DNA of 64,000 nt from Lingula anatina (taxonomy: Eukaryota; Animalia; Brachiopoda). The notes beneath the pieces were generated by a model. That model was not told where the DNA came from, ran no database searches, and saw only the letters and a list, made by a program, of their open reading frames with translations. Made by a program: the position numbers and the translations under genes. The stretch lies in the NCBI GenBank assembly GCA_051362555.1, contig CM120641.1, forward strand, positions 17,794,001 through 17,858,000. Reading direction: 5' to 3'. Positions 1-64,000 of this stretch are shown in pieces (the stretch's first letter is position 1; every line of letters begins with the position of its first letter).

Positions 1-148
1 TATCAAGAGGTGTGCTAATCTGTTGAACTAAATGAGATTCAGACCCCTCTGAGTTGGATCAATCTAAGAAGACAGATAGTCTCAATGTGAATGAGCCTTT
101 AAATGAAACAGTGCTGCACAACACACTAATTGTAATTCTGTCTCTTAC

Positions 149-2640
149 CCAGAATTCAGGAAATAGACGACACTTAGGCTCTCAGGGAAAGTCTCAATGA
201 GTCTTTTAGCATACTCTGCCACCACATCATTCAGGAAGCCACTGCCTGTGGTCAGTTTTGCCATCTGTTCCTGGCCTGCACTGACCACTTGTGGGTGGCA
301 GTGACCAACTGCAATAGAACATATCATATTCAAGAAAAAAAAAACTTAAAATGTGATTATATAAGGGGCAAATTTGTGGGATTTGATTGATGTCTTATCT
401 AGTCCAATTTCTTTAAAATCCTGTGCTTTTAAATGAAAAGCCAAGTGTGTGATTTTAATTTCATTGCATCATTTTAAATGGCTGGACTCTGGACAACATG
501 AAAAAAAAATTGCCAGTGACTGAACTAATTTTTTTGGCAAATTGGTTTATGGATAGTCTTAGCTGAACAATAAATATTGTCCCTCTTCAGAGAATTTATT
601 TTTTCATAAACAAAATAAAAATCACTATTTGCAAGACAACTTTTCTGTCATTAAAGTACAAAGTATTAGGATGCCCCCAGCTATTCCCCTGTCCTGTCCT
701 TACCATGTGAGATGTTATTGACACAGTCCAGGTACTCCTCTCCATTGTCATCATACACATACTGCTTAGAGGCACAGACAATCTTCAGTGGAGCTGCTTC
801 AAAATGAAGTTTGCATGGTTTTCTGAAATTCATCATAAGACAATCCTATAATTGGTACAATGTCTGATGCAATTTACCTAGAATTACCACTTTGACAACA
901 TCTTTGAACTCTAATTTTCTTAGCACCCTGGACTAACCCAGGATGCTTTGTAATAAGCTTCATAATTTATACTATTTCTCTGAAATACTATTTCCCCAAG
1001 AACTCTTGGCTGACAATTTTAATAAAGAAAACTCATTATGATCTAGCTATATGGTTTCTAGGTAACAGCTACATGGTAAGCTCTAGTGGTATTTAACTGA
1101 AATCCCCAGTTCATTCCCCATTTGTTGTATCTATTGCATCTTTATCTTAATGATGAAAATGAGATTATGAGGATTTTACAGAGAGTCGATTTAAGTGCCA
1201 ATCACTCCTTTCCACTTCATATAACTAAATATTCTTATTTTATAACAGCTTTGTGCTATGTCAAGGATTTTCAAAAGATAACTGTCAGCAAGGGTGTATA
1301 TTCTGGAGAAATCAATACATAGCATATGTGTCATACAAACTTTGCTACTGTGACAGCCATGTAATAATGTAATTGGAGATGAGAGAGGCAGGAAAGTGCA
1401 GAATATTGATTTTTTGCACAATGGAGTCTTCATTTCTTTGCCACTTAACACAAAACATCTTTCAATCAAATACAAAAAAAAAAAAAAAAAAAAATCTATT
1501 GCGTACCCTCTAATTTGTCTCTCACTCTTTCTTATTAAAATGTAAATGTTTTCTTTAACAAATTAAAAAAAATATGTAAAATGTTTTTCCTCCTAAGTTA
1601 TTTATTTGTGAATAAGAAAATTATCTATATTACAAAATATTCCATCTGATAAGTAGCCTAATCACTCCAGGTTCTGTACGACCAGAATCATGATATTATT
1701 AATAGTTGTACAAACTAACTTGAGAGGGGCTTAGAGAAGAATTAATTCACTGACAGAAGAATTAATTTTAGGTCTGTGTGTGTTTAGGAGGTCTATATCT
1801 GAAATCTTATTTACTACTGTTTTGGACAAATCACTCATTAGCGAGTAACTTGCATTTGCAAGCAAGTATTTGACTTAAATTCTGGTTGCTGAACCATACT
1901 ACCAAGTGCAGAAAGTTAACATTGGGCACTGTTGAGTAAAATTAGGCACTGAAGTGAGATTTGAAATTACTAGTAGCAGGATTTTGTCACTTCCAGGGAC
2001 ATGTAAGATACTGCGTAATGTTTGGGCAGTGTAATCAACAATGAATTCCAAGTGTCAACATGGTTTTCTGCTTTGCTTTTGGAATACGTCCAGAAAAGCT
2101 TTCGGCAGGTTTTGACAAACATATAAACAATCTTGTAAACAAGATGGCGGGGCTGTCCTTGGAATTAGGAATGTCACAATATTCACCGTATTATATATAT
2201 ATATATATAGGTGATGACATGCAACAGAGATTTCTGTGCCCTATTGTGACCATATGACCAATCCTATTGTAAGATTGTATTTTTTTCTTTTTTTTTTTTT
2301 TTTGCTATGAAAAAAATTGACTAAAATTCGGGACCATTTAAAATCTGTCTGGATTTCAATCTTGCCTGCGCCATGACTACCCGCTAATGTCAGGGGCCTC
2401 TTAACCGATACAATAATTATGTAACAAACTACCCTCAATGGTCAGAGAGTGAGTCACGAATCTAAACTTCGTCTTATATGTGTATATTCCCTTCAGATTT
2501 AATTGTCTTCTCACCAAAAGGAAACATACGTAAGACATGAGTGCTAAAAAGCTAAGAGACCAATTTTAAATCTTAGAATCTTACCCTATGTAATTTCTTC
2601 GCATTTGGAGAGACTGGCGATAATTGAACTTTTCAGGCAT
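149..2640 (-). CDS. ETNPPL: Ethanolamine-phosphate phospho-lyase / 5-phosphohydroxylysine phospho-lyase family (AGXT2L, class-III PLP enzyme), first three coding exons; gene continues beyond the left edge
   Basis: Exons 2640-2585, 822-704 and 308-149 with GT-AG sites join in frame to [67 protein letters not shown]...YFLNSG, matching the ETNPPL/PHYKPL N-terminus (YLDCxNNxxHVGHCHP, xFxNSG). ETNPPL versus PHYKPL cannot be resolved. Confidence 0.85.
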
Positions 2641-3241
2641 ATTTTTCGTGGCTTCCTTATGTCCACTACACTACCGCAGACGCGATAATGTATGTGAGCT
2701 CCTTAAGGATGAAATATTAACATCACTGTCTTCTTCTGCCTGCGAACCAAAACTGAATTCATCACTCTTTTCTGTTCTTTTTACATAACACACAGTCAAG
2801 CAAAGTAGGTCAAGGTACAGTAAATATATAACATAACATTAGCCCAAATTGTACATTTTCCTGTTTGCTTTATCGAAGCATATCAAAAGTATATGATATG
2901 TTCTAAATAGTGTTAAAATTCAGTATTAAAATGAGCTTTGTTTTGTTTTTATAGCTTATAATTACGTTTTATCTATTTTTTAATATTCACGATGATAGTT
3001 ATTTTTCACAAAATCCCATTTTGGGCTTGGTTTGTCCTCCACATAAGGTCACACTTGCGTAAACAGACCACATTTGCTTGAAGTAAGCAAGAGAATATAC
3101 GTATAGATATACATTAATGATACTAATTATTCAAGACAGAAAAAAGATCACATTCTTATTAAAAAAGAAATTTAATGGTGATTCGAAAGGTGCAGAAGAA
3201 TAAAACTGAGCTTTGTTCAGCTGTCGGTCTTTAACAAGAAG
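2641..3241. promoter_or_regulatory. Putative bidirectional promoter between ETNPPL-like and IVD
   Basis: Divergent start codons about 600 bp apart; AGGTCA half-sites near 2808 and 3046; YY1-like AAGATGGCG overlapping the IVD ATG. Confidence 0.5.
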
Positions 3242-6200
3242 ATGGCGACGACCAGGCTGGTGCTTAGACGTCTCGGTCAAAGTGTCCTCAGCGCCCCTTT
3301 AAAGAAAACGAGACCGATTGGAATTTTGCAGCACAGGTGCTGCAGTAATTTTTACCCTATCAACGACGATGTATTTGGCCTAACCGACGAACAAAAACAG
3401 GTAAACATTGGTGTCCAAAAAAGACTAAGTAAAGACCTACATGTACGGCACTAAAGTGAAATTATTCACAATCCTACCGGTACTTTTCCCATAACATTAA
3501 TCTAATAAAGCTTGTCTACTTGTACATATTTCCTCTCGGAAAGATTGTAAACTTTGTGCATGTATCATATTGAATATATATTACACATAAGCATCATTTA
3601 CACTCCAATTAAATAATCCTGTACCTTCTTCATGTGCCATCACCGATGTGGTGTTTGACCAATGTTGATATTTTGCCAAAGGTTTCTGTTTCTCGCTCAT
3701 GACCAAAGATGTCATGTTGACAAAATGATCAAGGAATGCCTTTCTTTGTCTCCCACAGGTACTTTTGCCAGGTATTCTACCAATTAAGGGACCTATAAAT
3801 ATTATGTAGGATGTCCATCAAGTTCCTTACACGTTTGTATTGTACATGTATTTTGATCCAAGAACAAACTAGGTCATTGTTTTGATAACTCAAACTGAAG
3901 TGGAAAATGCAGTGGAGCAGCCTTTGTATCAATGGAGAATGACAAATTAAGACGTGATTTTCTTGTTTATCTAGGCCTTAGAAACTACAACTAACTGGGA
4001 AAACCACTTTCTTACCATTTGAACCCTTTAAAAATTTCACCTACATAAATACAATATGTCAGCCACACATTTAATTTTGCATTCAGCTACATGCACATCC
4101 TGTAAGATATGTCTATCAAACCAAACTTTCTTCACTCTTATGGTATTGGAGGAGAAAGCAGAAATTGCAATGTAAAAAGAATTAAGAATCAACCATTTCC
4201 GAGGGATAGCACAACCCCAAGTTGGTCTATCAGTCCCCAAAGTTTCAACTTCCTACCTGTAATGGTCAAGGAGGAGATAGCACAAATTACTTAAGCACAC
4301 AAAGGGATGCGCTGACTGATGGAAGGGCAGGGTAACATGATTCCTGAATTTTGTCCCAGAAGTGCAGGGATTATTAGAGATAAACTGTTTTGTTCCACTA
4401 GAGAAGTTCTACTGACAGTATTAATTTTTATAGACACAAATCATGCAATTTTGTCAAAGATGTTAATATGTATACTAGTAGACCAGAGACTCCTGCATAC
4501 TATTTTAAATTTAATAAGTAAGATTTTGTATTTATTTCAGCTGAGGGAGTTAGCATTCCAGTTTGCACAGAAAGAGCTGGCACCACATGCTGACAAAATA
4601 GACAAAGAGGATTATTTTCCAGAGATGAAGGTAAAAAAAAATTAGCTTATTGTAATGTTCACATTTTATTGAGACACTTTTCCTACACAGCCTCTTAAGA
4701 TGAACATACAAATCGTATAAAATTTCTGACTGTGATTCATCTTGATATAAAGGTATTATGTATATTGGTTTTTTGTATCAAACCAAACATGCATTTTCCT
4801 TTTGGGGTGGAGGGGGCAATTTTCTCCTACTCCCCAATCATTGATAGACCTGTCCCTGCTCTTGCATTTGATATATCATGTCATTTTTTGTTAAATTAGT
4901 TTTGCCAGATATAAGACTGCCATGTATTCCTGTACAGTTTATTTCTGAAAATAAAACAATTTTCCACAATTTTATCTGCCAACGATATTATGGATATATT
5001 TACTGTGATCATTGATCGTTTGATTGACCATGGTACAATACAGTTCCTTGGATTGACAGACCACAGAGTTTTGTCCCTGGACACCAGGGTCTAAAAATGC
5101 TGATGACCAAACTAGCTTAAATGGATAAGTCTAAGATTTTTAATATCTAGACGAGATTGTGATTTCAGTCTAACATGGGCTGGCTAAAAATCTACCTGGA
5201 CTTCAATCTTTCCAGTGACATATATTCTGGTTTACACACTTTTTTCTTTCATTGTAAGCTGAAGTGGTAAAATGTGTTAGAAAAAAGTGTTTTTACAAAC
5301 TCTCCATTGTTGAATTATTTTACAAAAATATAATTGCTTCAGGCATGTTTGTGTATCTGTTTAATTAATAAAAGTAACATGATCATTAATATACATGCAT
5401 AATTGTAAGTGCTTGTTTTTTCTTCTGTTACATAAATGAATTGAATGTCAAGTGTAATTTCTGTAATTGATGCTAAAAGACTGAATGGGGGTATACTTGT
5501 CCTGTTTGATATTGATGTTGAAATATTAAAGCTGGGACAAAAATGCACATTGTTTAGTTAACTGACTTGTTCTCATTGTAAATGTCTTGTTTTTTTTATT
5601 CTAAGCTGAGTAAATCCTTTAGTTGGTATGAAAAATCTGCTACATTGCTCATACCCATATTTTTGTTTTTAATAAAAAGGATTTCTGGAAGAAACTGGGA
5701 GAACTTGGATTTTTGGGAATTACTGCACCAGGTATAATATTAACATGATACAAAAAGTACATGCACACACAAAAAGTAATTAAATGTGAAAAAATGCCAA
5801 GATATGAGTTTAACCTGCCAAAAACCTTAGAAATAACATATGACAAATTCTTCTATTATTATCATCATCTTAAAAATGACTTGTTAATGAGCCATTCTAT
5901 ATTGATCTCAACAATGTCTTGTCATATGCTGACAAAATAGTTTGTTTTTATTTTGTTTGTTTAAGCTTGGAAGCTGAATATCCAAAATAATGGTTTAACC
6001 CCTCTCTCTCTCTCACATTCTTTTATTCCTTCCTATTTAATTTTTTTTCATCAGGAGAGTATGGTGGTGCTGAAGGCAGCTACATGGACCATGTGTTAGT
6101 GATGGAGGAGCTGTCCAGAGCACATGGTGGCATAGCGCTGAGCTATGGAGCACATTCAAACTTATGTGTCAATCAGATTGTCAGAAATGGAAATGAGAAA

Positions 6201-7363
6201 CAGAAAGCAAAATATTTGCCTAAGGTATGTGTAGAAATAGAGAACTTTTGTTAAATAAATCCAGGACCTGTTAAATGTTAAGTTCTGGAAAATGATTTGG
6301 TCAAAAATGCAGTAATTATCGTTTACCAATTGTTATGAAGTTCCATCCAAGTAAAGTTTGTAATTTATACGTTTGTATTTGGATATGCATGTGAGTCATG
6401 GGGAAGGTAATTTTAGGCTTCGTTCACATGCAATGTCTATTTTCTATTTTCTATTTTCGGTATGTCTTATGATCACGGTCTGTGCACTGAATATCCCGCC
6501 GCGTAATTACTGGCAGCGCGAGCCAGTTACTTATAGTAACTTATAGTAACTGGCTCGCGCTGCCAGTAATTACGCCGCGGGATATTCAGTGCACAGACCG
6601 TGATCATAAGACATACCGAAAATAGAAAATAGACATTGCATGTGAACGAAGCCTTATATATTAGTCTTTTATCCTCAAAAAAATAGTTAAACTAAAACTA
6701 CCAAGAAAATTTTTCTCCAAGGTTCACAGTAATTCAGTTGATAAAAATTGAGCAAACATTATTGTTTGAGTGACATAAGATAAGACTTTCTTACATAAAA
6801 AGATTTTCTACATTTCTGGCATTTTGTTTGGTGTATGGGGGACTGCCATGCATGTTAAAATTCCCTGTTGAAAAAGTCATCATTTTACTTCAAAATTTCC
6901 AATCATTATGTGTAACAGGCATTCATTTTAGCATCCCAAAGCCTGACAGTATTCCCTCTGTATTTCAGTTAATCAGTGGTGAGCACATTGGGGCCCTAGC
7001 CATGAGTGAGACCACCAGTGGCTCAGATGTGGTGTCCATGAGACTCACTGCAGAACACAAAGGTAAAAATAAAGATGACATATGTATTATACCTAAAGTA
7101 TAAATATATTTCATTTTATTATTTTTTTTGTCTGATTATTTTATCAGTGGGGCATTTTTTTTCCTTTAAAGGAAAGTAGATTATTAGTTTCTGATCTTTT
7201 TACAAGTCTAGAATTTTGATAAATGAGTTTTGAAAAAATTCTATATATGCTTTATAAGTCCCTTTGTAAAATTTCAATTGAATATGCTGATGGTTCAGTG
7301 CTTTTCTCAGACTGTCTTGATTTAGTGACATAGTTTGGAGAATTGATGACATTCTATGCCTTT

Positions 7364-7431
<68 letters not shown>

Positions 7432-10400
7432 CCACTGGAATAAGTTTTCTTGTGTTTTTATATGGTAAGTAAATATGTTTATGTTAAGTGTGATGTAATA
7501 TAATTTGTATTCTACCCCTTTCCCAGGCGACCACTATTTGCTGAATGGTACCAAGTTCTGGATCACAAATGGCCCGGAGGCAGATGTTCTTGTTGTTTAT
7601 GCTAAAACAGAGCCCAAAAAGGCACAACATGGAATTACCACTTTTCTTATTGAAAAGGTTCACTCAACTTATTATATAGCACCGTAATATGAAATAAGTA
7701 AATGATATGCCATGTTTTCAGTTTTGTATAACTACAATCATTGTCCATGGATTCTTTTTTATGTATGAGTAATCCTGGAGTTTAAATGGAATAAGGGACA
7801 TACTTTGAATCCAAATGACCAAATAACCTACTTTTGATAGACCTTTCCTAATGTTGAAATGAAAATTACTGACATTTAAAAAAAAAGTTTTTCACATTTG
7901 TCACCATTTATCGTATCTGGACTCTAGCAGTCTGTATCATTAATTTTGTTTTGCTTAGTACCTGTATTTATGGAATTTTTGATGTCTAATTTTATATATT
8001 TAGTATTTTCAAACTGACAATTTACTTGTTTTTTTTTTGTGTTTTTGTAGACAATGGAAGGTTTCAGTGTGGGAAAGAAGCTGGACAAACTGGGGATGAG
8101 GGGATCCCCCACTGGAGAACTTATTTTTGACAATGTCAAAGTGCCAGGTGATATTTTTTTTACTTTGTTTAGGTGTGGAATCCTTTTAAAGGTGTGACAG
8201 AATAGCAAGTTAAGAAAACAAACTGTAATTTTGATTTTGAAATGAATTTGCCCACCAGATAAGTTATTAAAAAATACAACAAAAAACACTGCTTGTTTCT
8301 CTAGGCATTCTTTATTTCTTGTAAGATTGAATTTTTTAACCCGGAAAAAATGAGTCATGCATGTGCTTTATGGTTTTCTCAAAACTTCCATTTTTACTTT
8401 GAAGAGGAAAATATAATTGGTGGTGAGGGGAAAGGCATATATATCCTGATGAGTGGTTTGGATATAGAGAGAGCATTAGGAGGGGCAGGATGTCTTGGGT
8501 GAGCACACCTAACACAATGAGCACAATCTGACACACCCACACGCTCCCATTAGGACAGACTCCTACACACTGCAGGGAAGGGGGTAGGTTGGTAGGGAGT
8601 CCAGAGTTCTGATGGTATGAGTCCGTTTTTAGTGCGCCCTGATAAAAGAGATAATCAATCACTGCTTTTCTAATTCTCTTGATCTGTGCTTGTAGTGGAA
8701 AATGTGGTTGGTGAGACAAACAAGGGGGTCTATGTGTTGATGAGTGGGCTTGATATTGAACGGCTGTTCCTAGCTGCTGGCCCAATAGGGTAAGTGAAGG
8801 GAGGGGGTCATCAATATTTACAACAACACTGGCATTGTGTGTGCCAGTAAAGCAAATTATATGCAGTAGTTTTTGTCTCCTTTTTTTCAGTAACATTATT
8901 ATATTGATTTTTTTCTTACATAACAGTGATTGTGGTATCCGCACATGCACAAAACAAAATTTTTGTTTGTTTTCAATATAATGGGAAAAACTGCGTTTTA
9001 ATAAAATGCTAAAAGGATTTAGAGAAGTCACATTTAACTTACAGTATTATGCAAGCTGCCTGTGATATGGCTTTCCAATATGCTCATGAAAGAGAACAAT
9101 TCAACCAGAAGATTGGAACTTTCCAGGTACTTCGAAATATTTTATCACCAAATTGAATATTCATCACTAAAATCTATCAGAAGTGCTAAAACCCTTTCTG
9201 TCAAAAATAGATTTAAAGGGATAATAACTCTTTGTATGAGATCTATATTTCACAATAAAAACATTGAGAATAACTCATAGAAATATAATATATTCTGTTT
9301 TACCACAAAAATGGCAGTTATAGCTATTATTCTGATATCTGAGCTTATCTTTAGACCATGTGACCTCCATGGATGGCTATACTCTGTTAAAATCTCTTAA
9401 GAGATTTTAACAAAAAACCAAACTTTTTAGAAAAAAACCAGGGACTAACTTTGAATGTAAAAATGGATTCATTAACCATTGGTAAGTATGGGAAAATTGT
9501 TGTTTACTCCAGGAAAATTCATTTTTTGGCCGAAACGAAGAGTTATTATCCCTTTAACAATCATTCATCAGATTTGTACAGTTTTGAACTTCAAGTTAAA
9601 GTTGTACTGTGAAATAGTTTGTCTTACAATGGAAGACTTTGTATCAGTTAAAACTATGTACAGTAATTTTTTAATTAAACTTAGTGATAATCTGTTCCCA
9701 GTTACTCCAAGGCAAGATGGCTGACATGTACACTATCCTGAATGCCTCCAGATGTTATGTGTACAATGTTGCCAGGTCCTTGGACAGAGGGAATGTCATA
9801 CCCAAGGTAAGCACAGAAATTAGAACTTAAAAACTCACTGTCAACATCCTTAGAGACTTTGTCTTGGCAGGCCAAGTGCCTCAGTGTTTGCGTCCTTGGG
9901 ACTCTGTGTAGGCAAGCCTAACACACTAAGTGGCTAAATGCTAGCACACTTTTGTTTCCTTACATATAAGAATGGATTACCAAGAATGTTGCCTCATTTT
10001 ACCAAGAGTGTATTTATTGTAATACTTTCTTGATTGTATTCACGCACGACACGCACAGAGAGAGAGGTCTGATCCTTTGTTCAGTGCAGAACTTTGTGAA
10101 ATAGACTAATGTTTTAAGCATTAGACTTTATATTGCTGTTTTAGTAAGTATTACAATGTAAGTATTACAATTAAACCATTGTATCTCTCTTTAATGTAAA
10201 ACTGTAGTGAGATGAAAAGGACAAATTACATGAAAATCAATGGACTATTTTAAGATAAAACAGCATTGTCTTACCTATTGATATTTGATTACACTTCAGG
10301 ACTGTGCTGCTGTTATACTGTACACAGCTGAAGCAGCAACAAAAGTTGCATTAGATGCCATTCAGATACTGGGTGAGTTGAACTTTTCTTTTTTTTTTAT

Positions 10401-11313
10401 GTTACAGGTAGTGAAATTGTTTGTCTTGTAAACAGTAAATTGCTCATTGTCAACTAAGTGTGCTAATACTGTCAAAGGGATAATGGGAAATATAAAACAT
10501 ATAGACCACAATGTGAATTGTACTTTTGTTGTTAGGCAGATCTCATGGTGAAGAGATATAAACAGTAGGTTCTGGTATAATATTTGCCTTGTTGCGTTGT
10601 TTAAGGAATGTCACATATGTGCCTCTACCAAGTTGTATTTATGGGGAGCGTATGATATGGAAACATTGTATAGAACTAAACCCAATCAAGCATGCAACTG
10701 GTTTCTGTCATGTCACTTCTTGAACTGACATTTAGTTTGACAGTTTGATATTATTAACAGTGAATTCAAATTACGAACATTTTCAGGATTAAAGTTAGAT
10801 ATAAATAGCCACTTTTGTTGTTATAACAACTGCCAAGGCTGTCCAGTAGTCAGTGTGTTAAGGGGTAGCAGTACACTAACATTTACAAATATTTAGTACA
10901 ATGCAGATATCGAGTAGTACAGAGCAGGCTATACAGAGACTTTTCTCCACCAAAAAAAAAAAAAAAAAAGGAAAGAAAAAGAAAAAGAAAAAAATTAAGT
11001 TTAGTCAGTGACCTTGTTGGTGCCTCCATAACTTCTTTGAAATGAAAAAAGAAGTCACATGATTTCAAGTAAAAAGCTTATGTCAATGTGGTGATTTTTT
11101 TCAGAAAAAAAAGGTGATATTCTTCAGAATGAAGACAAAAATTCATCAATTTTTGGTCTATTTTTAGGTGGAAATGGATACATTAATGATTATCCAACAG
11201 GTCGTTTCCTCAGAGATGCCAAGTTGTATGAGATAGGGGCTGGTACCAGTGAAGTGAGAAGACTAGTCATAGGCAGGAGCCTTAATGCTGAGTATGGTGT
11301 AAAATCAAGGTGA
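3242..11313 (+). CDS. IVD: Isovaleryl-CoA dehydrogenase, mitochondrial (12 exons, with a duplicated exon 8)
   Basis: Exons 3242-3400, 4541-4630, 5680-5731, 6055-6224, 6969-7062, 7527-7657, 8051-8147, [8405-8498 or 8696-8789], 9045-9126, 9702-9806, 10300-10372, 11168-11313, with consistent phases. Arg/Leu-rich targeting peptide; motifs [52 protein letters not shown], and the IVD-diagnostic YEIGAGTSE. Confidence 0.97.
6416..6653. mobile_element. Palindromic PIF/Harbinger-type MITE in IVD intron 4
   Basis: Near-perfect 238-bp inverted repeat GGCTTCGTTCACATG...CATGTGAACGAAGCC flanked by a TTA duplication (6413-6415, 6654-6656); related copy at 24381-24616. Confidence 0.85.
7367..7428. repeat. 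(TC)n microsatellite
   Basis: Pure TC dinucleotide run in IVD intron 5; it explains the spurious (RE)n ORF. Confidence 0.97.
8405..8498 (+). CDS. IVD: IVD alternative exon 8a (variant active-site exon)
   Basis: 94 nt, acceptor tttactttgaag, donor GG/gtgagc, phase 1 to 2; encodes [32 protein letters not shown]. Confidence 0.85.
8696..8789 (+). CDS. IVD: IVD alternative exon 8b (canonical-like active-site exon)
   Basis: 94 nt, acceptor tgtgcttgtag, donor GG/gtaagt, phase 1 to 2; encodes [32 protein letters not shown]. Confidence 0.92.
9217..9553. mobile_element. Kolobok-type MITE (337 bp) in IVD intron 9
   Basis: TIR AGGGATAATAACTCTT...AAGAGTTATTATCCCT, TTAA on both sides; highly similar 337-bp copy in the opposite orientation at 32471-32807. 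Confidence 0.88.
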
Positions 11314-13419
11314 AGGTCATCAAGTTCAAGGTCTTCCAGGAAGAGATGCTAAAAGCATGCCTTATATATATTGCCAGTTAAAATGTTTCCATTCAGGGAA
11401 ATTAAAAAATGCATTTAGATATTTCATGTAAATGAGATTGCTAGTCTGCTTCAAGTACTTGATGAATCAGAGAATGGTAGAAATATTGGAAAAACAAGGA
11501 ATCATGACTTCAATTTAATTAAATGATTGTTTTTCCTTCCCAATTAATAACTATTTGACCATGTTTTTTTTATCAACCACATTGTCAATTCGCACATTGA
11601 AGGATGCATTTTGTTGGTGGGATAAAAGGTGTTGAGGTGAATGCTGATTATTCTCTGAGGATTTCACACAATATGGAAGCAATAGTATAAATTTCAGGGT
11701 GAAGGGTGGGTTTTATGATGTAATCTTAATTGCTGGAATATTTTTGAACAAGTGACACAAATATGAGTACAGACTGATTTACTACTGTAATGAATGCTGC
11801 TCAGCAATTATTTATTTTATTTATTTGAAATTAAACTATCTAGAATTCACCATAACATATTACTGGTGGAAAAAAAACTGAAAGTTATATGTAAGGGTTA
11901 TGTATGTCAGTGTATCACTTCATCAGGAATTTACGGTACAAATGGCATTGACTGAAAAAAATAGATCTGGTTTGTTCACTTGGTTCATAACAATAAATAA
12001 AAACCTTATTTACTGAATAATTGAAATTGATCTCAAGTTAATGAAGTCCCCTTTAAATGTGAAAGCACTTTATTTGTACTATGGGGGATCATGGGTATCG
12101 TGTAGCACCCAACCAAAAAACTCTATGTTCATGAACAAGGAATCGATTTCAGCGCATTACTTGCTGAGGATAATCCATTGAATATTAACTCTGATCATAT
12201 TTACCTTGGGGCTCACTTGTATTGATTTTAACTATTTCGGGTTTGCATAGGATTAACACTATTAGATGTAAACAATGGGGTCACCACTGGACCAGGGATG
12301 GGCTGGACCTCACTCGGGTAAAGCCAGGTTGTCATGGCAGTTCTAAGCATCTGTATAAAAAATAAATATGGATATCTAGCTTCAAGTTTGAAAAGAAAAA
12401 TAGTGTCCCTGACTCCCCGTTTATGATGTTATTGCTTACACCACAAGATTAATTGTATTTTTGAATGGGCATTTTAAATGATCTTACGTATTTTTTTCTC
12501 GCATTTCCTCTCATTGTTAAAATTGATGGAACAACAAGATGATGCAAAATACAATCATAACATGGTTTCTTTTGAAAAATGTGCTTGATTGGTAAATATG
12601 AAGTTTAGTAAATCCTTGGCAAACTTGGTTATTTTTGAAGGAGAGCACTGGATAGTAGGATTTGCCACAACTGCATACGTGTACACGTTTTTATGTAATG
12701 TATATGAGCCGCACCATACCCAGGAGATGAAATACAATTCTTAAAAAAGTATTTGTATAACTTATTTTTTGTTTGCACTCGCACACAAAAATTATTTAAA
12801 CAACGTTTTTATGACCGTCTACAATCATTCACGAGAAATCGTAAAGGCAACTCTGTTTATTGAAAGTAGTCAACTTGCGTGTACAAATTTCTAAAAGATG
12901 GGATACAATTCCCACCTCGTATTAAGTGAAATGAATAGAAACGAAAATCAACAACGTTTATGTGTGGAATTAATTAAATGAAATATTGATAGATGTTAGC
13001 CGTTATTATGAAATATGATCCAAGTTGATTGCTCAAGGAGAGAATACCAATCAAAAAAATTGTATGAACTGGTAGTCAGGCTGGCAGAAGTGAAAAATTC
13101 ATATCCTTTTTAATTCAAAGCTCAACTTACATTTAGGACCAAGGGGGTAAATTGGTGGTCGCACTGTCGATATTTTCACTAAATACCCAATGTATGTCAA
13201 CTTAAAAGTAATACATTCAACACATTGTATCCAATTTACTGTTTTCCAAATTGTTTTCCCCACCGAAATTCATCACCATGTCACCATTAGCAAGCCTCAG
13301 AGTAAGATCTTGCATGTCGATGTATTTTACTTTAGAGCTTTAATATACGTATTTTAGACATGTGAAGGTTATCAATAAAAATAGCGGTATTTTGATACAA
13401 AAAATCGTCCCAAATGCTT

Positions 13420-14709
13420 TTAAGCGTTTTGCACAGTTTGCAAAGTTTGTGAAGTGTAGCGTCTGTCGGGTACTTTCATAGGGGGAGGTCGCAGGCTGGG
13501 CTGACTCAACATGCGTGCAGTTTTCCCTAACGCTGCAAATGTCACGTTTTTCTTATTTTTGGTGGCCGCATCATCCGGTTTGTCCTCTGCTTGTGAACTA
13601 GCATTTTTTGTCACTGTGTTAGCAGCATTAAGTTTTCTTAGTTGTCTCTTTGTTAGTTTTGGCTGTATCTCTGATTTCTCAAGAACGGGTTGGAGTGGTT
13701 GCGCTGGTTTGCGGTAGGATCCAGAAGCCTGATCTGACAGGGTGGACATGTAGTCCGATAAATCGCGTGCAACTCCCACCCTTTGAAAACTGGACGACGT
13801 TGAACTATCACACTCAGTCGTATCAGAGTCTGGTAATGAGTTAAGGGATTTAGACATACCTTTTATAGAGGAAGACTGGTAATTGCGCCTTAATCGAGAT
13901 GCCACCGAAATCCCATCTATTGTGTCTAAACTGTCGTTTTTTAATAGCCTGACTTTGTTGTTTGGGCTGGTAATTTGGATTTCTGGAAGTGAGATGCTCA
14001 GTTTCCGATGTTTTACATCAAAAAGAGAGTTGTTTTTACCCTGAATTTTAATCCAGTCGTCAGCTTTTTTTCTATCCTGCACTGCTCGCTTTTTCCGTTC
14101 TTGCAATCCTATGGCAGCCCATTGTTCTGCCGTCATGTTATTTTTTGTATCACATTTATAAGGAGACGCGCCCTGTTGAAACAGAAAGGTGGCAATTTCC
14201 CTGAAACCCAACTTCTTGGCGTGAAGATATGGCGTAAGACCGTTGTTGTCGGCTATGTCCAGACTGAGTCCGTATTTGTTAAAGGTCGTGGCCACTAATT
14301 TGACGCAGTCTTCGTGGCCATACATAGTACTGTAATGGAGCGCTGTCAGCCCATCTCTGTCACCGTGGTGCAGGTTGATCTCCCCTCTTGTATCTTGCAG
14401 TATGGCCTCTGCCGCTTTACAGCGTCCCAGAATACACGCCCAAGCCAGGGCGTCCCTGCCGGAGTAGTCACACTCCAAGGGATTGGCACCATGGTTCATC
14501 AAAAACTTAAACATCCGCTCACGTTTCTCGGCATTTTCAATAAGGAGGGACGCAATGAGAGGAGTTTTCCCATTTTCTCCGGCGTTTTTGATGTTAACAT
14601 TTAAACCTTTCTCCACCAAGAGCCGTACTTGTTTAAAGCGTTCTCGAGATATCGCGTGAAATATGCCGCCCTGAAGCATACTAAGCAACGTTTCTCCCTC
14701 TTCCTTCAT
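13420..14709 (-). CDS. Intronless ankyrin-repeat protein (ANKRD63/ANKRD34-like) with a disordered Ser/Lys-rich tail
   Basis: 429-aa ORF; ankyrin motifs GKTPLIAS, GRDALAWAC, GLTALHYST, GLTPYLHAK; the FNKYGLSLDIADNNGLT segment resembles ANKRD63. Confidence 0.88.
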   Translation of the reverse strand: MKEEGETLLSMLQGGIFHAISRERFKQVRLLVEKGLNVNIKNAGENGKTPLIASLLIENAEKRERMFKFLMNHGANPLECDYSGRDALAWACILGRCKAAEAILQDTRGEINLHHGDRDGLTALHYSTMYGHEDCVKLVATTFNKYGLSLDIADNNGLTPYLHAKKLGFREIATFLFQQGASPYKCDTKNNMTAEQWAAIGLQERKKRAVQDRKKADDWIKIQGKNNSLFDVKHRKLSISLPEIQITSPNNKVRLLKNDSLDTIDGISVASRLRRNYQSSSIKGMSKSLNSLPDSDTTECDSSTSSSFQRVGVARDLSDYMSTLSDQASGSYRKPAQPLQPVLEKSEIQPKLTKRQLRKLNAANTVTKNASSQAEDKPDDAATKNKKNVTFAALGKTARMLSQPSLRPPPMKVPDRRYTSQTLQTVQNA

Positions 14710-17700
14710 GCAGTTGGTTTTAATGGCATGGAGGGATTACTGTTAGCCTTTTTATCCAGGCATCTCCGACAAGAATGAAAACAGTGAATTTTTTTTTAGG
14801 TGTGTTACAAATACCGCTTGTTGTCGTCCGTGTTCTGGTGAACTATTATCCGACAGGATCACGTCGTCATTAATCTAATCGAAGGAGGGGCTGCACCTTA
14901 CTAAAACGTTCAATATGTGCAATCGAACTAAATTGTTATTAAATGACAAAGTCTGTGTTAATGCGTGTAGAACGTGCCCTGGTTTCTAACGCTGTGGCCT
15001 ACACACCCTTTGTCCGTCAGTGAGTCTTCTTGATATAATATTTGCCGCTTAGTCGGATGTGCCTTGAATATTAACATCAACAAGTGTGTGACTCCGTCAA
15101 GCTGATTACACAAATTATCTTTCAAATTCTCTTCAATCTGGGCGTGTAAAAAAATTCGATTGCTTCCATTTTGTTCCTACTCGTCCTGGATACCATCCAC
15201 TGACTCTATTAGTTCAATCGATTTCCGTTTGGTTGTTCTGCCGCCTTGATCCCTTTATTGCTGTTTTCTCTGACTTTTTTTACACTGACAGTGTCCGTGG
15301 GGACTGTACCTGTATCACCCAGCTATCTCACTATTTGCTTAGTTTCGTAATACAGAACGTTCAATACGTATTTCAAAGGCGGCTTCCTTAGTTACCGTGG
15401 ACCCCGGTCTGGTTCTATCTGTCTCGTGCTGACAGCACGGTATACGGGTTAAATTGCGCGAGATGCCTGTATTGAATGAAAAAAGACATCGGTCCATATG
15501 CTGTGTCAATATTAGCACTGAATTAATGCATTTAGTGTTAGACAACATTTGGCATGGCAAGTCAACAAAATGGCAGGTTCAATATGACGATGTTTGACAA
15601 AGTATGTTGACGTACGAGGGTGAACCCAATACACACGTGAGGCCCTTAAGGTCTAGAGGTGACCGCTGTATTTATAGTTTTACAGTCCATTTCCTCACAG
15701 GTAAATAAACAAAAGTATTTATCATCTCCAATAAGTAGTCCGTGAAAGGGAAGTCCTTTGCATTAAAATTATAAATATTGTTTAGGCGTTTATCATCAAG
15801 GTTTAATGTCCGTGAATAAGTCTAGAAACCCTGTTTATCGCCTTTCGAAATCTTTCGAATTATTCCCCTATTGAAATAGAACGAATGCTTAATATTTATT
15901 TGCACAGAGCAACTGAGCCAAAACTGCACTACATTTCATTAGAACATGTAAATGCCCCCGGTAATTTTCTATTGTGATAATTGTTGAACCTGCTAGTCAT
16001 TTGAAAAACATCATTATCGCTTTTTTATGTATAGAATTTTGTTTTCTTTTCTTGTTATTTTTTACCACTCACAAAAGAAACTAACGACACAAACTCTGCG
16101 AGCGCGGTTTACCACCAACAGCCAGTGTACTTGCTGTGCAGTTGCATTCAAACCCATTTTTTACTGAGACAGGTTGAGTCATATAAAACGAAAACAAATG
16201 TCTTACGAGCTCTTTTAACGGCAACATTTTCTGGAGAAGAATAGAACACGTGATACGATCTAAGTGCATTGCGCTAATTTCACCTCGTACCTGAAGAGCC
16301 AGAAGAGCGGATTGTGATAATGTTAACGCTTGCGTAGAATGCATAATAAACCTCTCTGTGTCGCAATGAAGCCTACTTGAAAATGCCAGAGCGGCTTAAC
16401 AGCTTCCAGATATTCATGCCTAACACGTACCGTTGGCAAAACAAAAATGGAGGAAAATAAACATGACTAGATGTTTAAAAAGTTTCATCAGTTTTGTGGA
16501 TGATAGTAGTAGAAATACTCTTTAGTCACAAACTAATTACAAAATTGAATCACTCACGTAAAATTTTTTCAATGGACTGTTGGCCAGTTTCATCAGTCTC
16601 CCCAGTCCACCCCATTAAGTGAGAGATCATCGGACAGGTGCGGGAGAGACTCTACATAATTCTACAACGCTTTCATGACTAATTGATAAAAATCAGTTAT
16701 TTTCTGATAAAGTAGTATAACTGCTTCTTCACGTGAAATTATTTATATACATAGGGTTAATATGTTCAAGCACTAAAATTGTTCTAAACACTTAAATAGT
16801 TATTTAGTGCCTATCTGATAATTACTAAAATCTGCTTTTTTGTAGCTCAAAACATGCTGATGAATTGCTTGCTTTAAAACAGATGAAGCATATCCAGTGA
16901 CAATGTGGAGATGATGAAAAGTCGGTGCGAACATTGCGTTTGTATTTCTCTGTAGCATTTATTTTACCGTGCACATGAGTCACACCTACTGCAATCAATA
17001 GGCTACAGCACTGTTGTTTGCATTACTGACGTAATTTATATTTGAATACCTTATACTGAAAACAGAAAACAGAATATTTGTAAAAAAATTTATTAAAATG
17101 ATTGAAATTATACTGGCTAAAGGGTGAGAGGTATGAATAAAGTACGCTATGACAAGGCAAACGATACCTACATGGATATAAAATATTGGATGCACAGGTG
17201 GGATAAAAAAACATTTGCCACTTGTAATATGTTTTTAAAAAGTGAGCACAATACTTATTCCAGTTACATTTGAAAAAATACATATGTATCACAATACTGT
17301 ACAAAACTGAATATAAAACAATGGAGGATAAATTATACCTACTTGTCCAATTATTTGCAAAATAAATTTGACAAATAGGTTTTATGTATCCATATTATGC
17401 TGTACCACAATTATATACTCAAAAAAAGTACTGTCTACAAACACGTGATCAACACTTTTCACAATTGAACTCGTGAGCAATCGAAACGAACACATGATAT
17501 TTATACTACATACAAGAAAGAAAAGAGAGAATCCAAAAGCTCGTATATTAAATTGGGACAGTAAATAACGTAGGAGGCAGTGACCACAATGGCTGGAAGG
17601 AATGACCGGAATCACAGTTATCTCTCTCTTATTTAATGGACCCAGTTTACATCAGTTACAACAAGCTGACAACAGGTAATGTAAATGCCGCTCGTGTGAG

Positions 17701-18095
17701 CACGTGCACTTGTGCAGGAAGGTCTACTGTCAAGACAAGTTGTGTTGAGCGAGTCAGCAGACTAGAGAATCATGAAGTCTACTTTTTGTCGGTGGGGACA
17801 ACAACGAGTACACAAACACATACTTTGTAATAAACTTCAACGTCTGTACGAAAACGGGTACATCAGACTGACTCTGACACAAAAGCTTGACGTTTCTATA
17901 TGTGCCATTTACCATACAATGAAATGTCCTCTGAGGATCTTTGGGAGTTATTTTCACGTCTTCACAAATAAATACTTTCGCAGCGTTTTCTTTCTGCTGT
18001 TCATGAATGTTGTCGTATTTTGTCATTGTAACAGAACCAATTTCAAGTCAGATTTTGTAAGTCAATGCTCAGTAATTCTGTTTTTGTATCACTAT

Positions 18096-19055
18096 TTAGA
18101 AAACTATGCCGCGTTCACGCATGTATTCCTGAATCTTATTCGCCAGTTTTGGTTTGGCTTCTTTGGGCTGCCTGGGTGGGACGTGTAAAGCGGGCATCTT
18201 GCTCACCACAGCGGACACTTCCACCGGGGAGGCCATATTGTACGGCTCAGACAGCACATCTTTCACCAGCGCCGTGTACCTCGGGTCTCTCACAGGAGAA
18301 CGAGAACGAACTTTTGACAGATACGCCCGCTTATCATGTAAATCAGACACTGACTTTATCAACAACTTTGGTTTGTGACCTTCCTCCTCCTCTGATATTG
18401 TTTCTTGAACAGTTGTCTGTCCTATAGCTTGCTTGGAGTGAACACAAGGCAGTGAGTCAGATGAAGCTTTCTTTAAGAGCCGCGGTTCTGTTTGGAAGAC
18501 AGGGGTCCTGAGTCTAGGCATGGATAACTGGGACGCCGCTCTTTTATTTCGTTCCTCCTCCTGCTGTCTCTCTAACTCTACGATCTCCTTGGGGCGGTCC
18601 CGGGCTTTGGTGGGATCAAACCGGTCTAGCATGGCATGGCGCGCGTGATTCACGCCTTCATCGCTGGTGCCCAGCTGCACGGGCCAGCTTTTGCGCCGTG
18701 ACGAGGAGTCAACCTCAATATTTTTCAGTAAATCTTGAAGTATTCGACTCTTCTTTTTTTGTTTGTCGAGAAATTGCTTCATGTCATAAACGCTCTGCGT
18801 CATGTATTTATATCGTTCCTTGGATAAATCCATTATTTTTGATTTAAGCATCCTTTCTTCCGTGACATTGTCTGAAAGCTGTCCGCTGTGGCGTGAGAAT
18901 CCAGGCGCCGTCCCATCGGACGCCCAGTCCTGGATCTCACGCACGGCGTTCCCTTTACGCAGGAACTTAGAGGTAAGGGGTTTCCCGGGCATGTCTGGTT
19001 GTGGAGAACGACCCTCGGCAGGGGCGCTTTGGGGCTTGTCCGGATTAGAAAGCAT
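18096..19055 (-). CDS. Uncharacterised single-coding-exon protein (about 319 aa) with coiled-coil segments and a C-terminal DPRYxxL motif
   Basis: Long GC-elevated ORF; first usable ATG at 19055 (AAGATGC) downstream of a splice acceptor at 19110 (tttcag on the minus strand). Confidence 0.75.
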   Translation of the reverse strand: MLSNPDKPQSAPAEGRSPQPDMPGKPLTSKFLRKGNAVREIQDWASDGTAPGFSRHSGQLSDNVTEERMLKSKIMDLSKERYKYMTQSVYDMKQFLDKQKKKSRILQDLLKNIEVDSSSRRKSWPVQLGTSDEGVNHARHAMLDRFDPTKARDRPKEIVELERQQEEERNKRAASQLSMPRLRTPVFQTEPRLLKKASSDSLPCVHSKQAIGQTTVQETISEEEEGHKPKLLIKSVSDLHDKRAYLSKVRSRSPVRDPRYTALVKDVLSEPYNMASPVEVSAVVSKMPALHVPPRQPKEAKPKLANKIQEYMRERGIVF

Positions 19056-21745
19056 CTTCTCGGTCACTTCTCAACGGGAGAGTGTTGGAAAATCGAGTAG
19101 CCATACCATCTGAAAACATACAAAAAATGAAATCCAACTTAGAACTAACACATAGGACTACAGTAGAGTGAATGAAACATAGCCTATATCTACTTATGTC
19201 TAAGGAATCGATTGAAACTGCAAGATATAATTTTCAATTCATTGCGATTAAGTACGGCAAGGAAATGGAAATACTCCGGAGGCATGTTTACAAAGAACTT
19301 TTTTAACATAGCAGTACGCGAGTACTTCATCGGAGCAGTCCATGATGGCATGCACACTGACAGTTAGGATTGCCAATCAGACATGTTGTGCGTGTTATTC
19401 AACACGTTCTTTCACGTAAACTTAACGATGAAAAAATCTGCCCAGGATAACCTTTATTTTTAATATCAGAATATCAGAGCCGATGTAATAACTTGGCAGT
19501 TACTTCTTTTATAAATCTTATTTTATCAATGTCATCTTTAATCTGCTTATCAGGTATTCTTACATAAACTGAACAATATGGCGTTTTATATTCAAATGGC
19601 CTTTTACGTGGATGTAAGGCAGGCGTGTAAAGGGGTATTAAAATGTTATTGTCGATATGCGTTTTACGCTTGTATTTCATCACTACTGATTGCCATGCCT
19701 ACCGACCACCCCTTGAACGCCATAAAACCCTCGAGGGCATATGAGGTTAAAAGTGTTGACAAAATGAAATTTAAAGGAAAGTGCTTACGCTTAAATTGAA
19801 CTGGTACTTACTTTTGGTGCAACACACGCACACACAAACGCATTCGCGCCCTAATGATGATCAAAGCTGAATTAATTAAGAAATAAGAAAGAATAGGCTG
19901 AATTTGCTATTGATGATTACCGTAGTATACCGTACCATAGTATACACGATAGTTCCGCATGCCTTATGATATCGACTAGTTGCATTCCCATGAGAGAGAA
20001 CTCCGTGCGTTGTTGCTACAGACATCGCAGGACAAAGGCACTATCCATGACAACTCGACATTGGCACTTCCCTTGGGAAGTGACAGCCTAGAGTGGGGAA
20101 TGTCTTTGCTGTTGATATGATCACAGTTATATCCGTAAAATGTGAAGTTATGGAAAAAAATTTAATATCCTGCTCGTGTTTTTGTTTCCAACTTTAGAAC
20201 GTTTACCATCACCACGGGCATCAGTCAACGTATCTAAGTATGTACAACTCACTTAATATAATAACGATATTGCATGTCTTCCCATGCTTTTCCACTCTTG
20301 TCGTCTCTTTTTCAATCCCCTGCGTCGAGCAGCATCCGATACTGTTCCTATTCTTTGTTAAAGTTCATCCCGCGGAGGATCTCGTGTTTCTTTTTTTTTT
20401 AATCTACAGACTGCCATAACGTTACCGCATACCTACCCATGCTCGATTAGGCAGTTTTTCAGCAGGAACTAATCACGGAGTACAAAGACAAGCTTTTGTA
20501 CATTGCCCTTCAATGTCCTGACGCTTAATTAAAAAAAGCTCGTGACTTTTCAAAAAATAAAAATTGCAAGGCGGTGTCCTTGCCTTCTCCTGCGTTTAAA
20601 ACACCAGGCAGAGAAAAGCACAGGCCAGTGAAAGTGATGTTTGGCGCGGTGTCCTTAATAGACTTGTGGGATTTCATAAAGCAGTAAACAACTCGAACAG
20701 ATGACTTATTCCTGGGAAAAATAACCCACAAACCGAGCAACTTACCCGCAAGTCATTCCGACAGGACGTGACAAGTTGGTGGCTACATCGTCCAGTGTAC
20801 AGAAGCTCTGCGATTTAGTTCTTTTACGTTGTGTAGAATAGGGTGGCCGTAGGTCCGATAAGTTTCTTATGTCAGCTCTTGTTGTATCTGACCCAACAAC
20901 CTGACAACATAAACGAGTCCATGCTAACGTCTCTAAACAACGGACCGCGATGTTTTCTTTAAATTTCAATCAAGTATACGGCCTTTGAGGGCGCATCTCA
21001 CCCCTTTTTGTATATTCATCCAACCCCTAACCCCGCACAAACGATATAAACATGACGCACAATAAAAGTAACGCGATCACAGTTACATCTTTTGAATAGG
21101 CTTTGTGTTATATCGCATTTCCCATTGGGTCAAAAATGAATCAATCCAGCATAAAGACAAGTGCGGTCACAACAGTCGCGTTCAAGGATGAAATATGTTC
21201 CTTCCCGCATGTAATGGCTCATATGTTGAGTAAACATGATTCAGAAAGAAATTGAATTATTTTTGTGACTAAAATTTCACAAAAGATTTAACTCCAAATA
21301 TTCAATAATCCTCTCTTTTATCGACTACTTTCAAACTTGGCATGATTTTCGTTTCAGGTGAATGCAGGCCAACTCCGTATTAATATAGATTGCCATAAAT
21401 ATCATATAATGATAGGAAATTTAGCCATATTTAAAGTGTAAACAAAGCTTACCAAATACCGTAGTAATTAGATAGGAATAAATTAATCAATAAATTGACA
21501 AAATGTTCAATATGGTCCCCTTTTAGTCAATTTCTTCGAGGTCCATGGAACTTATTTCTATTTGTTTTGAAGTCATAAATTGCTTTAGTTTTCCCTATAA
21601 ATGTTAGTGATAAATTGTTGGCGTATTTACGATAACTATTTTGGATAATTTTTTCTTTAAACATGTAGACATAGAAATAGAGCGTATAGAGCCTCTACAT
21701 GTACGGGTGATCTTGTTTTTTAAATTGGCTTTTCTTTTTTCCTTT

Positions 21746-21776
<31 letters not shown>

Positions 21777-22604
21777 GTTTTTTATTATTATCAATTTCAG
21801 ATTTTTTTTTGTACTTTCCAGTAATATCGATATCATGCTAATTTATCATCTTTGAGTATGAGATCTAGAAACAATTCGATTTTATCTATAGATAGATTAT
21901 TAAATTGAGAATGAAAAATGCCAAAAGGAAGGCAGTATACAAGCACATTCGGGTACAGCAAGCTTGAATAAATGTTGAACAGAATGAAAGTAAAGAAGTA
22001 AAGAATTTTGATTAGGCCCCTATTTAACTGTAAGATAGGGCTATTAAAAACGTGGTTTCCTGAGAGATCTCTTTTGTCGACATCTCCTGAATCATAAAAA
22101 CGGAGCCTTCTAGTTCCAAGGAAAAATAATTCAGGGAACGTTAATTAATATAGACATCGACTTTAGATGGACCACGTTAGCCTTCTCCACACAATAGCCT
22201 CGTTTTCGAAATGCAATCGGGGAACCCCCGTGCGAAGACGAGGTAAAATTATTATATCGTTTATTCCCACAACTAACCAATTGGCAATGTACAAGTACAC
22301 TATTTGCGAGTTTTATTTTACGAGACCTTATATATGAGCTAAGTAATGGTGCGAGAGTAACACCCATATGGTAACCTGCAGTGTCGCTAACAGACCGTCA
22401 CTAGGGTAAAGTGGTCGGCATGTATACACTATATACACACTATATATACACCATATATACGTTTCGTAATGATTACTTCTGTAATTAATTCAAAATATTG
22501 TCTCTTAAGTCGTGAAAAACCCTTCACAAAAACGTGAAGCAGTGTAGAAATCTTCATTCTTAGTGTTTGGTCCACATCTTAAGTTAACCGCAAATTCTTT
22601 AACT

Positions 22605-22641
<37 letters not shown>

Positions 22642-22707
22642 CCGGCTTGTGTAGCACAAGATTGTACAGAGATCTGAAGGTCGCTGGTTCAATCCCGGCT
22701 CGCGGCA
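22605..22707 (+). tRNA. tRNA-Phe(GAA) with a 30-nt intron at the canonical 37/38 position (22642-22671)
   Basis: Acceptor stem GCCGCGA/TCGCGGC, D-arm GCTCAGTTGGGAGAGC, anticodon stem TCAGA/TCTGA around CTGAAG^A, T-arm GCTGG-TTCAATC-CCGGC, and a TTTTT Pol III terminator just downstream. Confidence 0.93.
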
Positions 22708-23282
22708 TTGTATTTTTCTATTTTTATCCGATGAAAGTTCACTTTACTTTCTTTCTTCAAGCATGTTGATGTTCTTTTTAAATAGTTTACTGCATAAAAT
22801 GATATTCAATATCTGCCTATATGAAAAGCATATTGGTAAGATAGGAAAAATTGCCCTTAGTAGATTTCACCTCATTTTCATTGAATTGGAGTGGAATTTC
22901 TATGAAAACTGTTCTTGCCTATTATTACCACCATCCCTGGAAAAGTTAAGTTGGAATCTGTTGCATTCTAAAAATTAATCAAGTTAAGCTTTTGAATGTA
23001 ATTTCTAAATGGTATGAATCGAAGCTAGTGATCAAATTTTAATTTGTAGTGTTTCGTGAAAAGCCATATAATCTTTCAGGCCTTTCTTATGGAAGGGTTT
23101 TCAAGATGGGACGAGGACAGAATTGCCGAAGCCATGTCTGGGGACAAAGGTGGTTTTCTTTCATATAATGGTATTTAGGACTTCTCCATGATTTTCCATT
23201 ATATATTTATCCTCTATCACATATAAAATTAATTTACTTTTACAAAATAATAAAAAATGGGCAGAAACACAAGTAGGACATT

Positions 23283-24845
23283 CAGGGCTCGACATTAGCG
23301 CCTGTCCGCCTGTCCGGGACAGGTAAAAAATCAGTTCGGACAGGTGAAGTTGCAGGGTTGGCTGTCCGACGGACAGGTCATGTTTTATAAGAAATTTGGA
23401 TCAAAAATCTTTAAAAAATCATTTTTTGTTGCATACTAACGTCTTTTTGTCTCTTCCTAGACCGTACTGAAAAGAATGACCTACTTTTGGCACAAAACAC
23501 ATGCAGTCGCAAAACGAAGTCTGAGTAAACTTACCGCCAAATTATGAAAGTGAACACCCTCCAGAACTTCATCAGACAAAATTTATTCACATATCAGGTT
23601 CACTACTGAACATTTATTTAGTTAAAAATCTACGTGCTCTAGTAATAAAGACACTTCCAAAAACAGACACTACACAAGTACTGTGCTGGAGCCAGATTGG
23701 ACTGGATGAACTGGCTATATCTAGTTTGTTGTCAAGGCAACATACTGCCTGTCAATCAAACTCGTCGTATGCTATCTACTCACTATAGAAAGTGAAATCT
23801 TTGGGACAGAAGATCTTGTTGAAATGTTGTTTATTTGCCAAAATATAACCTGAAATTTTGTATGATGCTTTCTTTAATGACTCTAGCATCACCTCTGTTA
23901 TTTACTGTATAAAATTTAGTGCTGGAATATGATAAATTAACATTGCTCTCATATACCAGTGTGATATTGATGTAAGGAAGAAATTAGTAATAACAAATAT
24001 GAGAATTTAAAAAAAAAAGAAGGGGAACTTTTTTATGCTGATTTTAATAAGTTCATATATTTTTTAAAAATCAAACACGTGATAACCCCTTAAGAAGTTA
24101 AATTGTTAACATAAATATAAGTTAAGTATTATAAAATGAATATTCTTTAATTTTCATTGAACTTTATTCAAATATTATAAAATTTGAATATTTTAATAAA
24201 ATTAATTTAACAGTACCCCCTCCCCACTTCCCGCTCAGTTTTTTTTTTTTTTTTTTTTTAGCTTTGGTTTAACTTCATGTGAATCTGTAATCAAATTGCA
24301 GACTTACACTTAGTAGACCCTGTACCCCAAATCCTAGGAGAAGCCCTGATGTTAAATATCAGACTTATATGCAAGATTAAGACTCCGTTCACATGGAAAG
24401 TCTATTTTCTAAAAATCTATTTTCTATTCGCGGTATCTTGTAATCACGGTCCCTGTGCCCTGTATATCCCGAGAATTAATTACAGCTTTGGAAGTAACTG
24501 GCTCGCGCCGCCAGTAATTACGCCGCGGGATATTCAGGGCACAGGGACCGTGATTACAAAATACCGCGAATAGAAAATAGATTTTTAGAAAATAGACTTG
24601 TCATGTGAACGGGGCCTAAATCTTCAGGAGTTCACAAGTATGAAAAAACAACTTTTTATCTGAACATAAATTCACTTTAAGGTGCATTTTCGGGGCTCAT
24701 ATGATTGAATGTTTTGGTAATATATATATTAATTTAAATGTATGACTTCACATATTTATTGACAAAGTTCAAAGGTATGAATAGAAAAAAATATTGGTTT
24801 TGTGTCCGAAGGACAGGTGCTCATAAAAGTTAGTGTCTAGCCCTG
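23283..24845. mobile_element. Non-autonomous hAT-like DNA transposon (about 1.56 kb) with a nested MITE
   Basis: 15-bp imperfect TIR CAGGGCTCGACATTA / TAGTGTCTAGCCCTG; repeated subterminal CCTGTCC/GGACAGG motifs at both ends; flanks GACATT / GACATA. Confidence 0.7.
24381..24616. mobile_element. Palindromic PIF/Harbinger-type MITE, same family as 6416-6653
   Basis: GACTCCGTTCACATG...CATGTGAACGGGGCC with a TAA duplication; shares the core GTAACTGGCTCGCGC.GCCAGTAATTACGCCGCGGGATATTCAG with the IVD-intron copy. Confidence 0.85.
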
Positions 24846-25265
24846 GACATAGATAATTGTTAAGTTCTGAACAGTTTTCATTAGCTACATGTTTGAAATA
24901 GACCAATTGAGTTTCTTTTGTCAACAGCTATAGAAAATTCACTGATATTTATCAGCCATTATTTCGTCTGCTGACTGTCAGACTTCATCAGGGAAATGAG
25001 GGCTGTGGTAGGTATTCTGACCCGTCACCTCTCAAGTGTGCTGTCTAGTCAGTGTGCTGTCAAGCACATTAAGATGTATGAAAATGGAATGCACTATACA
25101 AGGTAATTGTTTCTAGGAATTTAAGGATTTTAGAAATCTACATAATGCTTGCAAATACCATTACAAACAACCCCCTATGAAAAAGCATGATAATTTACAG
25201 GACAGTCATGTACGGTTATAAGTTTTTAAAAGCTCTTTTATACATCCATATTGAGCCACTGTGCA

Positions 25266-28744
<3,479 letters not shown>

Positions 28745-28961
28745 ATACCCTCCCTAGTACTAGCAGTCACAGCAGCAGTAATGGCCATTGAACCATTGAA
28801 ACGGAAACATAGACCAAATTTCTCCGCACATTCCAACGAAGATGCATCTGATTGGATAATTTTGTAAACACATGGAAGCAGACAAATGAAAGCAGGATTA
28901 CCCCTGGATGAACGCGATTTGCACTGAAGAAAAAGGCAATAATAAGCACTAATAAGCAAAA
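28745..28961. promoter_or_regulatory. Compact bidirectional promoter ALKBH6 / POLR3F
   Basis: Divergent ATGs only 217 bp apart; inverted CCAAT box (GATTGG, near 28850), CGGAA ETS-like site near 28802, CpG-retaining. Confidence 0.65.
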
Positions 28962-31900
28962 ATGGCAGAGTCAGCAAATGCGCCGGTGAAGCAAGAGCCT
29001 GTAGACGCGGTAAATCTAGAGAGCAGGTAAATATACTGAGACCTTTCTAGATGGACTAGTAGTACTGTAACGTCATTGCTGTTGTTTAAAATATCAGTCA
29101 TTTGCAATCAATCAATGTGAAATTGGTTTGGTTGGAGTAGCGATTTGACAATGATTTGGTGTTGTAGTAAGCTGAAGGACAAGCTTCTGTGAAAGTTTAT
29201 GGGAAAATTATAAAGCCCTTGATTTGCAGTTTTAAAATATCAAAATATGTGTTTTTAAAGAATATTGTTAATACTTCGCCGCGGTGTTTTGTTTTGCATT
29301 TCTACTTTTTCTCTGACTGATGATTACACTGATGTACATTTATATCAAACTGATATCTATTTGACAGGATCCTGGAATTATGTATGGAGTTTCCCAAAGG
29401 GCTTACTGATGCAATCATTCAGAACTCAATGCCACAGTTTGATGCACAACAAAGAGTAACGGCCATAAACAGACTGCTTTCCACTGTAAGTTTCCTTAAG
29501 ACCAATTTATAAACTCAGAAGGGTACCTTAGTTATATAAGATTAACTCATCATTGGACTGATAATTTCTGGAAAATTTGTTCTATTTCCATTTTTACAGA
29601 TAACCTACTGTACGTGTAGGACTCTTCTTCAGTATTATGATCAATGTAGCTGCAAATATATTATTTCAAAATACATTTTGATTGGTCTTCCATTTTATTC
29701 AGGGCCAGGTAGACCTACTGAAAAGCTCTACAGGCTTGGTTTATAAGCTAAAGGATTCAGCTGCAGTAAGGTATGGAATATAAAGAATATACAATGTACT
29801 AAACAATTATTTTTCAGGGCAGTGGAACTCAGCAAGTGATTTATTATAAGTAATGTGATTTATTCACAAGAGTACCAAAGAGAAACTAAACATGTATATA
29901 ATGTAGCTTTTTCAGTGTCAGAGAGATACATGGGTTTCTTATTTTAAAGCATATTTTACTTCAATATATGTGCCGTGAATATATATATATATATAATTTA
30001 TATTAACCAAGCAGTTTGTATTTACTTTCAGCAAAGTAAAAGGATCAGATCATCAGGAGCGATTGGTATACCAAATTATTGAAGCAGCTGAAAACAAAGG
30101 TAAATATGAAAAAGTATTACATAGTATTTTTTATATGTCATGAATGATGCAACATTTCAACACTTCTCACATTAAAAATGTCTTGGCTACACTATCAGTT
30201 AAAATAAGTTTTTGTCTGCTTAGATACTCATTTAAAAATAATATACAAATGAAATTATTTGTCATATGTTTTAGGCATTTGGATTAGAGATATACGTTTC
30301 AAAAGTAACTTGCTACTCACCCAAGTCAACAAGATACTGAAGAATCTTGAAAGCAAGAAGCTCATCAAAGCTGTAAAATCTGTAGCAGTGAGTGAACTTT
30401 GTGCTCTACACATTACACATTCTGATCTATACAAAGTTACCTTTGTACTTATTTAAGTTGAAAACTAAATGTACCTCATAGATTTGTTTGAAAATATGTT
30501 GCAGAATTGTTTACAATAACTTTCTTAAATGCTTTGCAAGGCAAATAAAAAAGAATGAACAAATAAGGGATTTTCATAAATACACATGAAAATACCAATC
30601 TTGAATTGCATAATAAGTACTGTATGTTTAAAACTGCTTTTGGCATTGCATGGTCTTTTAAATCAGTGTTTGTGTTGTCAAAATTGTACTATTCTTTAAA
30701 ATAAGGATATTTTTAGGTGACCAGATGATTTTGAATACCATGTTGCAGCATTCTGCATTTTGCCTTTCATCTTTTATCTTATAAAAACCTTTCTGTCAGT
30801 ACATAATGGATATATTGTCACATATGCACACAAGGCATTATTTGTTTTTATGTATTCCTTTTTTTTCTATATTAGGCATCTAAAAAGAAAGTGTACATGT
30901 TGTACAATTTAGAGCCAGATAGAACAGTCACGGGGGGTGCCTGGTACAGTGATCAAGATTTTGAGTCGGAATTTGTAGAAGTTTTAAACCAACAGTGCTT
31001 TAAGTTCTTGGAGCAAAAGGTGTGTCAAGTTTCTGCTTTGCAGCTTAGTGCTATTAGTAAATTTCTGAAAATGATTTGAAATAAATTTGCTTACAAAGTA
31101 AAGAAATTTTGATCTACTGTCATTCGTTTTAATTAGTTTTATGCTATCTTTTTAAAGTAATGATACCTGAATTAAAATTCACATTTGCAACTTTTCACAA
31201 TCTGATAATGAAAGTTGTGCTGTCAGACTGTATAGGCAATAAGTTACCACTGTAGCTCTTAGACAAAACATCCTTCACATTGATTTTCTATTTCTTTAGG
31301 CTGCTTTAGCAAGAGATTCTAAGGCAGATCCCATGGCACAGAAAAATGCTGCCTACACATCATCTAGTGATGTGTGGAAGTATATATCAGAGCTAGGAAT
31401 AAGTAAGGTCAGAAAATTTTGAAATAATGCAAATTAGGATACCCAAGAGATATGATAATTAATCAGTATTTTGAACGTCACTTTCATGCATTCCAAACAT
31501 TTTTCTTTATTATTTGATTTAGATCCTTGTAATTAAACAAACCAGGCTTCAGTGGAACTTACTTTTCAGAATTTTCTGATAAGGACTTAAAGGGATTTTA
31601 AACAAAACATTCTTCGGAGAATATGATTAATCAGTTTTTATCACATTTTTAAGTGAAAAGAAATCTATAACAATTTCTCAGTTAATCATGCTATGAGACA
31701 AATCAGTTTTTTTGTGAAACGTTTTTGTATTATAGGTACAACTCTCTATAGCTGATATAGAAACCATTTTAGACACCTTGATATACGATGGCAAGGTAGA
31801 GAGAACAGTTGTGGCCGCAGCAGCAGGTGGAGACGCTGATGCAGGTCAATTAAAGTTATACAGGGCCATCAGTCCTCTGATCCAACCCACAGGACTGATG

Positions 31901-32430
31901 AAGACGCCTTGTGGAGTTTGCCCTGTAAGTAACACACTTCCAGTTTGTTCAACTTGGCATGGAAATTACTTCAAGCTTACAAATCACAAATTATCAAGTT
32001 TTCTCAAGGTCAAACTTGGATTTTTTTTCAATCATTCGCAATAATGTTTAAAAGATTTTAACAGGAAAGAGTGCAGGGTCTTTAGCCGCTCACAAAGTTT
32101 GTCATGGAGAAGTTGTTTTTTAATTAATCACACCACACTTGGCAAATAGGTCTATCAGAGCACTTGCGTTAACAGAAGTAAACTAGTTGGCAAGTGCCAT
32201 TAGTTTTTATTATATTGCATAATTTCCAAGCCTCACTATTTTTAAAGTCAGCATTTTTTTTTTCAAAATTAGTTGACAACAACACCTTTTTATCAATAAT
32301 ATTAAAGTAACTATTCAATCATGCCTTTAAAACGGTTCTCATCACATTGTAGGTTATAAAAGACTGTTATGAAGGAGGAGCTGTATCACCATCAACATGC
32401 ATATATATGAAGGAATGGCTGGATTATTAA
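28962..32430 (+). CDS. POLR3F: DNA-directed RNA polymerase III subunit RPC6 (RPC39/C34), 9 exons
   Basis: Exons 28962-29026, 29368-29485, 29703-29770, 30032-30099, 30275-30387, 30876-31019, 31300-31407, 31736-31924, 32353-32430; motifs GIWIRDIRFKSNL, LESKKLIKAVKSV, TGGAWYSDQDFESEFV, and the C-terminal Fe-S motif PCGVCPV..C......SP..C.Y..EWL. Confidence 0.97.
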
Positions 32431-32470
32431 AACTTCATATTTAAACTTCATCAGTCTTCATCAGAGTTAA

Positions 32471-32807
32471 AGGGATAATAACTCTTCGTTTCGGTCAAAA
32501 AATGAATTTTCCTGGAGCAAACAACAATTTTCCCATACTTACCAATGGTTAATGAATCCATTTTTACATTCAAAGTTAGTCCCTGTTTTTTTTCTAAAAA
32601 GTTTGGTTTTTTGTTAAAATCTCTTAAGAGATTTTAACAGAGTATAGCCATCAATGGAGGTCACGTGGTCTAAAGACAAGCTCAGATATCAGAATAATAT
32701 CTAAAACTGCCGTTTTTGTGATATAACAGAATATAATATATTTCTATGAGTTATTCACAATGTTTTTATTGTGAAATATAGATCTCATACGAAGAGTTAT
32801 TATCCCT
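32471..32807. mobile_element. Kolobok-type MITE (337 bp), 40 nt downstream of the POLR3F stop
   Basis: Same TIRs and TTAA flanks as 9217-9553, in reverse orientation. Confidence 0.88.
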
Positions 32808-33141
32808 TTAAATCTAGAATTCTACACATCATCTGCAATCAAGTGGTGACACTGCACATTGAGAGGTTGCCAAAATCAACTTTCTACAAAGATAACACAA
32901 TGACCAAACCTGTTAAGAAATAAAAAGGAAATGCAGGTCGTTTTAGTTTCTTGAATGTTTGTACTTTGTTCATTTAAGAGTTAAGCACTTTTGAAACTAC
33001 AGCATGGCAATGTTTTCCTGATGAAACAAGTCACTTTTTTTCCAAAGCTACTGTGACTAGCATAAATGGGCCATAAAAGATTCTAACATCAATGTGCATA
33101 TGAGTTCTCTATATGACTTTCTTTGTAATGTGATTTTGTAA

Positions 33142-33477
33142 AGCCTAGGTCCCAACTACGTTTTGGACGCACGGTTTTTAGGTTCCTTGCGTCCGGCTAG
33201 GACGTAGCTAGATCGCACGTAGCAGCTGTTGATCATGTCGAAAAGTTTCTACGTGCTGTTTGCGTCCTCCAAAAGTCGCACGATGGACGTGCTCCTCACG
33301 CACGAACTCCCACGTTTTCCCCATTTTTTGGCCGTAGACCACACGTAGCAGCCCGTACGTTCGGTTGGGACCTAGGCTTTACTTGATTCCTTCCCTGCGA
33401 TCTAGCTACATGTACGTCCTAGACGGACGCAAGGAACCTAAAAACCGTGCGTCCAAAACGTAGTTGGGACCTAGGTT
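33142..33477. mobile_element. Harbinger-like MITE with three TIR ends
   Basis: AGCCTAGGTCCCAAC left end; right-type ends finishing at 33378 and 33477; outer TAA duplication; about 76-bp inverted arms. Confidence 0.78.
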
Positions 33478-33919
33478 TAAGAGATTCAGCTGACTCAGTC
33501 ATTATGTGGATTCCAAGACCAACTGAAAACTGCATGGGTATGCAGGTAATAAATAACCTTCAGTAGGATAACTTCGTTAAAACATTTCACAATGGACAAA
33601 AGTAGTTTAATTTATTCATGAAGCAACTTTTCATCATTTCATTATACATATTGGAGTATTTACAATTTTTATTTAAATAAATGATATCAGAATCATCTTT
33701 GTTTATTGATTAATGCTCAGTTTAGTTGCACTGTTAACAAACAAATAATGCAGCTGCAATGGATGAAAACCAAAGCCTGAGAGATTTTGGTATTTAACAT
33801 CTTGGTTGGAATCATTTATTGCTTCCCTCTGATCTTTTTGTCAATAATTTCCGTGACTTGTAATTTGAAATTTCATTTCCAACTTTATTGTCCTGAATAT
33901 TGCACTGACCTCTGCCTAA

Positions 33920-35803
33920 TCACATAACCGGTTGCAAAGTAACCTGAAATACTAGAGATCCGTCCATTAAATAAGGGGAATTGCCAGATTCTAAATCAAA
34001 CACAGATATCTGTTTATCAATTTCAGTATCTACAGTGTATCTGTTCTTAGAGAAATTCTTCTTTCCGGTAACTGTGCACAGAATCTGAGTATTGTTAACA
34101 ACTGAGACCATGAACTCCACAGGTCTGGGCTGATCAAGTAACAAGTTGGAGTACAGAAGACAGCGAAAGTCATCACTTGTTTGAGAGAATCCTTTTGGAT
34201 AGACTCTCAACTCCCAATCCCAGGTCTGTGTCGGAAATGACGAACTTCTAGTGGAAAACTTCAAACTGTGCTCAGAAAATTTTGGGCAAGATCCATAATT
34301 TTGTAGTTTTAGCCTCTTATCCCAACGCAGAGAGGTGTAATTTCGAAGTAAATAGTTGGAATTGGTGAACAGCTTGATATCTGCTCTTTTGCTGATAGAA
34401 AGAGCATGGTATCTGTATGCCTCAATGAACTTTTCTTGAAACAGTTCACCATAAGTTTCTGCTATTACATGTTTTTCAATAGAGTACAACTGGTCAGGGG
34501 TCATCATTGGGAATCTAACATACTGTAAAATCTCCTTCAGATAGTTCTCTCTTCTTTCTAACTTTTGAGGACTTTTCACCCAGGCGAGAACTGCTTGCCA
34601 CACCTCATACTCATCCGTAACACAGAGATCTGAGCTTTTCAGAATTTCAATTAATTGGTTTTTGTCCAATTCCTCCCATTCACGTTGCCATTCCCCGGAC
34701 AACATGATTTCACTCATCTCCTCTGACAAAGCCAAAATACAAGCAGACACCAGCTGCTTGTGGTCACATTTTGTAGCATACTGAAACCAGGTATGGAAAA
34801 CTTGTTTCAGTTGCAACTTGGGGATTATGCTGCTGCATGCAAAACTTACGCACACATTTTTCAGATCTGCGACATTGTACTTGTCTGCTAAGACCAAGAC
34901 GGGTAAACAGCTGTCCTTGCTGAGGATAATCTGGCAACCATAAAGGAATTTCAGGAATCTTGCAAAATATTCGATACAGGGCCCTTCTTCTACCAGTTCA
35001 ACACACTGAAAATATTTTAAATGCACTGCTAAAAGTAAATTTCAATTCATTAAAATTACCCCATCACCATAACAAATTAACAATCCTATCATCTTAGAAG
35101 TTTTATTCTCATTTATTCTCAAGCAAAAGAAAGTCCCATTATTGGTGGTTAAGTGTGAGAATTTGATCATTGATTTTTTATATGAGAACCTGGTACTTTG
35201 ATTATTTTTTGTTTTATCAATTATCATACCTCTGAATTTGCTTCACTCCAACCTGAGCTAAACATCCTCTCAAAGACATCACTGGTTTTGATCAGTATCA
35301 GTTTGTGGGCATAAAAGGTTTGCTCTCCGACCTAAATTAAAAACAAAAAATATCTAAATGAGTCTTTATTTATTTGTTGTAATAACTATTTACGTATTAG
35401 GAAGTATAAGTCAACAAAATTTGATTAGACCAATACTATAACCCTAAGAATGCACAGCTCTACTGTTAATCATCCTGTCTTTACAAAGGTAAACCCCCCC
35501 AAAACAAAAAGAACTCATAAAAAAATCAGAGTTGGCAAACACACACATCTACAGTGTATTTACCAAACTTACTTTCAAAATGACATCGCTCAAGATTTCA
35601 CTGTTGAAAAACCTAGTTTGGTCAGCCAACGCCTTGCGTTCATTTCCATAACAGTATGTTCCTTCTGGACTCAAGGTGTAGGACGAACAGGAAGAGGTGC
35701 TAAGTTCTGGAAATGACGAGGTGTCCATTGCTGAAAATTCCCCAGCAGTGGGGTCCAGGGTAGAATCTACAAGTTGTAGATCTGATGGTGGGAGGCCCGC
35801 CAT
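33920..35803 (-). CDS. BTB/POZ-BACK domain protein with a MATH-like C-terminus (BTBD17-like), 3 coding exons
   Basis: Exons 35803-35573, 35331-35230, 35005-33920: LSDVILKVGEQTFYAHKLILIKTSDVFERMF, FLKFLY, LVLADKYNV, BACK motif SSDLCVTDEYEVWQAVLAW...VRFPMM, and WELRVYPKG. Probable non-coding first exon with a donor near 36536. Confidence 0.9.
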
Positions 35804-38569
35804 GGCTAACTAATGGGCTAACTTGTGAGGGTCAGTTGCAGGTGGACTCCTCTCTTAAAACTAATTATCTGCACTGAAGTACATGGACTTGTTAGACGCA
35901 GCCCATCTGAAAAGGAACATATCATCTAATAATAAATCATATATTATATACGATATATATTCGTATTCTAGCACAACAGTGACCATGTCTAAATTGTGTG
36001 GTTTAAAATCCTATTGGACAGCAACACATTATTGGACACTTATTATTAATTTCACATTGTTTTCCAAATGCAAACTTTACTTGCTGAGATCAAGTGAACA
36101 TTGTATATATGATATTTTTTTCTGTCACAAAACACAATATTGTTTTTCAAATTTGATACATGGATAGTTATGGAAACGTAAATTGAGTGACATGAACACG
36201 TGCTGTATTGTTTTCACATAATTCTAAAATGATTTGGGGATGTCATGACATACTACGTAGATTTGTCACCAGGAATACATATACCTGATATATTTACCCA
36301 TCCAAAGACTAGTTCTACAAGTCAAGACAGAAATTTACGCCAGGTACATACTGTACGCCCAAATCCAATACAGAGAGATAGAGAGGTGCATTTTAAATGC
36401 TGAAGTGTCAAAAAATAAAATTCAATTTTTTTAAACATATGTGTATAGAACAACGTATGTTCAGGGTCAAAGTTTGCTAACAATCTGCTGACTCTTTTAG
36501 AGCAGCAAAGACTAACGTCCGTAGTCACTCTCTTACCTTGCGATGTTAATCAGATTCAGATTCAGCTGCAAATACAATAATCTATCCCAATGTTAATGTT
36601 TTTCTTTTAGCGGAAGTAAACAGAGATTATAAAACACGCGTAAAAAATCACACTCTAATAGGTTTTAACTACCTTCTTTACTATCTTATGTCGCTAAAAC
36701 ATAAAATTTTCTGTGTATGAGTATCATTTATTGTGTGTTTTTGTTGGGGTAAAATTTAATCGCTATTGTTTGAAATGTTATCCATTGTCGAAAAGTACTT
36801 GAATTGTTACAGGCGCGTCTAAGACTTTAGCCTAAGGTCAAGGTAGAAATAAGGTCAAAGGCAGGGTGTTGAAAGTGTTCACGTACTTCTAATGTAAAGC
36901 ACAAACATTGTATTTATCAATGTAAAGGCGAAACCATCTCTAGTAATGCATTTGGTAAGTTCAAGGTTACTTGCTCAACATTTCCGTACGTTGATCTTAT
37001 TATATAGGTATGTTTATTGAAAGATTCCCGCTTCCCGATTTAAAAGTTTGTCACAGCAACCGGGACATGATGGGATGGGCTGAATATTATTTCTGTGCCA
37101 CTGTCATGGTGGTATAATATACAGTAATGTAATGACAAAATATCTCTGTTGCCATGCACCTAGTGATGTCATGTGATTGGGATACTATCCTTCAACTTTC
37201 AAGGTACTGATTCATAAAAATAGAAATGGCAAAAAGATAAAAAGATTGTGGATTTTTAATAAAATATTGAGTCCTAGAAATAGAGTTGGAATGCCAGGAC
37301 ACTTTATTGTGTGCGTTTAAATGTATAGAGTTTATTATACTATAGGCATTATTCCTTACACAAGACGTGTGTCACTTTCTTTGAAACTGATCAAAAATAG
37401 TTTATGATCTATATGTACATGTATTTGCATTTTTTTGTCTGGAACCATATCAGATTTTTGCAATCCTCTAGGTCAAGGATTGCCATGCTCTTGAGGGTGT
37501 GCCATGTTAGATAAACAAATTCAAAGTCTTGCATAGTTTTCAAATTTGTTCTGATAGACATATACACTTTTTTACATCCCATCTAGGCTGTTACATTTTC
37601 TTCTAAACAACACACAGGAACTTAAATAGGAAAGAAACCAACCACTTAATTTTAATCTATACATAATAGAGGTGTTTGTCAGTTTTGGTCGCAAATTTAA
37701 TTGTCATTTTCAGGCTAAATCTCTATATAAGCCATCATTGTTTCTGTTAATGATGTTGTTTTTATCTGTTTGTTTATTAGTAATTGTTTTGTAATTCAAA
37801 CAATATTTTTATAATAAGGTTAAATCATAAATGCAAAGATCATATTTTTGATAGATAAGTGTGAGAATTTGTAAGAACTTGAACAAAACAAAAACAAAAT
37901 CTTCCTGTACTTCTTTGCAGTTGAAACAAGAATAACTTGTTATAACAGGAAGATTCAAGTTCTTTTGTTGAAATTCTTTCAGATACAGTGTCCATTCCAT
38001 TAAAAGTGCATCACATTTTTGAGACCAAGAAAGTTCAATAGCTGGAGGCTTTAAAATTAAAATAAAGCAAGTTTTGTTATTTGCAACAGTTATGTTAATA
38101 AAGTATGCCACATTTAAAGCAGCATTAAAGATTCTTCAGTTGTAATAAAAGCATCAAAATTCCAGAACGCACACAGGCAAAACAAAATATGAAAAAATGA
38201 TATAGAAATTATTAATAAAACAATTAAGGTGGAGGTCCCAGTAAAACTGATTGCTTATATGAAATTTGCTTTTTTTTTTTTCAGAATTTATCATATAAGT
38301 CTAAAAACTGAAGTTGATTTTTTAAAAGTTAAAATCTTCTCTTTTCCAGACATCAAGAAAAAGGGATTAGATTATGAATAAGAAATGACAGAAGTCTTAC
38401 ACTTACAGAAGGAATACTATATGTGACAGAAAAACATGTATAGAAAAAGGAACATTTCCTGCATAGTCAAATAATACCAATGGACATTCACATTTGCTGC
38501 CAGTACAATGTAATTTAAGTCACATTTTAAAGATGCAATATTTATGATGATTGCAAAGTGCCATTGGGC

Positions 38570-41484
38570 ATGAATTCAAGTGTGAGATCGCATTCAGGTG
38601 CATATGATGTTACTCCAACTGCAGGTTCGGCAACCAGTACACTCTGTCAAATGTTTGAAAGATTATTCAGTCGTGGAAGTCAGCGACACCATCACAGGCA
38701 TAACTCAAATAGGAGGACACTTTCCTCTACATCTAGTGCAGGCGATGATGCATTGGGACCCCATTCTTCAGCAGAGCATGGGGGGTCTGAGACACACCCC
38801 CAGGAGGAGGTGATCCCAGGGGTGGCTCACCAAGTTGAGCAAAATACTGGTCTCTGTGCTCATCACTGTACATGTCTTAACTCTAATTCTTATGGTCCTG
38901 GCAAGGAGGCATTCAGGAGAGGAATTATACTGCTGATCATAGCCATCATCTTATTTGCCACTGGGGCAATTCTTACAGGACTAGGTTGGACTTCATATCT
39001 GTTACTTTTTGATTTATGTTTTCTTTAGTTTTGAATTTGTTTAGATTATATACTGCATTCATGTTTCAAAAGTTGCAATAGCAAGATTGTGTGTACAATT
39101 TAGTCTAGTGTGAGAAAAATAATTTGAGAAGTGATTGATAACTGCACAAAATGTAACATGAAAGGATATACCAAAACAAAGCGGGTTACAGGTGTGCCAC
39201 TTGTTAAATGAAAATTTGAATGCTGACATTTAGACATGTTTAAACAAGTTTAGACATTCCTTGTAATAACAGTCCTGAGTTTAAATTGAGTTATGCTAAC
39301 TGATGATTCTGGCTCTTTATTGTGAAACTTTGTTGTAAATTATTTTTCAGGTTATTGGAATTTGATAGAAGGCACACCCACTATAATAGGACCAATAGCT
39401 ATTGGTTTTTCCATGATAATAATTCTTGTTGCTGCTAGATTTTACTCCCTGGCAAAAAGATTACGTTATGAAGCTCAGCACCATTCTCAAGTAAGTAAAA
39501 GTTAACTTTTAACCCCATTTCCCTTCATTTTTCAGGTCAGTCTATGCTTGGAGCAGGGTTTGTCCAACTGACAGGACCACTGTTTATTGGCATAGCTCTC
39601 TTACTTGTCCTTGTGGCTGCTGGTTATATAACTATTGCAAAGAGATTAAGACAAGAATATACTAATAGACGGCATAGGGTGAGTCTGTAGATCCTTGCTT
39701 ATATTGCTTCCAGGCCAAGCCAAGCTTTTGTAATGTAATGAGAGATGATGAGGGGTAAATTAACCTTGTCCAGGTTGAAAAAAGGGCTTTGTTTATATTC
39801 TCTCTTACTTCTCCTTGTTATTTTACTTTTAAAGACACACTTGACTCTTGTATGATGTGTTTTGCTTCTGTCCATTTTGATTTTGCATGCATGTCTTTTT
39901 TTTAGAATTATGCATCGCTAAATCTAATCAGTGTTTCTTTCCTCAATTGAGGTTTTTGTTTGTGAGATGTCTTTATTATATGTGATGGTCTGTGCCTGGA
40001 TTTTAACTAGTGCTTGAACTTTGTTGCCACAATGCATTCTTACCAATTATGATTTATTTATTGATTTCATTTCATCATTTTTTAAAGTCAAACATATATC
40101 TTTCTTTTTATAAATTGAGGAAATTCTTGATTCCACGTGTATCTTCTTAATCTTGGACAGTTAACTTTTATTGCATACATTTTATAGAGCTTACTAATTT
40201 TTTTCCTAAGTATTTTATTTTGGTTAGAAAATTAGCTTTTAAATGATCAGCAATAAATCTCTTTAGATTTGAATTAATGTATGAATTTAACTGAAACAGA
40301 TACAGGTATGTAACTGATTAAAGTATTACTCTAGAGACATGATTTTTAACCTTATAGTTATAAGGAGTTTTATTCTGTCATTACGTTTGTGAATTGCAGA
40401 TGCAGTTACAACCTGATGAATTTGATGAAGTTGATTATGATGATCCCGACTCCACCACCAGGTAAGGATAAAATAACCATTTTATACTCAACTAAAGGAA
40501 TCTTTTATATTTAAGTGCCCATTCATGAACAGTAACAAGTATTCATTAGACCCTTTTTACATTGTGCGATGATACTGTTTTCCATTTCAAACCATTTTGA
40601 GTAGCTGACAGATTAATAGCTTGTCTGTTATGGAGAGAGTCATCAATATTGCTAGTTTACCAGATAAATTTTGTTCCAACCAAAAATCCCATAGTTTGAT
40701 TACATCGGAAGACAGATTAAAACAGTGCAAAAAAGGAAAAGTGTATCACATGAAGTGAAAAGGCCCTTATCAGAAAGTTGGCTGGTTTGATTAATTAATA
40801 GAGAAATAAAACTGCAATAATAATAAAAGTAAAATTCAAGTTGATCTAATTAATGTAGTTCTGCATCTACATTTCACCATTTTTATCTATAGTGAAGAAA
40901 TATCAGCTCGCATGGTACTCCAAAGCTAAAATTCAAATAGTTGTGTGCCAGTGAAGTCAAAAGATATTATCCAAAAGATAAAACAGACCTTAGAGTCATG
41001 CTTTTAACAATCTGTATAAGTTATAGATATATATTTGTATTGAAATCATATCCCTTAGTTGCTAGATAATTTGAGAAGTTTATCATGATAAATTGGCAAT
41101 TTCAGAGACCCATCCATTCCACCAAGTGCTAATATTCTTCCACCCACATACAGTGATGCTATTCTAGAGGACCATTTTTCAACAGTTACCCCAACCACAG
41201 AACAGGCGGGTAATTCCGCTGACGTGACACAATTGAACAATAATCAAGTGGTGTCCACTGGGAGAAGTGTTGTGTTTGCCCTAGACTCTGAAGGATCTGC
41301 ATCTCAGGATGAGAATTCAAATGTTTCCTCTTACAATGGAGCAGAAGACGAGTCTGTTGTCGACGTGTTGCCAGGAATCAATGAGAACGAAGAAATGCAG
41401 ACGTTACCTCCTACATACACTGAAGTATTGCTAGGAACTCCTGAAGGGGAGAATTTGAATGCTGAATTTAGTCAACAGAGTTAG
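38570..41484 (+). CDS. Two-transmembrane-helix protein with an acidic cytoplasmic tail carrying two PPxY motifs (TMEM51/171/174/PIRT-like architecture)
   Basis: Exons 38570-38984, [39351-39490 or 39536-39678], 40400-40461, 41106-41484; TM1 GIILLIIAIILFATGAILTGLG; tail motifs LPPTYSDAI and LPPTYTEVL. Confidence 0.8.
39351..39490 (+). CDS. Alternative TM2 exon A
   Basis: tttttcag acceptor, gtaagt donor, phase 1 to 0; GYWNLIEGTPTIIGPIAIGFSMIIILVAARFYSLAKRLRYEAQHHSQ. Confidence 0.82.
39536..39678 (+). CDS. Alternative TM2 exon B
   Basis: tttttcag acceptor, gtgagt donor, phase 1 to 0; GQSMLGAGFVQLTGPLFIGIALLLVLVAAGYITIAKRLRQEYTNRRHR. Confidence 0.82.
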
Positions 41485-43893
41485 CTTAGTCATTAGACTT
41501 TTCATTATGATGCACAAATATAACAGCGATTTAAAACTATCCACGTAAATGAATTATAAAGGAAAGTAAGCCCTCTGAAAACGAAAAAATAAATAGATGG
41601 TCATGTCTTAAAGAGGAAACAAAAAATATTCTGCTCTCAAGTACCATTATGTTTTAAGGTGCACATCTAAAAAAATTAAGATTCTAAAGTGAGTGCCATT
41701 GTGTATAAAGTTTAGAATATCTAAGAAGTTTGACTAAAGTATTAGAATAAAGTGGGAGTATTGATGTTTAATTTTTTTAGGCAATGTCAGAAATACATGT
41801 ACATTTTGTAGGTTTTCATGTCACTTAATGTTATGTCATGTTATGTCTTGCTTTTAAATAAGATTGAGAACTGCAATTTGAGTTCAAGGAGTTTAATCTG
41901 GTGCTTTCTTGCTGAGGTCCTGCTATAGCAAATTGTGGCCTTAATTTTCTATGGGGATAGTAATTGTTGCATTTTCATGTACCTCTTGTATATTTGAGAA
42001 AGTAAAATGCAACTCCCGGATGTATTGGATGTTTGTTATATGTCAGGTTATTAATTGAAATTGATATAAATGTTTTACTTAGGAATGAAATATGAAGTTC
42101 TAAGTACCACATGAGTTGATCTTTTTTCAGTATAGATGAGAATGGTAAAAAAAATGTAGATATTTTTAGAATATTTTGAGATTTATATCAATTTAATTCA
42201 TTATTTATTAATCTAAAGAGGTGGTTTGCATTAAGAGAATAGTTTGATGGATTGTCTATATGATAAATTATTTAAATCTATTCAGATGTGTTAGTCTCAT
42301 TCAGCATGGTAATGATTTGACTGCCGTTGGTTAATACTAATTGTATTTATTAGAATTAATCTCTTTTACTGCAGTTTATTATGTCCAGGTCTTCAGTTTA
42401 TTACAAAAATTACAAATAATAAAAATCTAAATGAGTTTGAGTATGAGAAAATTATGACTGGAATGCTTTCTTATTAGGTTTTGGTAACTGAGGTCAATAA
42501 CTTTGATATATTTTGTAAAGTTTTAATGTTACAATTATGCTTTAACTTTTTTTATGATTACATGTTTTTCTACCTTTTGCATGCATTTAGATTTATTAAG
42601 TGAAATGACATATTGCTCTTTTTGTCTTGTTTACTTGATAATGCTTTCATTATACGTACCTCTTGAAGTGTTGTATGAAATAGATGTTCCCAAATATGTT
42701 TTTTTTCCCGGTTGAGTAAGCAGTTACAGTTTGGCAGGGAGGGGGGCAATGTTGTATATTCTGAAACTTTCACTTCTTTTTGCAGATACTACAGTATTTT
42801 TCATAAATGTATTTTACTTAACCTGTTTGCTAATGAGTAACACTATTATTAATTTTGATTAGTAGATATGCCAACTGTCAGAAAGTGATACTTGCTAATA
42901 AAACAATGCAAAATTCAATGCAGAAAATAGTGTTACAGAGAGTACAGTTAGAATGCTATGATAATGACTCTGATCTTTTCAAGGGGGGAAATCATCAGTC
43001 TTTTAGATATATAAATTTGGAATCATTAAAAATAATATTTTTGTATAGCATTTGTGGTGTTTATACTGTATAGAATAATGACTGAAAAATAAAGTATATG
43101 TAAAATTCACTATTTTCCCCATTGAACAGATCGAATCATTACATGTAACTGTATGTAAAGTGAAGGTCAGTGAGACTGACAGGATTTTAAATCCACTTCT
43201 GAACTACTTCCACAAATATTGTTCTCGGTTTCAGAGACCTGATATTGATTCTTAAACTCAAGTTTTGGCATCCAATGGCGATGTGAGACCACAGATATCT
43301 TGTAGGGTCCACAGTTGAGATCATATTCAGTAACCAAAGTTGCTTAAGCACACTTTTCTGTATGTGATACAGGATAATGAATCAGATGAACAACTTTGCA
43401 CCTATGATTACGACCTGGGGGCTTTTGAATAAATAATGTTAATTCAATCAAAGTACAGTAATTGCTTTCACTGTCAAGTGACCAGATATTTTTCATATCT
43501 TATGCATTGAAAGTTAATAATAAATGATGCCTTGACTACTGATGGATTTTTGTTTACCTGTAGTTGTCATTGTTGAAACATATTTCTGAGACAGATTGTA
43601 CATGGTAGTAAAGGTAAGTTCCTCTGATTATTTTAACTTTTTTATACCGCCCAACTTTGAAAGGCTTTGTGAAAAAGTTTTAGTAAGCCATTTGGTATGA
43701 CATTTGGAAGGTATTTCTTGATGCTGCTAAAATTTTCTGATGTATATCATTTTGCGTAGAGCATGATGGAAATTTATGCTGCAGTGCCTTATTTGATAGT
43801 GTCTTTGAGTGATGAAGTTGTAAAACAAAAAAAATATTTTTTTTTATTCAAAATGTAATGTTTTTTACCAAGGCAAATATACCTGCGAGTACA

Positions 43894-46800
43894 ATGGCAT
43901 GTCTGCGGTCAATTTCACCACTGTCAGACACCTCTGATAATTCCATAGTGGAAAATATAGATGATGACAAAGATCTGAGTAACTCAGATTGGTTGGGTAG
44001 GTTCTGCTTATAACTTTTTATTATGCAAAATCTTCCCTTAACTGTTTTGTTCTTCCAAAGTTTCAGACCCAGTGCAGGGGAGCATATAAAGATTTAAGTG
44101 TTCTTGTTAAATGTTTAAAATAATAGACCTTAAATTATCTACTATTTTGGACAATTAAGGAGTTTAAAAAATGTGTGTGAGTGACTAATGGAGAAGTATG
44201 AAAATTGTTTATTCTGCAACAGGGTATCAACAAAAGAAAAGAACTGTGTCCATTTGAGAAAGATGCTGGAAGTTACATAGAATCCAAAATAACCTAAAAA
44301 TTATCTCTAATTTTAAAAAAATGTGTATATTGAACACTGATGTATTGCTATTAAATCATTTTCATGTTTACTTATGAGGAAAAAGAACAAAGTTTCATTG
44401 ACTTTAATTAATCATCTAATTTTTTCAGGATATATACATGATAAAAGTTCCATCAATTTCAATGACCCATATGTGAAAATCTACATTCAGTCTTGTGAAG
44501 AATTGCAAGTAGCAGCCATGACTCCAATACTTAGTATGCTGAGTACAGCAGAGGTGAAAATAAGACACAGGGGAATTCTACCTCTGGGAGCTGCAGCTCT
44601 TGCCAAAGCTCTAAAGGTAGGTATAGTTATCTTCACTGGTACTGAAAATTCACCCCATCATAACTTAGGAGTCTTGGACGTTATTCAGAGATGTTCCTGT
44701 ATTTGAAATTAGGAACAATTCAAATTTTCATTACCTGGAAAATAACTATGATAGGTACTTCAATGTTCTGTCAAAAAGTTACATGAAACAATTTAATATA
44801 GTGCCTTTTATTTATATATCTCTCATTTATTTAGGACAATCCAAATGTAGAGGTTTTAGACCTGGAAGACAACAGCATCAAGGAAGAAGGTGCAAACCAT
44901 ATTGCTGAGATGTTATTAGAAAATGATACTATCACATATCTGGTAAGATTTTAGGTGTGACTTGTGCCGTTATACTTGGTAGAATGTATTTGTTCTTCCT
45001 TGTTCTGCAGTGCTGGTGCATTTGTGAAGTCCCTCTGGGTGTATGGCACAAAGAAATATAAATTGTCACATAGCATTGTCTTGGGCATTACACAGTCATA
45101 TACTTTGCAAATGAAAAATTGCACCATATGACTATAAGCATGTGTGGGAAATTTTATTGCGGAGCTCTCTCTCTCTCTCTTCTTATTATCTTTAAACCGC
45201 TGAGAAAAAAGAGGGAATTATACACATTTAGATTGCCATATGTTTGTATTATTCCAATATTGTTTTCAGAATATAAGTCAGAATTTCATTACTGCCAGTG
45301 GGTTTGCTGCACTAGGTCAGATGCTTGGGATGAATATGACCCTGAGGCACTTGGATCTCTCAGGTAAAAACTTAGAAGATTGGACTGTAATATTATATTT
45401 TTGAAGTTGAAAAATGCAAGTTATTGTCTTCAAGTCAAAATTTTGTTTTTGCAAAAAGTATTTACAACTGATAATGCTTTAATTCATTATTGATACCTTT
45501 TTGCTCTAAACCTGTGCATTTTTATTTTTAGGGAATAAAATGGAAATATTTGATGTCAAGTCTTTATGTGAAGGAATTCAGGTAAATCAGAATGATACGT
45601 ATATAATTATTATGTCTATTTGTCTCCATGTATGCATGTCTATTTTTTTCATTTTGGAGGTGCTGCTTAATGAAAATGTGATACATTTCCTAATGATAGT
45701 CCATTTTAGTAAAAGTTTGATACAATCTTAGTTTGAGATAAATTACAGCATGTTCATCTACTTCAGGAGGGCTCCCTATTGACCTTGTGCATGAATGGTT
45801 GCCAGTTAGTTGAGGAAGCTGCCCAAGTCCTTGGAAAAGCTATTGGTATCAAATTTTATATTCACTCTTGTCTTTTTATTTTTTCCTGAATGGAGGAGAC
45901 ATCGAGCAGTTGTGCCTTTTGTATTATATTTCGTAGCTAAGAAATTGGGTAAAAGATAAATCTTTTTTTTTAATATTAGCATCACTCTTGAAGTTAATTG
46001 TCTGTTTTAATGTGTGGTTTCCAATCTTTATTGTTACAGAACAACACAGAAGACTTCAGCACCTGGAGTTGTCATTTAATTGTATCAGAAAGAAAGGAGC
46101 AGTGGCTATATGCAAGGGAGCTAAGGTGAGATTTGATAAAAGTTGCTGTTTCAGTAAACTGAAAGTAATCAGAAGGGGAATTATCTGAAGTTCCTATTAT
46201 TATTATACTAGAATACAGAAAGCAGTGATTATGACAAGATATCACAGTGCTGTAACTGCATTGATTTGATATTGTTAAATAGACATTATTTGACATGATA
46301 AATCTGTAAATCACACATTAATGATTGTTGGATGTTTCAAAGCAAAGTCGTCATTACTGCGCACCATGATTTTCACCTTACTTATTAATGAAATTAGTAG
46401 AGTTTCCAATCATGAAGTTCGACGTATTTCAGGCTTTAATTTAGATTAACTTTTTTATACCATAATTGCTAGTGTTAGAGAAACATTTGCCCTCATGAAT
46501 TTATGAAATGGTAGAAGCTTTCTGAATTCCAGTTTTGTCATATTACAGGAATGCCACACGCTGAAATACCTCGATGTATCTTGGAATGGGTTTGGATTTG
46601 AAGGCAGTATTGCTGTCTGTGACATGCTAAAGGGAGACGTGCATCTTGAGTTCCTAAATCTTGCTGGGAACAGGATTGATTGGACCTGTGTTCCACCCAT
46701 TGCAAAAGGGATCTGTTTAAACAGCTGTTTAAAAAAACTTCTGGTATCCACTATATATTTTTTTCTTTGTTAACAATAATACAGTCTTGTTCACAATAAG

Positions 46801-49305
46801 TAACGTACTAGTTGACATACATGTATGACATGCACACTATTGAGCTGTTTTCATTGCCTTATAAATTGCATTATATAATTATGAAAATCAACAATTGAAA
46901 TTTAGATTCAACAACTCCATTTTACTTTTCATTCTGGTGATTTGTAAAAAGGTTCAAAATATATATCGTATGCAAAAACATGTAAACCAGTGCTTTATTT
47001 TTTGACGATGTCTAGATTGGACAGAATCCTCTGACCAAGGACGGAGTCATGGGACTGCTCAAGGCTGCAGGAGTTAAAACCAACCGTTTGGAGCATTTGG
47101 GATTAGAGGTATGATATGATGTAAAGGTGTTGACTTTATGTTTGCACACTTGGTATTACATGTACTAATTATTGCCTGTTCCAGTTTATTTTTGGAATAT
47201 ATTACAAGGCACAGCTGTCTTCCAGCCTGCAGACTGAGAAATATCCCAAAACTGTAATCTGGTACATGTAAAACTTTACTTTGACACTCATCTGGTAACA
47301 TTGTGATTTTTATCATTTTAACAATAAAATGTGTCTTAAAGGGATACTTATGATGTATTTCTCTCATTATCCTCTCAGGCTGTTCCAGTAAACACTGATA
47401 TTATTAACAATGTGAAAAGAATACAAAAGACGAGAACTTTCACTTTCACACATGGAGGACTCTTCAATTCTGATGACATGATTAGTGTTAAAAGAAGTGG
47501 GTGCAGGTTTCCCTTATATTTCTATTCATTTTATTAAATGTTTAATCAGATGACTTTATCTCATTTATAGACATTCTTGATAAAGAATTTTCCACTGAGA
47601 AGGGATAGAGGGTTCGATTTACTGTATAGATGTATCAACCCATGTATCTCTTTACTTTCATCCAATTCATAATATTAATCATTGGTCTGAAGCAATTCAC
47701 TAGCATATTTTATATCAGACTAGTAAAAACACCACTTGTTAAATTGCCTGTTAATTTGGAACAGTGGAAATTTTCACAGTTGTTTGATTTTTCCTCAGGC
47801 AAATAAATTTTGATGTGTTTTCCTTTCTTCATTGTTTTATCAAATTTCTATTGGACCATTACAGAGAGCAAAGAAGACCCCCTAAGCATACTGACCAGAT
47901 ACTTGGGAAGGAGAGGCATTCGTGTGATGGATCTGTTTCGCACTTTTAACAAGGACAGTGAACAGCGGATTTCACGGGCCAGTTTTATTCATGGACTAAG
48001 GGTAAATTACAATATTACAGCTTTTTAGAAAAGTCAGTCTTTTTAATATTGTTGAATGGCTGCAACTGCATAATTTTTATTACTAAAGACTCTGTTGTAA
48101 ATTCGAAAAAAAAAATTATTTCTTTAAGACAATCTGTTTGAATAGACATACAGATTTTCATATGCAAAAGTTCATACTTATTGGCAGTATATACAGTACT
48201 ATAATTTTATTGATTTCCTTCACATTCTCATCAGAAAGTTCATGTTCCTCTTGAGGAATGGGAAATGCATCAGTTGGCTGACAAAATGGAGGAAGGACAT
48301 AAAGGACGGATCAACTTCAGGTCAGTCATACATTTGTAATACACCCCAAATTTTGGAGATTAATGGAAACTAGACTATATTAGAAGCAACTCTGGTCTAA
48401 ACATGTTGCTGCTGCTGCTCCCATTCCACCCAAGGGTGAAGGACGATGATGATTATATTATCCAAATGCCTGCTAATAATAGAAGTTAGTTTCTAGTAAT
48501 AGCTGGAACTCTTGCTGGTCAAATATGAAAAGAAGCAAACCACGATTTGTCTATTTGTGGTACAAAAATGTACTGTATGCTGAACATATATAAAAAACAC
48601 TTATTGTTTTATACCTTTTATGATATTTTGTGAATATTAGAATTTTACATAGTAGATGAAGTATAAACAATATAAAATTGGGCCATATTAATAAAAGTTT
48701 TAAAGTTGCAACCTCCTGGCACTTGATTAAAATTGGGTAATTCTCAAAAAAATTTCTAAAAATTTTGTATGCTATTTACTTGATGTAGTACCTATTTTGC
48801 TTGCAGATATCTCAATGTCTGTGTGCGCTTACAAGCTAGAAAAATAAGGCTCGATGAGATGGCAGAATCAGCAAAAAAGAAGCAGAGAACAAAAAGAAAT
48901 AAATCTATCATGGCATTACCCCCAATCACAGAGCCAAATCAACAAGCTGAAAGCATTTCCCTTTTGACCAGTCAAGTAAGTTTAGATTCCATCATGGCTT
49001 GTGATAAATCCTCTCTGGTGGGGTGCAATCCACAAAATGTTCAACAAGATACCAAACATCTGCCTTCTCCCTCTCAGTCAATGTCAATGGCACAGAAAGG
49101 CAAACAAAAAACTGTATATAACCTTGTTGATATGACAAAACCATTAGCAAATAAATCATGTGATACACAGAGAGCTAGCAACAGAAAGAAGCGAAGCAAG
49201 AGATGTAAAATGGCATCAGCTCCAACAGGTAGTTCATTGACCAGAATTACAAGAAGAAATGAATCAACATCATATATGGAGCTTTTGAGTGACTTGAGTA
49301 TATAA
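43894..49305 (+). CDS. Leucine-rich repeat protein 74A/B-like (RI-type LRRs plus a degenerate EF-hand region), about 13 exons
   Basis: Exons 43894-43996, 44429-44616, 44835-44942, 45270-45363, 45532-45581, 45767-45845, 46040-46125, 46549-46743, 47016-47108, 47379-47496, 47865-48001, 48235-48320, 48807-49305; RHRGILPLGAAALAKAL, LDLEDNSIKEEGA, LDVSWNGFGFEG, DPLSIL..YL...GIRVMDLFRTFNKD. Some boundaries are uncertain. Confidence 0.82.
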
Positions 49306-50104
49306 TTATATTTGACTGCCATAATTGAGCTCTGGACTACTTAGAACTCAAATAGTCCACCTGCTGTTTTCTCTTAGACAGAGGTCAGGTGGTTGATGGT
49401 GTAGTTTTTGTGCAAATATCAACGCTGGACAGAACAGAAATGTGCACAGCTAGTGAACAACCTGAGAAATATGGATATCTAGTGGAAGAAAAATTGTCCC
49501 CATGACCCTGATAGAAGGTAACTAATTGGTGGTGCCACATTGCTTAATTGTAATGGAATTTAATATCGTATGGGAACCTTATATGGGTCCATGTATGTAT
49601 TTTGGTTATCTGATGATGTGGATTAGTCAGTTTCCAGACAAGTAAAACTGCTATTGTATATGCTAATCAGATGTGTTTTTCATCATTTATTAAAATGACA
49701 TATACTAAGTGTTAATGACAAAACAGTTATACTATGTTAAGTTCGTTGTAACAGTAGTATATCATAAAGCAAAGGTAATTGTGCTGTTAATGTTACTTTT
49801 TGTAATATCACATCAAAATTTAAAAAAAAATTGTACATTAATTGTCATTGTTTACTGTATATAGTTCGTTTGAAAACCAGCCTGGTTGGATTTCATCTTC
49901 TTGGTGCTTTCCTCCTTTAGTTTCTTTAAATTTGCTTTATACTAAATGCTGTTTGCAGCATAACATAAATGAGTTTTAGGTTTAAAATTTTGTTCTTGTA
50001 AAATAGACAATTCTCATTCTCAATAAATTGTAAGGCTAATAAAATTCATTCTGCATGTCATTGCGTATTTGTTAGATTTGTTCTCAATCCCATTCTACCA
50101 ACAT

Positions 50105-50671
50105 GAAAGGTGGGGCAAGTCCACTCAATTTTAGGATGTGTCAGAAAGGAAAGCTTTACTCCATTTAGCAGGTAACAGGTAGAGTAGAGTCCACTCTACT
50201 TTAAGGGTACAAAAGGGGAGGTTCATTCTATTGAAGGGGTGTCAGGTAGGGGGTACCCACTCCATTTGAGGGAAGACAGGTGGGGCAAGTTCATGCAATG
50301 TGAGGGGTGACAGGTTGGGAGAGACCACTTCATTTGAGGGGTGACAGGTGGGGAGAGTTGATTCCATAAAGGGGTGACAGGTGGGGAAAGTCCACTATAT
50401 TTGAGGGGTGACAGCTGGGGTGAGTCTACTACAGAATAGGGGTGATGATTGGGGTGAGTTTATTTCATCTGAGGGGTGATGGGTGGGGAAAGTCCATTCC
50501 ATTTGAGGGATGACAAGTGGGGAGAGTCCACTCAGCTTTAGGGGTGTCAGGTGCAGTTAATCAATTCTGTTTGACGGGTGACAGGTGGGAAGAGTGCATT
50601 TAGTTTGAGGGGTGCCAGGTGGAGAAAGTGCACCCAGTTTGAGGGATGACAGGTGGGGCGAGTTAATTCCA
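50105..50671 (+). repeat. Degenerate G-rich 34-bp minisatellite, about 16 copies
   Basis: Approximate consensus TTTGAGGGGTGACAGGTGGGGAGAGTCCACTCCA repeated head-to-tail. Confidence 0.9.
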
Positions 50672-53087
50672 GTATAGAATTTTTCCACTTTGTTTAAATT
50701 TTAAATTATGAAGAGTAAGGCATTGCAAAAGCCAGGACCTGTCAAAGAAGGACCTTTACTATCGTTATTAAGGACACTGAGGAAAATGTCTTAAAGAAGG
50801 AACATCTTTTCTCCAGAGGATATGAAAACTTGCTACAGAACAAAATTCAGAACAAAAAAGCAGGACTTGAAAATATAAATTGAATTTATAAATATGTATT
50901 GTTGGAAAATGTTTCAGATCTTTTCTTTCATTCGTTTAAGACATCTGAATTGCTGAACTTCCATAATTTACGAAATATTGGGCCTATCTGCAAAGCTTTT
51001 ACAGATCAGATTTAGCAGATTGAATTTGAAAGTGAGACAGAATCACAAAAAATGTTTATTCAGTTTAAATATAATAGATGCATGATTGAGTGAAGGACTC
51101 CTGAATGTGAAACAAAGACTACATTGCTTGCTTGCGGTATCTTGGTGGGCTTCTGAAATGAAAAAGAAAAGATTGTTTACTATTTATGACAATTTTTTTA
51201 ATAAAAGGTTTTTAATAACAGGCAGGTTTTTGAAATAACACAAATGCATGTGATATCACAGAGGAGAGGGGAACTTATAACTGATATGACGTGCTTGTTT
51301 CTTTCTTTGTGTGTGTGTGTGTGTATAAAGTTCAGGCTTAGCTAGCACCAAAAATTGAAGGCTGAAATCGAGGGCAAAAATTATGATCTGGAATAAGCTT
51401 AAAGGTACTTGAGATATATTGCTTAAAAAGTATTTGTAAACACAACCTCTTTCATTTGCAGAAGTTATTACTATGTATGGCACTAAACAATAGAATTTTA
51501 TACATCACACGTTTGGGGGAGTAACGCTGTTTTGTACATCATTTTGACGTATTTCGGAGAAGCACAAAAAATGCTTATTCACAAACTTTCTTTAAAGAAT
51601 ACATTAAACATATTGCACATAATTTGGGTGTAAGAACAATCGAGTTTTAATGTAGCTGATTGATTAAAGGATGAATGACATACAGGTACAACACACTGGA
51701 GACAACAGACAGCAGGTGTAAAATATTTATCTATGAATCTTAATGAAATGAGCAATTGATGTGCGCCTGTGCATGTGTTGTACATGTATTTAATAAACCA
51801 TACTTACCCTATAAAAAGATCTTTGAGAGTCTTATGCAAAAATGGATTGTCCAACTATCCTCTGAAACAAATATGTGAACTGTTATAGCTACCGGTATTA
51901 TGTGCCCTTTTTCCTGTATAATAAGAGTAATATTCATGAAAATATTTTATTATTCAAAATCGTGCTACTCAAAGGTCTCAGTGCTGCTTAGAAACAATAT
52001 TTACATACATAACAATATGTATAACATTATAACAATTAGAATTTTCAGACTGAATTTAAAACCGCTAAAAAGGAATGAAACGTAAAAAAGACCAAATTAA
52101 CAAAAAGATTATTTAGTTTAAAGGATTTCAAGTTTTACTTAAAATTAAAATTATAATCATCAAGACGTCAATAGGCCTATGTTTGAATCGTTGATTAAAG
52201 TTGACCATAGGATTTGACCATAAAATTGATGATAGGACACACTTCCAGTTCCCTTGGATCAGAAGCTCAGAACTGTGACAAGTATAATTATCTAAATTAG
52301 TAACTCTTCTTTTTTGTAATGCTTACATTTACATAAAAACAATATTTTTAAATTTAGTCTCACATGCATTTTTAATTGCCCAGGGCCATACAAAAATGTT
52401 CATACAAAACTTAAAGAAAAGGGCCGAGATAATTTTTTAAAGCAAACATACAATAGGCTTTAATCAAAGATCAGTTAACAATCGTTTCTTCTGTAAGATT
52501 GCAGTCCAAAAGCATTGTAAAACTTTATCAAAACCTACATATTCTAATATTCTGAGCGACATAAAAGTAACGATAGGCAAAATAGTAAAATAATATTAAA
52601 TGTTATAAATATTTGACGTAAATTTTCTTTCATTCGTCTGGGCCTTTAATAGCTTATTCATTGACGTCGGTTATCGAAGAAGTAGTGATACTTACAAAGC
52701 ATACATTTCATGCATTTGCTTCTACGCCTTAAAAAAGTTCGAACTTGCGACTGCAGCACACAAAGTACTGTACCCAACAGTGCCCAATCGCCAAGTGAGT
52801 ATTCTACTGAAGACAGCTCGCAGTACGATGAGAAACTTCTTGTTATGCAAACAAGGTATGGCTCATTGTAGGTGAGAGGCTGTGGCTGTTCAAACTGTTC
52901 ACAAATGTCCATGGCCAAACTACATGTAGATGCAACTGAAGTCCACTTGTTGTTTAAATACTCAAAATTATTCCAGAAAAATTACACGTACATATTGATT
53001 TTAGCACGAAAGCCTGCAATAGACCGAATAGAACTCATGACTGTCCTACTTGATGTGTTATGTTGTCATGTTCCTTGTACCCCCTTA

Positions 53088-53844
53088 TAGTCCGGTTGCT
53101 TAGGGCAAAAAAATGGCTAAATCGTGACACAGCGGATAAAAGCACCAAATTTTGCATGTGGGTACCTTTTGACATACTAAATCAAATTAGAGCCGTAGCC
53201 CACGGAAAAAATTTACCGTTTGGCCAAAAAATCCAAAATGGCCGCCAATTTGTGAAATTTTGTAGAAATATATACATATCTATGTTGATTTTTATCAAAT
53301 TAAGTATTTTCTCAATGTTTTCCACATCCTTATTACCCATATTATGCATATTTGTCAGATAACAAACTAGTGTCCTTGGACTTATTGAAAAATCCAAGAT
53401 GGCCGCCGTATGGCATAGGAATACTAGAACATGTACAAGGGTTTTCAACTAACTAATGCCAACTAGGAAGATGCATTGCCCACTATCTAATTAATTTGGT
53501 TTCTTATTACACAAATAATAAATTTGTGGTGAGTAACTAACCTTTATTCACAGGCAATTCGAGAAAAATCCAAGATGGCCCCCATATCAAAGGAATACTA
53601 GTATACACATAGGGCTTCTTCTGCCATGGAGATATAATATTAATTGATAAATTAGGTTTGTTTCTGAGTATTTTCCACATCTTTTTAATTCACATAATAC
53701 ATATGTGATGAGAATGTTATGTGTATCCTTTTTGAAAACAAAACAAAACAGAATGGCTGCCATTAGCCATAGAAGGTGGAGTTCAGTTAATACCCGCGAG
53801 AGATAGGCTTACAATTAAATGAAGCTTAATTCAGTTGTTATTCT

Positions 53845-53882
<38 letters not shown>

Positions 53883-55808
53883 TATTATTATCCCATGATA
53901 CATATCTGTGTGGTAATTAATGTCCATATTTTATCATTTTGGGGAAATCCAAGATGGCCGTCTTTTCCCCATAGGAAAACTGGTGCATTAGATTTTATAG
54001 GCACTTCTAAGGCAAATGAGGGTAATCATGATTTTTTTCAAAATACTTAAGGGTATACACTTGTTACCTACCAGATAGATATCTAAAAGTCCAAAAAGAA
54101 TGTGGGAAATACCGAGAAACAAAATTCATTTTATATTGAACCCAATGTTTCTCTGGCAGTAGTTGCATGACTGTACTATTCCTATTGTGAATTGCAGCAA
54201 TCTTGAATTTTCTCAAATACGCAAGATGTACACTTGCTACACACCAGATTTATAAAGAGTAAGGTTAATAAGGATGTCAACGTGTTTAAACATCAAATGG
54301 CTTTATTTCATGTTGGAATCAATGTCTGAACTGTTCTATTAATTGACACCTATGTGTATTTGAATGATATATTCCTATGACAACTGGCAGCTATCTTGGG
54401 TTTTCTCCGAATAATACTCAAGGATACATACACTTTCAAAACACACAGAGTCTTTCATAAGGATAAATAGGATATGAAAAACATTTTAAAAACGACCCAA
54501 AGTTAACTACATTTAAATCGTACTCAGTGTATCTCTAGCATTATTTGATTATGTGTTCGAATATTCTAATGACAAAAGGCAGACATCTTGAATTTTTTCA
54601 GAATACCCAAAGATACACACATGCTACAGACCAGGTATACATCATAGGGGTAATAATAAATGGAATGAAAAACATAAATTATTTTTAAAACAAACCCATG
54701 GAAATGTAATTGTACAGTATAATGAACCATATGCCTCTCTAGCAGCAATTGAAACCTACCTATTAGTATTCCTATGTTAAATTGTAGGTATCTTTTTCTC
54801 AGAATATCCAAGGATGCACACTATTTACCCACCAGATATATATCATAGGACTAATAAGGATGCGATGGGCAAAACTTGATAAGCAAACACAAATTCACCC
54901 TGGTAGTAGATGAAAAGCCATGGATGTGCAGTTGTAATTCCAGTAGTATTCCTATGGCCAGTGACGGCCATCTTGGGTTTTCTCAAAATGATCAAATATA
55001 CACATTTATTACCTGCTAGATATGTATCACAGTGTAATAATAATGTGTAAAACACTAAAAAATAAACTGAATTTGATAGTGAATTAGCTGGCATTAGTTC
55101 CAACCCTTTGTAATACCAGAAGTATTCCTATTACGTATGACGGCCATCTTGGATTTTCTCAAAATGGCCAAGAATACTGTTAGTTACTCACCACATACAT
55201 ATTGTGTGGGTAGAGAGGATGTGGAAAACACTCAGAAACCAGCTTAATTTGATAGTGAAAAACTAATCTTTCCAGTTGCCATTAGTTGAATCCCCCGTAT
55301 ACTAGAATTCCTGTGGCACATGGCAGCCATCTTGGATTTTCCAAAATGCCCAAGAACACTTCGTAGTTACTCACCACAAACATATTATGTGGGTAACAAA
55401 GATCTGAGAAACAGACTTAATTTGATAGTGGACAACGTATCGTTCTAGCTGGAAATAGTTGTGCACTAGTATTCCTATGGCTGTTTCTATGGCAAATGAC
55501 AGCCATCTTGGATTTTTTCAAAAAGTCCAAGGGAACTTGTTTGCTATCTGACATATATGAATAAAATGGGTAATAAGGGTGTGGAAAACTCTGAGAAAAT
55601 AATTTATTTGATAAAAATCAACATAGGTATGTACATATTTCTAAAGAATTCAATAAATTGGCGGCCATTTTGGATTTTTTGGCCAAACGGTAAATTTTTT
55701 CCGTGGGCTACGGCTCTAATTTGATTTAGAATGTCAAAAGGTACCCAAATGCAAAATTTGGTGCTTTTATCCGCCGTGTCACGATTTTTTCCTTAAGCCA
55801 CCGGACTA
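53088..55808. mobile_element. Non-autonomous Academ-like DNA transposon (2.7 kb) with long TIRs
   Basis: TAGTCCGG...CCGGACTA termini, 3-bp TTA duplication (53085-53087, 55809-55811), TIRs longer than 300 bp, internal subterminal repeats carrying AATCCAAGATGGC / GCCATCTTGGATT; no transposase ORF. Confidence 0.82.
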
Positions 55809-58018
55809 TTAGTTGAACTTTTCCCTATTGATAGTGTTCTAATTGTAAATAAATTAATAAATAAATAAAACGGTTCGGTTAATGCGTTTTTAATGGATCG
55901 AAAGGCACGTGAATTTACCCCTTTGTGGGTCTATAGGTACTTGCAATTTTTGGAGATGGCGTATTTATCGGTACGTGGATTTATAAGCAGGTAAAGTAGT
56001 GGAACGCTATTTCGTATCAGCTGCCAGGGCGTTGTATACCGACCTATCTAGATCTCCTCTGACACAATGAGTGTACTTCATTCATCAATTATGATTTATC
56101 TGATGGATTCCGGTGTATAACGATCAAGTGATGGGTCATCGCAGGTTTTGATTGAGCATTTCGTAAGTCCGGTAAATGTTGGTATTTTGAAACGTTAATC
56201 TCATTGTGCAGGCGTATAGGTCTATACCAATGATAAGAGGAGCTGTATGCTAAATCCCTCTACGCCCCCTGCCTTTCCATTTCTATCATGGACACAGTGT
56301 CTGTCGTCCCTATGTGCTTTCCTGGATTCCTTTTCCCAAACAATTAAAGTAAAACGGTATCACTTATTCTCAAACTTGTGTAAACTTGCATAGCCTACTA
56401 CTACAGTAGGATTAAAATGCTGCTTTAGTTAAAAAAAAAAACAGCATGATAGGATTTTTTGTTTGAAATTACGATTTTTTTCATAAATTGACATATTCCA
56501 GGTGTGGATCTGAAGTATAACTTTAATGTCACTGCTTCCATCAGTTTTGGCATATATCCTATGTATATTTGCCAGCTTTGCGGTCCAGTATAATAAGCTG
56601 GGTTGATGTCACATAGCACAAAATTAATACGTAAGTAAAAGTCATAAACTGTGGAGAAATAGACTTTTTCGAATTAATGACGGATTAGAAATTTATGAGT
56701 AGCTATATCGTATGCATCCAGGTACAAATGTTTGCCCGCTATTATACCTTTACTAATATCGCGTCTTTTAACAATTTTTTCTCATTTTTTCAATTATACC
56801 AGTAGCTCATTTGATTGTAATTGTGTTTAGTCATTAAACTAATAAAATGTTACCTGGCCTTTAACATTTACATGTTAAATAACCCTAAAAAAGTCAAGAC
56901 TTTCTGTGACCTTGAGGTCAGGGCCCTATTGTTTTTGAGGGAAATAAAAATGTCATAAGTCTTACTTTAAACTTGCTCTATAAATTTGTAAGAAAAATGT
57001 GTTCCGGAAAAAGAAAACAATTGGATTGGATTTATGTATCATTATTATTCTATTTGTTTATTTATCTAAAGTGTATTTGTTTTTTCATTATTGTCATTTA
57101 TTCTTTTTTATTGTGAGAGATGATATCTTTTCGTGATTGATATATATTTTGCAGTTCAGCAATTTATATTTCATTCATTTCTTCTTTTTGTCTGCTTCAT
57201 GTATACACCTTTTTAAAAAAACATCTGAAACCCTTTAAAACATTTTACTACACTTTTTTTTTTTTTGGGGGGGGGGGGAAAGGGGGGCGTGAGTCAAAAC
57301 TAAGCACCAAACCTGTGCACCAAACCTGCTCATAACAAAGTCAAATGGCATTAGCATCTTCTAGGTAGCTCAACACTTTGAAAAAATACTTTATTTACTT
57401 TGTATTTAGCACACAATAAATTGAATGAATTCGTAATCGTGTAAAAATTCCAAATAACCTTTATGGTACATGTAGACCTATGCTTGCTTTGTTTGTGCCT
57501 CCCATGTTTATAGTTTACTGTTGCAGTTTGACATGTAGATCGCAGAGATTTTTTCATTGTATTCACTATAATTAACTTGTAATGACCTGCATCTGGACGT
57601 AACCTTGCAGTGTTTGGTATGGCAAAGAGCACATATATGTAGCCTGATCATTGAAATTCAATGAACAGCAACCAGAACCATTGTTGACTAACCAAACAAC
57701 GTTTCTAATGCGCAAACCAAACCTTTTCAAATTAGCATTTGGAATGATTTTATGAATAATCGCTCGTATTGAATAGCAAGTTGGATTGCGCTGCGATACC
57801 CATTGTTGTAAATCATCGATTCGGTCTCAAATTTATAATAGTAAATTTACTTATACAAATTCACACTAAATGAAAATTGGATTGAGTTCATGATTTAGTC
57901 AAAATAGAGGCGCCATCGTGGGCCTGAGAAATAAACAAGTACCTACTGTGGCTGTGACCATTAAACACAAAGGAAATGCCAGGTTTTGCGTCTTACTTCT
58001 TGTCAGGTATGCATCAAA

Positions 58019-59080
58019 ATGAGCAAAAGCACGGATTTACGCTTAAATTTGGATGCAAATGAGTTGCCGGCACACGCTGAAAAAGACATTAACCACAACA
58101 AAGTGGTTTTACAGGACTTCACAGAAAATACAGAAGAGAATTTTGATGGTGATCTCTGTCGACAAGGCGAGAGCAAAAACAATGGAAAAGGTGATGTGTT
58201 GAATTTCTCCGTAGACCTTGGTGGGCATAGTGCTAACGCTGAAATAAACGAGGTAGGGTGTTCTCCAGGTCTAGACATTCCCCATCTGCTGATTTCCACC
58301 GACAGAGACACGGTGGCAGATGTCCCTGGGGCAGGACAGGAAAGTCATTTAAGCGAAGAACGCACGGGGACACCGATAAAAGTGGAAAATGGTTTGCTAT
58401 TTTCAAATAAGAAACTAACCTCTTCTGTGGAATCTACAAAAAGGCGGAGAAGCATTACAGTATTATCTCCTTTGGAGGAGACGAGCAATGCCTCATTGCA
58501 AAGCGATCAGAATAATGATCCCAATAAAGACTCCTGGTTACACAGGAATTTCAGCACCAAATCAAATGTGCGGAGGGACAAATTGGGGGCAATTGATATT
58601 CCCAGGAGACATTCTTACACAAATCTCTCTACCGCAGAAGATTTATCTATGTCTCCCAGCAGTTTATTACGACGCGAACGACTTGAAACCCTAGAAATTC
58701 CGAGAAGGGGATCGTTATCCAATCTAAGTAGTTTAAGCACTGAAGATCTCACTGCTCTTCCAGGGGATAAGACGCTAATGATTTTGTCGACTGCCTCCAA
58801 TTCTCCCGTTCTCCAAAGAAGAAATACTTTAGATACAATTGAACTCAAGCCAAAGAAATCACGGAAAAAGATGAGTGGAGTCAAAGAAACTTCAGATGAA
58901 CATATAATGCCTAATGATACTGGCCCAATGCAGAAACTGACCACTTCTCAAGGTGGAAGATATGTGCGCAGACGAGCAGGACATTTGCCCCCATTACAAG
59001 AAAACAGTAGTCTTCCAGACGTGGAAGATGAACATGGACGGCGACAAAGCTTGGATAAAAACTTTAAGATATTAGAATAG
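58019..59080 (+). CDS. Uncharacterised single-coding-exon, intrinsically disordered protein (about 353 aa) rich in RRxS/T motifs
   Basis: ORF longer than 1 kb, ATG at 58019 in AAAATGA context after a candidate acceptor near 58006; composition typical of disordered proteins. Confidence 0.72.
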   Translation: MSKSTDLRLNLDANELPAHAEKDINHNKVVLQDFTENTEENFDGDLCRQGESKNNGKGDVLNFSVDLGGHSANAEINEVGCSPGLDIPHLLISTDRDTVADVPGAGQESHLSEERTGTPIKVENGLLFSNKKLTSSVESTKRRRSITVLSPLEETSNASLQSDQNNDPNKDSWLHRNFSTKSNVRRDKLGAIDIPRRHSYTNLSTAEDLSMSPSSLLRRERLETLEIPRRGSLSNLSSLSTEDLTALPGDKTLMILSTASNSPVLQRRNTLDTIELKPKKSRKKMSGVKETSDEHIMPNDTGPMQKLTTSQGGRYVRRRAGHLPPLQENSSLPDVEDEHGRRQSLDKNFKILE

Positions 59081-62000
59081 TTCTTTTATCTGTTAATATT
59101 ATTTCAGATGCTATTTTACAAATCACTTTGCCTCCCAGATTACGAAATTATGTTAATGATCAGTGTAAAGCAAATGTTTTCATATCGAAATAAACTAAGG
59201 TTTGTCATTATTATAGCTATTTGTGGCTAAGTCATAAAAACGCCATGCATAAAATATTCTATATATTTATCCAAAGTGCCTTTTGATAATTCGAATCAAT
59301 GTACCTAATTTGCTTTATAAGACCATGTGATATTATAGAAAGCTGACCTTCCTAAAGCAAGAAATAATACTATGCGAGGCTTTATTTGTATGTTTATCAT
59401 TAATAGATCAACATATAAGTTGTTAAAATTAATTTTACTAACATAATGTTCTGAATTAAAAATTACAAAATTAAGTGAGACTTTGAGAATAAAAAAGGCT
59501 CCTATGACAACTACGTTTCCTTTTATTTCTCTGTATAAATATTTCCTGGTAATTGTCTCTGGGCGATCATATCTGGTAGAGGGTATCTTGAACCCATCAT
59601 CCAAAATGAAGGATTCAAGATCACGTCATTAGTATTAGTAGGCCCTAAAACCCCCAGGTCGTCAATTACGAACATTGAATACACGGAATTTAATTCATCT
59701 TTCAAAACTACATATTTGGTATACATTTGCCATAGATTGTGTTGAAATCTATATAATGGCATTTTATTGTAAACGATATTCGCTGCGTGTGTGTGTGTGT
59801 GTGTTTAAAGCAATGTGTTGTATTTGCTTATCGTGTTCACCATAAAACGACATAGTGGTTACACCCTCATTTACCTTTCAATTTTTTTTGTATTATGCGA
59901 CTTCTCTTCGATGATTACCCTGAAGTCTTATACCCACTGGTGTTAGCGATGGGTAGCAGTTTTGAACTCACTTCGTTATAAATGGTTCAGTATATTGCTA
60001 CTTGAAATATACGGGTCGGTGGATTTTCATCTAGATCCCAGATACCTAATTTTATCTGGTCGAGGTTGAAAATGGGTAGCAAACGTCTTTCTGCCGACAT
60101 TGGCAACGTGCCTATATAATGTATAAGGAAGAAATAAATTGTTTATTGCCTATTTACAGCTTCAGTTGAAATTTAAGTCTCAGTGTCAGGTTTCCAAATG
60201 TTCAAACTATAATAGAAAAAGTGCGGTTGACGAATTCAGTCTCTGCAATGATCAATTTTCAGCACCTACGGAACAATAGTGGATTGTTGGTTTTTGTACA
60301 ATTTTAGTTTCTTTATTCTGACTAGATCGGTCTACTATGGAGCAAGAGATCTATTGGCGGGAATGAAAAGATCTATCCTCTTATCCTCAAGTAAATATTT
60401 GTCTCAATGTCGGTCCAATTTCTTCAGACCTGAGGTATAAAAATGTTGAGACACGGAGGCTAATGGTATAGTTGCTGTCGCATATGAAATACCTCGCTTA
60501 CAGTCTGGTGCGTTTGATACGTAAAAATAGCTTATCTTCTGCTTAAAAAAAACTGCATCAAAAAGAACACAAATAAATGTCACTGTGATGCTTCGGAAAT
60601 GGTTGTTAACCTTTCTTATAATAGAAATAATTTCTTTTCGTTAGGAGTATTGAAGTCAGATGGCTGTGGAGATTTGTTCCGTTACCTTTTTGTTATGTGT
60701 ACATTAAGATATTTCAGAGGGTGCAGATTTTATTTCTTACTTTTTTATATCTGGTGCTATTAATTGAATGGAAGGGTTCGTGTCCTCGTTTCAGCTACAA
60801 CTATTCTTTCACAGAGAGGCCACGCGATTGAGGAGTGGCGTTTATAGGCTGTTCCGCGAAAAAAAAGATGCTTCAGTTATCCTTTTCTGTTGAATGTTGA
60901 TGTAACGTGTGATATAACATGGCAAAGAATTGAGAATTTGGGAAGATAAAAAAGGGGTGATGATAATGAGAATCAACGCCTCTGTTAAAACTAATTAAGT
61001 TATGACTCAAAGCAAAAAGAACCACGTTTGAAGTAATGTATTATTTACTTCATGTTTTTATTTCATAAAAAAATTATATTTTCAAAATGAACACTTACAA
61101 TAATCAAACTTTAACTCCTCCAAGCACCGTAAAATTCATATAAAACAGTATCTTAACACCAGGCCATAATATTTTTAAGGGATTTCCTGAAGCATGTATA
61201 TTCCCATCAGTTTTTATTCTAATGTCAACAATGTACCATAGTATAGATTTTAACAATGAATTTGAAATGCTCACAAATCAATCTTTGTGTCTTATATTAG
61301 ACGACTGAATTAAAACATGTAAACGATTCGGGAATTTGCCCATCTTCAAGCTTTAAAATTCACCTTAAATCTATTGCTTGATAAACTTCAGCACAATTCT
61401 CTCTTCTACAAGTCCCCTTTTCTCTCCCAGTGGAACTTCCATAAAAATCTGCATCACAAAAGGATGAAATTAAATGCCAGTATAAAATGATGGAGGAGTC
61501 TTTTCAATCTTTGCAAACATGATCTAAAAATCCTTATTTTACTTTTAATTTTATCAAATCAAAATTAAAACAATTTTCTATTGAAAATGCTGAGAATTTT
61601 CCTAATTTTTATCTTGAAGTGATGACAACATTGGCCCCCTTTTATGCAAGAGTGAAAAAACTAAAATTAGTAACAGTAAAATACATACTTATTTTACTAA
61701 GATTATATCAACCTAGTGATGTTCATATCATTGGTTTAAAATTATGTGAGAGTATTTCAAATACAAATTCATAAGTAAACTAAGCATGCACTGGACTACC
61801 TACTGCAAGAATGAGCCTAGAATGGGCCAAGAATGAGCCTTTAAAAATACTCATTTCTTTAAGTCATATTTTGATATATCTATATATATATATATATATG
61901 TTTCTGAACAGATTTATATGCAATTATATGGTTTTGTTAAGTACAGACAATAAGTCTATATGAAAGAAAATTAATAAAACAAGTAAAAAAATGAATCATT

Positions 62001-62636
62001 AGGAATCAAGCACTGGTGAAACAATTCCAAATTATTGGTAAATGCTCTTATTAAATGAGTGTTAAATTAACCTCAACAACCTCCAGGCTTTTTGTGGAGA
62101 ATATGTTTAAAGTTAAATAAAACACTTTTGTGAGGACATCCAAATAAGCACTTAATTAACAGCTTGAAATTCTTTTGTTAAATATTGCCACTTTTACCAC
62201 ATGCCTTAAAATATATTTTTGTTTCAATTGTTTTTAACAAAATATGTTTACAATGTAATCATATGTTCTTAATCTAAGATCAACATAAAATTCTAAACAT
62301 CAGCCCTCTTTTTGGAAATGGCGCATTAAATTCAATTACCCAATGAGATTCATCAATTGACACTTTCAAATATATATTGATTTATTTCCACAGGAAAACA
62401 GCCAACAGACAGCTTCATGACGTTCTACAATTTGAGTCTCCATAAATATATAAAGGGAGATATAAAAGAATTCACCAGCATGCAATAGACAGTGTTAATT
62501 AGAAATAACGGACCATCAGAGTCTCCCAAATTAGACATGTTGCTGTAAAAATAGGTCAAATGATAAATTCTCCTCAGAAGACATGTAATGTGGTTTAGAT
62601 CCCCACTCAACCCAGTCCAACTTGGTCCCGCTGGTT

Positions 62637-63057
62637 TCAGGTTGTTTCTGATGACTTACTTTCATACAGCATCCGTGCTCCCTGAAATGTTGAGATTGAA
62701 AGAAACTTGATGATTCAAAATCAACATAAAAATCTTGTAACCTCTTAAATTGCTATTCATTTTTGCTAACTTATTTTGCATGTGATTAATTTTTGATATG
62801 CTATCTAATCCAACTTCCTCTACGACTTTTTATAAATTAAACTTCTAAAAGAAATCATAAGGTAAAACATAAAAGCTGAGATACATGTTAAGCTTCTGTT
62901 AAATAAAACATTACTGGAAGCGATACCTTTTGCATAGCTGCTGTCCACAGCTGTGATGCTTTCTTATTTGGTAAATTGGTAATTGACATCCTAAGAAACT
63001 GTTGGTCCGACTGACGGTCTTTATATTTGATAGATAACCCGATGGCAATGGGGCTTG
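62637..63057 (-). CDS. ZFYVE21: Zinc finger FYVE domain-containing protein 21, last two coding exons (C-terminal PH-like domain)
   Basis: Exons 63057-62927 and 62681-62637 give SPIAIGLSIKYKD...KKASQLWTAAMQKGARMLYESKSSETT*, resembling the remembered ZFYVE21 C-terminus (ATGMFLQY...AWLVAMHKAAKLLYES). Confidence 0.72.
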
Positions 63058-64000
63058 CTGCAATTGAAGAGACAAGAAAAAAAAATCAATGAAAATATAC
63101 ACACATTTTTCATTTTCAAATTACCAAGAATTTTAGAGACCAATTTAACTATCAATTTTCCGTTTTGCCAATTATGCATATATATTAGTCATTTGCTTAA
63201 TCTGGTTTTGTTCTTTATTAAATCAACTCTACTATTTTTACTCTTCACAGTTCCCTTCCTCATGAAGTGTACACCTACATATGTACAACTTTGTGTTTTA
63301 ATGTGAGTGAGACAAGAACAAGAACAGAAGCAATTTGAAGTTAGATGACAAAATATCACATTTAAAGATTCTGTTGCACAATGATGTTTAAACAAAAAAC
63401 TGAAGTCCTGTCCATTGTGTAATGGTGACAAAGGGAAATGTATAATGGGGCCAACTAGCAGCTTTCCTCACCAGCTCTAAATAAGCTTGTGTGATTCAGT
63501 CTAAATAATATAAGCAATCCTGTATATAACATCTCAACAGCATGACCTTCAGGCGTGTGTGCGTGTGCATGTGTGCGTGTGTGTGAAAGGGGGGGCTGCC
63601 ATTTGGGTAGGAATAAGTCCACTGTGAACCAAAATTTTAAGTAGGTTCTATGCCCTTTCTCAAGTTGAGTAAACTTAGGGGTGAAAAGTTCCATTATTTA
63701 AAAAAAAACCTCTCTCTATAAATTGCAAGCAACAAGAGAGACACCAAGAGAGACACCTCCTTTTTAAGCTGCTCAAACTAATATTTTTCAAAAGATGGGA
63801 GTAAAGCTATTAGGACAACTACTGGGTTACATAAACAGTCTTCTGGCAAATAAAACCATCCAGTTGTGGTTTACCTGGAAAGTGTAAAAGGGGCCATACC
63901 TAATGAATTTCTAAGACGTGTTCACACTGTTGATAGGTCAGCCCTCTGCCATACTGCCCACCTCTTTGGAAGTCTGATTAGCTACCATAGCTCAAGAAAG

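Follow-up and report, generated by a model that had tools for sequence, protein, structure and literature searches.

Can a single acyl-CoA dehydrogenase gene give rise to two enzymes of different substrate range through a choice between two versions of the exon that encodes its catalytic base? This question is raised by the IVD gene of the brachiopod Lingula anatina, which encodes a textbook single-substrate-class enzyme and is, in humans, a disease gene. In the 64,000-nucleotide stretch of DNA analyzed here (hereafter designated the window), the Lingula gene is composed of 12 coding exons, of which exon 8 occurs twice, as 8a and 8b (Table 1).

Table 1 Features of the IVD gene around the duplicated exon 8 (positions in the window).
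Feature	Position	Strand	Basis or remark
IVD gene, ATG to stop	3242..11313	+	gene model; equals RefSeq X1/X2
Exon 7, constitutive; donor to both exon 8 copies	8051..8147	+	joints 8147>8405, 8147>8696
Exon 8a, minor copy (A256, L257, G258, G259, C262)	8405..8498	+	splice sites, RNA joints, alignment
Exon 8a splice ends, AAG acceptor and GTGAGC donor	8405..8498	+	
Exon 8a Glu254 codon, catalytic, kept	8467..8469	+	alignment to human IVD
Exon 8a Gly258 codon, in place of pocket-floor Leu	8479..8481	+	alignment; L290 role from the available text of PMC12369846
Intron between 8a and 8b, 197 nt	8499..8695	+	in-frame TGA at 8500-8502 if retained
Candidate selector	8650..8664	+	could pair with 8924..8939, looping out 8b; duplex -14.8 kcal/mol
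Exon 8b, major canonical copy; P262 kept	8696..8789	+	splice sites, RNA joints
Exon 8b splice ends, TAG acceptor and GTAAGT donor	8696..8789	+	
Exon 8b E254 codon	8758..8760	+	
Exon 8b L258 codon	8770..8772	+	
Candidate docking site	8924..8939	+	pairing partner of 8650..8664
Exon 9, constitutive; acceptor from both copies	9045..9126	+	joints 8498>9045, 8789>9045
Gly374-Ala375 (YEIGAG), last exon, common to both isoforms	11236..11241	+	G406/A407 in the available text of PMC12369846

Anatomy of the duplicated exon

A sequence-only reading of this DNA had taken the two copies for mutually exclusive exons, and the gene model bears this out: each is 94 nt long, the two are equal in phase, and both are bounded by AG/GT ends. 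The use of both copies or of neither shifts the frame and leads to a stop at codon 302 or 305, whereas either one alone gives a 430-residue open reading frame. Indeed, the model with 8b agrees with RefSeq isoform X1 (XP_013382495.1) and the model with 8a with isoform X2 (XP_013382503.1), in each case at 430 of 430 residues. Adjacency, equal length and phase, and splice sites of their own, by which mutually exclusive homologous exons are recognized, are all found in this pair.

The two copies are identical at 53 of 94 nucleotides, and 15 of 30 whole codons encode a different residue; the two full-length proteins differ at 14 residues. In the LMSGLDIER core, 6 of the 9 codons differ synonymously without a single residue change, just as had been claimed, and the uncorrected divergence over the whole exon is 0.84 for pS and 0.31 for pN. 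The pN value is 0.54 at residues 256–263, compared with 0.24 at residues 234–255; amino-acid change between the copies is concentrated in the former segment. With the numbering checked against human IVD (1ivh, residues 235–264), the retention of Glu254 and the replacement in 8a of Leu258 by Gly and of Pro262 by Cys were found as described earlier, together with two replacements missing from that description, Leu256 by Ala and Ala259 by Gly. The YEIGAG motif (G374/A375), also attributed to this IVD beforehand, is present.

No decayed third copy of exon 8 was found in the three introns (local scores of 24–27, compared with 88 for the real exon), and no second IVD copy was found within the 64-kb window. 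RefSeq contains, in addition, a separate 262-residue 8a-type Lingula model (XP_013382531.1), on a contig equal in length to that of X1–X3. Together with a merged model of 794 residues, it suggests that another, partial copy of IVD lies outside the window, perhaps an assembly duplicate. Two repeated elements lie in introns of the gene. One is a dispersed repeat in intron 9 (9208–9558), with a 96% copy at 32466–32816, on which RNA reads derived from other loci pile up in both orientations, in numbers from hundreds to thousands; the other is a self-complementary (fold-back, MITE-like) element of about 240 nt in intron 4 (6415–6654), with a 71% relative at 24377–24620.

Splicing of the two copies and its control

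Nine RNA runs were chosen by species label, and seven of them were mapped to the window. Splice joints were counted in runs X5, X6, X2, and X3 (counts below in this order), of each of which about 6% was read, with 3 reads as the floor for a joint to be listed. All four junctions proposed from the sequence were seen in RNA; a lack of 8a junction reads, which the sequence-only reading had listed among the outcomes that would refute it, was thus not borne out. Exon 7 was joined to 8a by 5, 3, 6, and 5 reads (total 19) and to 8b by 20, 11, 23, and 26 reads (total 80), so that 8a takes 19 of the 99 exon 7 joints in the four runs (19%, CI 12–28%). On the downstream side, 8b was joined to exon 9 by 27, 7, 4, and 14 reads (total 52) and 8a by 5, 0, 0, and 0 reads, the reads in X5 having five distinct starts, which gives 8a 5 of the 57 exon 9 joints. 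Direct joints from 8a to 8b and from exon 7 to exon 9 were absent among the joints listed at this floor in the four runs. In runs X1, X4, and X7, the joint from exon 7 to 8b was represented by 25, 15, and 15 reads among the joints listed.

Exon 8a is thus genuinely used and joined to exon 9, with productive use in one run only. In runs X6, X2, and X3 taken together, 8a accounts for 14 of 74 upstream joints but for 0 of 25 downstream joints (Fisher p = 0.018); because of this imbalance, much of the 8a-containing RNA may be unproductive. The read depth across the 197-nt intron after 8a was about 1–4 in runs X6, X2, X3, and X1. Joining of 8a to exon 9 in X5 compared with the other three runs did not differ significantly (p = 0.06), and the joint pattern fits sample-specific control at the step where 8b is skipped.

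The same counts lend themselves to a different explanation, in which 8a would be a tuning or damping exon that gives no new substrate, acting either as a subunit of low or no activity, by which the tetramer would be slowed, or, for the most part, through decay of the transcript by way of the retained intron. The drop of 8a from 19% of upstream joints to none of the 25 downstream joints in three runs, and the reads entering the post-8a intron, which opens with an in-frame TGA, agree with decay, and the substrate might be held less firmly in place by a catalytic helix that contains glycines. However, decay creates no need to keep the reading frame, the residues Asp252, Glu254, and Arg255, or the Leu257/Gly258 pattern over six phyla (see below), and full-length isoforms are annotated in many species, besides the splicing of 8a to exon 9 in X5. 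We therefore regard a damping or decay role as unlikely.

As to how exclusion might be enforced, exon 8b would be the default choice and 8a would be joined to exon 9 only in some samples; elsewhere, transcripts entering 8a would retain the next intron and meet an immediate stop. Double inclusion and double skipping are likely dealt with by the frameshift, the products of which would be cleared by NMD. The donor of 8b matches the consensus at 7 of 9 positions, compared with 5 of 9 for that of 8a, and the respective acceptors are TAG and AAG. The Lingula intron of 197 nt, in which a branch-like CTAAT lies close to the acceptor of 8b, is too long for simple steric exclusion; such exclusion may apply to oyster-like Logan ORFs, in which two small-258 copies (defined below) are spaced by about 56 nt.

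An intramolecular RNA pairing between the candidate selector and docking site (Table 1) is an unproven candidate lead for the control of exon choice. Its 9-bp helix (8656–8664/8924–8932) was matched by 71 of 500 shuffles, which is within chance, the best duplex between the introns after 8a and after 8b was equalled by 38 of 40 shuffles, and the candidate selector–docking pairings had an equilibrium ensemble probability of 0.016 or less; a second candidate selector lies inside a local hairpin. The 8-mer core of the selector recurs 18 nt past the donor of a Gly258 exon in two metagenome contigs (L001 and L002), and it is the sole 8-mer common to the Lingula inter-exon intron and the 329 nt following the Gly258 exon of L001. 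The folds of the inter-exon intron (178 of 200 shuffles as good) and of the region 8340–8900 (44 of 100 as good) were no better than those of shuffles. Stable local RNA hairpins were predicted at 8546–8616 and 8829–8850, one in each of the introns after 8a and 8b, with an ensemble probability above 0.99.

Occurrence and origin of the alternative exon

Relatives were collected by searching with exon 4 and with a profile of six 8a-type pieces, after which the clusters of 30 proteins were consulted. No homolog turned up when 8a was searched together with the upstream intron. The form with Gly or Ala at position 258 (hereafter designated small-258) was found in 22 named species of six phyla, namely Lingula, 16 molluscs (scallops, oysters, mussels, clams, one ark shell, two abalones, and Plakobranchus), the nemertean Tubulanus, the bryozoans Watersipora and Bugula, Priapulus, and Branchiostoma lanceolatum. 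Decay of 8a in related species, which the sequence-only reading had named as an outcome that would refute it, was looked for, and the copy was instead intact throughout this range. Moreover, equal-length isoform pairs from the same species (15 species) differ in 16 of 16 cases solely at human positions 233–263, one of the pairs, Ostrea X3, having Val258 as a third form. The gene models of Branchiostoma and Plakobranchus contain both copies in tandem with the small-258 copy first, and the amphioxus copy equals Lingula 8a at all 11 residues from Glu254. The metagenome contigs L001 and L002 each show a 94-nt Gly258 exon downstream of exon 7; another copy begins at the very end of L002.

One might still suppose that 8a is a neutral remnant of exon duplication, leakily spliced, in line with its minor use, its weaker donor, and its AAG acceptor. 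Its synonymous divergence from 8b is, however, saturated beside a far lower pN, and the conservation just described effectively refutes such a remnant, which we consider exceedingly improbable.

A tally of 203 distinct exon 8 blocks from 274 of 310 proteins, a set biased to 8a-like matches via the 8a profile, showed Leu at position 258 in 168 blocks, Gly or Ala in 26 (19 and 7, respectively), and a different residue in 9. Asp252, Glu254, and Arg255 are kept in all 26 small-258 blocks, and Leu257 occurs in 21 of these compared with 3 of the 177 others. The loss of proline ascribed earlier to 8a holds for Lingula with its Cys262 but is not general, since Pro262 is present in 14 of the 26 blocks and Cys in 12. 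The cross-species identity at residues 256–263 is 56% for the alternative copy and 67% for the canonical one. Only the canonical type was found in the vertebrate, echinoderm, hemichordate, cephalopod, nematode, and two annelid entries, a statement about protein records rather than genomes, and most of the insect records collected have a single L258-type block. Two of the 26 small-258 blocks come from IVD-like proteins of the insects Planococcus citri and Pyrocoelia, which have Ala258 in a different pattern and with no sign of an exon pair; in these the same site of the pocket was probably opened independently.

Further variation was observed among molluscs. In Logan read-through ORFs whose first block equals the Magallana X2 exon, some 56 nt separate a small-258 copy with Pro262 from another with Cys262, and from these ORFs together with isoforms X1–X3 of Ostrea edulis, oysters appear to have at least three exon 8 versions. 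The sole IVD listed for Gigantopelta aegis has a hybrid block with Leu258 and Cys262, as if the exon types had recombined. The gene model of Nucella lapillus has, at residues ~80–170, a tandem second block of exon 4, which encodes the other half of the pocket floor; in one copy, L95 and A99 are represented by Thr and Gly, respectively. The second block is possibly another alternative pocket exon, or a model artefact.

In a tree based on all 31 columns, 16 alternative exons were split from 27 canonical ones by a 95/90 branch, a grouping that draws on the trait columns themselves. When columns 256–264 were removed (234–255 only), the alternatives were ungrouped, with 10 changes, and a single clade was neither rejected nor established (AU p = 0.16). 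At residues 234–255 the copies are alike within a species in amphioxus (0.86) and Pecten (0.82), compared with about 0.7 to others, a likeness suggestive of either gene conversion or duplications that took place separately. A single bilaterian origin followed by losses is likely, if unproven, and is the simpler reading because the copy order and the residue signature are shared. The divergence spanned by the carriers is more than 500 million years old.

Substrate pocket of the 8a form and its meaning

According to the available text of PMC12369846, L127 and L290 of human IVD (L95 and L258 in mature numbering) form the bottleneck by which chains of C7 or more are kept out, G406 and A407 give room for the branch, and M280, D284, and R287 (Met248, Asp252, and Arg255 in mature numbering) hold CoA. 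All these residues are kept by alignment in the 8a protein except L290 (Leu258); the L95/L258 bottleneck, which limits chains to C4–C6 in the IVD subfamily, is complete with 8b, whereas 8a has Gly258 in place of its second leucine. Comparison with human IVD (PDB 1ivh, 8sgr, and 9jq3-5) gave the same Glu254, G374/A375, L95/A99/L103, and CoA residues in Lingula, whereas in place of the human Leu258 the second Lingula exon brings Gly258 together with A256, L257, G259, and C262. The marks of the IVD subfamily, helix-G Glu254 and Gly-Ala at the MCAD Tyr-Glu position, are found in both isoforms, the best PDB match by sequence is human IVD (E = 5e-173), and NCBIfam scores did not separate the two isoforms. 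An AF2 model of the 8a form (pLDDT 83.4) retains the IVD fold, with a helix at 283–311 and a TM score of 0.87 to human IVD 8sgr at 65% identity; 17 of the 24 rows in its alignment are not small-258 forms, so the local change is poorly informed. Judged from its sequence, the 8a protein belongs with the IVDs by ancestry but, by its pocket, cannot be classed as a typical one. The enlarged 8a pocket proposed beforehand gains substance from the bottleneck role assigned to L127/L290 in the available text of PMC12369846, but productive splicing of 8a to exon 9 stood in one of four runs only.

Because the bottleneck, branch, and CoA residues are kept in 8a except L290, we favor the view that the exon pair is probably a splice switch giving an active enzyme with a deeper pocket for longer, β-branched acyl-CoAs. 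One IVD gene would splice either 8b (major, with the leucine floor) or 8a (minor, with Gly258). The change of Leu258 to Gly or Ala would take away half of the L95/L258 bottleneck, G374/A375 would still accommodate a β-methyl group, and, with Leu256 lost and Leu257 gained in concert, helix G would pack anew about the cavity so formed. The preferred substrates of the 8a form would be C7 or longer, most simply β-methyl-branched, and isoprenoid-type chains, for example 3,7-dimethyloctanoyl or citronellyl-like ones, are our guess. The lower uniformity at residues 256–263 and the division of position 262 between Pro and Cys (14 versus 12) do not, however, point to one sharp substrate, and the guess of algal isoprenoids is weakened because the predators Priapulus and Tubulanus are among the carriers.

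Alternatively, 8a could alter the specificity for the branch and not for chain length, accepting for example 2-methylbutyryl- or isobutyryl-CoA and backing up other branched-chain dehydrogenases. The repacking at 256–257 could shift Glu254 relative to C-alpha, and an IVD-derived 2-methylbutyryl-CoA dehydrogenase is said to have been described in potato by Goetzman in 2005. Nevertheless, the branch-room residues G374/A375 are constitutive and unchanged, and L258 sets depth according to the available text of PMC12369846; a change of branch specificity is very improbable.

By analogy with coq-2a/e, 8a might instead serve low-oxygen or sulfidic life, either as a reverse enoyl-CoA reductase in rhodoquinone-type fermentation or through tolerance of CoA-persulfide, which we consider decidedly unlikely. 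Many small-258 carriers are burrowing or intertidal, and a Cys lies in the catalytic helix in 12 of the 26 small-258 blocks. In helminths, molluscs, and annelids, coq-2 changes to its anaerobic substrate by way of mutually exclusive exons, as reported in the available text of PMC7434440. On the other hand, the RQ-making nematodes Toxocara, Parascaris, Ascaris, Ancylostoma, and Necator show L258 only, as do two annelids, absence from protein collections being weak evidence. Amphioxus and Priapulus carry the copy yet are not among the RQ makers listed in the available text of PMC7434440, and the available text of the RQ-enzyme survey PMC8659336 contains 0 mentions of ivd-1 and isovaleryl. Exon 8, moreover, holds no FAD contacts.

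The preferred reading, a switch of pocket depth, has counterparts in other enzymes. In PKM1/PKM2 and ketohexokinase A/C, tandem mutually exclusive exons of equal length give two kinetic forms of one enzyme; these cases are vertebrate and alter allostery or affinity, whereas the exon exchanged in IVD is the very one that encodes the catalytic base, together with the pocket floor. VLCAD has glycines at its pocket floor. Smaller floor residues go with longer-chain enzymes among the other ACADs, as we propose for 8a, but there the forms come from separate genes and in IVD from splicing. Chain length is governed in other ACADs by T121 and V284 of MCAD and the Pro132 region of LCAD (available text of PMC10925408). 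Similar in kind are exons 6a/6e of coq-2, which likewise form a homologous, mutually exclusive internal pair and reshape the core of an enzyme, molluscs included, although the switch between UQ and RQ is proven genetically and that of IVD is proposed; coq-2e occurs in nematodes and flatworms, whereas the IVD copy was unseen in nematode protein records and is present in amphioxus and Priapulus (coq-2 data from the available text of PMC7434440).

The exon-swap architecture is of a known kind, and the IVD isoforms stand unremarked in RefSeq, where X1/X2(/X3) of Lingula, bivalves, abalones, Tubulanus, Watersipora, and Priapulus are the same isoforms by automatic annotation only. Targeted searches of the literature outside subscription journals and supplements found no description of alternative catalytic exons for IVD, and tables of splicing surveys could list the event. 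What the present analysis shows directly is the junction evidence and a distribution extending to Ecdysozoa and Chordata.

A splice choice in the catalytic helix that is kept in brachiopods, molluscs, bryozoans, nemerteans, priapulids, and amphioxus is a sign of a metabolic need of these animals that has gone unrecognized, and the exon pair offers a natural test of the claim that L95 and L258 fix chain length. More tentatively, and on balance doubtfully, the IVD gene of the bilaterian ancestor might have carried two or three catalytic exons in an array for alternative use (canonical; Gly258/Pro262; Gly-Ala258/Cys262), coding for one or two undescribed mitochondrial acyl-CoA dehydrogenase activities toward longer β-branched, isoprenoid-type chains, picked by tissue or condition via intronic RNA pairing and lost in vertebrates, insects, and nematodes. 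If this ancestral array is true, it would amount to a hidden branch of animal acyl-CoA catabolism that those three lineages have lost.
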